Origin: Escherichia phage vB_EcoM_CRP22
Reading direction: 5' to 3' (one strand)
DNA length: 64,000 nt
Sequence record: OQ708377.1
How positions within the stretch are numbered: position 1 is the stretch's first letter; each line of letters begins with the position of its first letter. The position numbers were made by a program, and so were the translations under genes. Below the pieces are notes generated by a model. That model had not been told where the DNA came from, ran no database searches, and saw only the letters and a list, made by a program, of their open reading frames with translations. Below are positions 1-64,000 of this stretch, one piece after another.

Positions 1-254
1 TGTTAGAGCAGACTAAGAAGAATCTATATAAGCAACTTAGCAGTCTCAACACAGACCCTTCAAATACCTTAGAAGCATTTGCAAAGAATGCTCAGAAGGC
101 AATTAAAAGAGGTTTTGGTAATTCTGCTATCCTCCCTCCTAACGCACCTTCCACAGTCAAGAAAAAAGGCTTTAACGCACCTCTTGTTGAGACAGGTGAC
201 TTAAGAGATAACCTTGCTTATAAAATTTCTACTAAGAAGGGTATTAAAAAATGA
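1..254 (+). CDS. 3' end of an upstream virion gene (partial; start lies outside the window)
   Basis: Open frame from window edge to TGA at 252-254, overlapping next ATG (ATGA); sits at head of structural module. Confidence 0.4.
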   Translation, partial: LEQTKKNLYKQLSSLNTDPSNTLEAFAKNAQKAIKRGFGNSAILPPNAPSTVKKKGFNAPLVETGDLRDNLAYKISTKKGIKK

Positions 255-652
255 GACTCTTAAACAGACACAGCTTTGTAGTAAAGCGTAAAGTCTCTGA
301 AGACGGTTATTATAACGATGATGGTGATTGGGTAGCTTCACAAGATATTGTAGAGGTTAACTGTAAAGGTAATATCCAGCCATATATCAAAGGTTCTGTA
401 AAGAATGGTACACAGATTGCTTTACCGGAAGGTATTAGGCTTACCGATACAAGAATCCTGTATACCACATATAAACTTAGAACTTCAGATGATGTAGAGT
501 GGAATGAGTCTGATATTGTTATGATTGATGGTCATGAGTATGAAGTATTTATGACTATGGATTGGTCACAGCAATTAGCCCATACGTCCCATTATGAATA
601 TATCATTATTAGAAGGGATAAAATGAATGCAGTTAGAAACAGCAGAACTTGA
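251..652 (+). CDS. hypothetical virion protein (head-tail joining region)
   Basis: 133-aa ORF, co-oriented and tightly packed upstream of tail genes. Confidence 0.4.
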   Translation: MRLLNRHSFVVKRKVSEDGYYNDDGDWVASQDIVEVNCKGNIQPYIKGSVKNGTQIALPEGIRLTDTRILYTTYKLRTSDDVEWNESDIVMIDGHEYEVFMTMDWSQQLAHTSHYEYIIIRRDKMNAVRNSRT

Positions 653-1226
653 AAAAGGTCTAGTTAGAACCTTAGTGGATGTTATTGGTCACAGACTAGC
701 TCGTGATAAGAATAATAGACCAAACGTAATTAGAGCTTACCCTTCTGATAACTCAAATGACAAAGGTTTAAAACCTGACCAGCCATTTATTACCGTATAT
801 TGTCAAGATGCTGCAACACCTTATGGTTGGGTTCTTGATAAGTTTGTTGAGGATGATGTAGTTTGCTACAGAATTGCTTTTCAGATTCCAGTATTGATTA
901 CGGTGAATGGTAAAGGTGCTCACAGTATTATGCTTGAGCTTAAACAACGATTAGAGATGAGTTCAGTCAGAGATTTAATCCTTGAAGAAACAGGAGCTAC
1001 AGTACTAGATACTGGAGCAATCCCTAATGACTACACTTATCTCAATACAGATTTCGAAAATTCTGCACCTCTTGTTGTAACTCTTGTAAAAAACTCAGTC
1101 CTGAAAGATGAACGTGGAAGTATCATTGAGCGTGTCATTGTCGATGGTGAGTTGGTTTATGAGGAAGGACAAGAGCCACCAGAATATACTATCCATCTAG
1201 ATGTAGACTCCAAAGGGGTAAAATAA
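627..1226 (+). CDS. hypothetical virion protein (neck/tail completion candidate)
   Basis: 199-aa ORF, start overlaps previous gene; position before putative sheath. Confidence 0.4.
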   Translation: MQLETAELEKGLVRTLVDVIGHRLARDKNNRPNVIRAYPSDNSNDKGLKPDQPFITVYCQDAATPYGWVLDKFVEDDVVCYRIAFQIPVLITVNGKGAHSIMLELKQRLEMSSVRDLILEETGATVLDTGAIPNDYTYLNTDFENSAPLVVTLVKNSVLKDERGSIIERVIVDGELVYEEGQEPPEYTIHLDVDSKGVK

Positions 1227-2579
1227 ATGTGGAATCCAATTGTTAATGTAGATATTACATTGAACACCGCAGGAACTACAAGAGAAGGTTTTGGTTTGCC
1301 ACTATTCTTAGCTTCAACAGATAACTTTGAAGAAAGAGTACGTGGTTACACTTCCTTAACTGAAGTTGCTGAAGATTTCGATGAGAATACTGCTGCATAT
1401 AAGGCTGCTAAACAACTTTGGAGTCAGACTCCTAAAGTAACTCAGCTTTATATTGGTAGACGTGCTATGCAGTACACTGTATCAATTCCTGATGCCGTTA
1501 CCAAAAGTACAGACTACTCGATTACTGTAGCTGCTGGCGGTGGAATTTCTCAACCATACCAGTATACAGCACAAGGCTCAGACACTGCTGAAGTAGTGTT
1601 GCAACAGTTTAAAACACAGATTGAAGCTGACCCAACAATCAAAGATAAGGTTTCTGTGAACGTAACTGGTAGCAATGGTTCTGCCACAATGATTATTACC
1701 AAAGCTGGTGATAATGACTTTGTGAAAGTAACAACTACAGCACAGACTGTATCTATTGCAAGCACAACTGCCGATACAGCATCAACTGCTCTGGCAGCCA
1801 TTGAAGCTTATTCTACTGACTGGTATTTCATTGCAGCAGAAGATAGAACTCAACAGTTTGTCCTAGCAATGGCTTCTGAGATTCAGGCTCGTAAGAAAAT
1901 CTTCTTCACTGCTAACTCTGATGTATCAGCACTACAAGGTACAGAATTAAACAGTGCAAACGATGTTCCAGCACAGCTTGCTAAGAGTATGTATACTCGC
2001 ACAGTTTGCTTGTGGCATCACACAGCAGCAGAAGACTATCCAGAGATGGCATACATTGCTTATGGTGCTCCATACGATGCAGGGTCAATTGCTTGGGGTA
2101 ATGCTCAGTTGACTGGTGTAGCTGCTTCTCTACAGCCAGCTAATAAGAGACCTCTGACAAGTATTCAGAAGTCAGCTTTAGATGCACGTCACTGTAACTT
2201 TATTGACCTTGATGGTGGTGTTCCAGTGGTTCGTAGAGGGATTACTTCTGGTGGGGAATGGATTGATATCATCCGTGGCGTTGACTGGTTGGAATCAGAC
2301 CTGAAAACTTCTCTGAGAGACTTGCTAATTAACCAGAAGGGTGGTAAGATTACTTATGATGATACTGGTATTACCCGTATTCGTCAAGTCATTGAAACCT
2401 CTCTACAAAGAGCAGTCAACAGAAACTTCCTGTCATCTTACACAGTTAATGTTCCTAAAGCCTCTCAAGTTGCTTTGGCAGACAAGAAAGCTCGTATCCT
2501 GAAAGATGTTACCTTCTCAGGTATCTTAGCAGGGGCTATCTTGGATGTTGACTTGAAAGGTACAGTGGCTTACGAATAA
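1227..2579 (+). CDS. putative tail sheath protein
   Basis: 450-aa ORF immediately upstream of small tube-sized ORF, chaperone pair and tape measure; gene order typical of contractile tails. Confidence 0.5.
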   Translation: MWNPIVNVDITLNTAGTTREGFGLPLFLASTDNFEERVRGYTSLTEVAEDFDENTAAYKAAKQLWSQTPKVTQLYIGRRAMQYTVSIPDAVTKSTDYSITVAAGGGISQPYQYTAQGSDTAEVVLQQFKTQIEADPTIKDKVSVNVTGSNGSATMIITKAGDNDFVKVTTTAQTVSIASTTADTASTALAAIEAYSTDWYFIAAEDRTQQFVLAMASEIQARKKIFFTANSDVSALQGTELNSANDVPAQLAKSMYTRTVCLWHHTAAEDYPEMAYIAYGAPYDAGSIAWGNAQLTGVAASLQPANKRPLTSIQKSALDARHCNFIDLDGGVPVVRRGITSGGEWIDIIRGVDWLESDLKTSLRDLLINQKGGKITYDDTGITRIRQVIETSLQRAVNRNFLSSYTVNVPKASQVALADKKARILKDVTFSGILAGAILDVDLKGTVAYE

Positions 2580-2594
2580 TAGAGGTAAATTGGA

Positions 2595-3041
2595 ATGGCT
2601 ATGTATCAGCAATATTCCCCTAAAGACGTTGTATGTAGCTGGAATGGTATTGCCATTGAAGGCTTTGCTCCAGACTCATTCTTACGTCTACAGAGAACAT
2701 CACCACTTATTACACCAGTTGTAGGTGCAGGTGGTCAAGTTGCTCTGACAAGAAATGCAGATAAGACAGGTACTATTGAGATTGAGCTAATGCAGACTTC
2801 TCTCTCTAATCAGATGCTTTCTGCAATTCAAGCTAAACAAGACAATATGGAACTTGAAGAAGATATCTCTTCTAACTTCGTAATCTACGACCCATCAGGC
2901 TCTGTTCTGGCAACTGGTATTAATGCTTGGTTGCAGGAACTACCACAGATTGAACTTGGTCGTGACCAGAACTCTAAAACTTGGATTTTTGGTTGTGAGA
3001 AGCTAGACTACACTTCTACAATTCCAGCGTCAAGTGTTTAA
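2595..3041 (+). CDS. putative tail tube protein
   Basis: 148-aa ORF between sheath candidate and chaperones; followed by terminator hairpin. Confidence 0.45.
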   Translation: MAMYQQYSPKDVVCSWNGIAIEGFAPDSFLRLQRTSPLITPVVGAGGQVALTRNADKTGTIEIELMQTSLSNQMLSAIQAKQDNMELEEDISSNFVIYDPSGSVLATGINAWLQELPQIELGRDQNSKTWIFGCEKLDYTSTIPASSV

Positions 3042-3052
3042 TAAATCCTATA

Positions 3053-3087
3053 AGGGGGAGACTTTAAAAGGTCTTCCCCTTTTTTGT
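3053..3087 (+). terminator. rho-independent terminator-like hairpin
   Basis: agggggagac...gtcttcccct stem followed by TTTTTTGTTT. Confidence 0.6.
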
Positions 3088-3114
3088 TTCTTTTAAAAGT
3101 ATTAAGGAATCACA

Positions 3115-3513
3115 ATGAAAACAGAATCTAGAGTAATTAATGGTAAGAAAGTAAATATCGTTCTGCTTGGGGCAAGAGATGGTATTAAGATGTCTATGAA
3201 GTTGGGTAAAATTGTTGTTCCAACTTTTGCACAGATGCTATCAAGTCTGACTGATAAAGATAAGAAAGAAGCACCGATGGTTCCATTTAAAGAACTTGTT
3301 GAAGCTTGTTTTGACAGAATTGAAGAAATTAACCTTGAAGAAATGGCTACCCTATTATTTCAAGGGGCAACTGTTGATGACTTCCCACTTAATATTGATA
3401 CATACTTCCAAGCAAACTATGGTGAATTTATTGATTACTTAGCATTTGCGCTGGAGGCAAATTTCGGAAGTTTTTTCGAAGCAAGCATTTTCAAAAGCCT
3501 AACTTCTCAGTAA
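3115..3513 (+). CDS. tail assembly chaperone (gpG-like)
   Basis: 132-aa acidic ORF directly upstream of tape measure; contains slippery heptamer T_TTT_TTC near 3' end. Confidence 0.5.
   Translation: MKTESRVINGKKVNIVLLGARDGIKMSMKLGKIVVPTFAQMLSSLTDKDKKEAPMVPFKELVEACFDRIEEINLEEMATLLFQGATVDDFPLNIDTYFQANYGEFIDYLAFALEANFGSFFEASIFKSLTSQ
3471..3477 (+). other. candidate -1 programmed ribosomal frameshift site (T TTT TTC)
   Basis: X_XXY_YYZ heptamer in zero frame of 3115..3513; the -1 frame is open from 3477 into ORF 3516..3755. Confidence 0.5.
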
Positions 3514-3754
3514 ACATGGGTAACACTCTACAGACACCACTGACTGATGCTGCTGTAGAGGCAACCTATGAAGAAGCAGACGAGATGAAATTTGTGCTTG
3601 CTATTTATGGTATGGAAGGGTGTAAAGAAACACTTGACCAACTCTTTGCTATGACATTCTCTGATTTATTATCATTGAGACAATTTCTTGAAATTCAGAG
3701 GTCGTATAAAGAGGAAATTGCTTACAACGAACTTAGAAGAGCAGGAAAAATGTA

Positions 3755-3755
<1 letters not shown>
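3477..3755 (+). CDS. frameshift extension of tail assembly chaperone (gpGT-like C-terminal part)
   Basis: -1 frame relative to 3115..3513, open from slippery site through the 79-aa ORF 3516..3755; ends overlapping tape measure start (TAATG). Confidence 0.45.
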
Positions 3756-11771
<8,016 letters not shown>

Positions 11772-11773
11772 TA

Positions 11774-12961
11774 ATGGCAGTAGGTGAAATTCAAATTAGT
11801 GCCTTGCCTCAAGCAGCCTTACCAATTGACCTTAGTGATATCTTCCATCTTAAGCAGGGTATTGAGGATAAGAGGTGTACTCTTGAGCAATTACTTGCTC
11901 CACACTCAAGTCTAAAAAATAACCCTCATGGTGTTACTAAAACACAAATTGGTTTAGATAATGTTATTAATGCTCTTCAATTAGTTGCTGCAAATAACTT
12001 ATCAGATATTGTTAATGTAGCTGAGGCAAGAGCAAATCTACAGATTATGTCTTCAGAAGAGGTTAATAACCTTGTCCAGCAACATACCAAGGACAAGAGT
12101 AACCCACACAATACAACTAAGGCACAGGTTGGTTTAAGTAATGTCCAGAACTGGACAACATCTAATCTGTATAACGAAGATGCAGATAAGTATGCTACAG
12201 CAAGAGCAGTAAATAACTTGTACAAGGCTGTTCAGGCTTCTTATCCAGTAGGTACTATCCATCTTTCTATGAACTCTGCAAACCCTTCTACATACTTAAT
12301 TTGTGGAGGTACTTGGGAGTTAGTTTCAAAAGGTAGGGCATTGGTTGGTTATGACTCTGAGACAAGGCCAGCAGGTTCTGTATTTGGTGCTTCAACTGTC
12401 ACTTTGTCAGTTAATAACATGCCTCAACACTCACACTCTGTATCTCTTAGTGGTGGTGGTCACACTCATAATGCAACTGTTTCAATTTCAGCTTTTGACT
12501 ATGGGACTAAGACTACCAACTCTTTTGACTATGGGACTAAGACTACTAACACAACTGGTAACCACAACCATGTTGGTAGTGGGTCAACAAGTGCTGCTGG
12601 TGCTCACAACCACAGATTAACCTATGAAGCGGGTGGTGGTCTATCGGAAAGACCTGCAATGGTCTGGTCTTCAAGGAATGACCAATCGTGGTACTCAGCA
12701 GATGTTGTCTGTGAAGTCGCTGGTGCGCACACCCACTCTTTCAGTGTTACCACCAACACAACTGGTGACCACAACCATACGGTGGGTATTGGTGCTCACA
12801 GTCACACAGTTGGTATTGGTTCGCATACGCACAATGGTACTGTGACAGTTTCTTCTTCTGAGCATACGCATAGTGGAAACACGAACAGTGTTGGTGGAGG
12901 TCAGGCTGTGAATATTGAGCAGCCATCCTTTGTACTTTATGTATGGCAGAGAACAGCTTAA
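11774..12961 (+). CDS. tail fibre protein (His-rich HxH repeat tip)
   Basis: N-terminal phage tail-fibre repeats (NPHGVTKTQIGLDNV / NPHNTTKAQVGLSNV); C-terminal GxHxH repeats (HTHSFS, GAHSHTVGIGSHTHNG); tandem FDYGTKTTN duplication. Confidence 0.7.
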   Translation: MAVGEIQISALPQAALPIDLSDIFHLKQGIEDKRCTLEQLLAPHSSLKNNPHGVTKTQIGLDNVINALQLVAANNLSDIVNVAEARANLQIMSSEEVNNLVQQHTKDKSNPHNTTKAQVGLSNVQNWTTSNLYNEDADKYATARAVNNLYKAVQASYPVGTIHLSMNSANPSTYLICGGTWELVSKGRALVGYDSETRPAGSVFGASTVTLSVNNMPQHSHSVSLSGGGHTHNATVSISAFDYGTKTTNSFDYGTKTTNTTGNHNHVGSGSTSAAGAHNHRLTYEAGGGLSERPAMVWSSRNDQSWYSADVVCEVAGAHTHSFSVTTNTTGDHNHTVGIGAHSHTVGIGSHTHNGTVTVSSSEHTHSGNTNSVGGGQAVNIEQPSFVLYVWQRTA

Positions 12962-12971
12962 TTTCTTTACA

Positions 12972-12992
12972 GGGGCTTGAAAGCCCCTTTTT
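12972..12992 (+). terminator. rho-independent terminator
   Basis: ggggcttgaaagcccc hairpin followed by TTTTT. Confidence 0.65.
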
Positions 12993-13007
12993 AGAGGAAA
13001 ATTTATA

Positions 13008-15389
13008 ATGGCAGATTACAAGTTGAGTGAATTAAACTCAATCGACACAATCCGTTCAGATGACCTTCTTCATGTCAGGGTTAAAAAGAGACCTGAAATG
13101 CTGGGTGATGAAGACCGTCGAATGACCTATCAAGACTTCTTAGCATCTTTTAAACTTGAAAGATTTGTTCAGATTGCTGGTAGCACCATGACGGGCGACT
13201 TAGGGATTGTTAAGTTACTTTATGGTGGTAAGGCAGTATTTGACCCAACAGGCTCTTCTGAGATTACTATTGGGGATGTTTTAAAGACTTTTAAAATCAA
13301 CGCAAATGGTCTTAAACTAACTATTGCAGACGCTTCAAGGTCGGCAACTGTTTATCATACTCTGAATAAGCCAAGTCCTAATGAGCTTGGGATGAGAACT
13401 AATGAAGAGAATGACGCAAGATACTCAAGATTAACGGCAAATAACATCTTCACCTTCCAGCAAATTATCCAAGCAAATGGTGAAGCTCTTAGGGTAAAAA
13501 ACTCTTCTGAGAACTCACCGTTGTATATCAGAGGTCAGGATAGTGCTGGGAATAATAGGTGGTATGTAGGTAATGGCTCAGGGAGTGATGATGTTACTAT
13601 CTCCAACTACAAGACTGGTTCCTATGTTAATCTTGCTAACGATATTGCTATCAATAAAACACTAAAAATCACTGGTCAAGTTCAACCTTCTGATTTCTCT
13701 AACTTAGATGCTAGATATTTTACTCAGACAGTAGCTAATCAGAGATTTGCACAGTTAGCTGGCAATAATACATTTAGTGGCGTTAATACATTTAACCAAA
13801 TCTTATCGATTCAGACGAATAATGCAGCTTTAAGACTGAAAAGCACTGTAGCAAGTGGTGCGCTATACATTAAAGCTGAAACCAATGATGGTGCTGGCAG
13901 ATGGTATGTAGGTAATGGCGATAATACACCTTCTGTATTAATCCACAACTATACGTATGGCTCTAATCTTAGACTTGATAATGGTTATGTTGAAGTTAAC
14001 AAGCAGCTTAGGGTTGTTGGTCAAATTCAACCTTCTGATTGGACTAACATTGACTCTAGATATATTCCGGCGGGAACTTTGAGTAATCTTGCTAAGTTAA
14101 GTGATGTAAACACTTTTAGGATGGCACAGATTATTAATCAGAATGGCTCATTGTTACAGCTAAAGAACACTACACAAGACAGAGAGCTATACTTTGCTGG
14201 TCATAATGCTGATGGTGTTAGAAGGTGGTACATCGGTAATGGGGAACCATCCAATCCAACAAGACTTACTATCCGCAACGACAGAACTGCAACTACGCTT
14301 TATATGCAAGATGATTTCTTGTTGGATAAAAATGTAAGAATCACTGGTCAAGTTCAACCTTCTGATTTCTCTAACTTAGATGCTAGATATTTCGTAAAAA
14401 CAAAACTGTTAAGCCAATCTTTAATGACAAGGACAGCTAACAGGCTTGAGAGCGCGTCATCATTTAACAAAGATTATTCGGGATTTGTAAGAAACAACGG
14501 TATTGAGCAGGGTCTGAAAGATTTAGCCATCCATGTAGCACATTCTGCTGGTATTGCTCATGCCAGAGGTATTGCTTTTACATATGGGTCTAAAGGTCTT
14601 GATGTCTTCACATATGCTTATGGGTCAGGTGGAACATATGTTGGAGAGGCACAGTTGTATTCAACGGCATTTAAACCAACCCCTTCAGATATTGGTGCAT
14701 ACACTAAAACAGAAACTGACCAGAAAATTGCAACAGCAATTAGTGACTCTACAGACCTTAATAAAATCTATCCAGTAGGTATTGTAACGTGGTTTAACAG
14801 TAATGTTAACCCTAATACAGCACTTCCTGGTCTAACTTGGACATACCTAAACAATGGTGTTGGTAGAACTATCAGAATCGCAGCAGCAAACGGTTCAGAT
14901 GTTGCTACAACTGGTGGTTCAGACTCTGTAACGTTAGCTGTTGGTAACTTACCATCACACACTCACAGTTTCTCTGCTACCACTTCATCTTTTGATTATG
15001 GTACAAAGGGAACTAACAGTACTGGTGGACATACTCACTCTGTAAGTGGTACAACAAGTGCTGCTGGTAACCATGCTCACCACTTAGGTCTGCTATTGGT
15101 TAATGGTGGTGATGCTTTGTACGGATATACAACAGTTGGTAACAGTCTCCCTAGAACGCTTGACTGGCTTGAGAGAAGAGATAACAAGTTCCCTAACACT
15201 AACACAACTGGTAACCATACACACACATGGTCTGGTACTACAAGCGGTGCTGGTGACCATTCCCACTCTGTAGGCATTGGTGCTCACAGCCACACAGTTA
15301 GTGGTAACACTGGTAGTACAGGTTCTGGTTCAGCATTTAGTGTTACTAACCAGTTCTATAAATTAATGGCTTGGGTGAGAACTGCTTAA
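13008..15389 (+). CDS. large tail fibre protein (three ~225-aa tandem shaft repeats, His-rich tip)
   Basis: 793 aa; [18 protein letters not shown] repeated (nt 13672 and 14341) with a third degenerate copy (14010); C-terminal HTHSFS/GxHxH motifs and W-x-RTA end shared with 11774..12961. Confidence 0.7.
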
Positions 15390-15396
15390 TCCCTTA

Positions 15397-15425
15397 TTGA
15401 CTGATTGTTAAGATGGTGTTAATAT
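15397..15425 (+). promoter_or_regulatory. sigma70-like promoter (TTGACT-N17-TAATAT)
   Basis: -35 TTGACT at 15397-15402, 17-nt spacer, -10 TAATAT at 15420-15425; same hexamer pair as promoter at 56507. Confidence 0.5.
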
Positions 15426-15468
15426 TCTTTATGGGTATTCTCACCATCTTGGCTGATGAGGTGATTAA

Positions 15469-15666
15469 ATGCCTACAATCCTAGCAATTCTTCTAAAAAA
15501 TCTAGGTAGCTTCTTCTGGAAACTCATTTTATCCCTTCTAAGTGAATACATGATTGAGAAAGTGTTCTTTAGGCTTGCAAGGTATCTTGCAAGTAAAACA
15601 GACACACCTATTGATGATGAGTTCGTAGATAACTTAGAAAAAGCTTTTAAGGGGGAGAATAAATGA
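15469..15666 (+). CDS. small membrane protein (holin-like candidate)
   Basis: 65 aa, hydrophobic N-terminal segment (ILAILLKNLGSFFWKLILSLL), after promoter. Confidence 0.3.
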   Translation: MPTILAILLKNLGSFFWKLILSLLSEYMIEKVFFRLARYLASKTDTPIDDEFVDNLEKAFKGENK

Positions 15667-16034
15667 AGTGGCTAGAGGAAGCTTTTAAAAATAATATTGG
15701 TGCAATTGTAGTTGGTATTTTTAGTGTTATTGGGATGTATACCACCATGCAAGTCTCGGATGGTAAGCAAGAAGTGTCTATCACAACAAAGTTACAGCAG
15801 TTAGATAATTATTCCAAAAGTAATTATTCAGCTATTCGTGATTTACAGTCTGATGTGAGGCTGCTTCAGCTAGGGATGGAGAACCAGAAAGTCCAGTTAG
15901 AGAATGTTAAGGGTGAGAACGCAAAACTTACTAAGACTCTTGATAAATTCTCTGATAGTGTGAACAATCTGGCTCAATCAGTATCAGCCCTCCAAGCTAT
16001 TACTGAAAAGAACACAAAGAATACTGAAAAGTAA
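15663..16034 (+). CDS. membrane-anchored coiled-coil protein
   Basis: 123 aa, one predicted TM (IGAIVVGIFSVIGMY) then coiled-coil-like region; start overlaps previous stop. Confidence 0.3.
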   Translation: MKWLEEAFKNNIGAIVVGIFSVIGMYTTMQVSDGKQEVSITTKLQQLDNYSKSNYSAIRDLQSDVRLLQLGMENQKVQLENVKGENAKLTKTLDKFSDSVNNLAQSVSALQAITEKNTKNTEK

Positions 16035-16040
16035 AGTTTA

Positions 16041-16068
16041 AGGCTCCTTTTTACGGGAGCCTTTTTTG
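16041..16068. terminator. bidirectional terminator between convergent genes
   Basis: ggctcc...ggagcc hairpin flanked by T-runs, between + gene ending 16034 and - gene ending 16071. Confidence 0.6.
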
Positions 16069-16070
16069 TT

Positions 16071-16970
16071 TTATTTACCTACTGACAAAGGTGCTTCAAT
16101 CTTTCCTGCATGTTGGTAGTTGTTAATTCCACCAATAAAGTCACTTGCAGTGAGATGTTTTAGGTCACTTAAGGTGTTAAGTGGGATACCAATCTCAAAA
16201 GTTGGTGCGTGGAACTCTTCATTGTTCATCAGTTCATAAACCTGCTTCATATGATTCTGATAAATCTGAGTATCTCCAAAGACACCTATCAAGTACCGTG
16301 GAGTGTATCCAGTCATCTTACAAAGAACTTCCAGAATAAAACCATAAGATGCAATATTAAACGGAAGTCCTAAAAAGGTGTCTACAGAACGCTGATACCA
16401 TTGTAAGTCAACTTCACCCTCGTTAGTAATATAAATCTGAAACAGAACATGACAAGGTGCTAGAGCCATTGAGTTTGCTGCAATATCTGCTGCATTCCAA
16501 GCATTAACAAGCATATAACGGTCTGTGATATCACCCTTCATCTTCGTTACTAAGGTCTCTAACTGGTCTACAACACAACCATTATGACCTTCAAAGTTTC
16601 TCCACTGAACCCCGTAGATTCTTCCACCTGCATCTTCTAACCAATCTTGTTCAGAAGAGTAATTAGAGCTTAACCAGCGTTTAAAATCATCTGACCAGAT
16701 AGTCCAGCGTTCTCCGTCATTTTCACCCCAAGTACGGTAACGGAGTTCACCAAGCTTATTCTCGCCATTTAGGAACCATAAAGCTTCCCCAATAACTTGC
16801 CGTGTAAACACCTGTTTAGATGTTAAGAGCGGGAAACCAGTTCGCATATCAAAACGAAACTGAGGTGGAGCAAAAGCAGAGATAACATCTCCAGTTCGTG
16901 TAGTACGCAGTTCACCAACGGATAAAACATGGTTCAGGATATTTTTGTAACTTGAATCTGCTTGTGACAT
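16071..16970 (-). CDS. thyA: thymidylate synthase
   Basis: 299 aa with ThyA active-site motif LAPCHVLFQIY. Confidence 0.85.
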   Translation of the reverse strand: MSQADSSYKNILNHVLSVGELRTTRTGDVISAFAPPQFRFDMRTGFPLLTSKQVFTRQVIGEALWFLNGENKLGELRYRTWGENDGERWTIWSDDFKRWLSSNYSSEQDWLEDAGGRIYGVQWRNFEGHNGCVVDQLETLVTKMKGDITDRYMLVNAWNAADIAANSMALAPCHVLFQIYITNEGEVDLQWYQRSVDTFLGLPFNIASYGFILEVLCKMTGYTPRYLIGVFGDTQIYQNHMKQVYELMNNEEFHAPTFEIGIPLNTLSDLKHLTASDFIGGINNYQHAGKIEAPLSVGK

Positions 16971-16971
16971 A

Positions 16972-17517
16972 TCAAAAGTGTCCTTTTACTTGTGGAACAT
17001 AAATTTCAAAAGTTGCTTTACCATCCTCTGATGGTTTTGACTGTACCTTTGTAAATACACGGTTATCATACAGCTTCTCAAAGAAGTTTTCAAAAGGTAA
17101 ATGCACAGTGGCCTCTTCAGTAACTTTATGGAAAACAGTATGGAACACCACACTAGCATATGGTAAAGCATTGACAAGGACACCTGCACCACCAATTACA
17201 AAGACATCTTCATCAATAGAGCTATCAAGATACTTCAAAAATGCTCCAAATGAATCTTTACTGGCTTTAGCATACATTACATCATCTTTACCAAAGTCTA
17301 TGCCTAAATATGGTACAGAATTTGTTAAGATGAGGTTTGCACGTTCTGGTAAAGGTTTACTACCCAGAGTCTTAAAAGTCTCATTACCCATCACTACTAA
17401 GTTATTTTTAGTGAGTCTCTTAAACTCTTGCATGTCCTGTTTATGTCGAGGCCACGGCATACCAGTTGGAGTACCAAACTCACCATTTTCACCACTTGCA
17501 AAGATTAATTTAATCAT
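16972..17517 (-). CDS. frd: dihydrofolate reductase
   Basis: 181 aa; N-terminus MIKLIFASGENGEFGTPTGMPW typical of DHFR; adjacent to thyA as in T4 frd-td. Confidence 0.8.
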   Translation of the reverse strand: MIKLIFASGENGEFGTPTGMPWPRHKQDMQEFKRLTKNNLVVMGNETFKTLGSKPLPERANLILTNSVPYLGIDFGKDDVMYAKASKDSFGAFLKYLDSSIDEDVFVIGGAGVLVNALPYASVVFHTVFHKVTEEATVHLPFENFFEKLYDNRVFTKVQSKPSEDGKATFEIYVPQVKGHF

Positions 17518-17774
17518 TTTGTAAACCCTTTCTTAATGAACCAGTTGATAACATTCTTCACAGCTTTATTGCTATGGTAGATTAAGTGCGGTGTAGGTTG
17601 GTATGAACCATAAGCCCAGAAAGCAATAATTTCACTACACCCTGTACATCTTGTACTCTCTTCAGCAATATGACCGTTGACTATTTCACTCACCTCACCT
17701 TGTAAGTCTGTACACCCACAATGTGGACAACGAATAGGTGTTCCATCAGACTCATAGCAGTGTTCAATTTTCAT
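17514..17774 (-). CDS. zinc-ribbon protein
   Basis: 86 aa with CPHCGC ... CTGC cysteine pairs. Confidence 0.4.
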   Translation of the reverse strand: MKIEHCYESDGTPIRCPHCGCTDLQGEVSEIVNGHIAEESTRCTGCSEIIAFWAYGSYQPTPHLIYHSNKAVKNVINWFIKKGFTK

Positions 17775-18290
17775 TTATTTAACCTCAAAAACTGGCTCAA
17801 GAGCCAATATAAAGTCTACACAGTCATCTTCTTCATCCAGAATACCATCAAAGTTCTTAGGAACGAAGTCGAAGAGGTTCATAACAAAGCAGTCAGAAGT
17901 AACCCTTATAGTCCCTCCCATATTCTCTACAGTCAACACTGTACGGCTTTCTTTTACCTCTCTCAGAAGATTGCTCACAAAGTCATCTAGGAAGTACTTC
18001 ATTAGTGACTTAAAACCTTTAGGGTAATCTGTACCAGAGTATGTTTCAATCTGAGGTACAAGCTTAACATTTATACTAGTCTTTGCTAAGAACGTGCTAG
18101 AGAACATACTATCAGGTAACTTGCAAACAGTCTTTCCAGTGCCTTCATGTTCAATCTCAACAAAACCAGCTTCATCGCCACACGTAACTATTTTAAAAGA
18201 TGCTTCATTCTCATACTGTGAAGCCATAAACTTTTTAAGCATGACTTTAAGGAAGTCTGCATGAGCATCTTGTAAGTAGATATCAATCAT
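17775..18290 (-). CDS. hypothetical protein
   Basis: 171-aa ORF in co-directional minus-strand operon. Confidence 0.35.
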   Translation of the reverse strand: MIDIYLQDAHADFLKVMLKKFMASQYENEASFKIVTCGDEAGFVEIEHEGTGKTVCKLPDSMFSSTFLAKTSINVKLVPQIETYSGTDYPKGFKSLMKYFLDDFVSNLLREVKESRTVLTVENMGGTIRVTSDCFVMNLFDFVPKNFDGILDEEDDCVDFILALEPVFEVK

Positions 18291-18303
18291 AGTTAATCAC
18301 CTA

Positions 18304-18663
18304 TTATGGGAACAGACACTTAATGTCATCGTTTTTGAAAACGAAACTTGTGTAGTTGTGACCATCAACATCCAGCCAAACAGCCTGAACATCTACACCA
18401 TCAAGATTCTGGTAAAGCTCTTTGATGAAGTGGTCTTTTACAATCTGACTGCTAGTTGTTTCCAGCTTAATGTTAGAGATTGCTGAACCTACAGCCATAT
18501 AACCCATGACACGTTTCTTCTCAGTATGCTTAATCTTACCATCTTTGTAAGCCATAATGAGATTGGAAAGAATCTTCACACCATAATACTTTTCAAGGTG
18601 AGTCGGTACACCATAAAAACCTAATGCGAAGTTTTCAGAGTGGATAATGTTTTCACGTTTCAT
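18304..18663 (-). CDS. hypothetical protein
   Basis: 119-aa ORF. Confidence 0.35.
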   Translation of the reverse strand: MKRENIIHSENFALGFYGVPTHLEKYYGVKILSNLIMAYKDGKIKHTEKKRVMGYMAVGSAISNIKLETTSSQIVKDHFIKELYQNLDGVDVQAVWLDVDGHNYTSFVFKNDDIKCLFP

Positions 18664-18664
18664 A

Positions 18665-18994
18665 TTAATCTGCCAGCCTTAAATTAAAATTAACACCAAA
18701 TTTTTCACATACTTCCAACATAAACTCAAGAGAGACATTACCAGTGAGATTAATTATGTTGGATACACGAGCCTGAGAGATACCACAAATTTTAGCAACT
18801 TGCTCTTGAGAAAGACCTCTGGATTTAATCTCTCTCTTAAAACGATGTGCAACGAAATCTCTCATTTCGTCTACATCCATTGGACAAATATAACTCTCCA
18901 TTTCAGCCTCTCTGTCAGCCTCCCAATCATCTTGTGGAGCATAAGGGTCAAAAACCTCATTCATCTTTCTTCTTCCGTTTACGTGAAGTGTCAA
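18665..18994 (-). CDS. helix-turn-helix DNA-binding protein
   Basis: 109 aa; LSQEQVAKICGISQARVSNII resembles XRE-type HTH. Confidence 0.4.
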   Translation of the reverse strand: MTLHVNGRRKMNEVFDPYAPQDDWEADREAEMESYICPMDVDEMRDFVAHRFKREIKSRGLSQEQVAKICGISQARVSNIINLTGNVSLEFMLEVCEKFGVNFNLRLAD

Positions 18995-19169
18995 TCAATG
19001 AATCTATGTTTGTAGCCCTAACCTTTTCACGTTCATCGTTAAGATAATCGTCAAGAGCCTTTTCAATCTGTGAATCATCTTGGCAGATAACTGTAAAGAC
19101 TGTAAAGCCATCTGTATCGTCAATTATCTTACCATAACCGCTTCTGGGATGTAACTTTTTAAGAGCCAT
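18957..19169 (-). CDS. hypothetical small protein
   Basis: 70-aa ORF, basic C-terminus. Confidence 0.3.
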   Translation of the reverse strand: MALKKLHPRSGYGKIIDDTDGFTVFTVICQDDSQIEKALDDYLNDEREKVRATNIDSLIDTSRKRKKKDE

Positions 19170-19170
19170 A

Positions 19171-19554
19171 TCAAATACCTGTGCAGCTTCTGTTTTCTAA
19201 GAAATACTCAACACCATACATAGCTTTTTGCATCAAGTCTTCTTTAAACTGAATACGATGATTGAGCATAGCCTGTACATCAATATCTTCATGGTGCTTC
19301 TCTTTAATGTTTGCAGATTGCAGGAAATACTCTGCAAGAACACGATACTGATAGTCAGTTACCTTATCAGTCATCTCTGTCAAAGACTCTTCAGAGATTG
19401 GTTTAAGTAACTCACCATTAGCTAGAGCAACACCTTTAACAATCTGGCAAGTGTCTTCTGGAACACCTGATAAGTCCACATTGGGAAGTTCTGTTGCATT
19501 GACTGGTAAATTCATTGCCATAACCATTGCAGCAGCTAATAAAATCTTTTTCAT
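19171..19554 (-). CDS. secreted/periplasmic protein
   Basis: 127 aa with N-terminal signal peptide MKKILLAAAMVMAMNLPVNA. Confidence 0.4.
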   Translation of the reverse strand: MKKILLAAAMVMAMNLPVNATELPNVDLSGVPEDTCQIVKGVALANGELLKPISEESLTEMTDKVTDYQYRVLAEYFLQSANIKEKHHEDIDVQAMLNHRIQFKEDLMQKAMYGVEYFLENRSCTGI

Positions 19555-19663
19555 AATGACCTCAAAGTTATATTAAATTTTGTATTACGATGAGTATAAA
19601 AATAAGCTATAACACCTGACTTGTCAACAGATTTTATAGCTTATTTGGCAGATTTTTTATAAG

Positions 19664-19905
19664 GCTACTGCCATCCTTCCATACTTTACCGAACATCACC
19701 CTACTGAACCCGACCCTACCTCACCCGACCCAACCGAACCGTACCGAGCACAGCCTTATTAAAAGACCCTGTTTAAAGACCTTTTAAAAAGGTAAGTCTC
19801 ATTTTAATGTAGCTGAGACTAACTACCCATACTTCACATCACCGCACCATACTACACCTGACACCACCTTACACCACCGCACCATACCTGACCAAGCTAC
19901 ACATC
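19664..19905. repeat. strand-asymmetric G-depleted (C/A-rich) intergenic region with short direct repeats
   Basis: + strand almost lacks G; CCCgaCCCtacctcaCCCgaCCC at 19709-19731 (G4 motif on - strand); CACCGCACCATAC repeated at 19839 and 19876. Confidence 0.5.
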
Positions 19906-20004
19906 ACTTAAAAACCCTCTTAGAAGACTCTTAAGTGATGCTGGTGAGTACCCGTTGGTTTATGCTGCTCAGTATACTCACCAAATTTTCTATGTCAACA
20001 ACTT

Positions 20005-21108
20005 TTATTCATAATCTCGTATAACTAGACCAACAGGGAACTGTAAAGACCCCTTACGAGTCATCTTCTGGAACTGTACCGTTAAAGGTTTTCCGATAAA
20101 CTCTTCAGGATGCTCAGCAAGATACTGTTTCTTCTCATGAGTGGTTTTCCATGAGACATCCACAAAGACGTTAGGAAGAGTCTCTACAACGAACTTGCCA
20201 TGACCACGCTTATCAGTCTTTACACCAGTCACTTTAAACTCTTCAGTGTGCATCTTCTTGTGCTTAATCAAGAAGTATGAACGGTGACAACACTCATAGA
20301 AGGAGTTTTCAGAGATTGAACGGTACATTGCACCTTCAAACTTAGCTTCAACCCACTTATCATGAGCTTCATCGAACTCTTCCCAAGAATTTACACGACG
20401 AGACTTAACAGGGACAACTTTACAGCCATCTCTAAAGTCATTCAATGGTGAAGTCTCAATGATATCTCTACGCTCAGGCCACGTCTTAGTACTGTCACAG
20501 ATATCATACCAGTAAAACTTGAGTAGGTGTCTGTCAGGATTGTCTTCATTTTTAATCATGGAGACGATATCTTCTAAGTCCCACCCATGAGCATAAATCT
20601 CTCCATCAAATTCATCAACATCTTTGTGGAGCCTTAACATTGCCATAATGTCATGTATTAGTTCAGTAGGGATTTTGTAAACAGTATTTTCACGAGAGTA
20701 TGCTGTGAATACACTGCCAATACTTAAGTGCCTTGAAATCCTACAACGAACACCATCAAGTTTTGGTTGAGCATCAGCAGGGAATATCAAATACTTTGCA
20801 TGACTAACTTTTGCAGCATCATGAGCAAGCTGTACACCTACCTTTTCAGTGTTCTGTGCAGACTCTTTTGTGTAAGCATAACCTTTACGGTCAACTTGCT
20901 TTTTATACTTAGCAGCAACTTCAAAGAGAGCTTGCTGTTCAGCATTACGCTCATTCTTTTTACCGATGTTTTTCGGTTCTGCTGTGTACTCTTCAAACAT
21001 CATCTTGCCATTTTCTTTACCGTAGGTTGTAATAACTTTGTCACCTACAGCAACGCATGACCAGACGTTAAAAGAGCCATCTTTATTTTGTTTGTATAGA
21101 ATTGTCAT
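20005..21108 (-). CDS. ATP-dependent DNA ligase
   Basis: 367 aa with adenylation motif KLDG (AQPKLDGVRCR). Confidence 0.8.
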   Translation of the reverse strand: MTILYKQNKDGSFNVWSCVAVGDKVITTYGKENGKMMFEEYTAEPKNIGKKNERNAEQQALFEVAAKYKKQVDRKGYAYTKESAQNTEKVGVQLAHDAAKVSHAKYLIFPADAQPKLDGVRCRISRHLSIGSVFTAYSRENTVYKIPTELIHDIMAMLRLHKDVDEFDGEIYAHGWDLEDIVSMIKNEDNPDRHLLKFYWYDICDSTKTWPERRDIIETSPLNDFRDGCKVVPVKSRRVNSWEEFDEAHDKWVEAKFEGAMYRSISENSFYECCHRSYFLIKHKKMHTEEFKVTGVKTDKRGHGKFVVETLPNVFVDVSWKTTHEKKQYLAEHPEEFIGKPLTVQFQKMTRKGSLQFPVGLVIRDYE

Positions 21109-21311
21109 TTTCTCTTACCACCAATCTCTACGTCGATAACCTGAACATCACCAGCAACATCGAACTTATGGATGATGCTTTCCACAGTGTAAGTCCAACC
21201 ATCAATGCGAACCAACTCACCTTCCCGTGGGACTATTGGATTACGTTGAGCTACGGTTGTAGTGGAGTGAACAACATCATAACAGTAGATATAGTTTACT
21301 AGGACTTCCAT
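21105..21311 (-). CDS. hypothetical protein
   Basis: Start placed at internal ATG (MEVLVNY...) preceded by GAGG, to avoid overlap with the upstream lipoprotein. Confidence 0.3.
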   Translation of the reverse strand: MEVLVNYIYCYDVVHSTTTVAQRNPIVPREGELVRIDGWTYTVESIIHKFDVAGDVQVIDVEIGGKRK

Positions 21312-21321
21312 CTTGAAAACC

Positions 21322-21558
21322 TCACTCAATAACAGTAGTGTGTGATTGACCATTTTTGCCATAGCTATAAGATGTTGTTGTTTGAGAGTTTGGACATCTG
21401 ACCACAACAATATCCCTACTTATAGCATCGCCATGTAACTTGTATACTCTGCAATCTTGCATCTCTGGTGGGAGGCTGTAAGAAGCATTTTTATCTTCAT
21501 AAGAAGGGTTGCAGCCAGATAGAAAAATAACACCAAGTGCAATTACTGCTTTCCACAT
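21322..21558 (-). CDS. putative lipoprotein
   Basis: Start at MWKAVIALGVIFLSGC (lipobox LSGC) preceded by AGGAGAGG. Confidence 0.4.
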   Translation of the reverse strand: MWKAVIALGVIFLSGCNPSYEDKNASYSLPPEMQDCRVYKLHGDAISRDIVVVRCPNSQTTTSYSYGKNGQSHTTVIE

Positions 21559-21744
21559 AATACCTCTCCTATTACTGTTCACGATGTTCTACTTCTCTGT
21601 ACGTTCGTCGATAGTATATAATAAGCTGTGCTAACTCGTTGCTTTTAACATCTGAACGTAGTAGTTGCCAATCAAAACCTTTACCGACTCTTCCATACAA
21701 ACTAAATAATTTTACTTTGCGTTTCATTTTGGTACTCCAAATAC

Positions 21745-21957
21745 TCAGAGGCCAATGCTAATACGTTCACCCTTAAGGACTCCTGTACGGTCTCTTGCAA
21801 TCTTACCGTCAACAATAAGGATATGCGCAGACTTTAAAGATTCACTATTAAAACCTTTTACGAACTTACTAGGCATCACCACAATAAGCATCTCTTGAAT
21901 CAACTCTGGAGTATAGCAGTTGTCGTGAAGTTGCTTAATAACGTCTGCAAGTGTCAT
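21745..21957 (-). CDS. hypothetical protein
   Basis: 70-aa ORF. Confidence 0.3.
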   Translation of the reverse strand: MTLADVIKQLHDNCYTPELIQEMLIVVMPSKFVKGFNSESLKSAHILIVDGKIARDRTGVLKGERISIGL

Positions 21958-22008
21958 ATAACCTCCTATATAAGATATTGTATAAGGTACTCTTCCATGA
22001 GCACCTTG

Positions 22009-22542
22009 TCAAGATAGTTTTGCAAACTCTCCGTGGAGTTTCACAGCAGCTTCACAGTAAGCTTTATGGGCTTCTTCTGGTGTGTCATGGTAACCTAAAA
22101 ACATCTTCTTACCTTTATAACTTATCTGTGCGACCCACTTACCAGACTTCTTCTTAAGACTTACACCCTTGTACCCAGATTTATTGGTGACTAGTTTACC
22201 TTTATTCCAAGCACTTTGAAAGTCATCTGCCTCCCTTAAGTTTACAATCCTGTTGTCAAGTGAATCTCCGTTGATATGGTCAATGATACCTTTTGGCATC
22301 TTGCCATACACGTAAAGCCATGCGAGTCTGTGTGCTTTATGTGCTTTCTTGTCAAAATAGATACTAATCTGTTTATGACCACTTGAATCAGTCTGGATAT
22401 TACCTGCCACCTTTCCTGCATAATTACTATTAAAAACACTAACAGCTCTTGATTTACCTTCTCTACGAAGCCAAGTAAAGACCCCTGTTTCGGGGTCATA
22501 GTGCAGCAGCTCCTTTAAACGTTTTTGTAAAATTAAATCCAT
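22009..22542 (-). CDS. HNH homing endonuclease with AP2-like DNA-binding domain
   Basis: 177 aa; HNH-type core (HRLAWLY...DHINGDSLDNRIVNL) and C-terminal AP2-like segment (SGYKGVSLKKKSGKWVAQISYKGKK); paralog of 32137..32629. Confidence 0.7.
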   Translation of the reverse strand: MDLILQKRLKELLHYDPETGVFTWLRREGKSRAVSVFNSNYAGKVAGNIQTDSSGHKQISIYFDKKAHKAHRLAWLYVYGKMPKGIIDHINGDSLDNRIVNLREADDFQSAWNKGKLVTNKSGYKGVSLKKKSGKWVAQISYKGKKMFLGYHDTPEEAHKAYCEAAVKLHGEFAKLS

Positions 22543-22545
22543 TAA

Positions 22546-25245
22546 TCAATGTACCTCATACCAGCTCTTACCAACCTTTGCTGTACCAGTTACAAGTGTT
22601 TCTTTCCTCAAACCTAAGTTTTTTGAAGCTTGTCCATACATCCAGTCAGCAATTGCTTTCATATCATGTGTCATACCCTCTGGACATTCCCAACTATTTT
22701 CATCGTGATATGCCAGAAGTAACCTTGCTCCGATAGCTGGTTTTCGAGCATTCAGTTTTGTCAGGCCATCTTCACAGGCTTTTCTTGCTGCTAGGTTGAT
22801 GGCCTCATTCTGAATCTGTGCTTCCGAACTCATCAGGAGGTAGTTCAGTAGTTTATGTGGAGATTTGCACCATATCCATGCTCCAGCGACCCTGATATAA
22901 CCACCTTTAGCAATTGAAGAGTTCTTCCCAAAAACCTCTTCCAGAGCCTTTTTAGACGCCTTAAAATCAGCTTCTAAGCTATCAAGTAACTTCTTAATCT
23001 TTGGCAAACGCATATAGTAAGTTTGTTTAGTCAATGCACCTTCTTCCGTAGATGATGCCTTGATAGTTTTTGCAAACTTCTCGTCTCCGGCTCCAAATAA
23101 CAGGGCGTAGATGCCATTTTTGCTCTTCTTACGACCTTTTGTAATCTCGTGAAGAAGTTCCTCATCCTGTGTCTCCCTGCAACGAACAATATCTTCTTCC
23201 TTGTTCAGACCAAAGTAAATACTATTCAGTGTATGTGCATCAGTACCTGTGTAGACTTCGTAGAGGTCATTCTCAGCATCATAACGAAGATACTTATCAG
23301 TTTCTGGATTGAGGTACTTATCGAGATGCTTGCAATAGTATCTCCCATCCTCTTGCTTGGTAAATTCTACTGACTCTTTACCTTCAGTTACCGCTTTGGT
23401 GAAGTCTTTATCACCCATAAAGTTACACAGTAAAACAAGCTGTGCAGAGTTCTGGTCAACTGAAACGATATTAGTCCCTTCCTCGCAAATCCAAACCTCC
23501 CTCATAGGCGCTCCATAGACAGCAGCACCAGACGGTACGTTTACAATACCATATTGTGTCATACGTCCAGTTGAAGTACCAAACACCATTGCACCAGCAC
23601 TAAGGCGACCATCAGGACGAATCTGGTTCAACCAACCTTTTTCATCATCCTTTGAGTTCTCAATAGTCCTACGTCGGTGCATCAAAGTATAGTATTTAGC
23701 AATCTTCTGTCCAAGCTCACCTTCAATCGTATCATAAGATGATTCAGTAAGTTTTGGTGAAGTACGGATTAAGCAAGGCTCAAGCAAATCTGTGTACTTC
23801 TTCACAGACCAGTTATGTTCAATGTACTGGACACCTTCGTGTTCAACATAACTCAAACCACACCGTTCCACCATCTCATCCCACTTAGGATGTTTTGTAA
23901 TCATCTTTTTGTTGTCTTTGAAGCGACAAACCTTAACAGGACGACCATCAGAGTCTTTCTTATAGTTCCAGTCATCTGGAATCCAACCAACTGATTTCAA
24001 GTAGTCTTTGACAACTGCTACCTGAGTCATACGAGAAACTTCGAACTCAATTGGTGTATATGGTGCATCAATCAAACCTGTGTAGCGACTTGACTCAAGC
24101 TCAAAGTGGTTAACAACATGGCTGTTATAGTACTTCACAGTTTTAACTGTTTTTACTGGCTTCCAGTCTTTGCACTTCTTACCAATCTTTGCATTCAACT
24201 CATTGCAAATTGCACGAGCATCCTTCATTGCTACAAAGCCTTCCTTGTACTCTTCACCAGTTACAGAGTTGGTTGGTGTATAGCAATTCCGCTTTTCAAT
24301 GTTAAAAATCTTGGTAGTTGGTTTACCAAATGGCTTGATTTCATATGTCTGCATCTCACCGTTGCGTACCTGTTGACGATACTTTGTCTTAGGGTACTTG
24401 GTAATCCTCTTCAGTCCATCTGCATGGCCAAATGCTTCAACATACTCATTCCAAGCTTTTGCAAATTCTTCTCCAGTGACTTTACCTTTAGTCTTAATAG
24501 TTGGAGGAAGATGTGGTTCAACTTCTGAAGCAAGCTCATTAGTCAACTTGTCAAGTTCCTTTACATGAAACTCCATAAGCTCTTTATCAGCTTTCCAACC
24601 ATTGATAGCCTGTTGACTCATCCAGAAAGATGTTTCTTTAGCTCGCATGTAGGTTTCATAGGTGTCTACGCCACACTTCTTTAGCTTCAGATATTCATTA
24701 TCCAATGCACGTTTAGTTTTGGCGTTGATACGGATATCTTCTACAACACGAGTGAAGATTTCTGCATTCCACACACCCCAATGTTCAATCTCTGGTTTAC
24801 GGACACCAACACGAGCACCCCATGCTGCCAAGCCATGAGCACCTTTATAGCCTTTTGGAGTTGGCCTATCCATCCACTGAACACGAGACTGGATAAGAGA
24901 ATCCTGAAAGAAATTACTCCACGGCTTACACTTTGGATTATCAAAGTTCCACAAATCAGGTGCAATGTGATTGAAAACCCACCAGTCATACCCTAAACCA
25001 TTATGGATGCAAAGTCGTTTTGCCTTTAACGCAAACTCAACACCTTCACGCAAGCCACCCTTAATGTACTTGGTATACTTGTGACCGAGGATAGGCTCAT
25101 CTGTAAAGACCCATACAGGTGGCTCTTCATCGTCAGATTTATAGTCTGCGAAAGCCATTACGTGTACTTTAGTGAACTCAAGGAGTAAACCATCAGTTTC
25201 TGTATCACCAACTAAATGTAAGTTTTTAAAATCTACGTTTTCCAT
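22546..25245 (-). CDS. DNA polymerase, family A (T7-like) with 3'-5' exonuclease
   Basis: Exo I motif LVGDTETDG; Pol motif B-like KSKNGIYALLFGAG; motif C YHDE; start moved to ATG (MENVDF...) preceded by GAGGGAG. Confidence 0.85.
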   Translation of the reverse strand: MENVDFKNLHLVGDTETDGLLLEFTKVHVMAFADYKSDDEEPPVWVFTDEPILGHKYTKYIKGGLREGVEFALKAKRLCIHNGLGYDWWVFNHIAPDLWNFDNPKCKPWSNFFQDSLIQSRVQWMDRPTPKGYKGAHGLAAWGARVGVRKPEIEHWGVWNAEIFTRVVEDIRINAKTKRALDNEYLKLKKCGVDTYETYMRAKETSFWMSQQAINGWKADKELMEFHVKELDKLTNELASEVEPHLPPTIKTKGKVTGEEFAKAWNEYVEAFGHADGLKRITKYPKTKYRQQVRNGEMQTYEIKPFGKPTTKIFNIEKRNCYTPTNSVTGEEYKEGFVAMKDARAICNELNAKIGKKCKDWKPVKTVKTVKYYNSHVVNHFELESSRYTGLIDAPYTPIEFEVSRMTQVAVVKDYLKSVGWIPDDWNYKKDSDGRPVKVCRFKDNKKMITKHPKWDEMVERCGLSYVEHEGVQYIEHNWSVKKYTDLLEPCLIRTSPKLTESSYDTIEGELGQKIAKYYTLMHRRRTIENSKDDEKGWLNQIRPDGRLSAGAMVFGTSTGRMTQYGIVNVPSGAAVYGAPMREVWICEEGTNIVSVDQNSAQLVLLCNFMGDKDFTKAVTEGKESVEFTKQEDGRYYCKHLDKYLNPETDKYLRYDAENDLYEVYTGTDAHTLNSIYFGLNKEEDIVRCRETQDEELLHEITKGRKKSKNGIYALLFGAGDEKFAKTIKASSTEEGALTKQTYYMRLPKIKKLLDSLEADFKASKKALEEVFGKNSSIAKGGYIRVAGAWIWCKSPHKLLNYLLMSSEAQIQNEAINLAARKACEDGLTKLNARKPAIGARLLLAYHDENSWECPEGMTHDMKAIADWMYGQASKNLGLRKETLVTGTAKVGKSWYEVH

Positions 25246-25440
25246 TTGCACTCCCTCTAATTCATTAACCTCATACATTACTGCAAAAAATTATAAAAAG
25301 CAAGTTGACAATGTGCTTGACAAGGTGTTAATCTTTGCGAAGTGGGTTTTTACTTAAAAGGTTACTTAACAGTTTAACTATACAGCTACTTTAAAACTCT
25401 TAAAAGATTATTTAATAGCTTTTAAAAAGCTTTAAAGTAT

Positions 25441-25457
25441 AACGTATAGAATACGTT
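25441..25457. promoter_or_regulatory. perfect palindrome AACGTAT-aga-ATACGTT (operator-like)
   Basis: 7-bp inverted repeat with 3-bp spacer in divergent intergenic region between DNA polymerase and rightward operon. Confidence 0.4.
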
Positions 25458-25501
25458 AAGATAAAAGATTAAAACTTAACAGTTACTTAAAAGAGGCTTA
25501 C

Positions 25502-25924
25502 ATGCAGAAAATGTTTGTTCACCCAGACATAGCTGACTTTGTTAGAGCTTTGCAGAAGTTGGAAGAACTTGACATTGCTGCTCAACGGGAATATGCTCAC
25601 CATCACAGGAGAATGGTTGATATACAACATGAAATAGAGTTGTCTGAAAACTATGAGGATGACTTAAAATGCTCTGTATTTGAGCATATGAAAGATGTTG
25701 CTACAGCGAGGCGTAAAGCTAAAGACACAGTTGCTTTACTAGATTCTCTTAAAAAGAGGTTGCAAAGTGGTACAGACCTGTGTAATCTAGCGTCACTGAT
25801 TAACGATGTTGAAACTTCTTGGGATAGACATTACTATCCACGTTCTGAAAAGACACTTGACTTTTCTTCATCAGAAAACTTAAAATGTTCTAGAAAGAAA
25901 CTTAACCAACTGAGAGAGAAATAA
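25502..25924 (+). CDS. hypothetical protein
   Basis: 140-aa ORF, first gene of rightward operon. Confidence 0.35.
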   Translation: MQKMFVHPDIADFVRALQKLEELDIAAQREYAHHHRRMVDIQHEIELSENYEDDLKCSVFEHMKDVATARRKAKDTVALLDSLKKRLQSGTDLCNLASLINDVETSWDRHYYPRSEKTLDFSSSENLKCSRKKLNQLREK

Positions 25925-25925
25925 T

Positions 25926-26726
25926 ATGAATAACGATGTAGAAAAGATGCTTGAAGAGAAAGGTGTTGATGAAGCATTCTTAATAAATGCCGTAGAAAGC
26001 ATGGCTATGATTCTTCGTGGAAACAACTACACAGAACAGTTTATGCCTGCAAGCTATAACTTGCCTAAAGACAAGTCTGATAACGGTGCTTTTGCAGAGC
26101 AGGTTAATATGATGTTGACAGACACTACACTTGCTCTGGCATCTATTGCGGTTGGTGTTGATGCACTTGCTGAGTTCATTTTTTATGAAATGCAAAAGAA
26201 TGACTATATCAGGATGTCAGACGAAGATAAGGAACTGTTGCTGACTAAGGACACTGATTTCATTATTGATACGCTTATCTCATCAACGAGTGCTGTTATG
26301 GCTGTTCTTGAGAAGCGTATGGAAGAGAAACTTTCACGATATGAAAAACTTGATTGGGGCGTAGAAGAATTAAACCCACGAATCAAAGAGATTATCCAGC
26401 AAACTAAAGAGTCTTTGGAAGAAGCTGTTGAAAATGACTCTGTAGCTGACATTGAACCACTTCAGGTGAAAGTTGCACTGATGATTCAAGCTATATCTAC
26501 GATGATGTATATCGTTGCACTAATCCAACTGTCACAGATGATGGGTGTGAGTATTGAGTTCATTGAGGAGATGACTGGTGGTGCTAGTATGCAAGCAATC
26601 AATGATGTTTTGGTGAATATTGGTGCTTCAATCATTGAAGAGAAGCTACGCATTAACTTCGGTGATGATTTTGTGAAGCAAATCTCAACTATGGCTGAAA
26701 AAGAGTATGCTGACCAACTGCACTAA
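25926..26726 (+). CDS. hypothetical acidic protein
   Basis: 266-aa ORF. Confidence 0.35.
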   Translation: MNNDVEKMLEEKGVDEAFLINAVESMAMILRGNNYTEQFMPASYNLPKDKSDNGAFAEQVNMMLTDTTLALASIAVGVDALAEFIFYEMQKNDYIRMSDEDKELLLTKDTDFIIDTLISSTSAVMAVLEKRMEEKLSRYEKLDWGVEELNPRIKEIIQQTKESLEEAVENDSVADIEPLQVKVALMIQAISTMMYIVALIQLSQMMGVSIEFIEEMTGGASMQAINDVLVNIGASIIEEKLRINFGDDFVKQISTMAEKEYADQLH

Positions 26727-26742
26727 GTCTTTATAAATCTTA

Positions 26743-26770
26743 CAAGCCTCCTTAGTTGGGGGCTTTTTAG
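26743..26770 (+). terminator. terminator-like hairpin
   Basis: aagcctcc...gggggctt stem followed by TTTTT. Confidence 0.5.
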
Positions 26771-26787
26771 TAATTAAGGGAGACAAA

Positions 26788-27531
26788 ATGAGTAATATTA
26801 TCGCATTTACTGGAAAGGCACGTTCTGGAAAAGATACCTCATGCTCTATTGTTAAGAATATCCTAGAAGATGAGTATGGCTACAATGTTGCAGTAATGGC
26901 CTATGCAGACAATCTTAAGCTATCTGCATCAAAGATATTTGACTTGACGTGGAATGACCTGTACGGTGAAACTAAAGAGACTCCACAGGTTTTTGATTTA
27001 TCATACTCTGAACTTATGTTTAAAGTTACAGAAGCTATGGAGTTTACCTTCAGGGGCGAGCGTTATCATACGGACTTCAAACTTATGTCAGAGTTAACCG
27101 GACGATTAATTATGGAGCTTAAGAAGGTTGCTAAACCAACTCTATTGACACGTCTGGGATTTAGTAAAAAGTATAAATTCTCGTCAAGGCAAATTCAACA
27201 GATTTGGGGTACTGAAGTTATCCGTAAAGTTATGGGTGACAAATTCTGGGCTAAAGACCTCGAAAAACGAATGGCAAATTTCTTTGACGTTTGCTCACTT
27301 AGGAATCAAGAAGGTGTTGTTTTAATCAGTGACTTAAGGTTTGACTCTGAAGCTGAGTGGTTGAGCAGATTTGCACACCAAATTGTTGAAGTAAAAAGAA
27401 ACAATGTGGATAAGGTTTCGTCACATGTTTCAGAAAATGGAATTTCTACCAAATATGCGCGTGACATTATCCATAATAATGGTACTCTTGCAGACCTTGA
27501 AAGCAAGCTAAGAGCTATCCTGAAAATTTAA
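26788..27531 (+). CDS. deoxynucleoside monophosphate kinase-like P-loop protein
   Basis: N-terminal P-loop FTGKARSGKDT resembles T4 gp1 dNMP kinase N-terminus (recalled from memory). Confidence 0.45.
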   Translation: MSNIIAFTGKARSGKDTSCSIVKNILEDEYGYNVAVMAYADNLKLSASKIFDLTWNDLYGETKETPQVFDLSYSELMFKVTEAMEFTFRGERYHTDFKLMSELTGRLIMELKKVAKPTLLTRLGFSKKYKFSSRQIQQIWGTEVIRKVMGDKFWAKDLEKRMANFFDVCSLRNQEGVVLISDLRFDSEAEWLSRFAHQIVEVKRNNVDKVSSHVSENGISTKYARDIIHNNGTLADLESKLRAILKI

Positions 27532-27539
27532 AAGAGAGG

Positions 27540-27740
27540 ATGAAGATGAGAGTAAAAGATAATTTTAAAGTTATTGACCATCGTTTAGTGGAACTCTCAT
27601 CTCTTTCCGATGAGGTAATGATTGAACGTCTTAAGAGAGTTGAATCACGAAGGAAAGAGATTGCAGATGAAATTCATGAACTGGACAAGATTGAAAATGG
27701 ATTGAAGGCAGAACTACAACGAAGAGGTGCTAATGTCTAA
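27540..27740 (+). CDS. small coiled-coil protein
   Basis: 66-aa ORF. Confidence 0.3.
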   Translation: MKMRVKDNFKVIDHRLVELSSLSDEVMIERLKRVESRRKEIADEIHELDKIENGLKAELQRRGANV

Positions 27741-29718
27741 AGGTCGTAAATTGAAAGAGGCTGGTCAGTTTGTTGGTCATTGTGCATGTCCACGTTGTGG
27801 TTCATCAGATGCTGGTTCAATCTATCATCATGACGATGATTCTTATTCAATGACTTGCTTTAGTTGTAACAAAGGTTTCCCAGAGTGGGATTTTGATAAA
27901 GGACAAATCGTGAGCACTTATTCTACTGGTTCAGACAATAAAAACCGTACTTTCCGTGGAATGGATTTAGACGATGTGAAAGAAAACCTTGAAGCAATGG
28001 ACTTGAAAGACAGGAAAATCCCTGCAAAAGTCCTTGAACGTTTAGGTATCAAGGTTGACATTGACAGTGATGGTGAAATTGACGCACATTTCTACCCAAC
28101 TTACAAACGTAATGAAGATGGCAAGCTAGAGCATGTTGGCTACCGTGTTCGTCACCGTTACCCAGAAGACCATCCAAAAGAACACCTACGTGGTAAGCTA
28201 AAAGACTTTTCAGGTGGTGTTGGAGACATTAAAGGTGAACTGGCAATGTTCGGTTCATGGATTGCTCCAGAAGGTGGCAACCGTCTATTCATCTGGGAAG
28301 GTGAGATGGAATGTGCGACAGCAATCTACATGACTTCTTTGGCGATTAAAGATAAATCTCGTCGTAAGAATTACTGTCACGTATCTGTTCCATCAGGTGC
28401 AAACATTAAGTCTATCAAAGACAACTATCAGTACATCACATCATTTGATGAAATTTACTTGTGCTTTGATAACGATGAAGCAGGTGCTAAAGCCACTAAA
28501 GAGGCTGCTGGTATCCTACCTATTGAGAAGGTCCGTTTATTCCAGTATCCAGAAGGTGTAAAAGACCTTAACGAGTGGTGGACAAAGTTCTATAAAGAGA
28601 AAGATACAGTTCTGGAAGGATTTAAGCAGCGTATCTACAACGCACCTCGTTACTGCCCTGCTGGTATCAAGAACTTTGCAGATGGTTTTGAGGCAATGAA
28701 GAATCGTGGTCAGATTCCATTGATTCCTTTCCCAGAATCTTTCGGGGATTTGAACAGGCTGACTTATGGTGGTTACGGTTTAGGTGAGATTACAACTCTG
28801 GCAGCACCATCTTCAGTAGGTAAATCGGCATATACCCGTGAAATGATTTACACTGCTTGGAAGGAAACCGATTACAATATTGGTGTAATTCCTGTAGAAG
28901 ATACCTATGAAGAGTTGATGGAGATGCTCTGTGCAATTCACCTGAGCAAGCAGATTTCTGAGATTCCTTATGATGAACGGGATTGGGATGAATTAAAAGG
29001 AGCACACGCAGAACTATCTAAAGGTCGTCGTATCCATATCGTTGACCATCAAGGGGCAATTGACCAAGATAACCTGCTGGAATTTGTTGACTACCTTGTT
29101 AACAGTTTAGACTGTAAGATTATTATTCTTGACCCTATTACGTTGGCTCTGTCACGTTCTGATACGGATGAAGAAGAAGTCTTGTCTGAGTTATTGCGTC
29201 GTTGCAAACGCTACCAGTATGCACAGGTAAACGTATGTCACGTTCGTAAGAGTGCAGGTGGTCAGAAAGCTAACTCTGAAGGCGGGGATATCTCTGAAGA
29301 GGATATTAAGGGTTCTGGTGCGTATTTCCAGATTTCCATGAACAACATCCTGTTAATGCGTAACAAGGTTGACCCAGACCCTGTTAAGAAAAACTTGACA
29401 AAAATCAAGTTAACTAAGTGTCGTCGTCATGGTAAGTCAACAGGTATTGCTGGTCATACTTGGTACAATCCAGATACAGGACGTCTTATCAAAGCTTCTG
29501 GATGTGGTGTTGATATTGATGGTGCAGCAGAAAATATTCGTCAACAGTTTGGTATTGGTGAAGCTGAAGACCATTACGATGACTCTTTACCTCATTATGA
29601 GGATGAAGTGTTTGACCGTGAGACTGGTGAAGTCTATACTGAAGAACAGCGTCAAAGCTCAACGATTCCACCTGTATTAAGTGAGGATGCAGATGACTGC
29701 CCGTTTGAAACTGAGTGA
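27727..29718 (+). CDS. DNA primase-helicase (T7 gp4-like)
   Basis: N-terminal Zn-ribbon CACPRCG...CFSC; helicase Walker A PSSVGKSAY; 663 aa. Confidence 0.85.
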   Translation: MLMSKGRKLKEAGQFVGHCACPRCGSSDAGSIYHHDDDSYSMTCFSCNKGFPEWDFDKGQIVSTYSTGSDNKNRTFRGMDLDDVKENLEAMDLKDRKIPAKVLERLGIKVDIDSDGEIDAHFYPTYKRNEDGKLEHVGYRVRHRYPEDHPKEHLRGKLKDFSGGVGDIKGELAMFGSWIAPEGGNRLFIWEGEMECATAIYMTSLAIKDKSRRKNYCHVSVPSGANIKSIKDNYQYITSFDEIYLCFDNDEAGAKATKEAAGILPIEKVRLFQYPEGVKDLNEWWTKFYKEKDTVLEGFKQRIYNAPRYCPAGIKNFADGFEAMKNRGQIPLIPFPESFGDLNRLTYGGYGLGEITTLAAPSSVGKSAYTREMIYTAWKETDYNIGVIPVEDTYEELMEMLCAIHLSKQISEIPYDERDWDELKGAHAELSKGRRIHIVDHQGAIDQDNLLEFVDYLVNSLDCKIIILDPITLALSRSDTDEEEVLSELLRRCKRYQYAQVNVCHVRKSAGGQKANSEGGDISEEDIKGSGAYFQISMNNILLMRNKVDPDPVKKNLTKIKLTKCRRHGKSTGIAGHTWYNPDTGRLIKASGCGVDIDGAAENIRQQFGIGEAEDHYDDSLPHYEDEVFDRETGEVYTEEQRQSSTIPPVLSEDADDCPFETE

Positions 29719-29787
29719 TAGTTATAAAAGAGAGGGGTTCACTCCCTTCTTTGAAGAAAAAAGTTTAAATGAATTTCAGGAAGAGTG

Positions 29788-29816
29788 TTTGACAAAGGTT
29801 GATAGGTTCTATAGAA
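29788..29816 (+). promoter_or_regulatory. sigma70 consensus-like promoter (TTGACA-N17-TAGAAT)
   Basis: TTGACA 29788-29793, 17-nt spacer, TAGAAT 29811-29816. Confidence 0.5.
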
Positions 29817-29970
29817 TGCTTCTCATGAAATGCGATGGAGAGGTTGCTATAAAAGAAGATTCCTACCAAAGCACGATTACAGTCATCATTACACTGCCTC
29901 AGCATAATATTAGTTGGCTGTTTATAATTAAAGAAAATGTGTTTGAATATCAAGTATATCGGAGAATATC

Positions 29971-30120
29971 ATGAAACACTCTAAAGCATTTGAAAAAGTT
30001 TTTGGTGATTCCTTAAAAGCCACTGCTGGAAAACCAGCAAAATACTATGAAGAAAAACGTGTAAGAACTGGAAAAACTGCACGTAAAGCAGCTTCTAAAG
30101 ATAAGCACAACTTCCAGTAA
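29971..30120 (+). CDS. small basic protein (49 aa)
   Basis: ATG preceded by GGAGA; MKHSKAFEKVFGDS...; below the ORF-track length cutoff. Confidence 0.3.
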   Translation: MKHSKAFEKVFGDSLKATAGKPAKYYEEKRVRTGKTARKAASKDKHNFQ

Positions 30121-30127
30121 TTAGTAT

Positions 30128-30156
30128 TTGACAATAGAGTATCAACAAACTAGAAT
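30128..30156 (+). promoter_or_regulatory. sigma70 consensus-like promoter (TTGACA-N17-TAGAAT)
   Basis: TTGACA 30128-30133, 17-nt spacer, TAGAAT 30151-30156, about 37 nt upstream of ATG 30193. Confidence 0.55.
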
Positions 30157-30192
30157 TGATACTCTTCATAAATTGAGATAGAGGTTTAAATA

Positions 30193-31050
30193 ATGTCTAA
30201 AGTTGTTAAAATGAAAGCTCCGGTAGAGAAGTACAATGGTACTGAACGTCAAACTCTGCGTTACCTGCTGAAAGATGTCTGGTTTTATTACCTGAACACT
30301 TCACCACGTCCGGGAAAAGGTAAATCCATTGATAAGAAATTCCCAGGAAAAGACTGTAACTACAGCGTATCAATCCTGGCAGAAGACGGTAACAAGCTCT
30401 TTAAAGAGTTTACTAAGTCTAAGAAGAATCCAGAAGGTTGGGATAAAGTTACTACTGAAGCAGTTGATGCAGACGACTTTGAAGAGAAGTTTGGTTGCAA
30501 ACCACCATTTGAAGCAGATACTTACTACATCTTGAAAGTAAGTCGTGCAGCAGCTTATAAAGATGGTGCTGTGTGGACAGCTAAACAGTCATTCCCTGTA
30601 ATGCTGATTGAAGAAGTAAATGGTAAGCGTGTAGCTGTTAAACAGCCGATGAAGAAAATCAAAGCTCAAGCATCTGATGAACATGAAGATGACAAGAACT
30701 ATGATGTAATTCATCCAGATATTGCAGTCGGTAATGGTTCTTTTGGTAGTGTGATTCTTTCTACTCACTTCTACACTTTTGAGAACAATGTTCTGACAAA
30801 ACCTATTCAGGAACAGTTTATCATTGATACTCTTGTACCTTACACTGGTGGTAACGGTGCTAACGGCGAACCTGAACTGGATGAAGATGAACTGGCTATG
30901 CTTGGTCTTGATGGTGTTGAAGATAACGGTGAAATCACTGAAGAAGATGCAACAGACCACAAACCTTCGAATGCTTCTGATGATGGTGATGATGAAGACT
31001 TGCCAGACCCAGATGATGAAGAAGATGAAGACTTCGATACAGAAGACTAA
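30193..31050 (+). CDS. putative ssDNA-binding protein with acidic C-terminal tail
   Basis: 285 aa; strongly acidic C-terminus ending ...EEDEDFDTED, as in T7 gp2.5-type SSBs; sits between primase-helicase and exonuclease. Confidence 0.4.
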   Translation: MSKVVKMKAPVEKYNGTERQTLRYLLKDVWFYYLNTSPRPGKGKSIDKKFPGKDCNYSVSILAEDGNKLFKEFTKSKKNPEGWDKVTTEAVDADDFEEKFGCKPPFEADTYYILKVSRAAAYKDGAVWTAKQSFPVMLIEEVNGKRVAVKQPMKKIKAQASDEHEDDKNYDVIHPDIAVGNGSFGSVILSTHFYTFENNVLTKPIQEQFIIDTLVPYTGGNGANGEPELDEDELAMLGLDGVEDNGEITEEDATDHKPSNASDDGDDEDLPDPDDEEDEDFDTED

Positions 31051-31066
31051 TCTCTAAAAGTTACTT

Positions 31067-31098
31067 TAAAGCCCTGTACTTAGTATGGGGCTTTTTCA
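31067..31098 (+). terminator. rho-independent terminator
   Basis: aaagccc...ggggcttttt hairpin plus T-run. Confidence 0.55.
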
Positions 31099-31112
31099 TA
31101 TGGAGAGCCATA

Positions 31113-32159
31113 ATGGAGAAGTACACATTAACAAAACTTCCCGATTCAGTTACACATGTTTTTATTGACTCTGACAGTATTGCCTATAAAGGTGCTTGTG
31201 TAGTTGAGAAAGCAAAATATAAATATGTCAATAAACTCACAGCAGAAGAGTCTGAGCCATTTGATAATGCGAAAGATGCTGCAAGATGGTTATCAGACCA
31301 GAGAATCCTTGTGGAAGAGCTTGGCCTGACATTTGATGAAGATGAATGGGAAAGACAGACTTGGAAAGAAGCTAAGAGTGAAAAAGAAGCTATCATGGCT
31401 ACTCAACAGGTGCTTCAGGAATGGCTTAAGATTGTTGGTAAAGAAAGAACTTGGGTAGGTTATTTAACAGAGAAAGGTGTGCATAAGCATAAAGACATTA
31501 AAGGTCTTGAGCACCAATATCAAGGTAACCGTAAAGATGCTGTCACACCAACACACTTAGTTGCTTGTCGTGAGTATCTTCTGTCAAGACCAGAGTTTAA
31601 ATTGATTCTTGATGGATTTGAAGCTGACTCTATCGTTATTGCTAAAGCTGAAAAGATGGGTAAAAAGGCTGCCTTAATGAGTATTGATAAAGACCTTCGC
31701 CAAGCTGAAGGGACTTACTGCATTGATATGACCTATGAGAAGTCACCTTTGATTTTCATTGCTGATAACAACGTTGGTGAAATTTGGGATTGTCCAATAA
31801 AATCGACACCAAAAGCTAAGAAGACAGTTGGGGTAGGTTTTAAATTTCTTTGTTACCAAGCTGTGGCTGGTGATAATGCAGATAACTATTTTGGTTTAAA
31901 GGGCGTTGGTAAGGTTGCTGTAATGAAAGCCCTTGAAGGTAAAACTACTTACAAAGAGTGTCTTGATGCAATTTATGAGCTTTATGCTAAGAAAGAGTCA
32001 TACACTTATGTCTCGTGGGATGGTCAAACAATTACCAGAACACCCTTAGAGTTAATGCAGCAACACTTTTTCTTAGCTTATCAGGAAAGAAATAAGAAAG
32101 ACGATTTTACTTTTGATAAGTATGGGTGGACACCAAATGTTAACTCAACAAACTCTTAA
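31113..32159 (+). CDS. 5'-3' exonuclease (T7 gp6-like / FEN family)
   Basis: 348 aa; segments HVFIDSDSIAY and MSIDKDLRQ resemble the T7 gp6 acidic-cluster motifs (recalled from memory). Confidence 0.5.
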   Translation: MEKYTLTKLPDSVTHVFIDSDSIAYKGACVVEKAKYKYVNKLTAEESEPFDNAKDAARWLSDQRILVEELGLTFDEDEWERQTWKEAKSEKEAIMATQQVLQEWLKIVGKERTWVGYLTEKGVHKHKDIKGLEHQYQGNRKDAVTPTHLVACREYLLSRPEFKLILDGFEADSIVIAKAEKMGKKAALMSIDKDLRQAEGTYCIDMTYEKSPLIFIADNNVGEIWDCPIKSTPKAKKTVGVGFKFLCYQAVAGDNADNYFGLKGVGKVAVMKALEGKTTYKECLDAIYELYAKKESYTYVSWDGQTITRTPLELMQQHFFLAYQERNKKDDFTFDKYGWTPNVNSTNS

Positions 32160-32629
32160 AGAATACCTACACTATGACCCCGAAACAGGGGGTCTTTACT
32201 TGGATTAAGAAGTCTGCTAAGCACACAAAAATTGGTTCTGTTGCAGGTACAAACTTAAGGGGATACATCAGAATCTATTTGTTTGGTAAGGGTTATTATG
32301 CACATACACTGGCTGTTCTGTATATGGATGGTTACCTCCCTGAGTGTGTTGACCATAAAAATCATGTAACCCTAGATAATCGCTGGATAAATCTTAGGGC
32401 ATGTACGTTATCAGAGAACCAATGTAATAGGTTACTCAATAAGAATAATAAATCAGGTGTTAAAGGTGTGTACTACAAAAAACAGTATGGTAAGTGGTCT
32501 ACACAGATAACTTTTAAGAAGAGAGTTTACTTCTTCGGCAACTATGACACGATTGCTGAAGCAGCAGAGGTTGTAAATAGGGAACGTCAACGGTTACACA
32601 GAGAGTTTGCTAATAAAGGTGATGAATGA
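32137..32629 (+). CDS. HNH-AP2 homing endonuclease, reading frame disrupted at a G5 run (possible pseudogene or homopolymer error)
   Basis: ATG 32137 frame encodes MLTQQTLKEYLHYDPETG, matching the paralog N-terminus, then stops at 32206; body (VFTW...) continues one nt out of frame from the G5 run at 32188-32192 to 32629. Confidence 0.5.
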
Positions 32630-33126
32630 GAAAAATAAAAGGTTTTGGCAATTGCCCTGAATATGGACATTGGACTTCACTATGTGGTGAGGTTGACCCA
32701 GCAAAGCACTTTGGTTTTGTCTACCTAGTGTACTGCAAAAAGACTGGACAGTACTATTTGGGTAAAAAACAGCTTAATAGCGTGACCAAAAGAAAAGTTG
32801 CTGGTAAGACTCGGAAGAAGGTAGTCACTAAGGAGAGTGATTGGATGACTTATGAGACTTCTTCTGAGTATATTAAAAAAGATATTGAGAGCTTTGGAAA
32901 AGAATTTTTTGACTTTTACATTATTCAGACCTACTACACAAAAGGTGGCCTAGTCTATGGTGAAGCAAACCTTCAACATAAATTCGATGTAATGACAAAA
33001 AGGATTGACTCGAAGCTCAGACTCTTCTACAATGCCAATATTGCAGCAATTAAGTTTATCACTAAAGAAACTTATGAAGATGCTGAAAAAAGAATCCATA
33101 AGGTAATGAAAGCAAATCGTGCTTGA
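32626..33126 (+). CDS. putative GIY-YIG-like endonuclease
   Basis: 166 aa; FGFVYLVYCKKTGQYYLGKK resembles the GIY-(x10)-YIG motif; follows an HNH endonuclease. Confidence 0.35.
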   Translation: MRKIKGFGNCPEYGHWTSLCGEVDPAKHFGFVYLVYCKKTGQYYLGKKQLNSVTKRKVAGKTRKKVVTKESDWMTYETSSEYIKKDIESFGKEFFDFYIIQTYYTKGGLVYGEANLQHKFDVMTKRIDSKLRLFYNANIAAIKFITKETYEDAEKRIHKVMKANRA

Positions 33127-33132
33127 TAACTA

Positions 33133-33396
33133 TTGAGAGAGAATAAAATGTTTAACAAAAGTAAAGCTGTGAGTCATGTAGCAAAAGTTGACAGCAAGAT
33201 TGAAGAACTTGAGCGCATCCTTGCAAATGCTAGAGAGTCAATAATTAAAGAAGTTGAAGCTGTTGAATCTCAAATGCAGCACCTAATGCTTAAACGCCAA
33301 GAGCTACGTGAGCATCTTGAATATATTGAAACACGAGAGCTAAAGGTTAACAAATATTTTAAGGAGTACGAATGTTTAACTCAAGAGAATCAGTAA
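33133..33396 (+). CDS. small coiled-coil protein
   Basis: 87-aa ORF. Confidence 0.3.
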   Translation: MRENKMFNKSKAVSHVAKVDSKIEELERILANARESIIKEVEAVESQMQHLMLKRQELREHLEYIETRELKVNKYFKEYECLTQENQ

Positions 33397-34127
33397 AAAA
33401 CTGGAACCTTCGTTGTGGAAACACTCAAAAGCAACCTTACAGTGATGAGTATTGGGAATCTTTAAAATCTCAATCTCTGTGTATGCTTGAAGAGGCAAAA
33501 GAGCTTGTAAAAGCAATTGAAGAGAAAGACCCCATTGAGACACTGGATGCTCAGGCAGATTTACAATATGTTCTTGACGGTTTGATTTACCTGTCACAAC
33601 ATGACCATAACGGTGCTATGGAAGCTGTTTGCCATAATAATGACCTGAAGTACACAGATGACTATGAAGAAGCTTTAAAACGTCTTGCAGATATTGAGAA
33701 GCGCACTGGTCAAGATTGTATTGTCAGAATGTCAGTGGTTGATGGCAAAGAATGGTATGCAATTGTTCGTGCAGCCGATGGGAAGATTATGAAGCAATCA
33801 AATCTTCCTAAAGTGCAGCTTGGTGAATACATTGTAGAACTTGAAAGCCAAGAACTTTTTGTGGTAGTATCTGAGACATGCGTTATCTGCAAAGGTCTTG
33901 TAGGTAGCTTAAAGGATTTGGGTGTAGATGGTTTTGTAGAAGTTAATCCAATTACCTCTAAGGCAGATAAAGACTTCTGTAAAGAGAATGGACTATGGAT
34001 TGCAGATATTGTCTACTATGATGGTGAGCAGTTCCATGTAACCTCATACCCGAAACTGAATTATGATGCTAATAACCTGAAGTGCTGGTTAAAAGGGGTT
34101 GGTTATAATGGATTCACAGAACATTAA
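33372..34127 (+). CDS. hypothetical protein (MazG-like nucleotide pyrophosphohydrolase candidate)
   Basis: 251 aa; EEAKELVKAIEE...ETLDAQADLQYVLDGL resembles the MazG E-x-x-E / D-x-x-D helix pattern. Confidence 0.3.
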   Translation: MFNSRESVKNWNLRCGNTQKQPYSDEYWESLKSQSLCMLEEAKELVKAIEEKDPIETLDAQADLQYVLDGLIYLSQHDHNGAMEAVCHNNDLKYTDDYEEALKRLADIEKRTGQDCIVRMSVVDGKEWYAIVRAADGKIMKQSNLPKVQLGEYIVELESQELFVVVSETCVICKGLVGSLKDLGVDGFVEVNPITSKADKDFCKENGLWIADIVYYDGEQFHVTSYPKLNYDANNLKCWLKGVGYNGFTEH

Positions 34128-34431
34128 TAAAGAAGGTGTGGCTCAGAAGAGCCACTTCTCAAACTACAATATTTCTATGACGGTGTTTATGAATGACCCG
34201 TTACTTGAGAAGTATGGTGAGACTCCAGATACACTTCTGGATAATGAACAAGTTTTAAAAGCAGTTCTGTACAAATACGGGATTGATATTGAGAAAGAGT
34301 ATTCTTTTGAAATCTGTCAACACAGGAATACTTTTGGTAAAGTTGTAATGGCTCCACTCTTCATGGGTGTAGAAAGAACTGACTATGGTTGGTTATATCT
34401 AAAAAGAAACTTGGAGAAATACCGTGTCTAA
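34099..34431 (+). CDS. hypothetical protein
   Basis: 110-aa ORF. Confidence 0.3.
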   Translation: MVIMDSQNINKEGVAQKSHFSNYNISMTVFMNDPLLEKYGETPDTLLDNEQVLKAVLYKYGIDIEKEYSFEICQHRNTFGKVVMAPLFMGVERTDYGWLYLKRNLEKYRV

Positions 34432-34762
34432 AGCAAAAAAGTTATCTTATGATGACATTATCTCAGGTGCTAAGTTAGGTGTTGATAGTATCGGACAAGA
34501 CGTTAAGCACGGAGACACAGTTATGTACTGTGATGACCGAAGAGGGAGAAGTGCAATCTTGTTTGGAAGAATTGTTTGCAATATGCGAGGCAATTACGTT
34601 GTTGCAGACATGGATGTGAACGTTACACAAAAACTTGAAACACTTATGGATGATAATCCATCATCATGGTTCTCCCTGAACTGTATGCACACTTCATCAG
34701 TCACAAAAGTAAGTGATAAGTTTTACGATATGTGGCAGAATGAGCAAATTTTCAAGATTTAA
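34424..34762 (+). CDS. hypothetical protein
   Basis: 112-aa ORF. Confidence 0.3.
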   Translation: MSKAKKLSYDDIISGAKLGVDSIGQDVKHGDTVMYCDDRRGRSAILFGRIVCNMRGNYVVADMDVNVTQKLETLMDDNPSSWFSLNCMHTSSVTKVSDKFYDMWQNEQIFKI

Positions 34763-34765
34763 ACT

Positions 34766-34791
34766 AGGGAGCCTCTTCGGGGGCTCTTTTC
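34766..34791 (+). terminator. rho-independent terminator
   Basis: gggagcctcttcgggggctc hairpin plus TTTT. Confidence 0.6.
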
Positions 34792-34807
34792 ATCTGTAGG
34801 ATTCAAA

Positions 34808-37042
34808 ATGATTAAGACAATTAAAAAATCAAACGGTACAGTAGTAAGCTTTGACCCAGAAAGACTGAATAAGTGGGCATCATGGGCAGATAAACGTGGA
34901 ATTATCTGGTCAGAAGTCACTATGGAAGCTATGAAACGTGTCTATGAAGGTTGCACTACAAAAGAGATGCACCAAGCCATGATTGATGTTTGTGTTGATA
35001 AGCAAACTCAAGAGTACTCAGATATGGCTGGACGGCTACTTCTGGGAATTATCTACAAAGAATCCTTTGGAGGCTTTACTAAGGTTCCTACGCTGGTTAC
35101 CTTCGTTAAAAATATGGAGAGAGCAGGACTTTGGGAGAAGATGGACTATTCACAGGAAGAGCTTGAATACCTGCAAGGGTACATTGTGCACTCAAAAGAT
35201 ATCTCTTACGGTTATGCAGTACTGAAACAGTTTAGAGACAAGTATGGTATCCGTGATATTAAAACGGGAAGACTTTTTGAGTCACCACAGTTTATGTTTA
35301 TGGGTATGGCTATGAAAGCCTTCGAGAAGCAACCAAAGCACCGTAGACTGCAAGATGTTATCAAGCTGTACACTTACCTATCTGACCTGAAGATTAATGC
35401 TCCTACGCCTTATCTGAATGGTTTAAGAGCTACTAAATCAGGTTATGCGTCATGCTGTTTGATTAAGGCAAATGATACTGCTGAATCTCTAGGTATTGCT
35501 GCAAAGGTTGCTTATGATATGACTACAAAGCAAGCTGGTATTGGGATGCTGATGGAGACTCGCACTATTGGTGATGGTATCCGTCAAAATACTATTGAGC
35601 ATATGGGTAAACTACCTTATTACAAGCTTGTACGTTCATCTGTAGAGGCAAACAAACAAAAGAGCCGTGGTGGTTCAGCTAACAACTTCTACACCGCTCT
35701 AGACCCGCAGATTGAAGATTTACTGCGTTTGAAGCACCCTACAACGGTTCCTTCGAAACGTATTAACGAGATGGACTACTCATTTGGTACAAATGATTAT
35801 TTCTGGCAGTGTGTTCAATATGATACAGACTGGTTGCTATTCTCTTACAAGGATGCACCAAAGCTCTATGACATGTTCTACACAGCATCTGCTGATGAGT
35901 TTGCTATGGCAGTTGGTCACGCAGTGCATTCAGGTGTTAAGCACAGACGAGTAAAGGCTCGTGAAATTGCTAAACTGTTTATCCAGCAGCGTTATGCAAC
36001 AGGCCGTGTGTACCCATTCTTCACAAATAATGCAAACACACATACACCATTTAAAGAGCCTTTGAAGATGTCAAATCTTTGTATGGAAATTGTGTTGCCA
36101 GTGTACGGTTTTGAGAAAGAGACAGACCTTTACAGAGATGATGCTGTGAAAGAGGATGGTGAGGTAGCTCTTTGCTTCCTAGCTAGTTTGGTTGCAGGGA
36201 GAATTTCAGAAGATGAATACGCTGACGTTGCTTATTATGCTCTTGCAATGGTTGACTCCGTTATTGACCTTATGGATTATCCGTATCCGTCGATGTGTAA
36301 CCATGTTCAGAAGCGTCGTTCTGTTGGGATTGGCCTTACAAATGTGGCTCATTACCTTGCAAAAAACTACGTGAACTACTCTTCAAGAGCAGGTAAGACG
36401 AAGCTTCATGAGCTTGCTGAAATGCACTCTTACTACTTACACGAAGCTTCTTTAAGACTTGCTAAAGAACGTGGTGTACCTGAGTATATGCAGTTCACTA
36501 AGTATCCTGAAGGTTGGGTTCCTCCGAAGACAGCTAACAGGAAGATTGATGAGAAGCATGATGCAAAACTTCGTTATGATTGGGATGACTTAGCACAACG
36601 TATTAAAGAAAATGGTGGAATCCGCAACTCTGTATTAGAAGCTTACATGCCTAATGAGAGTTCTTCACTGGCAACTAATACGACAAACGGCTTGTACCCA
36701 ATTCGTGACTTTATTTTAACTAAAAAGTCTGCAACTGGTAACGTACTGTTTATTGTTCCAGATTACGAAGAGTTGAAGTATGTCTATGAAATTGCTTGGG
36801 ATATTGACACCTTTGACCTAATTGATTGCTATGCAATTGTTCAAAAGTTCACTGGTCAAGCTATCTCTTCAGATTTCTATGTTGACTACGCAAAAGCTAA
36901 GAAGGTATCATTGGCTCAAGCTTTGAAGTACATGATTTATGCCAACTCAGTAGGTATGAAAACCATGTACTACCTTAACAGTCGCATCGGTGTAGGTAAA
37001 TCTGCACTGCAAGATGCTTATTGCGAGGGTTGTGGTGTTTAG
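34808..37042 (+). CDS. nrdA: ribonucleotide reductase class Ia large subunit
   Basis: 744 aa; N-terminal ATP-cone-like region, active-site NLCMEI motif, C-terminal cysteine pair CEGCGV. Confidence 0.85.
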   Translation: MIKTIKKSNGTVVSFDPERLNKWASWADKRGIIWSEVTMEAMKRVYEGCTTKEMHQAMIDVCVDKQTQEYSDMAGRLLLGIIYKESFGGFTKVPTLVTFVKNMERAGLWEKMDYSQEELEYLQGYIVHSKDISYGYAVLKQFRDKYGIRDIKTGRLFESPQFMFMGMAMKAFEKQPKHRRLQDVIKLYTYLSDLKINAPTPYLNGLRATKSGYASCCLIKANDTAESLGIAAKVAYDMTTKQAGIGMLMETRTIGDGIRQNTIEHMGKLPYYKLVRSSVEANKQKSRGGSANNFYTALDPQIEDLLRLKHPTTVPSKRINEMDYSFGTNDYFWQCVQYDTDWLLFSYKDAPKLYDMFYTASADEFAMAVGHAVHSGVKHRRVKAREIAKLFIQQRYATGRVYPFFTNNANTHTPFKEPLKMSNLCMEIVLPVYGFEKETDLYRDDAVKEDGEVALCFLASLVAGRISEDEYADVAYYALAMVDSVIDLMDYPYPSMCNHVQKRRSVGIGLTNVAHYLAKNYVNYSSRAGKTKLHELAEMHSYYLHEASLRLAKERGVPEYMQFTKYPEGWVPPKTANRKIDEKHDAKLRYDWDDLAQRIKENGGIRNSVLEAYMPNESSSLATNTTNGLYPIRDFILTKKSATGNVLFIVPDYEELKYVYEIAWDIDTFDLIDCYAIVQKFTGQAISSDFYVDYAKAKKVSLAQALKYMIYANSVGMKTMYYLNSRIGVGKSALQDAYCEGCGV

Positions 37043-37097
37043 TTTTAATAACTATGAGGGTCGTAAAAGACCCTCTAAAATTAACTTTGGAGAGACC

Positions 37098-37355
37098 ATG
37101 AAAGATTTAATAGAAAAACATGAGCGACCTATATACTTGCTCCACAAGCCTCGGAAAACGATGTACTATGTGAGTAGCACAGATATGATGATAAAACAAA
37201 AGGATGACTCATGGGTTGCTGGTATCTCTTACATCTCTACAGCAGATGGTAAAATCTACGCAAGACCTTATGAGATGTTCAACAAAGAAAATTGGGAAGT
37301 TTTAGACAGAAAACAAGCCTTAGAAATGATAAAGAAAGGAGAAATCACGCTATGA
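37098..37355 (+). CDS. hypothetical protein
   Basis: Start at ATG 37098 (MKDLIEK...) preceded by GGAGAG; stop overlaps nrdB start (ATGA). Confidence 0.3.
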   Translation: MKDLIEKHERPIYLLHKPRKTMYYVSSTDMMIKQKDDSWVAGISYISTADGKIYARPYEMFNKENWEVLDRKQALEMIKKGEITL

Positions 37356-38425
37356 TTAACCAGCACCCAATCTTTTTAGGTGGTGAGAGAAAAACTTTTG
37401 ACTCACTTAATAAACACTACCCAAAAATCTTTGAGCTTTATAAACAACAAAAAGCACAAGATTGGTCAGAAGATGAGTTCCCTTTTGAACAATCACGTCT
37501 TGATTTTGAGAGTGTTCCAGCATCAATGTCAGGTGTAATGCTTGAGATTCTTAAGTGGCAGTGGGAAGCAGATACTCAAGTTGCTAAGAGCTTGGCATTT
37601 GCCTTTGCACCCTTTATCTCTGATGATATCTATGCAACTGCAATTATGAAGCAGTCTGAGATTGAAAACCTACATGCTCTTACTTACTCAGAGATTGTAA
37701 GGCAATGTATTAAAAACCCTGAAACAATCTTAGATGAGATTAACCAGAATGTTGCTGTACAAGACCGATTAAAAACTGTGAATCGTGTTCTTGAAGAATT
37801 GCTGGATGAAGGTATAAACTACCGACTGAGTTATGTCCGTGACTCACTTCTGGACAAAGACCCTTTACACTTCCATAAAGTGATTCTAAAAGGTCTATTT
37901 GCAGTGACTGCACTTGAAGGTATTTCTTTTATGGCATCCTTTGCATGTACTTTTGCACTTGATGCTCAAGATAAATTTCAAGGTATTGCTCAAGCTGTCC
38001 AGAAAATTATGCTTGACGAAATCCTTCACACTAAAATTGATATTGAAGTTTTAAAAGAAACTTTAAGAGATGATGAGTGGCAAAAAGCTTTCCAACAAAT
38101 TCTTCCAGAGATTAAAGTAATCTTAGATGAAGTAGTTGAAAGTGAAGAGAAATGGTCGTATTATATCTTCTCCGAAGGACGTGCTGTAGTTGGGTTAAAT
38201 ACAAAGCTTCTTCATGAGTGGGTTTACTATAATGCTGCCCCACTGTATGATATGTTTGGCATTCCCAGAGATTTTGTAGCTCCTAAAGAACCACCTTTGA
38301 AGTACATGATTAAGAAGATGGAAATTGATAAAGAGCAGAATGCTAATCAGGAGCAACAGAACGGTGCGTACCTGTTGAATACTGTTGTAGATGATTTGAA
38401 TAGTGGATTTTTAGAGGTTCCTTAA
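37352..38425 (+). CDS. nrdB: ribonucleotide reductase class Ia small subunit
   Basis: Start at ATG 37352 preceded by AGGAG; about 357 aa; directly follows nrdA. Confidence 0.75.
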   Translation: MINQHPIFLGGERKTFDSLNKHYPKIFELYKQQKAQDWSEDEFPFEQSRLDFESVPASMSGVMLEILKWQWEADTQVAKSLAFAFAPFISDDIYATAIMKQSEIENLHALTYSEIVRQCIKNPETILDEINQNVAVQDRLKTVNRVLEELLDEGINYRLSYVRDSLLDKDPLHFHKVILKGLFAVTALEGISFMASFACTFALDAQDKFQGIAQAVQKIMLDEILHTKIDIEVLKETLRDDEWQKAFQQILPEIKVILDEVVESEEKWSYYIFSEGRAVVGLNTKLLHEWVYYNAAPLYDMFGIPRDFVAPKEPPLKYMIKKMEIDKEQNANQEQQNGAYLLNTVVDDLNSGFLEVP

Positions 38426-38667
38426 TGACTTATGTAATTTACTCCAAAACTGGATGCCCTCAATGTGAGACTGCAAAGAATTTTGCAAAAGCTCGTGGTA
38501 TTGACCATGTTGTGAGAATGTTGGGGCAGGATTATGAACTGTCAGACCTGATTGATATTGCACAGATGCCAGTTCGTCAGATGCCATTCATCATGAAAAC
38601 TGATGGTCAAAATCTAAAACCTGTTGGAATGCTACAGAATTTCATGGCAGAGGTGAATAATGCTTAA
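38425..38667 (+). CDS. nrdH: glutaredoxin/NrdH-like redoxin
   Basis: 80 aa with CPQC redox motif near N-terminus (YSKTGCPQCETAK). Confidence 0.6.
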   Translation: MTYVIYSKTGCPQCETAKNFAKARGIDHVVRMLGQDYELSDLIDIAQMPVRQMPFIMKTDGQNLKPVGMLQNFMAEVNNA

Positions 38668-38866
38668 ACGCCTTTGGGAAGGCTTGGTTGTTGATGCACC
38701 AGCTATTGTGATTGGTATGCTTATTGTTAACCTATTTACTGACTTTGAACAAGGTTCATTGTTTGGAGCCATGTTACTATGGGTTATCTTCGAAATATTA
38801 GAGATACAGCTAGGTATCACTGAAAAACTAAGAGAACTCTTTGCGAAGTTTTCTAAAAAGATTTAA
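38660..38866 (+). CDS. small membrane protein
   Basis: 68 aa, two hydrophobic segments. Confidence 0.3.
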   Translation: MLKRLWEGLVVDAPAIVIGMLIVNLFTDFEQGSLFGAMLLWVIFEILEIQLGITEKLRELFAKFSKKI

Positions 38867-38870
38867 AATG

Positions 38871-38896
38871 AAAGGGTCTCTTCGGAGACCTTTTTA
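38871..38896 (+). terminator. rho-independent terminator
   Basis: gggtctcttcggagacc hairpin plus TTTTT. Confidence 0.6.
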
Positions 38897-38914
38897 GCAT
38901 GTAAAGGGGCAATA

Positions 38915-40111
38915 ATGAACAAAGTACAGATTATTAAAAAGAATGGCTCACTCGAAGAACCTGATATCAAAAAAGTTTTAGCAGCAGTCACAAAGTCAGC
39001 TAACAGGGTTGGATATAAAGAACTCCCACCAGATGTTACCCAAGCTCTTGAGTCAGCATTTATGAGGATTCTGGTAAAATCTACTAAACAGAATAATTTG
39101 CTAATTTCTGTAAATGATATTCACAGTATTGTTGAGGGTGCTTTGGCAGAAGTCAATCACGAGATTTATGAGTCTTACTCAACATATAGAAATTACCGTA
39201 AAGAAGTTGCTCAAAATTGGGATGAGCTTTACCAGAAGACCAAAGACACACTCTTCTTAGGTGACAGAGAGAATGCTAACTTTGATAGCAGTTTAATTTC
39301 TACAAAAGGTTCAATTATTCGTGGTTATCTGACTAAAGAAATCTTTAAACAGTACCACTTAACACCAGAGGAACTTGAAGCCATTGAAAAAGGGTTTATC
39401 TACATCCATGACTTAAGAGACCTAATTTTTGGTGGTATCAACTGTTGCCTGTTCGACATTGGTAAAGTCCTGAAAGGTGGCTTTGAAATGTCCGGCATCG
39501 AATATTGTGAACCAAAGTCTGTGCTGTCGGCATTACAGGTTATTGGTGACGTAGTTCTTTCAGCAACTGCACAGCAATTTGGTGGATTTACTTTAGCAGA
39601 GATTGATAAGGTACTTGTACCGTATGCTAAGAAGTCTCTACGCTATCATGCTGAGAAAGCAGCATCTTATGGTATTCCTAAAGAGCATTACCACAATTAT
39701 GTCATGGAGCAGCTACAGATTGAGCTAACTCAAGGTTTCCAGTCACTTGAAATGAAACTAAATACTGTACCTTGTAGTCGTGGGGATTTTGCATTCACAA
39801 CTTTGACATTCGGGTTACTTGACTCAGATATGTCCAATGAAGATAACCGACTGCAATATATAATTGCAAGTACTCTCCTAGATGTTCGTATGAATGGACA
39901 AGGTAAGAGCAAAAAGCCTGTTGTATTCCCTAAACTGGTTTATATTTATGACCAGAAGAGACATAATGAGAATATCTGTCAAGGACACCTGTACAGTAAA
40001 GCCATTGAGTGTTGCTCTAAAGCAATGTATCCAGATTTCTTAAGTGTATCTGGTCATGGTGCTGTAGCAGAGGCTTTTGAGCGTTCTGGCAAGGTAATTT
40101 CACCGATGGGT
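38915..40111 (+). CDS. nrdD: anaerobic ribonucleotide reductase, exon 1
   Basis: 399 codons ending ...GKVISPMG immediately before an in-frame TAA that begins the intron; continues as CRAFLSP... in exon 2. Confidence 0.75.
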
Positions 40112-40852
40112 TAACAAGCTCTATAGCTCATCTAAAACGTGCCTAAACAGGGAAACTCTACAGGTGTAGACAATCCTGTGCTAAATGATGTACGATGTAA
40201 GAAACTATATAAATAGGAGTATTACATGCCAAATTATCATGTTACTGAGGACGGAAGAGTCTTTAGGAAAAATGGTGTAGAACTTACGCAGTGGAAATCC
40301 AACACTGGTTATATGAAAGTAAGGTTTTATGGAAGGAAGAATCGTGACATGTATGTCCATAGGTTAGTTGCTGAAAAGTATGTACCTAACCCTAACAATC
40401 TTCCAATTGTAAAACACAAAGATGATAACAAACTGAACAACCATGCTTCTAACTTAGAATGGGGAACTCATTCTGAGAATGTTAAAGAGGGTTATGAAAA
40501 CGGTTGCTACAAGTTTTGTAAGCGTTCATATGCTGTGAAGGCTACACACAAAGTGACAAAAGAAGTTATTGTTGCTAAGTCAATACGAGAGTTATCCAAC
40601 ATACTCGGATATAATCGCAAGACTATCTCTTCAATATTGAAGGGTGTAAAAGAGCATAATAACTTTGAACATGAATTTGAGTACATTTAAATGCCGAACG
40701 ACTAACCGTGATGAATGTAGCGGTGTAGGGTCAAGCGACTCGAAATGGTACGCTACTTAGAAATAAGTAGAAGATATAGTCTGGACTTACTGGTGACAGT
40801 AAGCAGCTTGAATAAAGCGGGGTAAGCGTAGCGAACTTACCTGAACAACAAG
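40112..40852 (+). mobile_element. group I self-splicing intron interrupting nrdD, carrying an HNH endonuclease ORF
   Basis: Exon 1 ends in U, intron ends in G; 5' core (CTAAACAGGGAAACTCTACAGGTGTAGACAATCCTGTGCTAAAT) and 3' core (GTAGGGTCAAGCGACTCGAAA ... GATATAGTCTG ... CTGAACAACAAG) resemble the phage T4 td intron as recalled. Confidence 0.7.
40226..40690 (+). CDS. intron-encoded HNH homing endonuclease
   Basis: 154 aa; HNH-like core (VHRLVAEKY...NHASNLEWGTHSEN); located in intron loop with its own RBS (ATAGGAG). Confidence 0.65.
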   Translation: MPNYHVTEDGRVFRKNGVELTQWKSNTGYMKVRFYGRKNRDMYVHRLVAEKYVPNPNNLPIVKHKDDNKLNNHASNLEWGTHSENVKEGYENGCYKFCKRSYAVKATHKVTKEVIVAKSIRELSNILGYNRKTISSILKGVKEHNNFEHEFEYI

Positions 40853-41800
40853 TGTAGAGCGTTTTTATCACCATATCATAACGAAGATGGTGAAGAGTTT
40901 TATGTTGGTCGTGCTAACATTGGTGCTGTATCTTTGAACTTGCCAATGATTTACCAGTATTCTAAAGAGAATGGTTTAGATTTCTGGAAAGAGCTTGATA
41001 AGTACCTAGAGATGATTCGCAGCTTCCACAAGAAACGCTACGAAATGATTGCTAACATGCCAGCAAGTTCTAACCCTCTGGCATTCACACAAGGTGGTCT
41101 GTACAAAGGGACTAAGAAACCTACTGACAAGGTTGGTTGGGATATCGTGAAGTCCTTCACAGCTTCTTTTGGGGTTACTGCGCTTGATGAACTATCTGTT
41201 CTTGCTGAAGGTAAACGACTTCATGAAGTTGGAAGTTCTAGTTTTGCATACGATGTTCTGGCATACATTAACATGAAAACTGAAGAGTTTAAGAATGAAG
41301 ATGGCTTCCTGTATGCAGTATATGGCACTCCAGCAGAGTCATTGTGTGGAACTCAGCTAAAACAGTTCAGAGATATGTTTGGCGTTATCAAAGGCGTTTC
41401 TGATAAGGAATATTTTACAAACAGTTTCCATATGAATGTTGCAGCAGATATCTCACCATTTGAGAAGCAGGACTTAGAAGAGCCATTCTTCCATATCTGT
41501 AGAGGCGGCAGAATCCAGTATGTGAGGGTAGCTAACCCAGAAAACTTACCAGCACTTAAAAGTTGTATTACAAGAGGGATGTTGAAAGGTTTTTATCAGG
41601 GACTTAACTTTGACTTAGCAATCTGCGAACATTGTGGCAACAGACCAAAGGCTGATGTTGAAGAATGTGAGGTTTGCCATTCACATGACATCTCTGTGAT
41701 TAACAGAGTGTGTGGGTATCTTGGGTGGACTAAGATTAAAGGTGAATCCCGAATGAATGATGCAAAAATTGCTGAGATTCGTGACAGGGTTTCTATGTAA
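40853..41800 (+). CDS. nrdD: anaerobic ribonucleotide reductase, exon 2
   Basis: In-frame continuation CRAFLSPYHNEDGEEF...; C-terminal glycyl-radical motif RVCGYLG; Cys cluster CEHCG...CEVCH. Confidence 0.75.
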   Translation, partial: CRAFLSPYHNEDGEEFYVGRANIGAVSLNLPMIYQYSKENGLDFWKELDKYLEMIRSFHKKRYEMIANMPASSNPLAFTQGGLYKGTKKPTDKVGWDIVKSFTASFGVTALDELSVLAEGKRLHEVGSSSFAYDVLAYINMKTEEFKNEDGFLYAVYGTPAESLCGTQLKQFRDMFGVIKGVSDKEYFTNSFHMNVAADISPFEKQDLEEPFFHICRGGRIQYVRVANPENLPALKSCITRGMLKGFYQGLNFDLAICEHCGNRPKADVEECEVCHSHDISVINRVCGYLGWTKIKGESRMNDAKIAEIRDRVSM

Positions 41801-41954
41801 AACTTGACAAGGTGGTGTGAGTCTTGATAGGCTTACATCACCTTTTTTATTGGATGTTAGATATGGCAGAGAGCATCATTGGCCTGTTCATAGGTTCTGT
41901 CTTACTGGGGTTCTTTTTAGGACTCTCTTATTGTGAGTTGAGAGATAAGTTAAA

Positions 41955-42155
41955 ATGTTTAAAATATCAAAAACGTTGATATACATACTTCACATTCTAA
42001 TCTTCTTTTTTGGAGTTAGTGTTATGGTATGGGGTTTTTCAGACCCACAATGGAGTTTCGCATATCATGGTCAGATGGATTTATGGTCATGCTTCAAACC
42101 ATTTTTAGGGTTAGCTATAGCATTCAGTGCATTACCAACTAAGGTGAAATTATGA
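41955..42155 (+). CDS. small membrane protein
   Basis: 66 aa, hydrophobic. Confidence 0.3.
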   Translation: MFKISKTLIYILHILIFFFGVSVMVWGFSDPQWSFAYHGQMDLWSCFKPFLGLAIAFSALPTKVKL

Positions 42156-42547
42156 TTAAGTTGAGCAAAAAACAGTTAGAGTGGATTAAAGATTACGCCT
42201 CAGAGTGTGGCTCTTGCGAAAAGAATCACGTAAGATACTCAACATTCCATACAACCTTCACATTGTACATCAGTAACAACGTTCTAAGTGATTCCGTAGA
42301 AGATGGTGTAGCGTTGCCTAATGAATTGCTTGACAAATTAGCTGCAGTCACTGGAACTTGGTCTGAAGAAGACGGTCATGAATTATCTGACGATGTTGTC
42401 TTCTACAGTCTTGAAAATATTATGAATCCAGAGTACATCATACTAATGACTTGTGCACAAGACTGTGTTCCATTACAAAACTTCATTAAAGAGCACTGTG
42501 AGGAGTTTATTACTAAACAGGTTCCTTGTCAGGTAGTGTTTGAATGA
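42152..42547 (+). CDS. hypothetical protein
   Basis: 131-aa ORF between nrdD and nrdG. Confidence 0.3.
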   Translation: MIKLSKKQLEWIKDYASECGSCEKNHVRYSTFHTTFTLYISNNVLSDSVEDGVALPNELLDKLAAVTGTWSEEDGHELSDDVVFYSLENIMNPEYIILMTCAQDCVPLQNFIKEHCEEFITKQVPCQVVFE

Positions 42548-42582
42548 GTAAAACAATTAAATAATATTGGTGAGGTAACTAG

Positions 42583-43068
42583 ATGAATTACATGGAGATT
42601 CGACCATTTGACACAGCTAATGGTGAAGGGGTTCGTGTAAGCCTCTTCGTAGCTGGTTGTAAACATCACTGTGAAGGCTGCTTTAACAGGGAGTCTTGGA
42701 AGTTTAATGCTGGTAAAGAGTTTACTTATGCAAACCTCTACGGCATCATTAAGTTAATGGATGATAAGGCCATTAGTGGGTTGTCAATACTTGGTGGAGA
42801 GCCTCTTGATGATAGAAACATTCAAGAGGTCACCAACATATGTAAACGTATTAAAACTGTTTACCCAGAAAAATCTATCTGGCTCTGGACAGGTTTTCAG
42901 TTACACGAAAAAATCCACCTAGATGTGATGAAATATGTTGACGTGGTGATTGATGGTAAGTATGATTCATCTAAACCAACAGTTAAACCATATCGTGGTT
43001 CTGATAACCAAAACCTCTGGAGAAAAGAGTATGGGTGGCAAGGCGATTGTCAATGGCGAGCAGAGTGA
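42583..43068 (+). CDS. nrdG: anaerobic RNR activating enzyme (radical SAM)
   Basis: 161 aa with CxxxCxxC motif (CKHHCEGC) near N-terminus; adjacent to nrdD. Confidence 0.8.
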   Translation: MNYMEIRPFDTANGEGVRVSLFVAGCKHHCEGCFNRESWKFNAGKEFTYANLYGIIKLMDDKAISGLSILGGEPLDDRNIQEVTNICKRIKTVYPEKSIWLWTGFQLHEKIHLDVMKYVDVVIDGKYDSSKPTVKPYRGSDNQNLWRKEYGWQGDCQWRAE

Positions 43069-43105
43069 ATCTCGTCGTAAAATTGGCTACGGGAAAGGTG
43101 AGATA

Positions 43106-43408
43106 ATGATTATCTCTTTTAATAGTGCTTTATTAGGCACTTATAAGGTTAAGACCAAACTCCTTGATGAGTGGAAAAAGTATACAAACTCACTTTTCGG
43201 TAATGTTGGAATGGAAGCCTTAGCAGAGATTGAGAAGGCTGGAACATTCGAAGTTGTTGGTAAAGGCCACTTTACAATGTTCTACAAAACAAATTTAAAC
43301 GTTGGTGACAGTGTTGTTGGTGTCACTGAAGAAGAACTCAAAACATTTTGTGAAAAGATTGAGAGAGATACTAAATGGGAATCTGGAATAGTTTTAAATC
43401 AAAAGTAA
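43106..43408 (+). CDS. hypothetical protein
   Basis: Start at internal ATG 43106 (MIISFNS...) preceded by AAAGGTGAG, to avoid overlap with nrdG. Confidence 0.3.
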   Translation: MIISFNSALLGTYKVKTKLLDEWKKYTNSLFGNVGMEALAEIEKAGTFEVVGKGHFTMFYKTNLNVGDSVVGVTEEELKTFCEKIERDTKWESGIVLNQK

Positions 43409-43632
43409 AAGCAGCACTGGCATCACTAGGTATGCTTACTGGTGTTGACGTGACTCATCTCATGCAGAACTTCAAGATGGATGAGAAACTAGCTAATGAG
43501 ATTATGAAAAGCATCTATGTAGGTCGTGGCAAAGGTGGTAAAAAACAAGCACATCGACCAACTGGTGCAGCAGCAATTAAACGTGCAGCTAAGAAAGCTC
43601 GTAACCGTAAACGTAACAAGAAGGCTAAATAA
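43375..43632 (+). CDS. hypothetical protein with basic C-terminus
   Basis: 85 aa, Lys/Arg-rich tail (KRAAKKARNRKRNKKAK). Confidence 0.3.
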   Translation: MGIWNSFKSKVKAALASLGMLTGVDVTHLMQNFKMDEKLANEIMKSIYVGRGKGGKKQAHRPTGAAAIKRAAKKARNRKRNKKAK

Positions 43633-43634
43633 TC

Positions 43635-43955
43635 ATGAACAAAGTTTATAATACTCGTAAATTACAGATTTTCGTACTGTGCCAGTTTATGGCTAAAGAG
43701 TATAACTACTACTATTGTGGTACAGGGTTCATTAGTGACAATGACGGCTCATATCTACCATTTAAAGAGGCTGTAAAACTCTTCAATGAAGAGAAAAGCT
43801 CTAAGAAAGATATTGAAAAGGTTAAGCTAACCTACAGCAAGAAAGATAAGAAGATTATCTGCCTAGATAACTTTGTAAAAGTTACTGGAGAAGCAAAAGA
43901 GTTTATGGATGAGAGTGAAATCTCATTTACAAGCATCTTGAAAGTAGCTCAGTAA
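43635..43955 (+). CDS. hypothetical protein
   Basis: 106-aa ORF. Confidence 0.3.
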   Translation: MNKVYNTRKLQIFVLCQFMAKEYNYYYCGTGFISDNDGSYLPFKEAVKLFNEEKSSKKDIEKVKLTYSKKDKKIICLDNFVKVTGEAKEFMDESEISFTSILKVAQ

Positions 43956-43967
43956 ACAGATACTATA

Positions 43968-43996
43968 AGGGGACTGTAAAGGTTCCCTTTTTATTT
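43968..43996 (+). terminator. rho-independent terminator
   Basis: ggggactgtaaaggttccc hairpin plus TTTTTATTTT. Confidence 0.55.
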
Positions 43997-44006
43997 TGGA
44001 GATAAT

Positions 44007-44522
44007 ATGTATCTGTCAAATCTAAAACGTTCGGCTGCAATGTCAGTTCTAAGACTAAGCTTTGAGGAACGTCAAGAGTTCATTGACTCCCACCAATACG
44101 ACCCTTCTAACTCAAATCACATGATTCTCTGGAATCGTGATAACTTCCGTGAAAGAGCACTTGTCCGTTATTACCCACACTACACAATAGATAAACTGTA
44201 TGAATGGTGTGTCGTGAAGAACACTATTGCAACACTGAACAATCTTTGCAGGTATACAGGTAAGCAAACATTCACATTAGGCCACCACAAGCCTGTTACA
44301 AAAGGTGGTGAACATCACTGTGCGAACTGGTTTATCCAAACTAAAGCTGATAACCAGAAGCAAGGAGATAGCCTTCTAAGTACTCCTAAGATGACCTATG
44401 AAGAGCAAGAGAAATATATCAAAAATAATATGCCAGATGTGCTTGACAACAACTATACAGATTTGGCAATATCTCTCCTGTTGAAGTTCGAGACAGTTTA
44501 TAGGGCAACTTACAATGGCTAA
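44007..44522 (+). CDS. hypothetical protein
   Basis: 171-aa ORF. Confidence 0.3.
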   Translation: MYLSNLKRSAAMSVLRLSFEERQEFIDSHQYDPSNSNHMILWNRDNFRERALVRYYPHYTIDKLYEWCVVKNTIATLNNLCRYTGKQTFTLGHHKPVTKGGEHHCANWFIQTKADNQKQGDSLLSTPKMTYEEQEKYIKNNMPDVLDNNYTDLAISLLLKFETVYRATYNG

Positions 44523-44793
44523 AGCAGATTGGGAAATAAAAGACCTAATAAGTGATGCTGGAAATGGTTGTGAGATGTATATGATTCGTGGCCATATACC
44601 AGACCCATTAGCTCTTGAGATGATTGACCGTCACACAAACGGATTCTACAAAGAACTAGGTGAACCAAATGTTGAACGCACTTGGACAAAACCAGTACCA
44701 GATAGCACAGGCAACTGTTCAGTAATCTATCACATTGTGAATCCACAAAAATGCAAAACAGCTATGGCTGTGACATTCGTAACTTTTGATTGA
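44515..44793 (+). CDS. hypothetical protein
   Basis: 92-aa ORF. Confidence 0.3.
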   Translation: MAKADWEIKDLISDAGNGCEMYMIRGHIPDPLALEMIDRHTNGFYKELGEPNVERTWTKPVPDSTGNCSVIYHIVNPQKCKTAMAVTFVTFD

Positions 44794-44803
44794 GAGTAAA
44801 ACT

Positions 44804-45685
44804 ATGAAAACATCTATCCGTGTTATAATTCATTCACCGACAAAAGGGTCTCATGAAGAAGAGTTTAACATCATCCAGTTCCCTTCTGGTGAGATTGGTG
44901 GACACTTTTCACAAGAGCTTGTCGATTTTACTGCTTATGCAGCATCGTCCATCAACAATGTGATTATGATTGTAAAAGGCTACGACAAGGACACATTGTT
45001 TGCTGTGGCACTTGCTAAAGAAGCAATTGATGATTTAATTCCTCATGATTATGCCTTAAAGACTGTCATCTTTTACTACTTACCAAATGCACGATATGAC
45101 CGTCACATGTTTAAAGGTGATGCAGCAGCTTTGAAGGTTTTTGCTAAACAGGTTAATGCAATGAGGTTTGGTGCGGTCTGTGCAGTTGACCCTCACAGTT
45201 ATGTGCCAGATAACCTGTTTAACTGCTTCCAAAGTATTCCTCAAAATGAAATTGCAGTCCACTATGCAAATGACCCACTGGTTGATTACTTAGTAGCCCC
45301 AGATGCAGGTGCTTCTAAGAAGATTGCAGAGACTGCTAAAGAGGTGGATAAACCATACATCACAATGTCTAAAGTACGTAACCTTCAGACTGGTGAAATT
45401 ACTGGTATGCGAATCCTTGATGATGTGGATTTGACAGATAAAACTGTCATGATTCTTGATGATATCTGTGATGGAGGTCGTACCTTCATAGAGGCAGCTA
45501 AACATCTTCGTGAATCAGGTGCAAAACGTGTGGAACTCTATGTAACTCATGGCATTTTCTCTAAAGGTGTTGAAAATCTTCTTGACAATGGCATTGACCA
45601 CATCTACACTACAAACTCTTTAGGGGAAGCTAAAGACCGTGGTTTAACACATTATGGTCAAGTTACTGTAGCAAACCTTGATTAA
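44804..45685 (+). CDS. PRPP-synthetase-fold protein (ribose-phosphate pyrophosphokinase-like; candidate ADP-ribose pyrophosphokinase Adps)
   Basis: PRPP/ribose-5-phosphate binding loop VMILDDICDGGRTFIEAAKHL; start set at ATG 44804 preceded by GAGAG; directly upstream of NAMPT-like gene. Confidence 0.65.
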   Translation: MKTSIRVIIHSPTKGSHEEEFNIIQFPSGEIGGHFSQELVDFTAYAASSINNVIMIVKGYDKDTLFAVALAKEAIDDLIPHDYALKTVIFYYLPNARYDRHMFKGDAAALKVFAKQVNAMRFGAVCAVDPHSYVPDNLFNCFQSIPQNEIAVHYANDPLVDYLVAPDAGASKKIAETAKEVDKPYITMSKVRNLQTGEITGMRILDDVDLTDKTVMILDDICDGGRTFIEAAKHLRESGAKRVELYVTHGIFSKGVENLLDNGIDHIYTTNSLGEAKDRGLTHYGQVTVANLD

Positions 45686-45694
45686 AACTTTATA

Positions 45695-45715
45695 GGGGCT
45701 TCAAAGCCCCATTTT
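45695..45715 (+). terminator. hairpin (attenuator/terminator-like) between the NAD-pathway genes
   Basis: ggggcttcaaagcccc followed by ATTTT. Confidence 0.45.
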
Positions 45716-45731
45716 GAGAGAGATTAAAAAG

Positions 45732-47513
45732 ATGACTAAATCACTTTATGCAGTACCAGCAGGTCTTAATGCAGATGCTTACAAGGCATCACATATATAT
45801 CAGTATCCAGATGCTACACAGTATCTTATGTTGAACCTGACACCACGTAGTGATAAATGGTTTAACAGCCCTTTAGCCATTGACGGTGTAGTTGCTTTTG
45901 GTATTCAACGTTTTGTTAAAGATTACCTGATAGACCACTGGAATGCCACCTTCTTCGAACGTGACAAAAAAGAAGCAATTGACGAAATCTTAGAAGTCAT
46001 GAACGGTGTTCTGGGTAAAGATGCTATCGGTAGAGAACATTGGGAAGCACTTCACGACTTAGGTTATCTACCAGTTGAAGTATACGCTGTAGAAGAAGGC
46101 ACAGTTGTCCCTATGCGTGTACCAATGATTGTCTTCCAGAACACTGTTTCAGGTTTCCATTGGGTAGCGGGGTATCTGGAAGATGCTTTCTCTGCTGAGA
46201 TTTGGAAGGCTTGTACCATTGCAACTATTGCATTGCACTACAAACGTATCTGTAAGAAGTGGTCTGACCTTACTTGTGACAACGACTTGCATTTGCCTTA
46301 TCAGTGCCATGATTTTGCTATGCGTGGTATGTCCGGCTTTACTGATGACGCATTTAACGCTGTAGGACACTTAACCAGCTTTAAAGGGACTGATAGCTTC
46401 CCTGCTGTATATACAGCTAAACGCATCTACGGTCAGTCCTACCCAATCTCTGATATTGGTAGCTCTGTACCCGCCACTGAACACTCTGTAATGTGTGCAA
46501 ACATTGCTTGGGAAGGTGGTAATGAGTTGATTGAAGAAGAAAGACGCTTTAAAGGTGAGTTACAAACCTTCCGTCGTTTCTTAACAGAAACTTACCCAAC
46601 TGGTATTGCAAGTGTTGTTTCAGACACTTATAACTTCTGGAGAACTGTGTCAGAAATTTTACCAGCACTTCGTAAAGAAATTATGGAACGTGATGGCAAA
46701 CTGGTAATTCGTCCTGACTCTGGAGACCCTGTACATATTATCACAGGTTATAAAGCAATCCACTTAGAATGTGCTAAGAAGGCTTATTACGAGCACCTAA
46801 GCAAGCTGGAAGCCAGTGACACAATGCTGAATGCTGTTCTGAACATGAAGCTTGAAAACATCAACTATGGTATTGCTGGATGGCTACTGTCAGAAGGCTA
46901 CGAGATGGTTGTTGACAGAGAAGACTTTGAAGTTGCTGATACAGTGCTGTTGAAAAACGCTTATATGGTTGGCTCTGCAAACGTTGTAACACGTCCTGTA
47001 GCAGAGATTGATGGGGCTATTAAGACCTTGTATAACATCTTTGGAGGGACTATCAACTCTAAAGGCTTTAAGGTACTGGATGAGCACATTGGCCTCATCT
47101 ATGGTGACTCTATCACGCTGGAACGTGCAAACGAAATCCTGAAGCGTTTGTATGAAATGGGTTTTGCAAGCTCTAACGTAGTGTTTGGTGTAGGCTCTTA
47201 CACTTACCAGTATATGACTCGTGACACCTTTGCATTTGCTGTTAAAGCAACTCTTGCAAGTATTGGTGGCAAAGAGATTATGCTTGCAAAAGACCCTAAA
47301 ACAGACAGTGGTGTTAAGAAGTCTGCTTTTGGTGGTGTAGCACCTATGTGGGATGGCGATAAGCTGAAAGCTGTAGATGGCTATGGATTCCAGAGCTTTG
47401 CAGATGTGCTTGAACATCCAGCTTGTGCTTTACGTTTAGTCTTTAGTGACTCTGAGCAGTTCGGTTACACAACTCTTGGTGATATTCGAAATAATATTGA
47501 CAAGCAGCTTTAA
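45732..47513 (+). CDS. nicotinamide phosphoribosyltransferase-family protein (NadV/NAMPT-like; candidate Namat)
   Basis: About 594 aa from ATG 45732 (MTKSLYAVPAGLNADAYK...), N-terminus and length typical of NAMPT/NadV family (recalled); preceded by GAGAGAG. Confidence 0.7.
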   Translation: MTKSLYAVPAGLNADAYKASHIYQYPDATQYLMLNLTPRSDKWFNSPLAIDGVVAFGIQRFVKDYLIDHWNATFFERDKKEAIDEILEVMNGVLGKDAIGREHWEALHDLGYLPVEVYAVEEGTVVPMRVPMIVFQNTVSGFHWVAGYLEDAFSAEIWKACTIATIALHYKRICKKWSDLTCDNDLHLPYQCHDFAMRGMSGFTDDAFNAVGHLTSFKGTDSFPAVYTAKRIYGQSYPISDIGSSVPATEHSVMCANIAWEGGNELIEEERRFKGELQTFRRFLTETYPTGIASVVSDTYNFWRTVSEILPALRKEIMERDGKLVIRPDSGDPVHIITGYKAIHLECAKKAYYEHLSKLEASDTMLNAVLNMKLENINYGIAGWLLSEGYEMVVDREDFEVADTVLLKNAYMVGSANVVTRPVAEIDGAIKTLYNIFGGTINSKGFKVLDEHIGLIYGDSITLERANEILKRLYEMGFASSNVVFGVGSYTYQYMTRDTFAFAVKATLASIGGKEIMLAKDPKTDSGVKKSAFGGVAPMWDGDKLKAVDGYGFQSFADVLEHPACALRLVFSDSEQFGYTTLGDIRNNIDKQL

Positions 47514-47526
47514 AAGTATATGATAA

Positions 47527-47550
47527 GAGGCTCCTACGGGAGCCTTTTTA
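47527..47550 (+). terminator. rho-independent terminator
   Basis: aggctcctacgggagcct hairpin plus TTTTT. Confidence 0.65.
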
Positions 47551-47566
47551 ATTTCTGGAGAATACT

Positions 47567-47902
47567 ATGAAAATCAAAGAAATGAACATCAATGTTGTCT
47601 TAGAAGAACGCTGGGAGAACATCAAGAAGCCTGAAAATGGTCATAAGTTCCTCAACAAAATCTTAGTAGCAGCTAAAGAAGAACTGACTGGCAAGGTTGC
47701 AGCAGCAATCACAATAAAGGTCTGTGTAAAAGGTCTTCCAGACAATCACCAATTTGCACTTGACGAGTTTAAAGAAAGCTTCTACAATCCAAACAAACAG
47801 ATGCTTGAAAGTAACTTTGCAGTATCTACAAGCATCGTTCATGACAGAAGCTTTATCCTTTACAAGAATATGAGAGGTGAGTCATGCAAGCATATTGGAT
47901 AG
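47567..47902 (+). CDS. hypothetical protein
   Basis: 111-aa ORF. Confidence 0.3.
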   Translation: MKIKEMNINVVLEERWENIKKPENGHKFLNKILVAAKEELTGKVAAAITIKVCVKGLPDNHQFALDEFKESFYNPNKQMLESNFAVSTSIVHDRSFILYKNMRGESCKHIG

Positions 47903-48060
47903 AAATTTTACTGTCACTTGGTAGTGTAGCAGTGTTTGTTTACCTTCTTTGTAAGTACTTTGCAGAACACAAAAAATGTGACTACTGTAACGGAGAGGGG
48001 TACATAAGGGCAGGTTGTTGCCCTATGTGTGGTGGTTCTGGTAAAATGTTTAATAAGTAA
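47884..48060 (+). CDS. small membrane-anchored DnaJ-type zinc-finger protein (58 aa)
   Basis: N-terminal hydrophobic helix then two CxxCxGxG repeats (CDYCNGEG, CPMCGGSG); below ORF-track cutoff. Confidence 0.4.
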   Translation: MQAYWIEILLSLGSVAVFVYLLCKYFAEHKKCDYCNGEGYIRAGCCPMCGGSGKMFNK

Positions 48061-48088
48061 TTTAACAGTAAACTAAGAGGAAAGTATT

Positions 48089-50455
48089 ATGCGCATGGTA
48101 AATGACCACGCAGAAGTGATTAAAAGTTCAACTTCTTTAGAGACATCTCAAGCACAGATTACAATGACACCTGAAATGTTCAGCCTTTTGAGTTCTGGTG
48201 TATATACATTTAAAGAGCGAGCAGTAATTCGTGAACTGTCATGTAACGCAGTAGATGCTCAGAAAGAAGCTGGAAAAGAGAACATCCCGTTCCATGTGCA
48301 TTTACCTACTCGTTTTGAGCCTTACTTTGAAGTTCGTGATTTTGGAACTGGATTGACTCATGATAAAGTTATGAGTTTGTATCTAAACTACGGGGCTTCT
48401 ACGAAGAATGACTCTAATGACTACATTGGTGCAATGGGTATCGGCTCAAAATCTCCATTTGCAATTGCTCAGTCATTCACAGTATCTAGCTATGTTGATG
48501 GTGTTGTTAATAAGTACTCTGTTTACCTTGAGAATGGTATCCCTCAAGTAACTAAGCTGACCACCAACCCAACAAAAGAACCTAATGGTTTAGCTGTACG
48601 TGTAGCAGTTGCTGACCATCGTATCTCAAAGTTCTTTGAAGAGGCTGGTCACGTATACTCATACTTTGCTGTAAAACCAGAAAGTAATATCGAGTATGAC
48701 GATGTATTAGCAGATATGAATGTCATTGCCCGTGAAGAAGGTGTTTATGATGCTATGATTCATAAGCAAAGCTGGCGTTCTAGTGGCAACAGGATAGAGT
48801 TTAATGTGGTAATGGGTAATATTGCCTACCCAGTGAACATGGAAGCATTACTTGGTGATGATTTCTTCAAAGTCTTGCCAGAGTTTTTCCGTAGGAGCAT
48901 AGACCTTGTAAACATCTACATGCCTATTGGTTCAGTGGCTATTGCAGCTTCTCGTGAAGCATTGCAGATGAATGACACGACAAAAAATGTTATCATTGAG
49001 GCTACTAAAAAGATAACTGAAGCCATTACAAAGGATGTTATCAAGAAAGTTAACAGCCAACCTACACTCATGGATGCTGCACAGGCTTATGCTGAGTTAC
49101 GTTTGAACTCACGAGAGATGTTTAATGTTGTGTGTCCAAAGCTAGAGTGGGGAGGCGTTAAGCTTGATTCTCTGGAAGTAGAATTACTAAACATCCGTCG
49201 TGGGATTATCTACGCAGAAGACGGCTCAGTCATTTATGAACGTGACGGTAAAGGTAATATCAAGGTTGATAGGAACGGGAACAATATCCCTAAAGTGGAT
49301 TATCTTTATAATCCAGTTGCTTATGTCAAGTTCAACTCTTTAGAGAGTAAGATTCGTGCAACAGCACTTTCCTACACTCAAGAGGCAAGTATGTTCAATA
49401 TCTTTGGCGCAATGCGTAAAAGTCAAATTGAACAGTTTTTGTTTGTTATAAACGACCGTCGCAATAAAAATGGTACTGAGAAGACTGTAGGACGCAATCA
49501 GATTCTGCGTGGTGCATGTCGAGACTATGCCAGTGAGTCTAGTCTGTTTCACAGATACAATGGTATCGTCTTTGTATTCTCTACCGAGAAAGAGTTAGAC
49601 GACCTAATCAATCTGCACAAACTTGATAAAAGCTTGTTAAAGATTGTGAAGATGTCTGATAAGGAACATCATTATCAGCGTAAAGAAGCTGTAAGAGGTG
49701 TTGTAAAACTCTGGAAAGCTGTTCCAGCAGAAGGTGTAGCTTCATACAAAGAGGTGTCAGAAGACTTAGATACGATTGAAGAGCCTCAGCTTTATATTAA
49801 GGCAGTAGGCGACACAGTTGATGGCGAATGTTTTTGCTCATCTCCAGAAGATGTAGCTAAGTCAGTTGCCAATGTCATTGGGAAGACAGTTTATGTTTTC
49901 CGAAAAGCAAATTGGAAAAAGATACCAGAAGACTGGATTGAAGTAGATGAGAAGCTCTTGAACGATAGCTTAACTGATGTTCACTGGATTAATCATAACA
50001 GGTATATGACACGTATCTATATGAATGGTGTCCTAGACCTGACAAGCAGTTGGATTATTGCCAGAAACTTTACGTTCAATAACAGGAAGATTTCTCGTGG
50101 TTATTGCTATTCACGAGATACAAACAAAACTATCTTCTTAGAAGGTAATGAAGATGCTGTTGAGGCAATGTTTGGAAAAATCCAATACGTTGCTGCACCG
50201 TTTGCATACACTTACACTGTTAGCAGGTTGCAAACTTTGAAAGAATGCCTTGACAACGATACAAAGCTGTACAAGAAAATTAAGAAAGCTGGCGACCGTA
50301 TGGTCATTAAGGTGACAAACTATCTTTCAAAAAGAAAACAAGAAAACTTCTTGCTTTCTCATTTAGATTGGAATAAAGTGTCACCCATCGAAGTGAGTAA
50401 GTTCTTAGGCTTTGATGTGAAGTGTGTCCCAGAAGGGACTACAATTTACGATTAA
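48089..50455 (+). CDS. rIIA: rIIA-like protein with GHKL-type ATPase domain
   Basis: 788 aa; Bergerat-fold motifs: N-box ELSCNAVDA, G1 VRDFGTGLT, G2 GAMGIGSKS. Confidence 0.5.
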   Translation: MRMVNDHAEVIKSSTSLETSQAQITMTPEMFSLLSSGVYTFKERAVIRELSCNAVDAQKEAGKENIPFHVHLPTRFEPYFEVRDFGTGLTHDKVMSLYLNYGASTKNDSNDYIGAMGIGSKSPFAIAQSFTVSSYVDGVVNKYSVYLENGIPQVTKLTTNPTKEPNGLAVRVAVADHRISKFFEEAGHVYSYFAVKPESNIEYDDVLADMNVIAREEGVYDAMIHKQSWRSSGNRIEFNVVMGNIAYPVNMEALLGDDFFKVLPEFFRRSIDLVNIYMPIGSVAIAASREALQMNDTTKNVIIEATKKITEAITKDVIKKVNSQPTLMDAAQAYAELRLNSREMFNVVCPKLEWGGVKLDSLEVELLNIRRGIIYAEDGSVIYERDGKGNIKVDRNGNNIPKVDYLYNPVAYVKFNSLESKIRATALSYTQEASMFNIFGAMRKSQIEQFLFVINDRRNKNGTEKTVGRNQILRGACRDYASESSLFHRYNGIVFVFSTEKELDDLINLHKLDKSLLKIVKMSDKEHHYQRKEAVRGVVKLWKAVPAEGVASYKEVSEDLDTIEEPQLYIKAVGDTVDGECFCSSPEDVAKSVANVIGKTVYVFRKANWKKIPEDWIEVDEKLLNDSLTDVHWINHNRYMTRIYMNGVLDLTSSWIIARNFTFNNRKISRGYCYSRDTNKTIFLEGNEDAVEAMFGKIQYVAAPFAYTYTVSRLQTLKECLDNDTKLYKKIKKAGDRMVIKVTNYLSKRKQENFLLSHLDWNKVSPIEVSKFLGFDVKCVPEGTTIYD

Positions 50456-50460
50456 AGTGT

Positions 50461-50490
50461 TTGACAAGGGGCTTTGAAGCCCCTTAGAAT
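50461..50490 (+). promoter_or_regulatory. sigma70 consensus-like promoter with hairpin in spacer (TTGACA-N18-TAGAAT)
   Basis: TTGACA 50461-50466; spacer aggggctttgaagcccct is itself a hairpin; TAGAAT 50485-50490. Confidence 0.55.
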
Positions 50491-50534
50491 AGCCTTACAA
50501 AATGATTTATTAACTAACAAGAGAGAGTAATAAG

Positions 50535-51644
50535 ATGACTACTAAAACTAAAGCACAGATTGACGCAGAAATTTACAAACTGGTTAAAGAAGGCAAGCTG
50601 ACTAAAACAGCTATTGCACAGAAGTTCAATACTTCAACCCGTTCAGTTGGTCGTGCTGTAGAGCGTCATGAAGCAACCTTAAAGGGTAAGAAAAAGGTAG
50701 CTTCTACACCAGCTACGAAGACTTTGAAGCAAGTTGCTAAGTCAGTTAAAAAGAAAGCTGACAAACCAGTTGAAAAGGTCGTTAAAGAGTCTGTACAGAA
50801 AGCTCCAGTAAATAAACTGCATGAAGCTATGCAGAAAGATGACAAGATTGAGTACATGATTACTGGCGACTCTGTAATTATGACTTACGGTTCAGAATCT
50901 GAAATTGTTGAGTCTACTCATCCGAACTATCAAGAGATTGTAGTTCATGTTGTGAAAGGTGAGTTCAAGAAAGCTTTCGAACTGATGAACATTCGTAAAT
51001 CTATCGAAAACTTCACTCAGGGTGCTATCACAATCAAAGGTGACAAGCTATTCTACGGTGCTGTTGAGATGCGTTCTACTCTGGTTGACCGTATCCTTCA
51101 CATGATGAAGACTGGTGATAAAGGTTTTGAACGACTTGTAATGTTCTTCGAAAAACTGATGGAAAACCCATCTAAAGACTCTGTAGAACAACTTTGGGGA
51201 TTCGTATCTCACCTTGATGTTGAAATTGATGAAGAGGGTTACATCATTGGTTGGAAGAAAGTCTCTACTCGTGAAGGCAAACTGGTTGACTCTCACACCT
51301 ACAAAGTACCTAATGATTTGGGTAACATTGTAGAGATGCCACGTTGGATGGTTGATAACAACCGTAACGTAACTTGCTCTCAAGGTCTTCATGTTGGTGC
51401 TTGGGATTATGTTCGTTGCTTCTCAGGTGATACCATCCTGAAGGTTCGTGTCCATCCACGAGATGTTGTATCTGTTCCAACTGATTACAACGATATGAAG
51501 ATGCGCTCATCCCGTTATGAAGTTGCAGCAATCGTTGATAATCAGCGTAGAGTGCTGAAAGCATGGGACGGTAAGACTGAGGCTTTGCATGTCATCGTTG
51601 GCACTGCTGGTGAACTTATCTCTCAACGGAAACGTGAAATCTAA
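50535..51644 (+). CDS. hypothetical protein (rIIB-like by position only)
   Basis: 369 aa immediately downstream of rIIA-like gene; no motif recognised. Confidence 0.25.
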   Translation: MTTKTKAQIDAEIYKLVKEGKLTKTAIAQKFNTSTRSVGRAVERHEATLKGKKKVASTPATKTLKQVAKSVKKKADKPVEKVVKESVQKAPVNKLHEAMQKDDKIEYMITGDSVIMTYGSESEIVESTHPNYQEIVVHVVKGEFKKAFELMNIRKSIENFTQGAITIKGDKLFYGAVEMRSTLVDRILHMMKTGDKGFERLVMFFEKLMENPSKDSVEQLWGFVSHLDVEIDEEGYIIGWKKVSTREGKLVDSHTYKVPNDLGNIVEMPRWMVDNNRNVTCSQGLHVGAWDYVRCFSGDTILKVRVHPRDVVSVPTDYNDMKMRSSRYEVAAIVDNQRRVLKAWDGKTEALHVIVGTAGELISQRKREI

Positions 51645-51658
51645 TAAGTAATTTCTTA

Positions 51659-51685
51659 AAAGGCTGCTTCGGCGGCCTTTTTTAT
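51659..51685 (+). terminator. rho-independent terminator
   Basis: aggctgcttcggcggcct hairpin plus TTTTTTATTT. Confidence 0.65.
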
Positions 51686-51744
51686 TTGTATTTTGTGCAG
51701 AGTGCTGTATAATTGTTGTCACGATAAACTAAACAGGAGAACCA

Positions 51745-52293
51745 ATGAAGAAGTTGATTCTAGGTTTGTGCTTAATGTTTACAGCACACTTATCTTATGC
51801 AGTTGACTGCCCAGAGCTATCAATTAGCCAAAAAGTAAACATGCTAAAAGCTTACCAGTATGGTGAGAATAATATGGGGAAAGGTTGGGGTATCACTCTA
51901 GCTGCTATAGCCTTACAAGAGTCAGAGTTAGGTCTGAAGGTAGAGAATAAAAAGACCCATGACTATGGTATCTTCCAGAATCACTTGAAGACTGTTGTAA
52001 AGCGTAACAAAATCAGTCCTAATGTGGCTAAAAAGAAACTCTTAAAAGATTTTGACTATGCTGCAAAGGAAACACACAAAGAGCTTGAGTTTTGGACGAA
52101 GGTACATGGTCAACCAAAGTCAAAGAAGACTTTACAAAAAGTTTTAGCATCATATAATGCTGGGTATTCATACAAAATCCCTAAAGCTAAGAAATATTCT
52201 CAAGATGTCTATAACAACATGAAAGTTATTGCTCAATGTGAATTTGCAACAAACATTTCTAAGGTAAATCATGAAAAAATTAAGAAAGTCTGA
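51745..52293 (+). CDS. secreted lytic transglycosylase (SLT domain) candidate
   Basis: Signal peptide MKKLILGLCLMFTAHLSYA; catalytic-type AIALQESELG and YNAG motif (ASYNAGYS). Confidence 0.45.
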   Translation: MKKLILGLCLMFTAHLSYAVDCPELSISQKVNMLKAYQYGENNMGKGWGITLAAIALQESELGLKVENKKTHDYGIFQNHLKTVVKRNKISPNVAKKKLLKDFDYAAKETHKELEFWTKVHGQPKSKKTLQKVLASYNAGYSYKIPKAKKYSQDVYNNMKVIAQCEFATNISKVNHEKIKKV

Positions 52294-52966
52294 TGAAGTA
52301 CTGTGTCATGCTTATGACTTACATCCTCATGAGTTAGGTCTTGATTCCTGTGTATGGACTCCAGAACAGTGTAGGGATTTTGAAGACACCGCAAGAGAAG
52401 TTGTATGTTCACTCGAAGAGTTCCACACATCAGAGACAATTGTGAATGTTGTAGATAAAGAGACTGGGCAAACTATAGGTGTAAGTCGTGACAGCTTAGT
52501 CATAGTCAATAAAGACTTTGTAGAAAAAGGTAACCTTATCTTAGCAGACATTGATGGTGTTCTTACAAATTTTAATCACGAAGATTACTCAACGGAATTG
52601 ATTGATGGGTCATTTTCACAGTACACTAATTTGCTTGACTCTGTAAGAGCAAAACCAACGTATATTTTCAATATTATTGATGCAATTGCTAACCATGCTG
52701 CCATTGGACTCTTGACAGCGAGGGGTGAATCTCAGAGAATACCTACTGAGATGTTTTTAAGGCATTACATAGAGCATGATTACATGCTTTTTATGCGTGG
52801 TTTTGGAACTAACTCTATAAATGCAGAAAGTTTGAAAGTGAGGATGATTCAGTCTTGCATTCTTCCTTACTTTAATATAGTATGCTTTATAGAAGACACA
52901 GAGAAGAATGTGCAGAAGGTGAACAGAATCCTTCCACACATCAAAACCATGTTAGTTAAACATTGA
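52271..52966 (+). CDS. HAD-superfamily hydrolase-like protein
   Basis: 231 aa; motif I-like LADIDGVLT (DxDG[VT]). Confidence 0.3.
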   Translation: MKKLRKSDEVLCHAYDLHPHELGLDSCVWTPEQCRDFEDTAREVVCSLEEFHTSETIVNVVDKETGQTIGVSRDSLVIVNKDFVEKGNLILADIDGVLTNFNHEDYSTELIDGSFSQYTNLLDSVRAKPTYIFNIIDAIANHAAIGLLTARGESQRIPTEMFLRHYIEHDYMLFMRGFGTNSINAESLKVRMIQSCILPYFNIVCFIEDTEKNVQKVNRILPHIKTMLVKH

Positions 52967-52976
52967 GAGAAAACTT

Positions 52977-53441
52977 ATGAACAATATCATTACGGTAGCA
53001 CTGGACGTTACGGCAAACAAATCTGAAGTAGTTCGTAACATTATCAAAAACAACTTTGAGGGTAAAATCTTCCGTGCTGTCAATGTAAAAGCAGACGGTA
53101 ACATCCGAGAGTATCGTGCTCTTCTGAATGTCAAGAAACACGTCAAAGGTGCTGGTTCAACGACTGCACACAAAGAAAACCTGATGACTATCTATGATAT
53201 GGGTATGGCTTCAGAGTTAGGTGCTGAAGGTATCGTTAAAGAAGGTGCTCCGTATCGCTCTTTCAATCTGGAAACTGCTCTTATGCTTTCCTTTACAAGT
53301 GGTTCTAAAACAACTACTTATCTCTTTACTGATGCTGCAACGGTATCTGCTATCAAGGATAGCACCGTCAAAGCTGGGGTAGCTGCTGCTGCAAAAGCTT
53401 CTTCGATGGCTGCGAATGTCCTTGCTAAAGTCCTCGGTTAA
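52977..53441 (+). CDS. hypothetical protein
   Basis: 154-aa ORF. Confidence 0.3.
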   Translation: MNNIITVALDVTANKSEVVRNIIKNNFEGKIFRAVNVKADGNIREYRALLNVKKHVKGAGSTTAHKENLMTIYDMGMASELGAEGIVKEGAPYRSFNLETALMLSFTSGSKTTTYLFTDAATVSAIKDSTVKAGVAAAAKASSMAANVLAKVLG

Positions 53442-53451
53442 GGTTAAGATA

Positions 53452-53477
53452 CAGGCTCCTTCGGGAGCCTTTTTCAT
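53452..53477 (+). terminator. rho-independent terminator
   Basis: caggctccttcgggagcctt hairpin plus TTTT. Confidence 0.65.
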
Positions 53478-53493
53478 TTCAGGAGATTGTTAA

Positions 53494-53841
53494 ATGACAT
53501 TCAAAGAGTTCTGTCAAGCTACTTTCATAATTGTTTTCTTAGTTGGAGCAGGTGTCTGGGGGGGATACTCTTACAGAGACTATCAAGTTGCTGAAGCTGA
53601 GCTAAATAATGAGAAACTAATAAGTGTTGCTAAAGATGCTTATCAGGAAGGTTTAGCCACACTCAGCACCAATTACAAAAATGATTTGAAAGATGTGCTT
53701 GCTAAGAATAAGCACACAAAAGAGGTAATAACATATGAAAAGACTAAGCCAGAGTTTTATAATGTTTGTGTTACTGATAATTATGTCAGGGTGTTCAACG
53801 AACAAAGTGAACAGTACATTCAAAAACTCCCAAGTAAGTGA
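53494..53841 (+). CDS. i-spanin (Rz-like) candidate
   Basis: 115 aa; N-terminal TM (FIIVFLVGAGVWGGY) then coiled-coil-type periplasmic region; overlaps lipoprotein ORF. Confidence 0.45.
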   Translation: MTFKEFCQATFIIVFLVGAGVWGGYSYRDYQVAEAELNNEKLISVAKDAYQEGLATLSTNYKNDLKDVLAKNKHTKEVITYEKTKPEFYNVCVTDNYVRVFNEQSEQYIQKLPSK

Positions 53842-54004
53842 GAGTGACAAGTACACTCAAGAAGAGTCAAGATTCACTGTCAAAGGTAATACTGGTAGTG
53901 ATGTGGCAGCAGCCCTTGAGTTTTATCGTGATGGTTTTTACCAGTGCACAATCAAAGCTAATAACCTTATTGATATGATTTTATTAGGAAACAAACAGCA
54001 ATGA
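53735..54004 (+). CDS. o-spanin (Rz1-like) lipoprotein candidate, overlapped in +1 frame
   Basis: 89 aa; signal and lipobox MKRLSQSFIMFVLLIIMSGC; begins inside Rz-like gene and extends past it; RBS AGAGG. Confidence 0.4.
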   Translation: MKRLSQSFIMFVLLIIMSGCSTNKVNSTFKNSQVSESDKYTQEESRFTVKGNTGSDVAAALEFYRDGFYQCTIKANNLIDMILLGNKQQ

Positions 54005-54270
54005 CAGAGAATGAAGATACTTTCTATGTAGAAGGGTACTTACTGCTACCACGACCAAAAGAAACTTATATGCGGGTTGATTTTTCACCAACCATTATGG
54101 ATAACGTGATGTGCCATATCTTTATGCAAGGTGTCACAGCACAGCTTAAGCATGTTGGTAAAGAGTGCAAAATAAAGGTTGACACTCATCCAGAAATCAA
54201 AGAGAATCACTACACATGGTTCTTACCAGACTCTAAAGAAATCTTAGCAGTTCTTAAAACGAGGAAATGA
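54001..54270 (+). CDS. hypothetical protein
   Basis: 89-aa ORF. Confidence 0.3.
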   Translation: MTENEDTFYVEGYLLLPRPKETYMRVDFSPTIMDNVMCHIFMQGVTAQLKHVGKECKIKVDTHPEIKENHYTWFLPDSKEILAVLKTRK

Positions 54271-54581
54271 TTATGCAATTCCAGCCAACAAATCGTGGAT
54301 TTTCTTATGCAGAATTTAAAGATGCTAAAGGAGAGATTTGTACTTTACAAGAAAGTTCATCATATGAACCATGTATCTGGTTAGGTGCTAAAGAGGTCTC
54401 TGTTCAGTACCTAGATGGTGGCTGGAAAACACTTGATATCCCAGCATTAGTAGGCAAAGATTTTGTAGGTAACCAAAGAATGAAACTCAACCAAGAACAG
54501 GTGAAAGAGTTATTACCATACCTTCAGTACTTTGCTGAGAATGGTGAATTACCAACAGAGGAACTTACAAATGCAGATTAA
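54267..54581 (+). CDS. hypothetical protein
   Basis: 104-aa ORF. Confidence 0.3.
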   Translation: MIMQFQPTNRGFSYAEFKDAKGEICTLQESSSYEPCIWLGAKEVSVQYLDGGWKTLDIPALVGKDFVGNQRMKLNQEQVKELLPYLQYFAENGELPTEELTNAD

Positions 54582-54897
54582 TGGAAGAGACTTTGTAGCC
54601 GTTTACTACGAGAAAGATAAAGAAGTTGGCGTAGCACAAGTATCTTATGGTAATGGTAAGTGGTTGTATGGGACAATCGCAGTAGTCGGAACAAGAAGTG
54701 ATACAAAAACTTTTAAAGATTGTGTTGACCTTCTTGAAGAATCCATCCACAATCATTGGTGTCTGATATGGATGACTGACAACGAAGTGATAGAACGCTT
54801 CAAAAAGATTGGTATCAACATTGATAGTATTGAGCATGTTGATTTATACGAACTAACTGAGAAGGTAAACTATGAGAGTAATACTAGCCAGAGATAA
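54571..54897 (+). CDS. hypothetical protein
   Basis: Start at ATG 54571 (MQINGRDF...) preceded by GAGG. Confidence 0.3.
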   Translation: MQINGRDFVAVYYEKDKEVGVAQVSYGNGKWLYGTIAVVGTRSDTKTFKDCVDLLEESIHNHWCLIWMTDNEVIERFKKIGINIDSIEHVDLYELTEKVNYESNTSQR

Positions 54898-55099
54898 AAA
54901 GACACGGAAACTTATCAGGTCAGCGGTGTTCATTGGACGAAATGAGGTCATACCATTTACAGCAAATGATGTGATAGCTTACCGGAAGAACTTAGTATTC
55001 ACTGACTGTTTACGTGGCTTTATCTCTGAACCATTAGAAGACTTTAAAAGTCGTTGTGGTAAAGGTATCATCATTCAAGAGGCAATTATTCATGGCTGA
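54872..55099 (+). CDS. hypothetical protein
   Basis: 75-aa ORF with RBS GAGAAGG. Confidence 0.3.
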   Translation: MRVILARDKKTRKLIRSAVFIGRNEVIPFTANDVIAYRKNLVFTDCLRGFISEPLEDFKSRCGKGIIIQEAIIHG

Positions 55100-55292
55100 C
55101 TTCTGCAAAGACTGTGCTATCGAAATGTTCGGACGTGATACAGGTGACTTAAAAGGTCTTATCACTGAAGATGACTTTAAAGCTGGCTATGCAATGCCAG
55201 TAATCTGTGAAGGCTGTGGATGTATCTGGGTAGACCACGAAGGACAACGTGTAAAACCTTCAGAAGATAAAGAATCTTGGGAGAGATGTTAA
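55092..55292 (+). CDS. small Cys-rich protein
   Basis: Start at ATG 55092 (MADFCKDC...); CKDC ... CEGCGC cysteine pairs. Confidence 0.3.
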   Translation: MADFCKDCAIEMFGRDTGDLKGLITEDDFKAGYAMPVICEGCGCIWVDHEGQRVKPSEDKESWERC

Positions 55293-56078
55293 ATGGGTAT
55301 TGTAAAAATCATCAATGGGGATATCTTCTCCGCATTTGATAAAGGTAAGTTTGATGTTATTGGTCACGGTTGCAACTGTATGAATTTAATGGGTGCAGGT
55401 ATCGCTGACAAGATTTCTAAACTTTACCCAAAAGCATATGAGACTGATACAGAAGTCTATCTGTATGCAGGTGGTATAGGTCACAAACCCTGTGAAAATT
55501 TACTAGGCAATTTCTCTGTAGCACGTTTAGAACAAGGCCGTATAGCTAACCTTTACACTCAGCTTAAGACTGGTAAAGATGCCCGATACAGTGCTTTAGA
55601 GTCATCTTTGAAACAACTTAACAGATACTGTGAAGTCAATCAGTTGAAGAAAGTTGGGTTACCTATGATTGGTGCAGGTATCGGTGGACTAGACTCTCAA
55701 GCCGTCACAGTCATCATTAATCAGGTGATGAAGAGTGTAGATGTGTATCTGTATGTCTATGAAGGAGAGATGTACCACAAGTTACGCTCAGGTTGGAAGA
55801 ACTACTGTGAACCAGAATACTTTGCTGGTGTAGTAGTGTTCACTAATGATGTAGTTACCCTCTTCAGACGAAGAAAAGGCAAGATACATCAAAGTAACCC
55901 TCCGGTTGAAAAGATGTCTCTAAGTAACGCTCTAGTTACCCACCTGTCGAAGAGCAATCACAGAATTGCAGTAACATTTGGCAGTGATGCAGATACATAT
56001 ATCTATGCAAGAACTGATGAGGATGTTGAGGAAATTTTCTCTTCACCGGAAGTAACCTTCTTAGACGCAAAGAACTAA
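55293..56078 (+). CDS. macro-domain protein (ADP-ribose binding/hydrolase candidate)
   Basis: N-terminal IINGDIF, GHGCNCMNLMGAGIADKI and later GLPMIGAGIGGLD match the macro-domain G-rich loop pattern. Confidence 0.5.
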   Translation: MGIVKIINGDIFSAFDKGKFDVIGHGCNCMNLMGAGIADKISKLYPKAYETDTEVYLYAGGIGHKPCENLLGNFSVARLEQGRIANLYTQLKTGKDARYSALESSLKQLNRYCEVNQLKKVGLPMIGAGIGGLDSQAVTVIINQVMKSVDVYLYVYEGEMYHKLRSGWKNYCEPEYFAGVVVFTNDVVTLFRRRKGKIHQSNPPVEKMSLSNALVTHLSKSNHRIAVTFGSDADTYIYARTDEDVEEIFSSPEVTFLDAKN

Positions 56079-56152
56079 GAAACTCTGTAGAATATTCACA
56101 ATAAACTAAGCCTTTCTTATCTGGTAAATTTTTCAGGTAAGGAGGGCTTTTT

Positions 56153-56330
56153 CATTTTAGAATTGTGCAGGTAGAGTTCTGTAGAGAAATCTGTAGAGAA
56201 AATTTTGAACTCCAAAGAGAAAATTCATTTTCAAACTGTGCAGGTAATCTCCAAAGAGCTTTTTCATTTTCAAAACGTGCAGACCCCGCTCAGGTCGGGC
56301 AAGAAAAATCATTTTAGAATTGTGCAGGTA
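56153..56330. repeat. four direct repeats of a 21-bp box CATTTT(A/C)(G/A)AA(n)(T)GTGCAG(G/A)(T/C)(A/C)
   Basis: Boxes at 56153-56173, 56226-56246, 56265-56285, 56310-56330 (first and last identical); also tandem TCTGTAGAGAAA x2 and TCCAAAGAG x2. Confidence 0.6.
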
Positions 56331-56506
56331 GGTGGGTGCATGTGGGGATGTCGCCATTTCTCACAAGGCTACCACATCTGAAAAGAAAAGTCAACAGAAA
56401 AATTTGTAGCGGATTGAAAAATAATTCTTGATTGTAGTTCTGTTTTGTGGTAGTCGCGTGCGCCCGTTTCATTACAGTTTTTGCAAAAATATTTTTAAAA
56501 TTCCTA

Positions 56507-56535
56507 TTGACTCTTTGAATATGGTTATCTAATAT
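56507..56535 (+). promoter_or_regulatory. sigma70-like promoter (TTGACT-N17-TAATAT) at head of early-gene array
   Basis: TTGACT 56507-56512, 17-nt spacer, TAATAT 56530-56535; upstream AT-rich tract. Confidence 0.55.
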
Positions 56536-56584
56536 TTGCATCAGACGGGCAATCAAGCCCACTTCCTAAACTGGAGAATCAAAA

Positions 56585-56791
56585 ATGCTTTACAGTCGTG
56601 AATTGATGGTTACAACTAACGTTAACACAAAGGTAAAACGTTTTTATATGCAAGTTTGCGGCGCATGGCGTAGAATATCAGAAGCTGATTATTGCAACTA
56701 TGTAGAAACGGCAATCAACTCCAATTGCTACCTTACGAAGAACACAAAGAAACTTATAAAACAGACAGCGGTTTACTATTACGATATATAA
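56585..56791 (+). CDS. small early-region protein
   Basis: 68 aa; ATG preceded by conserved CTAAACTGGAGAATCAAAA leader. Confidence 0.4.
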   Translation: MLYSRELMVTTNVNTKVKRFYMQVCGAWRRISEADYCNYVETAINSNCYLTKNTKKLIKQTAVYYYDI

Positions 56792-56880
56792 AAGTACTTT
56801 ACAGGGGGCTTAAAAGCTGATATCTTAAGCCCCAGATAAAGAGCTTTACTAAATTAACCCTTAAACTAGGAGATTCAAAA
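56792..56880 (+). promoter_or_regulatory. intergenic module A copy 1 (TTTACA-N17-TATCTT overlapping GC hairpin, conserved leader and RBS)
   Basis: aagtactttacagggggcttaaaagctgatatcttaagccccagataaagagctttac...taaactaggagattcaaaa. Confidence 0.5.
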
Positions 56881-57261
56881 ATGGCTTATCGTGCACCTAA
56901 ATTCATCAACAAAGACAACTTTCGCAACACACTGGAGAAGTCACTTGATGAAAATTTTAAAGGTAACATTGTTGTTGTTCACTCGTTTAATTTCAAGTAT
57001 GATATCAACGGGAATAAAATCAACCATTACACGGCAACCATGTTAGATGGTACACTATCAAGTGAAAAAGCCGTACTGAATGCACTTGCAGGACGTGGTA
57101 AAAACCTGATAAGATGCGATAAGAGACGTTATCAGGGTGGCGCATATGGTTATGATGATGCTGTTTATCATCTTGAAAATATGGGCTATTCAGTGGAAAA
57201 AGCTGGAGTGTCTCAAATAATCGGCAGTGACGGCTATGTGACAATTTTCAAAATTAACTAA
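56881..57261 (+). CDS. early-region protein
   Basis: 126 aa, follows module A. Confidence 0.4.
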   Translation: MAYRAPKFINKDNFRNTLEKSLDENFKGNIVVVHSFNFKYDINGNKINHYTATMLDGTLSSEKAVLNALAGRGKNLIRCDKRRYQGGAYGYDDAVYHLENMGYSVEKAGVSQIIGSDGYVTIFKIN

Positions 57262-57263
57262 TA

Positions 57264-57349
57264 AAGTACTTTACAGGGGGCTTATAGTTCGATAAAGTAA
57301 GCCCCAGATAAAGAGCTTTACCACTAAATCCTAAATTGGAGATTCAAAA
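57264..57349 (+). promoter_or_regulatory. intergenic module A copy 2
   Basis: TTTACA-N17-TAAAGT; hairpin arms ggggctta/taagcccc (compensatory variant). Confidence 0.5.
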
Positions 57350-57640
57350 ATGGCTATTATTAAAAACGTTGTAATTCCTGCAAAAACTCGTGATGACGCT
57401 CGCATCATGGCGAAAAAGTTAGGCGGGAAAGTGGTTGACAACGGAAAACAAACTGCTGTAAGGTGGAACGTGAAGGCGGATAAACAAATGAATTTAAAAA
57501 ATTCACCAATAAACCTTTTTACATGTGTAAACACTATCGGGAAAACGAATGTATACACTAAAAAGGCATATATCAGACGCATCGCCATGACGTCACCTAT
57601 TCGCACAATGAGAAGTCATGCAAAGCTGAAAATTAAGTAA
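57350..57640 (+). CDS. early-region basic protein
   Basis: 96 aa, follows module A. Confidence 0.4.
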   Translation: MAIIKNVVIPAKTRDDARIMAKKLGGKVVDNGKQTAVRWNVKADKQMNLKNSPINLFTCVNTIGKTNVYTKKAYIRRIAMTSPIRTMRSHAKLKIK

Positions 57641-57642
57641 TA

Positions 57643-57730
57643 GAGTACTTTACAGGGGGCTTAAAAGCTGATATCTTAAGCCCCAGATAAAGAGCTTTAC
57701 TACTCAATCCTTAAACTAGGAGATTCAAAA
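57643..57730 (+). promoter_or_regulatory. intergenic module A copy 3
   Basis: Near-identical to copy 1. Confidence 0.5.
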
Positions 57731-58243
57731 ATGAAAACTGTAGACGCTACCTTTGAAGTTGTAAAAGAAAAATTTTCCATCATTTACGAAGCTGTCAATT
57801 GCTACGAAGCAAGCCATAATCTTGATAATTGGAAGTTTACAGATGACCATCAAGGCGGTGTGACTATTAAAAACCCCAACTGTCAGCGTAATGGATTTAA
57901 ATATGCAATTCCTTTACATTACAGCCTTAAACAGCTTTCAATTGACTATGCAAAACAAGGCCGGGAAAATCCATCGAAAGAGGCTTACATCAGCTTACAG
58001 AAAGAACTAGAAAGAGATTTAGAGGCTTCAGAATATAACATCGCCGCGAAAGTTGTAGATGCAAACGGTAGCACGGTTTTAGAGAGTTTTTATATTGGTT
58101 ATGCTTTCGATTGGTGCTACAGTGACGGCGATGATTTAGATGACAGACTAAAAGAGGAAGTGAACAACGCAGACGCAGAATCTGAAGTATTAGAACGCTT
58201 GGAAGCATTAAAAGATTCAGTGATGAATATCTTTAAGAACTAA
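57731..58243 (+). CDS. early-region acidic protein
   Basis: 170 aa, follows module A. Confidence 0.4.
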   Translation: MKTVDATFEVVKEKFSIIYEAVNCYEASHNLDNWKFTDDHQGGVTIKNPNCQRNGFKYAIPLHYSLKQLSIDYAKQGRENPSKEAYISLQKELERDLEASEYNIAAKVVDANGSTVLESFYIGYAFDWCYSDGDDLDDRLKEEVNNADAESEVLERLEALKDSVMNIFKN

Positions 58244-58246
58244 ATA

Positions 58247-58330
58247 GATTTCTTTACACGGGGCTAACAAGCGGATATGATAGCCCCAGATAAAGAGATT
58301 TATCAACTGTCCTAAACTGGAGATTCAAAA
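58247..58330 (+). promoter_or_regulatory. intergenic module A copy 4 (diverged)
   Basis: TTTACA-N17-TATGAT; hairpin arms ggggcta/tagcccc; leader ...cctaaactggagattcaaaa. Confidence 0.45.
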
Positions 58331-58627
58331 ATGAAACTATCAAATAAAGTTAGGGAAAACCTTAGTAAATTACTCAACAAAATTGATTTTATCGAGACCT
58401 CAAGAAATACTCATGAGGTGATGGAATGGTTACACGGCAAAATAAAAGGCCGTCGTGTAGTGATTTGCTTATGGAACAGTTGCAGGGAATATAAAAAACC
58501 TGTATTACAAGTTAATATTTATGATGATACTTTTAAAAGTCCTGTAAAGTCTAAAAGCGATTTATTAGAATCCTATGAGATAACTGTAAATGGCAAAGTA
58601 TCACGTAAAGAGGAAACACCATGTTAA
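58331..58627 (+). CDS. early-region protein
   Basis: 98 aa. Confidence 0.4.
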   Translation: MKLSNKVRENLSKLLNKIDFIETSRNTHEVMEWLHGKIKGRRVVICLWNSCREYKKPVLQVNIYDDTFKSPVKSKSDLLESYEITVNGKVSRKEETPC

Positions 58628-58953
58628 TGATTGGTATCACTGCAACCGTTGCCATTTTCGCGCTATATAAGGCGTATAAGGCCTATAATCTAGCAAATAA
58701 GGCAATCACACAGCAGGTTAGCAATAACTTGGTAGAGAGCTTTCTAGGACGCCTCAGTGATGAGCAAATAAAGCGGCTAGAGATGAGCTTCAGATATAAA
58801 GCGAAAACCTATCAGATAAGTGACATCTTCAAAGATGATTTTCAGCTTGTCGATGATTATAACTCTCTGATAAATGCTTTAAATGTCAGTGACTTAAAAG
58901 ACTATTACGCTGTAATTGTTCAAGAATTGAGCAAACGAAAAAATTCCTCTTGA
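58621..58953 (+). CDS. early-region membrane protein
   Basis: 110 aa; N-terminal hydrophobic helix (MLMIGITATVAIFALY); start overlaps previous stop. Confidence 0.4.
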   Translation: MLMIGITATVAIFALYKAYKAYNLANKAITQQVSNNLVESFLGRLSDEQIKRLEMSFRYKAKTYQISDIFKDDFQLVDDYNSLINALNVSDLKDYYAVIVQELSKRKNSS

Positions 58954-59039
58954 TTTTGGTTTTTAAAACAAGTAAATTACTAATCAACGGGAGGGATAAC
59001 CTCCTACTAAATAAAGTCCTTAAACTAGGAGATTATAAA
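58941..59039 (+). repeat. intergenic module B copy 1 (GTAAATTACTAATCAACGG + GGGAGG/CCTCC hairpin + conserved leader)
   Basis: tcttgattttggtttttaaaacaagtaaattactaatcaacgggagggataacctcctactaaataaagtccttaaactaggagattataaa. Confidence 0.5.
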
Positions 59040-59312
59040 ATGTATACTACTAACAACGGTCGCACTTTAAACGTAACCCTACGTCACTATGTAAACGGTG
59101 TGATGTGCTTTGATGATTTACAAGCTGAGCAACATATCTTGGATTGGCAACTTGCAGGACTCCAAAAAACTGCTACCGGATACGGGAAAAAGATTCCAAC
59201 TAGCTGGAAAGTCCACTACAAAGGACGTTTGCGCAGAATTTATCAGGATATATGTAGCAATAGCGCATCAAGTTACATCATGGTAAAAGGTAAAAAATTA
59301 CACTTAGTATAA
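59040..59312 (+). CDS. early-region protein
   Basis: 90 aa starting MYTTNNGRTL at the conserved ATG after module B; ORF-track N-terminal extension is a translated repeat. Confidence 0.4.
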   Translation: MYTTNNGRTLNVTLRHYVNGVMCFDDLQAEQHILDWQLAGLQKTATGYGKKIPTSWKVHYKGRLRRIYQDICSNSASSYIMVKGKKLHLV

Positions 59313-59398
59313 AGTACTTTACAAGGGGCTTATAGTTCGATAAAGTAAGCCCCAGATAAAGAGCTTTACTAACTAAATCCTAAATTGGAGATTCAAAA
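59312..59398 (+). promoter_or_regulatory. intergenic module A copy 5
   Basis: TTTACA-N17-TAAAGT; same hairpin variant as copy 2. Confidence 0.5.
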
Positions 59399-59803
59399 AT
59401 GGCTATTAATAACCGTGAGTTATCAATCTTAAAAGCACGTTTGACCGTTAACCGGATTAATGTTATCACGTCATCAGCACCGGATGAAACACTTCAAAAC
59501 ATTATTAGGAAGATTCAAAGTGTTATCTTAGACGTTGAAAGCGTAAAAAACTCATTGGCTGACGTTGCAGCAGGTATCACGCTAGACGGTGCACAATATG
59601 AAATGGTTGACATGTTAGGCAAATCTAAAGTAATGAATAAAGAGTTAGATTTGAAAATGTTCCGTTTTGCTGTTAAGGTGTGGCTATCCATCGAATATGA
59701 CGCAAATTTTGCAATCGCTGACTTTTTCGCAACATGGTTACAACGTAATTTAACAAATTATGATTTTCGTGATATCTGCGATGCAATTTACGCAGAACTT
59801 TAA
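59399..59803 (+). CDS. early-region protein
   Basis: 134 aa. Confidence 0.4.
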   Translation: MAINNRELSILKARLTVNRINVITSSAPDETLQNIIRKIQSVILDVESVKNSLADVAAGITLDGAQYEMVDMLGKSKVMNKELDLKMFRFAVKVWLSIEYDANFAIADFFATWLQRNLTNYDFRDICDAIYAEL

Positions 59804-59908
59804 AAATTTCTCTTGATTTTGGTTTTTAAAACAAGTAAATTACTAATCAACGGGGAGGGAATGACCTTTCCCCCACTAAGTAAAGTCCTTAAACTAGGAG
59901 ATTCGAAA
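59804..59908 (+). repeat. intergenic module B copy 2
   Basis: tctcttgattttggtttttaaaacaagtaaattactaatcaacggggagggaatgacctttccccc...ccttaaactaggagattcgaaa. Confidence 0.5.
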
Positions 59909-60112
59909 ATGGCTATTATTAATGGTTTAAACATTGAAACTACTCACATCAAAGATATTAAAGTCGGCGATATAGTCCTTTTTCACGGCGTAGAAAAAAC
60001 CGTCACTGAAAAGGATATCAAAGAGGATTCATTCATGGGTCGGTCGCTCTTCGGTGATTCCTATTGCTTAGGTTACCGTGCAGTTTTAAAAGTTGTCAAA
60101 AATAATCGTTAA
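59909..60112 (+). CDS. early-region protein
   Basis: 67 aa starting MAIINGLNIE at the conserved ATG. Confidence 0.4.
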   Translation: MAIINGLNIETTHIKDIKVGDIVLFHGVEKTVTEKDIKEDSFMGRSLFGDSYCLGYRAVLKVVKNNR

Positions 60113-60123
60113 AGTACTTTACA

Positions 60124-60198
60124 AGGGGCTTAAAAGTTGATATCTTAAGCCCCAGATAAAGAGCTTTACCACTAAATCCTAAACTGGAGATTCAAAAA
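60124..60198 (+). promoter_or_regulatory. intergenic module A copy 6
   Basis: TTTACA-N17-TATCTT; hairpin ggggcttaa/ttaagcccc. Confidence 0.5.
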
Positions 60199-60765
60199 AT
60201 GAAATGCTATCACGGCACTACTCTGAAAAACTTTGTAAACCTGCTTAAAGGTGGCGACAAGCCGGAAGGTATCTGGAACTGCTCTTACATGGATGATTGT
60301 TTTTACGTTTACCCGATGGATAAGATTATCAAGACGGAATGCCTGGAAGATGAAGAAGACCCTTACATCCGTGAACGCTGCATTCAAAACGCTTTAGAGT
60401 CGGGGCTTATTACGGCAGCTTTCCAAATGGAAACGCAGGAAGTGATTGTAATTGAGATGGATATCCCAGAGGAAGAGCTTGAGGATGATTATTCTTGTGA
60501 CAACATGAGCGAAATCGCCAGCTTTACCGGTTACTTTGATAAAGATTGGATTATCGGTATTCACTCGACGAAATTTAGTGCAATGTATGCGCCATTCTTT
60601 GTTCCTGATACAACTAACCATAATTTGGGCTATATTGACGATGATTTGTTGAGTATTGCAAAAATTGTACAGAATAGCGGGGAGACTTCTTCTGTGTTTT
60701 GTGACCTGCTGGATAAAATTACCGAGAATCTCACAGAGCGCAATCTAAGCGACTTTTTAGACTAA
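60199..60765 (+). CDS. early-region protein with ADP-ribosyltransferase-like (H-G-T) N-terminal motif
   Basis: 188 aa; MKCYHGTTLKNFVNLLKGGDKP resembles the YHGT NAD-binding strand-helix of diphtheria-toxin-class ARTs and Tpt1/KptA (recalled); aromatic-rich SYMDDCFYVY; acidic stretches. Confidence 0.35.
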   Translation: MKCYHGTTLKNFVNLLKGGDKPEGIWNCSYMDDCFYVYPMDKIIKTECLEDEEDPYIRERCIQNALESGLITAAFQMETQEVIVIEMDIPEEELEDDYSCDNMSEIASFTGYFDKDWIIGIHSTKFSAMYAPFFVPDTTNHNLGYIDDDLLSIAKIVQNSGETSSVFCDLLDKITENLTERNLSDFLD

Positions 60766-60794
60766 GCAGTACAAAGACACTAATTTCCAACTTA

Positions 60795-60815
60795 AGGCCC
60801 ATACAGGGCCATTTA
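60795..60815 (+). terminator. hairpin terminator-like element
   Basis: ggcccatacagggcc followed by ATTT. Confidence 0.4.
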
Positions 60816-60828
60816 GAGGGCTTAAATC

Positions 60829-61062
60829 ATGCTTACAACCGTTTATCTCATCCTTTCTATTTGTAACGGTCATTCATGTGATTTTAAAGGGCTTGAGGAG
60901 TTTACAGGAAGTAAAGAAAATGCTATTCAGGTTTGCCAGATAGCAAGGCAAGACTATCCCGCCAGTGATGATATACAATGCTACTTCAAAACAGAAGATA
61001 ACGACGGCGTCTATTTTGATAGTGTCGATGGTCAATATGAAATTATCATTGAAAAAGACTAG
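60829..61062 (+). CDS. early-region small protein with N-terminal hydrophobic segment
   Basis: 77 aa; MLTTVYLILSICNGHSC... Confidence 0.35.
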   Translation: MLTTVYLILSICNGHSCDFKGLEEFTGSKENAIQVCQIARQDYPASDDIQCYFKTEDNDGVYFDSVDGQYEIIIEKD

Positions 61063-61078
61063 ACAAGCCTGATAAAAG

Positions 61079-61153
61079 TCTGTAAATTACTAATCAACGG
61101 GGAGGTAATGACCTTCCCCACTAAATAAAGTCCTTAAACTAGGAGATTCTAAA
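61079..61153 (+). repeat. intergenic module B copy 3
   Basis: tgtaaattactaatcaacggggaggtaatgaccttccccactaaataaagtccttaaactaggagattctaaa. Confidence 0.5.
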
Positions 61154-61402
61154 ATGTATACTAAAACTCAACTAAAAAACATGGTTAGCAATGGCTTAAT
61201 GGATGAAGTCTATAAAGAGTGTAGACGATATGGAGAAATCAAAGGTAAAACAAGCTATGAATACACCCACACAATAAACTTTAAAACTAATGAGCAAAAA
61301 ACCGACTTAATAACTAGCATTATAATTGAGTATAAAGGTATAATATGGTCCTTTGAGCTAGTGAAAGGTGAGTGCATAGAAATCGAATACAAAGACGCTT
61401 AA
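61154..61402 (+). CDS. early-region protein
   Basis: 82 aa. Confidence 0.4.
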   Translation: MYTKTQLKNMVSNGLMDEVYKECRRYGEIKGKTSYEYTHTINFKTNEQKTDLITSIIIEYKGIIWSFELVKGECIEIEYKDA

Positions 61403-61488
61403 AAGTACTTTACAAGGGGCTTAAAAGTTGATATCTTAAGCCCCAGATAAAGAGCTTTACCACTAAATCCTAAACTGGAGATTCAAAA
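61403..61488 (+). promoter_or_regulatory. intergenic module A copy 7
   Basis: Identical core to copy 6. Confidence 0.5.
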
Positions 61489-61830
61489 ATGGCTTATGTA
61501 ACCGTAATTACTGATAAAGCTGGCTCATCTTGGTCAACTCAAGTAAGTGATAAGATGTCACCTATGCAGTGCCTAAAATACTTTGAGCAGTGGAACAAAG
61601 GCGAGGATGTCAGCCCCTTTCAAGTGATGCAAATCATCCATACAGATAACGAAGGAAACAAAACGACACTTAATAGTGAGTATTACACAAATCGTTTTGA
61701 GAGTCGAGTTGAAACGATGAAGGGGCTGCGTGAGGCCGGATATGGGCACATTGCCGCCTTGTTATGGGATGACCTGCTAAAAAGTCAGCGTATCAGCTAC
61801 ATAAAACCTGAAAAAATATTCATCAGTTAA
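61489..61830 (+). CDS. early-region protein
   Basis: 113 aa. Confidence 0.4.
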   Translation: MAYVTVITDKAGSSWSTQVSDKMSPMQCLKYFEQWNKGEDVSPFQVMQIIHTDNEGNKTTLNSEYYTNRFESRVETMKGLREAGYGHIAALLWDDLLKSQRISYIKPEKIFIS

Positions 61831-61977
61831 TCAATAACTTACAAAAAACTTTTAAAAAAGTGTTGACAATCCCTATTGACATTGGTAACTTTGTTCGAGG
61901 GGGCTTATCTTAAAGGGATTCACTTAAAAGGTTCTTTATAGATAAGCTCAAAAAATTACTTGCAATCAGATATCAAA

Positions 61978-62051
61978 ACAAGTAAATTACTAATCAACGG
62001 GGAGGGATTAACCTTCCCCACTAAACAAAGTCCTAAACTGGAGATTCAAAA
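61978..62051 (+). repeat. intergenic module B copy 4
   Basis: acaagtaaattactaatcaacggggagggattaaccttccccactaaacaaagtcctaaactggagattcaaaa. Confidence 0.5.
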
Positions 62052-62582
62052 ATGAACAAGTTCAAAGCTATCAACTTCATTCGTTCAAATAGTGTCATGT
62101 CAAAGCCTGTTAAAGATACCTATGAATTTCGTTGTAATGGTGTACATTTTGCAACAATCACCAAATCAGAAAACGGGGCTTATTACGTCCATCGTCGTAA
62201 TGTTGCAACCGTTGCAGTCTCTCACTTTATGCAAGCTGTAGCGGAATTATTACCGTTATTCTTAGAGATTTATCTAGATGATTGTAAAAACGTTCACAGA
62301 CACGTTAAAAACCTTTTAAACGGTTATAGAATGGCTTATGAACGTTCTATCAAGTCCTTAAACAAGTTCTATAAAGCCCCTGTAAATACCGTTTCAATGG
62401 CCTATGGCGTAGGTGGCTGGACTGTTAACCTTTCTCTAGTGGAAGAAATCGAGCTTTATGATTTACGCCCTGATGGATACTCTAAGACACTGGGAGAGGG
62501 CTTATCTTTCAATATCAAGAACTTAGAGAAAACTTTAAAAGATATTGAAAAAGATATTGACGAGACAACCAAAAATCTGTAA
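62052..62582 (+). CDS. early-region protein
   Basis: 176 aa; stop codon TAA forms the start of the next module B core (cTGTAAATTAC). Confidence 0.4.
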   Translation: MNKFKAINFIRSNSVMSKPVKDTYEFRCNGVHFATITKSENGAYYVHRRNVATVAVSHFMQAVAELLPLFLEIYLDDCKNVHRHVKNLLNGYRMAYERSIKSLNKFYKAPVNTVSMAYGVGGWTVNLSLVEEIELYDLRPDGYSKTLGEGLSFNIKNLEKTLKDIEKDIDETTKNL

Positions 62583-62651
62583 ATTACTAATCAACGGGGA
62601 GGGGATGACCTTCCCCACTAAGTAAAGTCCTTAAACTAGGAGATTCAAAAA
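62577..62651 (+). repeat. intergenic module B copy 5
   Basis: ctgtaaattactaatcaacggggaggggatgaccttccccactaagtaaagtccttaaactaggagattcaaaaa. Confidence 0.5.
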
Positions 62652-62900
62652 ATGGCAACTATCCGCGCAATTGTAAATTCTTATGGCTGCTACACTCTGG
62701 ACGTTAAATTTGATATTGGTGGGACTGATGAGTGTTTCGAACTGGTGAAGACAGTCATTAAACAAGTTATCCCAGACTATAACCCCACTGATGACTTCTG
62801 GAAAGATGCCGTAAAAGAGGCGTTGAACGATGAATATCATTACCATTACTGGGGTGACTTGATTGTCTCCCTATACTACAGCAAACAAGGTTACAACTAA
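62652..62900 (+). CDS. early-region protein
   Basis: 82 aa; last gene before the 1.1 kb non-coding region. Confidence 0.4.
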   Translation: MATIRAIVNSYGCYTLDVKFDIGGTDECFELVKTVIKQVIPDYNPTDDFWKDAVKEALNDEYHYHYWGDLIVSLYYSKQGYN

Positions 62901-62936
62901 TCGACGCAACGGGGCTAAATAGCCCCAGATACCTTC

Positions 62937-62990
62937 AAAGCCCCTTTATATTGATTCGATAGAATCTATCTCATAGGGGCTTTTTTATGT
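62937..62990. terminator. long hairpin (AAAGCCCC...GGGGCTTT) enclosing palindrome GATAGAATCTATC, followed by T-run
   Basis: 8-bp GC-rich stem arms at 62937-62944 and 62976-62983; TTTTTTAT after; palindrome at about 62958-62970 with a second degenerate copy at about 63038-63050. Confidence 0.45.
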
Positions 62991-63329
62991 CTTATCAAAT
63001 CCTTTCCCTTTCCAGAATCTATCCCACTAATTCGATAGAACCTATCTCATACCTTAAAAGGCAATAACTCTATAGCTTACTCTATAGCCCCTTATCAAAT
63101 CAACTTAAATATAAGCCCATAACCCCAGAAAGGGGATGGCCTCTTATTGGTATTGTTACCAATCCCCTAAAACGCTCTATAAAGCTCTATAACAGCCTTA
63201 TCAACCTAACTTAAGGGATTGCATTAACTCACCTTAAAAAGCTCTTTACAGGGCTTTATAGAGGCTTAAAAGAATCTTATAAGGTTATAAGCTTTATTAT
63301 CTCGTTAGCTATCTTGTGAACTACTAAAA

Positions 63330-64000
63330 AGGGGCTTGTTAGTGTCTTAAAAGTATGTTATAGGGGCTATAAAGTTACTTCAAAGTTACGTAAAAGAAGC
63401 TATAAAGTTACGTAAATGCTAGCCCCCTTAACATCTTCTTAACAAATTCTTAACAATACCTACATAGTTATGCTTGTTAGAGACTTGTTAGCCCCTTGTT
63501 AAATCTCTGTTAAAACCACGTAAAAGCTTTGTAAGAGTCTTTGACATAGCCTTAAAAGCTCCTGTAAAGCCTTATAAATAGGTGTCTGTATAGTTGGGGT
63601 GTAATTACTAGGAAGAGGTTTAAAAGAGCTTACAAGGAGCTATAGAGAGCTTTTAAAAGGGCTATTTAGAGAATCACTAAGAGGGAAAGGGAACGATAAG
63701 AAAGAGATAGTGACCATGTTAATAGCTTGTTAAAAAGATTAAACACTTGTTAGGAACTTGTTAATTATCTTAACAAAATAACTCTTAAAAATTAACTTGT
63801 TAGCTCTTGTTAGTCATCCGTTAAGACGCTGTAAAGCCCATGTAGCAACTGTTAAGAACTTGTTACAGCCTTGTTAGTTCTGTTAAGAGTCTGTTAAGAC
63901 CTCTGAAGAGATGTTAAGAGGATGTAATAGCTGTTAAGAGATTGTTAAGGATATTTTAAAATTCTGCAAAGGGGATGTTACAGGGATGTTAAGGGCTACC
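63330..64000. repeat. dense array of short (C/T)TGTTA(A/G) motifs in ORF-free DNA
   Basis: More than 20 copies, e.g. 63850, 63860, 63871, 63880, 63890 spaced about 10 bp apart; no ORF of 60 aa or more on either strand from 62901 to window end. Confidence 0.6.

What the first reader, a model, noticed from the sequence alone, without database searches (positions are those of the whole stretch)
56153..56330. Iteron-like cluster of four 21-bp direct repeats upstream of the early promoter
Boxes CATTTT(A/C)(G/A)AA(n)(T)GTGCAG(G/A)(T/C)(A/C) occur at 56153, 56226, 56265 and 56310 (first and last identical), interleaved with tandem TCTGTAGAGAAA and TCCAAAGAG repeats. They lie in a 500-bp intergenic region between the macro-domain gene and the promoter at 56507. 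This is consistent with multiple binding sites for one DNA-binding protein (early-operon regulator or replication-origin iterons). The two minus-strand ORFs predicted here look like repeat translations.
Basis: seen in the sequence. Interest (0 to 1): 0.5.

Follow-up and report, generated by a model that had tools for sequence, protein, structure and literature searches.

The report
Conserved four-box array, Felix-O1-like phages
Four copies of a two-part 18-bp DNA motif sit in a gene-free stretch of a Felix-O1-like phage and have been kept, in number, order and direction, across the whole phage subfamily, so they are almost certainly docking sites for one still-unidentified protein, but whether they serve replication, transcription control or something else cannot be told from sequence.

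Summary
Boxes CATTTY-N6-GTGCAG start at 56153, 56226, 56265 and 56310 (+). They are unique in the window and in a complete related genome.

The window is a Felixounavirus. The boxes lie in the 506-bp gap between the macro-domain gene terminator and the first sigma-70 promoter of a roughly 7-kb terminal module of small early genes. This is about 7.1 kb inside the right direct terminal repeat (63422-64000).

Four co-oriented boxes are conserved in Felixounavirus, Suspvirus, Mooglevirus, Kolesnikvirus and an uncultured 88-kb lineage. Against Erwinia phage phiEa21-4 the 12 core positions are 43/48 identical, while spacers (27%) and codon third positions (34%) are randomised. All four Kolesnikvirus boxes read GTGCAT instead of GTGCAG, a concerted change.

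The boxes are not coding, not a structured RNA, not a repeated promoter, and not the packaging terminus.

The best reading is a binding-site array for one lineage-co-evolving DNA-binding protein. "Iteron" is only loosely apt:
- spacing is irregular;
- no initiator gene is nearby;
- GC skew turns elsewhere.

I lean weakly to a transcriptional border or regulatory role (about 0.3) over an origin (about 0.25). I found no published description of the element.

The parts
55293..56078 (+). Macro-domain ('phosphatase', T4 Tk.4-like) gene, the conserved upstream neighbour of the array
   Evidence: Pfam PF01661 E 2e-7; PHROG 335. A macro gene precedes the boxes in every lineage examined.
56108..56152 (+). 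Intrinsic terminator hairpin plus T-tract; the T-tract is the 5' flank of box 1
   Evidence: 17-pair stem followed by a T run; annotated as a terminator in phages Barry, wV8 and KhF1.
56153..56170 (+). Box 1, CATTTTAGAATTGTGCAG
56178..56201 (+). Tandem TCTGTAGAGAAA x2 in the long spacer between boxes 1 and 2; degenerate pieces of the repeat unit
   Evidence: TRF score 48; conserved in Felixounavirus, altered in Mooglevirus, absent in Kolesnikvirus.
56226..56243 (+). Box 2, CATTTTCAAACTGTGCAG, preceded by CTCCAAAGAG-AAAAT
56265..56282 (+). Box 3, CATTTTCAAAACGTGCAG, preceded by CTCCAAAGAG-CTTTT
56310..56327 (+). Box 4, CATTTTAGAATTGTGCAG, preceded by GGTCGGGCAAG-AAAAA
56328..56385 (+). Variable segment ('form A' in this window). 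Most other lineages carry a C-rich, G-poor tract here instead ('form B', CCCCTCTCCCCCTCTTACTCCCCCTCTCCCC).
   Evidence: Alignment; phiEa21-4 and Michonne sequences.
56386..56431 (+). Conserved 46-bp A/T-rich block (74% AT): AAAAGTCAACAGAAAAATTTGTAGCGGATTGAAAAATAATTCTTGA
   Evidence: Nearly invariant across Felixounavirus, Suspvirus and Mooglevirus; AT content. Not recognisable in phiEa21-4.
56482..56535 (+). UP-element-like A/T run and the first sigma-70 promoter of the terminal early-gene module (TTGACT-17-TAATAT)
   Evidence: conserved in the alignment.
56585..63421 (+). Terminal module of about 15 small early genes of unknown function, each with its own promoter and terminator cassette; the box array is its inner border
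   Evidence: ORFs; PHROGs all 'unknown function'; repeated cassettes; H12 annotation.
63422..64000 (.). Right direct terminal repeat; context only, it shows that the boxes are not the terminus
   Evidence: The 581-bp DTR annotated in MW481326 aligns to 63422-64000 at 88% identity.

Best explanation
The four boxes are co-oriented recognition sites on double-stranded DNA for one sequence-specific DNA-binding protein. That protein is most likely phage-encoded and has not been identified.

Each site has two invariant blocks, (T)CATTTY and GTGCAK, whose centres lie 12 bp apart. That spacing corresponds to two successive major grooves on one face of the helix. The blocks are joined by a variable A/T-rich linker.

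When occupied, the sites would form a unique nucleoprotein landmark. It sits immediately after the terminator of the long rightward transcription unit and about 200 bp before the first promoter of the right-terminal early-gene module.

My committed guess for its job is control of transcription at this border. It could act as a roadblock or insulator backing up the terminator, or as a long-range regulator of entry into the early module.

Shown here: the repeats, their uniqueness, their selective conservation, their orientation, and their position relative to terminator, promoter and terminal repeat.

Inferred: that a protein binds them, that it is phage-encoded, and what the complex does.

I put about 0.75 on the generic claim of a protein-binding DNA array. 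I put about 0.3 on the transcriptional-border role.
For: 1. The boxes are statistically real and form a single-copy locus. The window has 4 matches against 0.08 expected. A complete 87.6-kb relative has only these 4 exact sites.

2. Conservation is selective. Over 125 box instances, positions A2-T5 and G13-T14-G15 and A17 are invariant, while the six linker positions vary. Against phiEa21-4 the core is 43/48 identical, the linker 11/24, the spacers 27%, and third codon positions of the neighbouring gene 34%.

3. Box number, order and orientation are kept in Felixounavirus, Suspvirus, Mooglevirus, Kolesnikvirus and an uncultured lineage.

4. All four Kolesnikvirus boxes carry GTGCAT-AGG where the others have GTGCAG-GTA. 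Such a concerted change is expected if a lineage-specific protein co-evolves with its sites.

5. Spacing shifts of 2-4 bp between genera are tolerated. This fits independent binding better than a phased wrapped complex.

6. Position: box 1 abuts the terminator T-tract. In most lineages a C-rich, G-poor tract resembling a Rho-utilisation site follows box 4. All boxes point in the direction of transcription.

7. Rival molecular readings fail:
- Rfam and tRNA searches find nothing.
- There is no RNA structure signal: z-scores are -0.76 and 0.02, and the covariation term is unfavourable.
- Any reading frame is broken between genera.
Against: No binding protein has been identified. The one recognisable regulator is an HTH_3 protein. 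It was not detected in Erwinia phages that have the boxes, and no regulator is annotated between the frd and ligase genes of phiEa21-4, where Felixounavirus carries it.

The boxes lie 180-350 bp upstream of the -35 hexamer, and that distance varies from 190 to 240 bp among lineages. The other early promoters have no boxes. A classical operator role is therefore unlikely.

The uncultured lineage has no predicted terminator before its boxes. One of its members has lost the CATTTT half of two boxes.

The C-rich tract is replaced in this very window.

Nothing here measures transcription or binding.
Confidence: 0.3

Rival explanations
1. Replication origin. The boxes would be initiator-binding repeats (iterons in a loose sense). 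The conserved A/T-rich block at 56386-56431 or the UP-element region would be the unwinding element. The adjacent strong early promoter would supply transcriptional activation or an RNA primer.
For: The layout of binding-site array, then A/T-rich conserved block, then strong promoter is the textbook origin layout. There is one such locus per genome. By general knowledge, clusters of four or more direct repeats at one non-coding locus of virulent phages have often proved to be origins, for example lambda ori, T4 oriE, SPP1 oriL and lactococcal phage ori. In most lineages a polypurine/polypyrimidine tract follows box 4.
Against: Spacing is irregular (73/39/45; 37/37/39) and changes by 2-4 bp between genera, unlike phased iterons. 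No initiator-like gene is adjacent; the neighbours are a macro-domain gene and small proteins of unknown function. The replication genes lie 25-30 kb away. Cumulative GC skew turns only at the strand switches near 9, 40 and 51 kb of the related phage H12, with no inflection at the boxes. The divergent DNA polymerase / primase-helicase junction is a more conventional candidate. The A/T-rich block is only 74% AT against a 61% genome average, and it is not recognisable in phiEa21-4.
Confidence: 0.25
2. RNA-level element. The repeated motif would be read in a transcript and bound by an RNA-binding protein. The transcript could be read-through from the macro gene (CAUUUY-N6-GUGCAG). It could also be an antisense RNA from a possible leftward promoter at 56394-56366 (TTGACT-17-TGgTAGCCT), which would carry CUGCAC-N6-AAAAUG four times.
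For: The Felix O1 genome paper scored its predicted 'ORF14' as transcribed by RT-PCR, maximal at 25 min (PMC3185647). By its numbering between ORF13 (macro gene) and ORF15, ORF14 should lie in this gap; that placement is my inference. A -35 TTGACT on the minus strand is conserved across three genera (read directly). In phiEa21-4, promoter-like sites on the minus strand overlap two of the repeat units.
Against: No Rfam family matches. Folding is no better than shuffled sequence and shows no covariation on either strand. The candidate leftward -10 is weak (TAGCCT, or TAAGAG in other lineages) and was not called by the promoter scan in this window. The boxes lie downstream of a strong terminator. 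The RT-PCR was not reported as strand-specific.
Confidence: 0.1
3. DNA-entry or anchoring signal, analogous to the injection-stop (iss) region of phage T5. On this reading the array would mark where genome entry pauses, or where the DNA is held, at the inner border of a terminal host-takeover module.
For: The array lies 7.1 kb inside the right terminal repeat in this phage, about 7.2 kb in Erwinia phage MM7 and about 6 kb in a Mooglevirus. That is 8-9% of an 86-90-kb genome, compared with 7.9% for the T5 first-step-transfer DNA (bioRxiv 10.1101/866236). As in T5, an untranslated repeat region is better conserved than the adjacent small early genes, which differ between relatives. All four phiEa21-4 boxes contain a DnaA box with one mismatch; DnaA boxes are also a feature of the T5 iss region.
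Against: The terminal repeat is only about 0.58 kb and the boxes lie outside it. No paired inverted repeats of the T5 type are present. By analogy with T5, I expected DNA that enters first to avoid restriction sites most strongly, and the opposite holds. G/C-containing 6-mer palindromes have an observed/expected ratio of 0.85 in the module against 0.48 in the rest of the window, and the same trend appears in two relatives. The macro gene, outside the module, is already maximally expressed at 5 min in Felix O1. Two-step entry has never been reported for these phages, as far as I know.
Confidence: 0.06
4. Host DnaA (or another host factor) binds the GTGCA half of each box, so the array is a cluster of weak DnaA boxes.
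For: On the minus strand, phiEa21-4 boxes read CTATGCACA (three times) and TTATGCACG. Each is one mismatch from TTWTNCACA.
Against: In this window, and as read directly from the Suspvirus and Mooglevirus boxes, the same positions read ACCTGCACA, which is three mismatches. No box in the window matches within one mismatch. The equally invariant CATTTY block is not explained. The concerted G-to-T difference between lineages is what a co-evolving phage factor would produce; a host protein that changes little would not be expected to drive it (my inference).
Confidence: 0.05
5. The array has no function and is a decaying tandem duplication of a roughly 40-bp unit.
For: The whole 300-bp stretch is built from degenerate pieces of one unit. 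In the uncultured lineage some boxes have decayed.
Against: Core positions are about 90% identical between genera whose spacers and synonymous sites are at random-level identity. Drift would have erased them.
Confidence: 0.03

Closest known systems
Iteron arrays of replication origins (lambda ori, P1 oriR, plasmid Rep iterons, T4 oriE)
   Same: Four direct repeats of about 18-22 bp, all in one orientation, at a single locus. The repeats are asymmetric, with two conserved blocks about one helical turn apart. An A/T-rich segment and a promoter lie nearby.
   Different: Spacing is irregular, is not a multiple of the helical repeat, and shifts by 2-4 bp between genera. No Rep, O or DnaA-type initiator gene is adjacent or recognisable. 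There is no skew or other replication signal. Origin activity is untested.
Injection-stop (iss) untranslated repeat region of T5-like phages (Davison, bioRxiv 10.1101/866236)
   Same: A conserved non-coding repeat region at the inner edge of a terminal block of small early genes, about 8% of the genome from one end. It is better conserved than the neighbouring genes.
   Different: The T5 iss lies inside a 10-kb terminal repeat and is built from large inverted repeats with paired DnaA boxes. Here the terminal repeat is about 0.58 kb, the boxes lie outside it, and they are simple direct repeats. Palindrome avoidance is relaxed in the terminal module, where I expected it to be strongest.
Asymmetric operator / 'stoperator' sites of mycobacteriophage L5-type repressors
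   Same: Short asymmetric sites that all point with the direction of transcription and lie in intergenic DNA. A bound protein could block elongating RNA polymerase.
   Different: Stoperators are 13 bp long and scattered at some 20-30 places through a temperate phage genome. Here four 18-bp bipartite sites are clustered at one place in a virulent phage. No repressor is known.
Promoter-early stem-loop (PeSL) style regulatory cassettes of T4-type phages
   Same: The adjacent early module is built from repeated promoter and terminator cassettes flanking small variable genes.
   Different: The boxes are not part of those cassettes. They occur once, upstream of the first cassette, and contain no promoter or hairpin.

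Membership tests
Iteron-type replication origin | Three or more direct repeats of about 17-22 bp in one orientation | tested here: met
   Four co-oriented 18-bp boxes, 23 bp with conserved flanks.
Iteron-type replication origin | Repeats regularly spaced, in helical phase (typically about 22 bp or multiples) | tested here: not met
   Start-to-start spacing is 73/39/45; 75/41/45 or 77/39/45 in Mooglevirus-type contigs; 37/37/39 in phiEa21-4.
Iteron-type replication origin | Cognate initiator (Rep / O / RepA-like) gene adjacent to or overlapping the repeats | tested here: not met
   The neighbours are a macro-domain gene and small proteins with no Pfam hit and PHROGs of unknown function. The first downstream genes are not homologous between lineages. 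The whole proteome was not screened.
Iteron-type replication origin | Adjacent A/T-rich unwinding element | tested here: inconclusive
   A conserved 46-bp block has 74% AT and the UP-like run 84% AT, against 61% for the window. The block is not recognisable in phiEa21-4.
Iteron-type replication origin | Origin activity (copy-number peak, autonomous or phage-dependent replication) | not testable with these tools
   GC skew shows no inflection at the array, but skew here follows gene orientation and is not decisive.
T5-type injection-stop (iss) region | Conserved untranslated repeat region at the inner border of a terminal pre-early gene block, about 8% from the end | tested here: met
   Box 1 lies 7,848 bp from the end of the terminal repeat, and 6-7 kb from it in three genera.
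T5-type injection-stop (iss) region | Lies within a long (about 10 kb) terminal repeat | tested here: not met
   The DTR is about 0.58 kb at 63422-64000; the boxes lie outside it.
T5-type injection-stop (iss) region | Large inverted repeats carrying paired DnaA boxes | tested here: not met
   No such inverted repeats are present. No DnaA box within one mismatch lies in the window's boxes.
T5-type injection-stop (iss) region | Two-step DNA transfer dependent on A1/A2-like proteins | not tested
DnaA-box cluster | 9-mers matching TTWTNCACA | tested here: not met
   The window boxes read ACCTGCACA on the minus strand, 3 mismatches. phiEa21-4 boxes are 1 mismatch off.
Repeated phage promoter (middle or late class) | The same motif upstream of many genes of one temporal class | tested here: not met
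   The motif occurs only at this locus in the window and in a complete genome. No sigma-70-like site was called in the boxes of this window.
Known structured RNA family or tRNA | Match to an Rfam covariance model or tRNA model; conserved secondary structure | tested here: not met
   No Rfam or tRNA hit. Fold z-scores are -0.76 and 0.02, with no covariation support.
Terminal repeat / packaging site | Coincides with the physical genome end | tested here: not met
   The DTR annotated in MW481326 (found with PhageTerm, PMC8303462) maps 7.1 kb downstream. Public records that begin or end in this gap reflect assembly breaks.

The most novel reading that the evidence does not exclude
The array could be a new kind of genome 'border element' that marks off the right-terminal host-takeover module (8-9% of the genome) from the rest of the chromosome. 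It might pause or anchor the DNA during entry, or set up separate handling of the two parts. The array coincides with a switch in restriction-site (palindrome) avoidance: observed/expected 0.48 on the inner side and 0.85 in the module. It also keeps a distance of 6-7 kb from the terminal repeat in three genera, even though the genes in between are replaced.
Probability: 0.08. Interest if true: 0.8.

Novelty: new variant of a known kind. Interest (0 to 1): 0.5.

Why it matters
Felix O1 and its relatives are classical Salmonella-typing phages and are widely used as biocontrol and therapy candidates. How they time transcription and where they start replication is still unknown; the Felix O1 genome paper says so explicitly (PMC3185647).

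This array is the most strongly conserved non-coding element I found in the window. It outlasts the genes around it across at least four genera and an uncultured lineage. It therefore marks a specific, short and easily mutated target, and it can serve as bait for finding the protein that binds it.

Identifying that protein would probably expose either the origin or a control point of the early programme. For genome engineers, the practical point is that this 'empty' 500-bp gap is not a neutral insertion site.

Tried and rejected
1. Terminal repeat or packaging site. Several public records and metagenome contigs begin or end in this gap (KhF1, EC106, TH10, FSL SP-010, four IMG/VR contigs). The annotated 581-bp DTR of Pr103Blw nevertheless maps to 63422-64000. 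The breaks fall in the C-rich tract or in repeated promoter cassettes. Some carry Nextera adapter remnants (L023; VpaE1_ev035) or low-quality N-rich sequence (KhF1). They are assembly artefacts.

2. Coding sequence. The minus-strand ORF 56157-56357 translates the boxes as L-H-x-x-K-M. The frame is broken in other genera, and the 'third positions' are invariant.

3. Structured RNA, tRNA or Rfam family. None found.

4. Repeated promoter. The motif occurs nowhere else.

5. HTH_3 regulator as the binding protein. It is present in Felixounavirus, Suspvirus and Mooglevirus. It was not detected in Erwinia phages, and no such gene is annotated at the syntenic place in phiEa21-4.

6. Macro-protein C-terminal extension as the binding protein. 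The uncultured lineage has a 148-aa macro protein without that extension and still has the boxes. I did not pursue it with a structure prediction.

7. A conserved downstream partner gene. None exists.

8. Wider searches.
- A two-box pattern in IMG/VR found only Ounavirinae-type contigs, one uncultured lineage, and chance or coding repeats such as L059.
- The metagenome scan returned only 15-nt satellites and other unrelated tandem repeats.
- 79 loci with T4-type macro genes carry no boxes, apart from that one lineage.

9. Host-factor consensus sequences compared by eye (MarA/Rob marbox, IHF, Fis, PhoB, OmpR, sigma-54). None fits; this was inspection only, not a test.

10. Literature. No paper in the held library describes these boxes. 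The PhageMaP study of phage Bas63 covers intergenic insertions, but its supplementary files are not held.

Full report
**What the window is**

The region matches about 290 phage records, nearly all Felixounavirus and relatives (Ounavirinae, the Felix-O1-like myoviruses), at up to 98% identity.

In a related genome arranged from its physical ends (H12, PP952733) the map is as follows:
- a terminal repeat;
- a leftward arm;
- tRNA and structural genes;
- a leftward replication arm;
- a 36-kb rightward arm running through nucleotide-metabolism genes, rIIA/B, the spanins and a macro-domain gene;
- finally about 15 small genes of unknown function, up to the right end.

The 581-bp direct terminal repeat annotated in phage Pr103Blw was reported from PhageTerm analysis (PMC8303462). 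It aligns to window 63422-64000, and the window ends exactly at its end.

**The observation**

It is correct in every detail.
- CATTTTMRAAHYGTGCAG occurs four times, all on the + strand, at 56153, 56226, 56265 and 56310, and nowhere else in 64 kb. The chance expectation is 0.08.
- Copies 1 and 4 are identical over 23 nt.
- The TCTGTAGAGAAA tandem and the CTCCAAAGAG elements are present.
- The array is the strongest local direct-repeat family in the window.
- It lies in the 506-bp gap between the macro-domain gene (Pfam Macro) and a TTGACT-17-TAATAT promoter-like site at 56507. The macro gene's terminator (56108-56149) has a T-tract that runs straight into box 1.

**Comparative anatomy**

I collected the homologous gap from 27 IMG/VR contigs, from several GenBank phages and from pattern searches.

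Four boxes, in the same order and orientation, occur in:
- Felixounavirus, including Felix O1 itself;
- Suspvirus;
- Mooglevirus;
- Kolesnikvirus (Erwinia phage phiEa21-4).

A three-box allele goes with a divergent macro-gene allele.

An uncultured 88-kb lineage has no close cultured relative. It has a plain 148-aa macro gene followed by four boxes of the Kolesnikvirus type.

Over 125 box instances the pattern is T-CATTTY-N6-GTGCAK. Nine positions are strictly invariant, and the linker is variable and A/T-rich.

The comparison with phiEa21-4 is the clearest test, because the macro proteins are only 37% identical:
- box cores, 43/48 identical;
- linkers, 11/24;
- inter-box spacers, 27%;
- third codon positions, 34%.

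The cores are therefore under purifying selection in DNA that is otherwise randomised.

Four of the five core differences are the same change. All four Kolesnikvirus boxes end in GTGCAT-AGG instead of GTGCAG-GTA. That is a concerted shift, of the kind expected when sites co-evolve with their reader.

**What it is not**

- Not the terminal repeat or packaging site. The many public sequences that break inside this gap do so in a C-rich homopolymer-like tract or in repeated promoter cassettes. Some carry adapter remnants.
- Not coding. Spacings of 73/39/45, 75/41/45, 77/39/45 and 37/37/39 break any frame, and the would-be wobble positions never vary.
- Not a known or structured RNA.
- Not a class of promoter. 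A complete genome has only these four sites.
- Not a general companion of macro genes. Among 79 loci with T4-type macro genes, only the two contigs of the uncultured lineage carry boxes.

**What it most likely is**

Two invariant blocks lie one helical turn apart across an A/T-rich linker. All copies point one way and form a single cluster per genome. The sequence shifts in concert between lineages. This is the signature of a binding-site array for one sequence-specific DNA-binding protein, probably a phage protein. I could not name that protein.
- The only recognisable regulator is an HTH_3 protein. It was not detected in Erwinia phages that have the boxes, and none is annotated at the syntenic place in phiEa21-4.
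- The neighbouring small proteins have no known domains.
- The genes just downstream are not even homologous between lineages.

**Which function**

*Origin.*
- For: the textbook layout of boxes, then an A/T-rich conserved block (56386-56431, 74% AT), then a strong promoter.
- Against: irregular, unphased spacing; no initiator gene; 25-30 kb between the array and the replication genes; cumulative GC skew that turns only at strand switches.

*Transcriptional border.*
- For: box 1 touches the terminator. The boxes point with transcription. A rut-like C-rich tract follows in most lineages. The array separates the long rightward unit from the cassette-built early module.
- Against: the boxes lie 180-350 bp from the promoter, and the other early promoters lack them.

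*T5-like entry-stop element.*
- For: the position, 7.1 kb from the repeat. That is 8-9% of the genome and is kept at 6-7 kb in three genera.
- Against: the test I could run went the wrong way. G/C-containing 6-mer palindromes are strongly avoided in 1-56078 (observed/expected 0.48) but much less in the module (0.85; coding sequence only, 0.69; P about 2e-5). The same trend appears in two relatives.

*Host DnaA.* The boxes fit a DnaA box only in Kolesnikvirus.

I therefore commit weakly to a border or regulatory role (0.3), with origin close behind (0.25).

**Novelty and interest**

I found no paper in the held library that describes these boxes. The Felix O1 genome paper lists other repeats and states that temporal control is not understood. 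Arrays of protein-binding repeats are a known kind of element. This one is an uncharacterised variant with unusual site architecture and an unusual position. It is a solid, testable lead and not a surprise in kind: interest 0.5.

Noticed in passing
window 63422-64000 (and 62900-63421): The window ends exactly at the end of the right direct terminal repeat. The repeat and the roughly 500 bp of non-coding DNA before it are packed with short motifs (TTAACA, CTTGTTAR, CTGTTAAGA, CTATAAAG). A 22-nt repeat lies at 62954 and 63030, and a 33-nt tandem lies at 63349-63414 just before the repeat starts.
   Followed up: partly
window 56585-63421 versus 1-56078: Avoidance of G/C-containing 6-mer palindromes is strong over most of the genome (observed/expected 0.48) but relaxed in the terminal early-gene module (0.85; coding sequence only, 0.69). 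The change point is at about 55-57 kb, where the boxes are. The same trend appears in phage H12 (0.71 versus 0.49-0.55) and in Erwinia phage MM7 (0.49 versus 0.33).
   Followed up: partly
window 56328-56385; L018, L021, L024, L027-L034, L066, L067: Just after box 4 there are two alternative sequences. This window has 'form A'. Felix O1, wV8, Suspvirus and Mooglevirus have a C-rich tract, CCCCTCTCCCCCTCTTACTCCCCCTCTCCCC, which is a strong G-quadruplex motif on the minus strand. phiEa21-4 has a shorter version. Public assemblies often break or carry adapter debris here (L022, L023, L028, VpaE1_ev035, KhF1).
   Followed up: partly
window 56386-56431: A 46-bp A/T-rich block, AAAAGTCAACAGAAAAATTTGTAGCGGATTGAAAAATAATTCTTGA, is almost invariant across Felixounavirus, Suspvirus and Mooglevirus. 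On the minus strand it holds a TTGACT that, in this window, sits 17 bp from TGgTAGCCT. That could be a weak leftward promoter reading into the boxes.
   Followed up: partly
L085 / L159 / L160 (IMGVR_UViG_3300045988_063805 and _048813): An uncultured lineage of about 85-88 kb has no close cultured relative. It carries a Dam-like methylase, a 148-aa macro gene, four boxes of GTGCATAGG type, a run of TTAACA repeats and then early-gene cassettes. In one member two boxes have lost their CATTTT half.
   Followed up: partly
window 58965-62650: Near-identical 70-85-nt promoter and terminator cassettes recur between the small early genes (around 58965, 59828, 61082, 61981 and 62579). They recall the mobile regulatory cassettes of T4-type phages. 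Gene content of the module differs between close relatives.
   Followed up: no
L004 / L005 (KT184313, phage KhF1 record ends): The GenBank record carries a 377-bp overlap between its two ends inside this gap. The first roughly 130 bases are low-quality and N-rich. This is an assembly artefact; the record's ends are not the physical ends of the genome.
   Followed up: yes
L059 3200-3620: Ten copies of CATTTTGTATCGGTGCAG in an unrelated 50-kb viral contig are a coding tandem repeat (AAPIQN...) inside a 1195-aa protein. This is a chance match to the box pattern.
   Followed up: yes
L069 42878-43174 (phage H12): A 99-aa Cro/C1-type HTH_3 protein is conserved in Felixounavirus, Suspvirus and Mooglevirus. 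It was not detected in Erwinia Kolesnikvirus phages. It is the only recognisable sequence-specific DNA-binding protein I saw in this phage group.
   Followed up: partly

What the first reader, a model, noticed from the sequence alone, without database searches (positions are those of the whole stretch)
56585..62900. Early-gene array punctuated by two families of conserved hairpin-containing intergenic modules with a shared translation-initiation region
About 15 small genes of unknown function are each preceded by one of two repeated modules. Module A (7 copies) has TTTACA, a 17-nt spacer, and a TAnnnT hexamer; the spacer and -10 lie inside a GC-clamped hairpin whose arms differ between copies in compensatory fashion (ggggcttaa/ttaagcccc, ggggctta/taagcccc, ggggcta/tagcccc) while the hexamers stay fixed. 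This is followed by a conserved AGATAAAGAGCTTTAC box. Module B (5 copies) has core GTAAATTACTAATCAACGG followed by a GGGGAGG(n)CCTTCCCC hairpin. Both families end in the same leader TAAACT(A)GGAGATTCAAAA-ATG. Covariation argues that the hairpins are selected structures, not just sequence identity from recent duplication. The module is therefore promoter plus structured element plus standardised RBS, a cassette-like organisation that may drive recombinational shuffling of small host-takeover genes.
Basis: seen in the sequence. Interest (0 to 1): 0.6.

Follow-up and report, generated by a model that had tools for sequence, protein, structure and literature searches.

The report
Promoter-hairpin gene cassettes in Felix O1-like phage
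A Felix O1-like phage carries 15 small genes of unknown function, most with their own copy of a repeated promoter, RNA hairpin and ribosome-binding leader; these repeats also act as recombination points for gaining and losing genes, as in the "PeSL" cassettes known from T4-like phages.

Summary
The window is a Felixounavirus, and 56.5-62.9 kb corresponds to Felix O1 ORF15-23 (ORF14 not annotated in the RefSeq record). Module A (7 copies), module B (5 copies plus one divergent copy) and a shared GGAG leader (13 copies) occur only in this array. Module A is a sigma-70 promoter: TTTACA, 17 nt, TAnnnT, with only the critical -10 bases fixed across 105 distinct copies. It lies inside a three-tier, ~20-bp stem. 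The "AGATAAAGAGCTTTAC box" is the 3' half of that stem. Covariation is strong, including in Erwinia phages. Frequent non-Watson-Crick pairs are all sense-strand G.U, so the structure is selected in RNA and can form only in read-through transcripts. Its hairpin starts about 3 nt after the predicted transcript start. No internal hairpin has a U-tract, whereas canonical terminators bracket the array. Between relatives, whole cassettes come and go, with breakpoints inside the modules. This matches the PeSL cassettes of T4-like phages, apparently not yet reported for Felix O1-like phages. Promoter activity, transcript ends and hairpin function are untested.

The parts
56108..56157 (+). Canonical intrinsic terminator (17-bp stem plus T-run) that closes the upstream unit. 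This is the 5' boundary of the array.
   Evidence: terminator scan; fold -23.6 kcal/mol, z -6.0. Same sequence as terminator t13 in the Felix O1 paper.
56507..56584 (+). First promoter of the array, a divergent B-type module: -35 TTGACT 56507-56512, -10 TAATAT 56530-56535, short hairpin GGGC..GCCC 56547-56560, standard leader up to the ATG at 56585.
   Evidence: Same layout as the Moogle homologue.
56585..62900 (+). Fifteen same-strand ORFs of 67-188 aa, starting at 56585, 56881, 57350, 57731, 58331, 58621, 59040, 59399, 59909, 60199, 60829, 61154, 61489, 62052 and 62652. All are of unknown function.
   Evidence: ORFs; no Pfam domain, and each ORF falls in a PHROG family of unknown function.
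56790..56880 (+). Module A1: three-tier hairpin 56790-56848, -35 TTTACA 56798-56803, -10 TATCTT 56821-56826, predicted start ~56834, Shine-Dalgarno site 56869.
57262..57349 (+). Module A2: hairpin 57262-57320, -35 57270-57275, -10 TAAAGT 57293-57298, predicted start ~57306.
57641..57730 (+). Module A3: hairpin 57641-57699, -35 57649-57654, -10 TATCTT 57672-57677, predicted start ~57685.
58245..58330 (+). Module A4, the variant with top stem GGGGCUA..UAGCCCC and a continuous 13-bp lower stem: hairpin 58245-58302, -35 58253-58258, -10 TATGAT 58276-58281.
   Evidence: (-28.2 kcal/mol, z -5.0).
59310..59398 (+). Module A5: hairpin 59310-59368, -35 59318-59323, -10 TAAAGT 59341-59346.
60110..60198 (+). 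Module A6: hairpin 60110-60168, -35 60118-60123, -10 TATCTT 60141-60146.
61401..61488 (+). Module A7: hairpin 61401-61459, -35 61409-61414, -10 TATCTT 61432-61437. In Meda, SUT_S920, momo and Moogle the same downstream gene sits behind a B module instead.
58950..59039 (+). Module B1: -35 TTGATT 58950-58955 (contains the upstream gene's TGA stop), -10 TAAATT 58973-58978, predicted start ~58986, hairpin 58989-59004, Shine-Dalgarno site 59028.
59813..59908 (+). Module B2: -35 TTGATT 59813-59818, -10 59836-59841, predicted start ~59849, hairpin 59852-59874.
61060..61153 (+). Module B3: -35 TAGACA 61060-61065 (contains the upstream TAG stop), -10 61083-61088, predicted start ~61096, hairpin 61099-61119.
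61960..62051 (+). Module B4: -35 TTGCAA 61960-61965, -10 61983-61988, predicted start ~61996, hairpin 61999-62019.
62557..62651 (+). Module B5: -35 TTGACG 62557-62562 (inside the upstream coding sequence), -10 62580-62585 (its TAA is the upstream stop codon), predicted start ~62593, hairpin 62596-62616.
62907..62931 (+). Remnant hybrid module after the last gene: CAAC + GGGGCTAAATAGCCCC + AGATA. It has a hairpin but no promoter hexamers and no leader.
62937..62986 (+). Terminator-like long hairpin (AAAGCCCCU..AGGGGCUUU) followed by a T-run. This is the 3' boundary of the array.
   Evidence: -34 kcal/mol for the stretch, z -5.8. Same position as Felix O1 terminator t23.

Best explanation
This is a bounded transcription unit of a Felix O1-like phage. 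Nearly every small ORFan gene in it carries its own copy of a ~90-105-bp composite regulatory cassette of the PeSL type.

Shown by sequence comparison:
(i) Module A is a host sigma-70 promoter (TTTACA, 17 nt, TAnnnT) embedded in a three-tier, ~20-bp stem-loop. The stem is maintained by compensatory changes and tolerates only sense-strand G.U wobbles, so it is selected in + strand RNA.
(ii) Module B is a second sigma-70 promoter (A-tract, TTGACA-like -35, 17 nt, TAAATT), followed by a G-run/C-run hairpin.
(iii) Both modules end in one standard leader with a GGAG Shine-Dalgarno site 8-9 nt before the ATG.
(iv) Related genomes differ by whole cassettes, with breakpoints inside the repeats, and module variants are exchanged between positions.

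Inferred:
- Host RNA polymerase starts at each module. The predicted A start is the A of AGATAAAG, which lies inside the 3' arm. The A hairpin can therefore form only in RNA reading through from upstream promoters, where it sits directly after the upstream stop codon.
- None of the 12 internal hairpins has a U-tract, whereas the array is bracketed by canonical terminators. The A hairpin is therefore most likely a 3'-end-protecting or processing element, or at most a weak attenuator, that separates cistrons in read-through RNA. It is unlikely to be an efficient terminator.
- The B hairpin begins about 3 nt after its predicted start. It most likely acts as a 5'-terminal stabilising stem-loop.
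- The repeats supply 22-97 nt of homology, so ORFan cassettes can be deleted, inserted and re-headed while always keeping a promoter and a ribosome-binding site.
For: Repeat families are real and confined to the array.

Promoter A. In 105 distinct copies TTTACA is invariant. At a 17-nt spacing, 98 copies have TAnnnT, and most of the remaining seven fit an 18-nt spacing. The three inner -10 positions are almost free. All seven window copies pass the sigma-70 scan.

Promoter B. In 149 distinct copies anchored only downstream, T, A and T of the -10 are invariant (149/149 each). A TTGACA-like hexamer (T147 T125 G145 A108 C87 A97) lies exactly 17 nt upstream, often inside unrelated upstream coding sequence. 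An A-tract lies further upstream.

Structure A. Folds reach -23 to -28 kcal/mol. In the formal count, 96.9% of cells are paired against 89.8% in shuffles (0 of 500), 117 cells changed on both sides against 23 (0 of 500), 7 pairs changed on both sides, and slid controls give 33-56% pairing. G.U fills 183 cells against 6 for A.C, and every frequent non-Watson-Crick state is G.U on the + strand. The Erwinia phage Tian homologue keeps the stem through a G-C to U-A change at the third pair and keeps the promoter hexamers.

No U-tract follows any internal hairpin. The array is flanked by canonical terminators.

Shuffling. Cassettes are present or absent between genomes, and the gene at 61489 changes from an A to a B module. 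39 of 41 breakpoints lie in modules that cover about 26% of the array, with 22-97 nt overlaps at junctions. Variants are exchanged or homogenised between positions.

Context. [quoted passage not shown] Four of eight tested array ORFs peak at 5 min. The modules occur at more than 1,100 places each in 241-287 phage records, including Kolesnikvirus and Mooglevirus.
Against: No transcript 5' or 3' ends have been mapped for any Felix O1-like phage in the library searched. Promoter use, start sites and every hairpin function are therefore inferred.

The covariation counts are cells, not independent events. The copies are related by duplication and descent, which inflates shuffle-based significance. 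The slid controls and the Erwinia copies mitigate this but do not remove it.

Breakpoints in intergenic DNA are partly expected anyway, because indels that break genes are selected against. Many of the 41 ends also reflect shared ancestral events.

Module B's arms are G-runs and C-runs, so covariation there is uninformative.

The Felix O1 RT-PCR timing is mixed: half of the tested ORFs peak at 25 min.

In T4-like PeSLs, a stem-loop without an obvious U-tract reduced downstream lacZ as strongly as a strong terminator. The absence of a U-tract therefore does not exclude attenuation.
Confidence: 0.72

Rival explanations
1. Composite promoter-terminators in the strict PeSL sense. The hairpins are efficient transcription terminators, so each gene is an insulated monocistronic unit driven only by its own promoter.
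For: The PeSL papers showed that one such stem-loop lowered downstream lacZ as much as rrnB T1. The hairpins sit directly after stop codons and are stable. KhF3's annotators called the B hairpins terminators, though on the opposite strand.
Against: None of the 12 hairpins is followed by a U-tract. The invariant sequence after hairpin A is AGAUAAAG, and after B it is ACUAA. The same phage uses textbook terminators with U-runs at both ends of the array, so the absence inside the array looks deliberate. The lower two tiers of the A stem are A-U rich and carry an internal loop, unlike terminator stems.
Confidence: 0.2
2. The module A hairpin is a double-strand-specific processing site, for host RNase III, like the sites between phage T7 early genes. 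Cleavage releases each cistron from read-through RNA and leaves a protective 3' hairpin.
For: The geometry fits what I know of T7 R-sites (my own knowledge, not tested here): about 20 bp in total, a 9-bp upper stem, a 3x3 internal loop and a lower stem of about 11 bp with a 1x1 mismatch. All three tiers covary, which an exonuclease block alone would not need. It lies between consecutive early-type genes with no terminator.
Against: There is no cleavage data. Rfam has no matching family. Twenty base pairs with two interruptions is at the low end for RNase III. The 'RNase III inhibitor' note on the neighbouring Macro-domain gene is only a family label.
Confidence: 0.2
3. The palindromes act at the DNA level, either as operators for a dimeric phage or host regulator that shuts the promoters off, or as cruciforms that modulate promoter strength.
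For: The inverted repeat overlaps the -35, the spacer and the -10, which is the classic position for a repressor operator. The outer arms (AAAGTACTTTA / TAAAGAGCTTT) are highly conserved in sequence.
Against: Arms change on both sides while keeping complementarity, whereas operators conserve sequence rather than pairing. Frequent non-Watson-Crick states are all G.U on the + strand (183 cells against 6 for A.C). That is a mismatch in DNA and would be A.C on the other strand. The loop and spacer sequence is free to vary.
Confidence: 0.06
4. These are neutral leftovers of recent tandem duplication. The repeats look alike only because they are young, and the hairpin and hexamers carry no function.
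For: Copies within a genome are 70-100% identical, and gene conversion homogenises them.
Against: The modules are shared by three genera of Ounavirinae at about 80% identity, with promoter hexamers and pairing kept. Variation is concentrated at exactly the positions a sigma-70 promoter and a stem tolerate. The downstream genes are unrelated to each other.
Confidence: 0.02

Closest known systems
PeSLs (promoter-early stem-loops) of T4-like phages RB49/phi1, T4/PST and KVP40/nt-1 (Arbiol et al. 2010, PMC2839356; Comeau et al. 2014, PMC4122927)
   Same: Repeated intergenic motifs of about 100 bp made of a sigma-70-type early promoter with an A/T-rich upstream region, a G-run/C-run stem-loop placed between the -35 and -10 or over the -10, and a Shine-Dalgarno site plus ATG at the 3' end. 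They are concentrated next to ORFans in a plastic region, and indels between relatives are bounded by the motifs. The T4/PST promoter consensus TTTACW-N17-TAYWAT resembles module A's TTTACA-N17-TAnnnT.
   Different: The phage subfamily differs (Ounavirinae, not T4-like), and I did not test for sequence homology to T4-type PeSLs. Here the stem is a three-tier, ~20-bp structure that also swallows the -35 and the first 15 transcribed bases, and RNA-level selection is demonstrable by covariation and G.U asymmetry. A second family (B) places the hairpin after the start site. Both families share one standard leader. PeSL promoter and terminator activity and mini-circle formation were shown experimentally; nothing has been tested here.
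RNase III processing sites between the early genes of phage T7 (my own knowledge; not checked in the library)
   Same: Stable hairpins with an internal loop lie between consecutive early genes transcribed by host polymerase, and there is no terminator between the genes.
   Different: T7 sites are not fused to promoters and are not repeat families with a common leader. Cleavage here is untested.
5'-terminal stabilising stem-loops such as the ompA 5' UTR hairpin (my own knowledge)
   Same: The module B hairpin is predicted to start 2-4 nt from the 5' end of its transcript, the position at which such hairpins protect against 5'-end-dependent decay.
   Different: The start site is predicted, not mapped, and no half-life data exist.
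'57 bp' and '39 bp' direct repeats listed in the Felix O1 genome paper (Whichard et al. 2010, PMC3185647)
   Same: These are the same elements: the 57-bp repeat is module A between genes 15/16 and 19/20, and the 39-bp repeat TTGACA..TAAATTACACATCAAC is module B.
   Different: The paper reports them only as direct repeats. No promoter, hairpin, leader or recombination role is assigned, and its promoter list does not include them.

Membership tests
PeSL (promoter-early stem-loop cassette) | Sigma-70-like -35 and -10 hexamers about 17 nt apart | tested here: met
   A: TTTACA in 105/105 copies and TAnnnT in 98/105 at 17 nt. B: -10 T, A and T in 149/149 copies, with a TTGACA-like -35 at 17 nt.
PeSL (promoter-early stem-loop cassette) | [quoted passage not shown] | tested here: met
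   B: an A-tract 5-10 nt upstream of the -35 (A101-143 of 149). A: ATAAAGTA precedes the -35.
PeSL (promoter-early stem-loop cassette) | Stable stem-loop with G-run/C-run arms, between the -35 and -10 or overlapping the -10 | tested here: met
   A: GGGG..CCCC top stem spanning the spacer and -10. B: the hairpin lies downstream of the -10, which is a positional variant.
PeSL (promoter-early stem-loop cassette) | Shine-Dalgarno sequence and start codon of the downstream gene at the 3' end | tested here: met
   GGAGATTCAAAAATG occurs 13 times, only in the array.
PeSL (promoter-early stem-loop cassette) | Repeated and concentrated in a plastic region next to ORFans | tested here: met
   No copies elsewhere in the 64 kb window. 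All 15 genes are of unknown function. Gene content varies between relatives.
PeSL (promoter-early stem-loop cassette) | Indels and replacements between related genomes bounded by the motifs | tested here: met
   39 of 41 breakpoints lie in modules, with junction overlaps of 22-97 nt, and module variants are exchanged between positions.
PeSL (promoter-early stem-loop cassette) | Demonstrated promoter activity, stem-loop attenuation, and mini-circle formation | not testable with these tools
   Needs reporter fusions, in vitro transcription and inverse PCR on infected cells.
PeSL (promoter-early stem-loop cassette) | Host taxon: T4-like myoviruses, where the class was defined | tested here: not met
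   The window is a Felixounavirus, subfamily Ounavirinae. This limits the claim 'same lineage of elements', not the claim 'same kind of element'.
Rho-independent (intrinsic) terminator | G+C-rich stem immediately followed by a U-tract | tested here: not met
   The scan finds none at the 12 modules. The sequences after the stems are AGATAAAG (A) and ACTAA (B). The flanking terminators at 56108 and 62937 do have U-tracts.
RNase III processing hairpin (T7 early type) | About 20 bp of mostly double-stranded RNA with an internal loop, between cistrons | tested here: inconclusive
   The geometry is compatible, but neither cleavage nor sequence determinants can be tested here.
5'-terminal stabilising stem-loop | Hairpin beginning within about 4 nt of the transcript 5' end | tested here: inconclusive
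   With the usual 7-8 nt from the -10 to the start, the B hairpin begins at +3 or +4. The start site is predicted, not mapped.

The most novel reading that the evidence does not exclude
Module A may be a promoter fused to an RNA processing site. Under this reading the three-tier hairpin, present only in read-through RNA, is cut by RNase III or another double-strand-specific nuclease. Every cistron would then end up as the same defined mRNA, whether it was initiated at its own promoter or upstream, with a 3' protective hairpin on the upstream product. Module B would achieve the same at the 5' end with a terminal hairpin. Together they would form a self-contained 'plug-and-play' expression unit that keeps ORFan expression uniform wherever recombination drops the cassette.
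Probability: 0.2. Interest if true: 0.6.

Novelty: new member of a known kind. Interest (0 to 1): 0.42.

Why it matters
Felix O1-like phages are widely used for Salmonella and E. coli typing, diagnostics and biocontrol, yet the Felix O1 genome paper explicitly left their transcription programme unresolved. These modules supply about a dozen candidate host-polymerase promoters that the published annotations list only as 'direct repeats' or miss altogether.

They also show that the PeSL principle is not a peculiarity of T4-like phages: regulatory cassettes that double as recombination handles for ORFans. An apparently unrelated set of such elements (no sequence comparison to T4-type PeSLs was run) exists in another myovirus subfamily.

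The covariation and G.U asymmetry give a kind of evidence the PeSL papers read here do not report, namely that the stem-loop is selected as sense-strand RNA. The absence of U-tracts makes its role (terminator, processing site or stabiliser) directly testable.

On the practical side, the modules are natural, compact, standardised expression units and safe insertion points for engineering these phages.

Tried and rejected
1. RegB lead. Erwinia phage Tian annotates a 'putative T4 RegB endoribonuclease' upstream of its array. RegB would cut the GGAG of the standard leader. The window homologue (51745-52293, 45% identity) has a signal-peptide-like N-terminus and only a sub-threshold SLT transglycosylase hit, with no RegB family match. 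Rejected.

2. 'RNase III inhibitor' note on the Macro-domain gene upstream of the array (Meda annotation). The protein is a generic macrodomain whose best solved relatives are OARD1/TARG1 at E 2e-5. The YmdB-type chain labelled 'RNase III inhibitor' matches only at E 3e-3. This is not evidence for RNase III involvement.

3. Apparent paralogy of the genes behind B1 and B2 (grouped as 'w08'). This was an artefact of my ORF caller starting inside the shared module. With the leader-defined ATGs the proteins show no similarity. The family labels for these two positions should be ignored.

4. Rfam scan of 55.9-64 kb. Nothing relevant: only a sub-threshold sRNA hit on the opposite strand.

5. Position of the array relative to the physical genome ends. 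UAB_Phi87 has 608-bp terminal repeats, but I could not place them relative to the array and dropped the question.

6. The first viral-contig pattern was too loose and returned mostly chance hits. One literature search was too unspecific to be useful. A 2026 preprint on promoter-terminator coupling seen could not be opened.

7. My regular expression for B modules was too strict. B assignments there are incomplete, so I rely for module B.

Full report
IDENTITY AND CONTEXT. The window is a Felix O1-like myovirus of the genus Felixounavirus. The flagged 6.5 kb matches 254 phage records; the best is Salmonella phage Meda at 87% coverage and 88% identity. No genome is closer than about 95% over the core. 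The region corresponds to Felix O1 ORF15-23 (ORF14 is not annotated in the RefSeq record). It is a bounded unit. A canonical terminator lies at 56108-56157, identical to Felix O1 t13. A 430-nt non-coding stretch follows, then 15 same-strand ORFs (56585-62900), then a long terminator-like hairpin with a T-run at 62937-62986. None of the 15 proteins has a Pfam domain, and each belongs to a PHROG family of unknown function.

THE OBSERVATION. The two repeat families and the shared leader are real and are confined to this array. There are seven exact CTTTACANGGGGCT sites, five exact GTAAATTACTAATCAACGG sites, seven AGATAAAGAGCTTTAC boxes and 13 GGAGATTCAAAAATG leaders, against chance expectations of 0.05-3.4. 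Thirteen of the 15 genes carry a module: 7 A, 5 B and a divergent B-type at 56507-56584. The genes at 58621 and 60829 have none.

All seven copies pass a sigma-70 scan with a 17-nt spacer. I collected copies from public viral contigs using patterns that do not constrain the hairpin arms, then extracted them with profiles and anchors. In 105 distinct copies TTTACA is invariant. The hexamer 17 nt downstream is TAnnnT in 98 copies, and most of the other seven fit an 18-nt spacing. Its three inner positions are almost free: the third position is T35/A51/G12/C7, the fourth is C37/A28/G31/T9, and the fifth is T36/G28/A37/C4. Only the bases known to matter most for sigma-70 (-12T, -11A, -7T; established knowledge) are fixed.

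RNA folding shows the 9-bp GGGGCUUAA/UUAAGCCCC stem is only the top tier. Below it lie a 3x3 internal loop (CAN/AGA), a 5-bp stem CUUUA/UAAAG that includes most of the -35, a 1x1 mismatch, and a 6-bp stem UAAAGU/GCUUUA.

I tested this on a gapless alignment of 90 distinct stem sequences, including five Erwinia-type copies. In it, 96.9% of the 1,800 cells are paired, against 89.8% in shuffles (0 of 500 reach it). 117 cells have changes on both sides, against 23 expected (0 of 500). Seven of the 20 pairs change on both sides. Sliding the partners by 1-3 columns drops pairing to 33-56% and cuts the covariation score about tenfold. Examples: t7 is U-A 68 / A-U 21, t9 has five pair types, o3 is G-C 68 / U-A 12, and t3 is G-C 84 / U-A 5. 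The t3 U-A copies are the Erwinia phage copies (GGUGUUUA..UAAGCACC).

These numbers count cells, not independent events, and the copies are related, so the shuffle control overstates significance. The slid control and the cross-genus compensation are the stronger arguments.

THE STRUCTURE IS SELECTED IN SENSE-STRAND RNA. Across the stems, G.U occupies 183 cells and A.C only 6. All frequent non-Watson-Crick states are G.U on the + strand: t5 U.G 42, t9 U.G 25, o2 U.G 97 and o5 G.U 12. A.C appears only as scattered singletons. G.T is a mismatch in DNA, and the same sites would read A.C on the opposite strand. This argues against a cruciform, a protein-binding palindrome and an antisense RNA.

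With the usual 7-8 nt between the -10 and the start, the module's own transcript begins at the A of AGATAAAG (56834 and equivalents). That lies inside the 3' arm. The hairpin can therefore form only in RNA that reads through from upstream, where it sits within 0-4 nt of the upstream stop codon.

MODULE B IS ALSO A PROMOTER. I anchored only on CAACGG(G/A) plus the downstream leader. In 149 distinct copies, three positions are invariant: T, A and T at the first, second and sixth positions of the hexamer TAAATT. A TTGACA-like block lies exactly 17 nt upstream, and an A-tract lies further upstream. The -35 often lies inside the 3' end of unrelated upstream genes, and stop codons sit inside the -35 or the -10, yet the hexamer is kept. 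The predicted start is 2-4 nt before the GGGGAGG..CCUUCCCC hairpin. Every copy keeps at least 5 bp, with a median energy of -13.6 kcal/mol. The arms are G-runs and C-runs, so covariation there says little.

WHAT THE HAIRPINS DO (INFERENCE). None of the 12 internal hairpins is followed by a U-tract, although the phage uses textbook terminators at both ends of the array. I therefore think efficient intrinsic termination is unlikely. The A hairpin is more likely a 3'-end-protecting or processing element, or a weak attenuator, acting on read-through RNA. Its size and its upper stem, internal loop and lower stem recall the RNase III sites between T7 early genes (my own knowledge). That is a lead, not a result.

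The B hairpin's position fits a 5'-terminal stabiliser. The PeSL authors did measure strong attenuation by a stem-loop without an obvious U-tract, so attenuation stays open.

SHUFFLING. I built cassette maps for ten relatives. They show a conserved backbone with whole cassettes present or absent. The genes at 56881 and 57350, and those from 59909 to 61154, are missing in Felix O1. The gene at 61154 occurs only here and in Z31. KhF3 and Z31 have extra cassettes. The gene at 61489 follows an A module here but a B module in Meda, SUT_S920, momo and Moogle.

Of the 41 internal homology breakpoints, 39 lie in the modules, which cover about 26% of the array. At junctions the single module of the shorter genome aligns to both flanking copies of the longer one, over 22-32 nt (the leader), about 50 nt, or 96-97 nt (a whole module A). 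Variants at one position differ between genomes, and one variant can occupy several positions within a genome: Felix O1 at two, Moogle at two and momo at three. That indicates exchange between copies.

There are caveats. Intergenic breakpoints are partly enforced by selection against broken genes, and the events are not independent.

DISTRIBUTION AND PRIOR KNOWLEDGE. Module A occurs at 1,326 places in 287 phage records, including 29 Erwinia phages and 11 Citrobacter phages. Module B occurs at 1,151 places in 241 records. Erwinia phage Tian also has further families with the same layout but other sequences, and its own standard leader. Single, non-repeated promoter-in-hairpin sites occur elsewhere in the window.

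The Felix O1 genome paper lists these elements only as '57 bp' and '39 bp' direct repeats, names other promoters, and states that temporal regulation is unknown. The UAB_Phi87 paper reports only BPROM predictions. Eight papers in the library mention PeSLs; by title and abstract none concerns Felix O1-like phages. I found no transcript mapping for the genus.

The PeSL definition has these parts: a sigma-70 promoter with an A/T-rich upstream region, a G/C stem-loop between the -35 and -10 or over the -10, a Shine-Dalgarno site plus ATG, a location next to ORFans in plastic regions, and indels bounded by the motifs. Every sequence-level criterion is met. The experimental criteria are untestable here, and the host taxon differs.

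VERDICT. The organisation is a new, independent instance of a known kind of element (PeSL-type regulatory cassettes). It adds four features: a three-tier RNA stem that swallows the promoter, a second family with a 5' hairpin, one common leader, and clear RNA-level covariation. It is of moderate interest. It fills a gap in the transcription map of a much-used phage group and makes the role of promoter-embedded hairpins testable. It is not a new principle.

Noticed in passing
window 56143-56327: Four copies of a 28-34-nt repeat (TTTTCATTTTnnAAnTGTGCAG, spaced 39-73 nt) lie in the 430-nt non-coding stretch between the upstream terminator and the first promoter of the array. The same repeats are present at the same place in Citrobacter phage Moogle and Erwinia phage Tian (there as ..TGTGCAT). 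Possible regulator-binding sites or phage-specific promoters; function unknown.
   Followed up: partly
window 62990-64000: A non-coding region of more than 1 kb after the array is packed with short repeats (CTTGTTAG / TGTTAAGA / CTATAAAG-type words, and a 22-nt repeat ATTCGATAGAAnCTATCTCATA at 62954 and 63030). Relatives have a similar 1.3-1.7 kb gene-free stretch here, annotated 'repeat_region' in phages pinkbiff and momo. Several GenBank records are opened near it. Possibly an origin or packaging region.
   Followed up: no
window 62907-62931: A remnant hybrid module follows the last gene: CAAC (B-type) + GGGGCTAAATAGCCCC + AGATA (A-type). It has no promoter hexamers and no leader, and looks like a scar of recombination between module types.
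   Followed up: partly
window 61831-61959: An extra 130 nt lies upstream of module B4, with two TTGACA motifs and a long hairpin (GGGGGCTTATCT..AGATAAGCTC). It is conserved in Moogle and is neither an A nor a B module.
   Followed up: no
window 50461-50490 (+), 41804 (+), 22012 (-): Single, non-repeated sites share the same layout: a TTGACA -35, a stable hairpin filling the 17-18-nt spacer, and a TAnnnT -10. At 50461 the sequence is TTGACA-AGGGGCTTTGAAGCCCCT-TAGAAT, just before the gene at 50535. The promoter-in-hairpin habit is therefore not limited to the repeat families.
   Followed up: partly
window 55293-56078: The gene just upstream of the array (Felix O1 ORF13, annotated 'phosphatase') has a Macro domain (PF01661, E 2e-7). 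Its nearest solved relatives are OARD1/TARG1-type ADP-ribose hydrolases. The 'RNase III inhibitor' note in phage Meda's record is a family label only.
   Followed up: partly
L269 (Erwinia phage Tian) 47-559; window 51745-52293: The 'putative T4 endoribonuclease RegB' annotation in Tian is not supported. The protein has a signal-peptide-like N-terminus, and the window homologue gives only a weak SLT transglycosylase hit.
   Followed up: yes
GenBank GU169904.1 (Staphylococcus phage SA1), one search hit H91: A record named as a Staphylococcus phage carries five places matching module B at up to 87% identity. This suggests that part of the 147-kb record is Felix O1-like sequence, from a chimeric assembly or contamination.
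   Followed up: no
L267 (phage KhF3): KhF3's annotation marks the module B hairpins as Rho-independent terminators on the strand opposite to the genes. This is probably an artefact of automated prediction on a symmetric G/C hairpin.
   Followed up: no

What the first reader, a model, noticed from the sequence alone, without database searches (positions are those of the whole stretch)
63330..64000. ORF-free 1.1 kb region ending in a helically phased array of TGTTAAG/TTGTTAG motifs
From about 62901 to the window end no ORF of 60 aa or more exists on either strand. The last roughly 670 bp contain more than 20 copies of (C/T)TGTTA(A/G), and in the densest stretch (63850-63990) successive copies are spaced about 9 to 11 bp apart, that is, on one face of the helix. 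Such phased short-motif arrays are typical of sites where a protein polymerises on DNA: terminase small-subunit pac sites, replication-origin iterons, partition or nucleoid-protein loading sites. The region may also mark a genome terminus or terminal repeat. The flanking DNA (63170-63460) has further short repeats (CTATAAAG, AAGTTACGTAAA x2).
Basis: seen in the sequence. Interest (0 to 1): 0.6.

Follow-up and report, generated by a model that had tools for sequence, protein, structure and literature searches.

The report
Phage terminal repeat with phased motifs
The region is the right-hand end of a Felix O1-like phage chromosome: its roughly 580-bp direct terminal repeat, already known for this phage group, turns out to be built from conserved TGTTA(A/G) motifs set one DNA turn apart, which most likely guide the enzymes that cut and package the genome.

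Summary
In 63330-64000 the TGTTA core occurs 22 times on the + strand, against 1.9 +/- 1.35 in dinucleotide shuffles. Spacing is mostly 11 bp, and the copies stay in phase at 10.4 bp over the whole repeat. Exact YTGTTAR occurs only 16 times (19 counting both strands), not more than 20.

The window is a Felixounavirus (Felix O1-like myovirus), and it ends exactly at the physical right end of the chromosome. Positions 63422-64000 are the short direct terminal repeat (DTR). In phage ZX4221 the first and last 591 bp are identical and align to these coordinates. Seven records start at the base aligned to 63422, and one of them annotates that stretch as the terminal repeat. Published DTRs for the genus are 581-613 bp.

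The internal architecture appears undescribed and is under selection. Motif cores are 97% conserved against 83% for spacers. There are 19-22 copies per DTR in all 15 genomes aligned, and the same TGTTAAG arrays occur in Erwinia Kolesnikviruses.

The best reading is a cis-acting platform for the machinery that recognises and cuts the concatemer junction, comparable to the heptamer arrays at T7 ends. The binding protein is unidentified.

It is a new example of a known kind, of modest interest.

The parts
62939..62986 (+). Intrinsic terminator closing the rightward gene block. The stem is AGCCCC...GGGGCT followed by a T run. In this phage the loop is enlarged by a 23-bp mini-insertion.
   Evidence: Read from the sequence. 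The homologous hairpin without the insert is called a terminator in PK6. The alignment shows the insert only in the window, Bas63 and ZX4221.
62901..63421 (.). Sub-terminal unique right-end DNA (U_R). It is non-coding. From about 63170 it is tiled by 10-11-bp units of the CT(N)TA(A/T)A(A/G) type, such as CTATAAAG, CTTAAAAG and ACGTAAAAG.
   Evidence: No ORFs. Autocorrelation peaks at lags 10, 11, 22 and 32-33. K-mer counts. Conserved in 15 genomes.
63422..64000 (+). Right-hand copy of the direct terminal repeat (579 bp). The window ends at the physical right terminus, ...GGGCTACC.
   Evidence: The first 591 bp of ZX4221 are 100% identical to its last 591 bp and align to 63422-64000. Records D4, I14.1, E9, H12, ECP2307, ZX4221 and Pr103Blw start at the base aligned to 63422, and Pr103Blw annotates 1-581 as the short direct terminal repeat.
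63427..63456 (-). Three inverted motif units (CTTAACA, which reads TGTTAAG on the - strand) at 11-bp spacing, starting 6 nt inside the left DTR boundary.
   Evidence: The number of units varies between genomes, in whole 11-bp steps: 3 in most, 4 in heid, 5 in Si3.
63474..63513 (+). Four forward TTGTTAG/TTGTTAA units at exactly 11-bp spacing, pointing away from the inverted triplet.
   Evidence: The copy number is 2-5 in relatives.
63717..63995 (+). Main forward array: 16 exact TGTTA cores plus degenerate units (CGTTAAG, TGTAAAG, CTGAAG, TGTAATA), mostly 9-11 bp apart.
   Evidence: Motif-core columns are 97% conserved against 83% for spacers.
63758..63776 (.). Dyad-symmetric site TTGTTAA-TTATC-TTAACAA, a perfect 7-nt inverted repeat of the motif.
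   Evidence: The site is invariant in the 12 genomes displayed, apart from one spacer base in ESh22.
63146..63163 (.). Imperfect palindromic mini-insertion ATTGGTATTGTTACCAAT. It is present or absent at different places within the junction region in different genomes.

Best explanation
The finding covers the right end of the linear chromosome of a Felix O1-like myovirus. Positions 63422-64000 are one copy of the roughly 580-bp exact direct terminal repeat (DTR). Positions 62901-63421 are non-coding sub-terminal DNA.

In replicating concatemers a single DTR copy sits in a 1.6-1.7-kb region with no annotated conserved genes. That region lies between two convergent gene blocks, each of which ends in a terminator.

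The DTR and the DNA just beyond it are built from TGTTA(A/G) heptamers. In the window's DTR there are 20 forward and 4 inverted copies. They lie on one face of the helix.

Inferred mechanism: these units are recognition sites on which a phage-encoded DNA-binding protein oligomerises. The protein would be a small-terminase-like or accessory packaging factor. The oligomer marks the concatemer junction and positions the terminase at the two invariant boundaries, ...TGCTA|GCCCCCTTAACAT on the left and ...GGGCTACC|AAGCAGATATAC on the right. The repeat is then duplicated so that each packaged chromosome carries it at both ends, as in T7-type DTR phages.

What is shown: the identity and boundaries of the DTR, the statistical reality of the array and its phasing, and purifying selection on the motif cores.

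What is inferred: that a protein binds the units, and that the process served is packaging or end formation.
For: Identity of the region as the DTR
- The window is 85-90% identical to 114 Felixounavirus records over the last 2 kb.
- The two ends of ZX4221 are identical over 591 bp and map to 63422-64000.
- Seven independent records start at the same base, and four end at the base aligned to 64000.
- GenBank MW481326 annotates 1-581 as the short direct terminal repeat.
- The DTR was measured experimentally in UAB_Phi87 (608 bp, Bal31 digestion plus run-off sequencing, PMC4837284) and by PhageTerm in Ro111lw (613 bp, PMC6454146) and Pr103Blw (581 bp, PMC8303462).

Reality of the array
- Enrichment z is about 15 and phasing is at 10.4 bp.

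Selection on the motif
- Core columns are 97% identical against 83-85% for spacers (Mann-Whitney p about 1e-11). Against Mooglevirus alone the figures are 95% and 72%.
- All 15 genomes keep 19-22 TGTTA per DTR, although DTR length ranges from 569 to 633 bp and copy number changes in whole 11-bp units.
- DTR DNA is 77-80% identical to Mooglevirus, while the neighbouring 176-aa protein is only 42-49% identical.
- Kolesnikvirus, whose similarity to Mooglevirus DTRs is limited to about 130 bp near the right end, has the same layout: 14 TGTTA and 7 TAACA in its roughly 440-bp DTR, and the same AAGCAGATATAC just outside the right cut.

Context
- The region is bracketed by convergent terminators. It has no promoter signal above shuffles and no Rfam match.

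Precedent
- The T7 left end carries CCTAAAG/ATAAAG heptamer arrays next to its terminal repeat.
- The mechanism of one repeat copy per concatemer junction followed by re-synthesis is described in PMC10438801.
Against: - No binding protein is identified. No small terminase is annotated in Felix O1-like phages (PMC4837284; Bas63 annotation).
- PHROGs and Pfam give no DNA-binding or terminase call for the genes next to terL or next to the DTR.
- The left end of this particular genome lies outside the window, so the repeat is inferred for this phage by homology only.
- The resemblance between the two DTR boundaries (CCCTTAACATC at 6 and 8 nt from the cuts) is not seen in Kolesnikvirus, so a symmetric nicking model is weak.
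- Conservation and phasing would serve any DNA-binding function equally well, for example replication, end protection or control of DNA ejection.
Confidence: 0.6

Rival explanations
1. The arrays are iterons of a replication origin, or an end-replication element. A phage or host initiator would polymerise on them and melt the adjacent A+T-rich stretches.
For: - The units are phased direct repeats on one helical face.
- Conserved A+T-rich blocks lie next to them: GATATTTTAAAATTCTG inside the DTR and CTATTTTATAAAAATTTTAA about 60-80 bp beyond the right cut.
- The origin of these phages is unknown.
Against: - The units are 7-nt cores in 11-bp repeats and number more than 20. Classical iterons are about 17-22 bp and few (my own knowledge).
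- No initiator-like gene is adjacent.
- Cumulative GC skew simply follows gene orientation.
- The arrays coincide exactly with the terminal repeat and its cut sites.
Confidence: 0.15
2. The arrays bind a protein that acts on the chromosome ends after packaging or at entry. Possible roles are end protection against host exonucleases, anchoring of the leading end in the capsid or tail, or pausing of DNA ejection, like the repeat-rich injection-stop region of T5.
For: - The motifs sit at both virion DNA ends, and each end reads the same inward for about 20 nt.
- The region is non-coding and lacks convincing promoters.
- T5 has a repeat-rich non-coding region in its terminal repeat (my own knowledge).
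Against: - No two-step DNA transfer and no end-binding protein is reported for Felix O1-like phages in the papers read.
- The motifs continue for about 500 bp into unique left-end DNA only. That asymmetry fits a junction-recognition role better.
Confidence: 0.1
3. The arrays are regulatory sites for transcription. A repressor or silencer would coat the zone between the convergent gene blocks, or a host response regulator of the OmpR/PhoB type would bind the 10-11-bp direct repeats.
For: - The 11-bp head-to-tail repeats with a 7-nt core resemble the architecture of Pho boxes (CTGTCAT at 11-bp spacing; my own knowledge).
- The region lies between two transcription units.
Against: - Promoter-like sites are no more frequent than in shuffles (11 against 7.0 +/- 2.8), and none scores above 9 of 12.
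- Both flanking gene blocks terminate before the arrays.
- The motif does not cluster in any other intergenic region of the 64-kb window.
Confidence: 0.07
4. The repeats are functionless satellite DNA made by replication slippage in a dispensable terminal region.
For: Copy number changes by whole 11-bp units between genomes. Two small insertions come and go in the region.
Against: - Cores are much better conserved than spacers.
- The motif number is held at 19-22 across two genera.
- The same motif is kept in Kolesnikvirus, where the rest of the sequence has diverged.
- The DTR is better conserved than the neighbouring protein gene.
Confidence: 0.03

Closest known systems
Short exact direct terminal repeats of Felix O1-like phages (UAB_Phi87 608 bp, Ro111lw 613 bp, Pr103Blw 581 bp)
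   Same: It is the same element. It is homologous in sequence, with boundaries at the same bases, a length of 579 bp, and the same position between the convergent gene blocks (PMC4837284, PMC6454146, PMC8303462).
   Different: Nothing differs in kind. The papers read report only the length of the repeat. None of them describes its internal motif arrays.
Heptamer arrays at the ends of phage T7 DNA (CCTAAAG series beside the 160-bp terminal repeat)
   Same: Both are short arrays of a 7-nt motif, in one orientation, inside and beside the terminal repeat of a DTR phage. In T7 the end region contains cis elements needed for fitness.
   Different: There is no sequence similarity. T7 units are 13 bp apart and so are not helically phased, whereas these are 9-11 bp apart and coherent at 10.4 bp. 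The host phage here is an 88-kb myovirus with no recognised small terminase.
pac-site boxes bound by the small terminase of SPP1-like phages, and lambda cosB R sites
   Same: Both are repeated short boxes, about one helical turn apart, on which a terminase recognition subunit oligomerises. This comparison rests on my own knowledge and is a functional analogy only.
   Different: Those systems give headful-permuted or cohesive ends, have only a few boxes, and have a known small-terminase gene. Here the ends are exact direct repeats, there are more than 20 units, and no such gene is recognised.
Replication-origin iterons of plasmids and lambdoid phages
   Same: Both are phased direct repeats next to A+T-rich DNA.
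   Different: Here the units are much shorter and far more numerous, no initiator gene is adjacent, and the arrays coincide with the chromosome ends.

Membership tests
Felixounavirus short direct terminal repeat (DTR) | The same sequence is present at both ends of the virion chromosome. | tested here: inconclusive
   The feature is met in relatives. ZX4221 has identical 591-bp ends, and D4, I14.1, E9, ECP2307 and Pr103Blw carry two copies each. The left end of this phage is outside the window, so for this genome the feature rests on homology.
Felixounavirus short direct terminal repeat (DTR) | The boundaries coincide with mapped physical termini. | tested here: met
   Window 63422 and 64000 align to base 1 and base 581 of the annotated terminal repeat of Pr103Blw, and to the record ends of at least 7 other genomes. 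Termini in the genus were mapped by Bal31 digestion with run-off sequencing and by PhageTerm (PMC4837284, PMC6454146, PMC8303462).
Felixounavirus short direct terminal repeat (DTR) | A single copy lies at the concatemer junction, in non-coding DNA between the right-end and left-end genes. | tested here: met
   Records opened elsewhere (PK6, Bas63, Felix O1, fjerdesal) hold one copy inside a 1.6-1.7-kb gene-free junction.
Headful pac site bound by a small terminase | The ends are circularly permuted and terminally redundant, produced by headful cutting. | tested here: not met
   The ends are exact and fall at the same base in many independent records. The literature reports non-permuted DTRs (PMC4837284, PMC6454146).
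Headful pac site bound by a small terminase | A recognisable small-terminase gene is present, usually next to terL. | tested here: not met
   No such annotation exists in Bas63. The 66-aa gene upstream of terL and its neighbours fall into PHROGs of unknown function. 'Only a large terminase was identified' (PMC4837284).
Replication-origin iterons | There are a few repeats of about 17-22 bp, with an adjacent initiator gene and a DNA-unwinding element. | tested here: inconclusive
   Repeat size and number do not fit: the core is 7 nt in an 11-bp unit and there are more than 20 copies. No initiator-like gene is adjacent. A+T-rich conserved blocks are present. Origin activity cannot be tested with these tools.
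T7-type terminal heptamer arrays | An array of a short motif, in one orientation, lies within or beside the terminal repeat of a DTR phage. | tested here: met
   The window has 20 forward TGTTA in the DTR, and the arrays continue beyond the right cut in relatives. The T7 array was verified at 175-340. This is a resemblance in kind, not homology.

The most novel reading that the evidence does not exclude
The TGTTAAG arrays are the loading track for an unrecognised end-recognition protein, a functional small terminase in a phage subfamily where none is known. The protein would polymerise head-to-tail once per helical turn along more than 150 bp. A second, genus-specific array lies on the other side of the left cut: CT(N)TAAAG-type units in Felixounavirus and TTCTAA in Kolesnikvirus. 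It would be read by a second, faster-evolving specificity. Together they would define a two-track junction-recognition system for making exact terminal repeats.
Probability: 0.3. Interest if true: 0.55.

Novelty: new member of a known kind. Interest (0 to 1): 0.33.

Why it matters
Felix O1-like phages are widely used for Salmonella and E. coli typing, biocontrol and therapy, and they are now being rebuilt from PCR fragments in cell-free systems. How they recognise and cut their chromosome ends is unknown, and no small terminase has been found.

This analysis gives engineers exact boundaries to preserve. It also gives experimenters a defined DNA bait for fishing out the missing recognition protein: a conserved, helically phased TGTTAAG array with invariant cut-site contexts.

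For genome annotation, it shows that this "odd non-coding repeat region" is simply the terminal repeat. Records opened elsewhere should be re-oriented accordingly.

Tried and rejected
- Rfam scan of the whole junction in PK6 at E up to 1: only two sub-threshold chance hits. A structured RNA is rejected.
- Promoter scan: 11 weak sites against 7.0 +/- 2.8 in shuffles, and none above 9 of 12. A promoter cluster is rejected.
- Single-strand DNA folding of the DTR: z = -1.15. There is no special hairpin structure.
- Search for the binding protein. PHROGs was run on the Bas63 genes beside terL and beside the DTR, and Pfam on the five window genes upstream of the region. All came back as unknown function or no hit. 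terL itself lies outside the window, since the window starts about 7.5 kb into Bas63 coordinates.
- PhageMaP supplement for Bas63: it holds gene-level data only, with no insertions scored in the junction.
- Cumulative GC skew on the complete Bas63 genome: it tracks gene orientation and says nothing about an origin.
- Full-text search for the motif and for descriptions of the repeat's internal structure: nothing relevant was found.
- Symmetric-nicking idea. The two DTR boundaries share (TA)GCCC..TTAACATC on the strand that would be nicked. The offsets differ by 2 nt, and the symmetry is absent in Kolesnikvirus. It is kept only as a speculation.
- The weak TAACA cluster at 14751-15500 is chance and shows no phasing.

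Full report
**What is in the sequence**

The last gene on the + strand ends at 62900. No ORF of 30 aa or more lies wholly within 62901-64000 on either strand.

In 63330-64000 the pentamer TGTTA occurs 22 times on the + strand and TAACA 4 times. The window-wide density is 1.8 per kb. In 2000 dinucleotide-preserving shuffles of the segment the mean is 1.88, the sd 1.35 and the maximum 8, giving z of about 15.

'More than 20 copies' is therefore true only for the core or for near-variants.

The commonest spacing is 11 bp, with occasional 9 or 10, and 20 bp where a degenerate unit intervenes. Sequence autocorrelation of 63422-64000 peaks at lag 11 (z=9.8), with further peaks at 22, 31 and 42. Coding controls show only 3-bp periodicity. 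Over the whole 566 bp the forward copies keep phase at 10.4 bp (R=0.78, Rayleigh p about 5e-6; the period was picked after the fact from about 60 tried).

The motif consensus is (C)(T)TGTTA(A)(G)(A). No comparable array exists elsewhere in the window.

**What the region is**

The last 2 kb match 256 phage records. In 114 of them the match covers at least 80% of the query; the best match per record is 80-90% identical in 188 records and 60-80% in the other 68. Nearly all are Felix O1-like myoviruses (Felixounavirus). Four of these records start or end at the base aligned to window position 64000.

In Escherichia phage ZX4221 the first 591 bp are 100% identical to the last 591 bp, and this repeat aligns to window 63422-64000. 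Records D4, I14.1, E9, H12, ECP2307, ZX4221 and Pr103Blw all begin at the base aligned to 63422. GenBank MW481326 (Pr103Blw) annotates 1-581 as 'short direct terminal repeat region'.

The literature agrees:
- A 608-bp repeat was found in UAB_Phi87 by Bal31 digestion and run-off sequencing (PMC4837284).
- PhageTerm gave 613 bp in Ro111lw (PMC6454146).
- PhageTerm gave 581 bp in Pr103Blw (PMC8303462).
- 'Short terminal repeats' were inferred for Felix O1 itself (PMC3185647).

The window therefore ends exactly at the physical right end of the chromosome. Positions 63422-64000 are the right-hand copy of the direct terminal repeat (DTR). Positions 62901-63421 are unique sub-terminal DNA. The left end of this genome is outside the window, so for this particular phage the repeat is inferred by homology.

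**Context**

In records opened elsewhere, a single DTR copy lies in a gene-free junction of 1.6-1.7 kb between convergent gene blocks. Small genes of unknown function run rightwards and stop at 62900. Leftward genes, which further on include the endolysin, stop about 600 bp beyond the right cut. Both blocks end in intrinsic terminators.

The junction has no promoter signal above shuffles, no Rfam match and no unusual single-strand structure.

**Anatomy of the repeat**

- It starts 6 nt before three inverted units (CTTAACA, 63427-63456).
- Four forward units follow (63474-63513).
- A middle part carries related units such as ACGTAAAAG, CTTAAAAG and CTGTAAAG, plus a purine-rich block.
- The main forward array runs from 63717 to 63995.
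- Inside that array is a perfect dyad, TTGTTAA-TTATC-TTAACAA (63758-63776).
- The repeat ends ...ATGTTAAGGGCTACC.

In relatives the TGTTAG/TGTTAAG units continue for about 500 bp into the unique left-end DNA, with 3-9 copies. That DNA is beyond the window. The sub-terminal DNA on the other side (63170-63421) is tiled by a different family of 10-11-bp units.

**Evidence of function**

I aligned the junction from 15 genomes of Felixounavirus and Mooglevirus.
- Columns in TGTTA/TAACA cores are 97% identical to the window, against 83-85% for other DTR columns (p about 1e-11). Against Mooglevirus alone the figures are 95% and 72%.
- Every genome keeps 19-22 TGTTA per DTR, although DTR length ranges from 569 to 633 bp.
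- The arrays gain or lose whole 11-bp units.
- The two cut contexts are conserved...TGCTA|GCCCCCTTAACAT is invariant within Felixounavirus (Mooglevirus mostly has GTTA|GCCCCCTTTACAT), and ...GGGCTACC|AAGCAGATATAC is identical in all 15 genomes.
- The DTR is 77-80% identical to Mooglevirus at the DNA level. The adjacent 176-aa protein is only 42-49% identical.

The Erwinia and Hafnia Kolesnikviruses add to this. Their detectable DNA similarity to Mooglevirus DTRs is limited to about 130 bp near the right end. They nevertheless have the same layout:
- a roughly 440-bp repeat whose ends are fixed by record boundaries;
- 14 TGTTA and 7 TAACA inside it;
- GTTAAG units beyond the right cut;
- the same AAGCAGATATAC just outside the cut;
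- a different motif, TTCTAA (12 copies), in the sub-terminal DNA on the other side.

A motif that survives while the surrounding sequence diverges is a recognition element, not slippage debris.

**Most likely mechanism**

In DTR phages each concatemer junction holds one copy of the repeat. The terminase cuts at specific sites and the repeat is re-synthesised so that both ends carry it (PMC10438801).

I infer that the phased units recruit and align an oligomer of a phage DNA-binding protein. That oligomer would mark the junction and place the nuclease at the two invariant boundaries. The step from 'conserved phased motif' to 'protein platform' is a strong inference. The step to 'packaging' is weaker, and I put it at about even odds.

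The closest precedent is T7. I verified that its left end carries CCTAAAG/ATAAAG heptamers in and beside its terminal repeat, although at 13-bp spacing. Insertions near the end of the T7 left repeat are deleterious.

The binding protein remains unknown. No small terminase is annotated in this group (PMC4837284), and profile searches of candidate neighbours gave nothing.

**Rivals**

- Origin iterons remain possible, because there are A+T-rich conserved blocks and the origin is unknown. Against this, the size and number of the units, the lack of an initiator gene, and the exact coincidence with the ends all argue otherwise.
- An end-protection or ejection-control role, and transcriptional silencing, cannot be excluded.
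- Functionless satellite DNA is effectively excluded by the conservation data.

**Verdict**

The 'protein polymerises here' idea is supported indirectly.

The terminal repeat itself is already known for the genus. Its helically phased, subfamily-wide motif architecture appears undescribed in the literature I could search. It belongs to a known kind of feature. Interest is modest.

Noticed in passing
window 63146-63163; also PK6 L003 5144, VpaE1 L009 1773 (inverted), heid L016 1941: An imperfect palindrome of about 24 bp (TTAATTGGTATTGTTACCAATCCC) is present or absent at three different positions of the junction region in different genomes: in the sub-terminal DNA here and in PK6 and ZX4221, and inside the terminal repeat in VpaE1 and heid. 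It behaves like a tiny mobile insertion or a recombination footprint. It occurs only once in the 64-kb window.
   Followed up: partly
window 62953-62975 and 63029-63051; also VpaE1 L009 2153, Mordin L011 2644, ESh22 L018 2670 (all inverted): A second mini-element, GATTCGATAGAATCTATCTCATA, occurs twice here, once inside the loop of the terminator hairpin. It sits at other junction positions in other genomes: just past the right cut in VpaE1, and inside the opposite terminator loop in Mordin and ESh22. Its origin is unexplained.
   Followed up: partly
window 63170-63421; Erwinia phage Panisse L023 4740-5240: The sub-terminal DNA left of the repeat carries its own 10-11-bp phased array, but the motif is genus-specific: CT(N)TA(A/T)A(A/G)-type units here and TTCTAA (12 copies) in Kolesnikvirus. 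The TGTTAAG motif of the repeat, by contrast, is shared by all three genera. This suggests two separate binding specificities.
   Followed up: partly
window 62911-62926: A perfect hairpin GGGGCT-AAAT-AGCCCC, with no T run after it, follows the last gene directly and is conserved in most relatives. It lies upstream of the true terminator hairpin, and its role is unknown.
   Followed up: no
PK6 L003 6040-6100 (beyond the window end): A block about 50-90 bp past the right cut is nearly invariant across Felixounavirus and Mooglevirus and is very A+T-rich (CTATTTTATAAAAATTTTAA...CTGAATAA). It could be a DNA-unwinding element, a bend or a binding site.
   Followed up: no
window 57700-62900: The right-end genes are small ORFs separated by roughly 60-220-bp spacers, and they have no Pfam or PHROG function. 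The 176-aa protein at 62052-62582 diverges very fast: it is 42-49% identical to Mooglevirus, while the adjacent non-coding repeat is 77-80% identical.
   Followed up: partly
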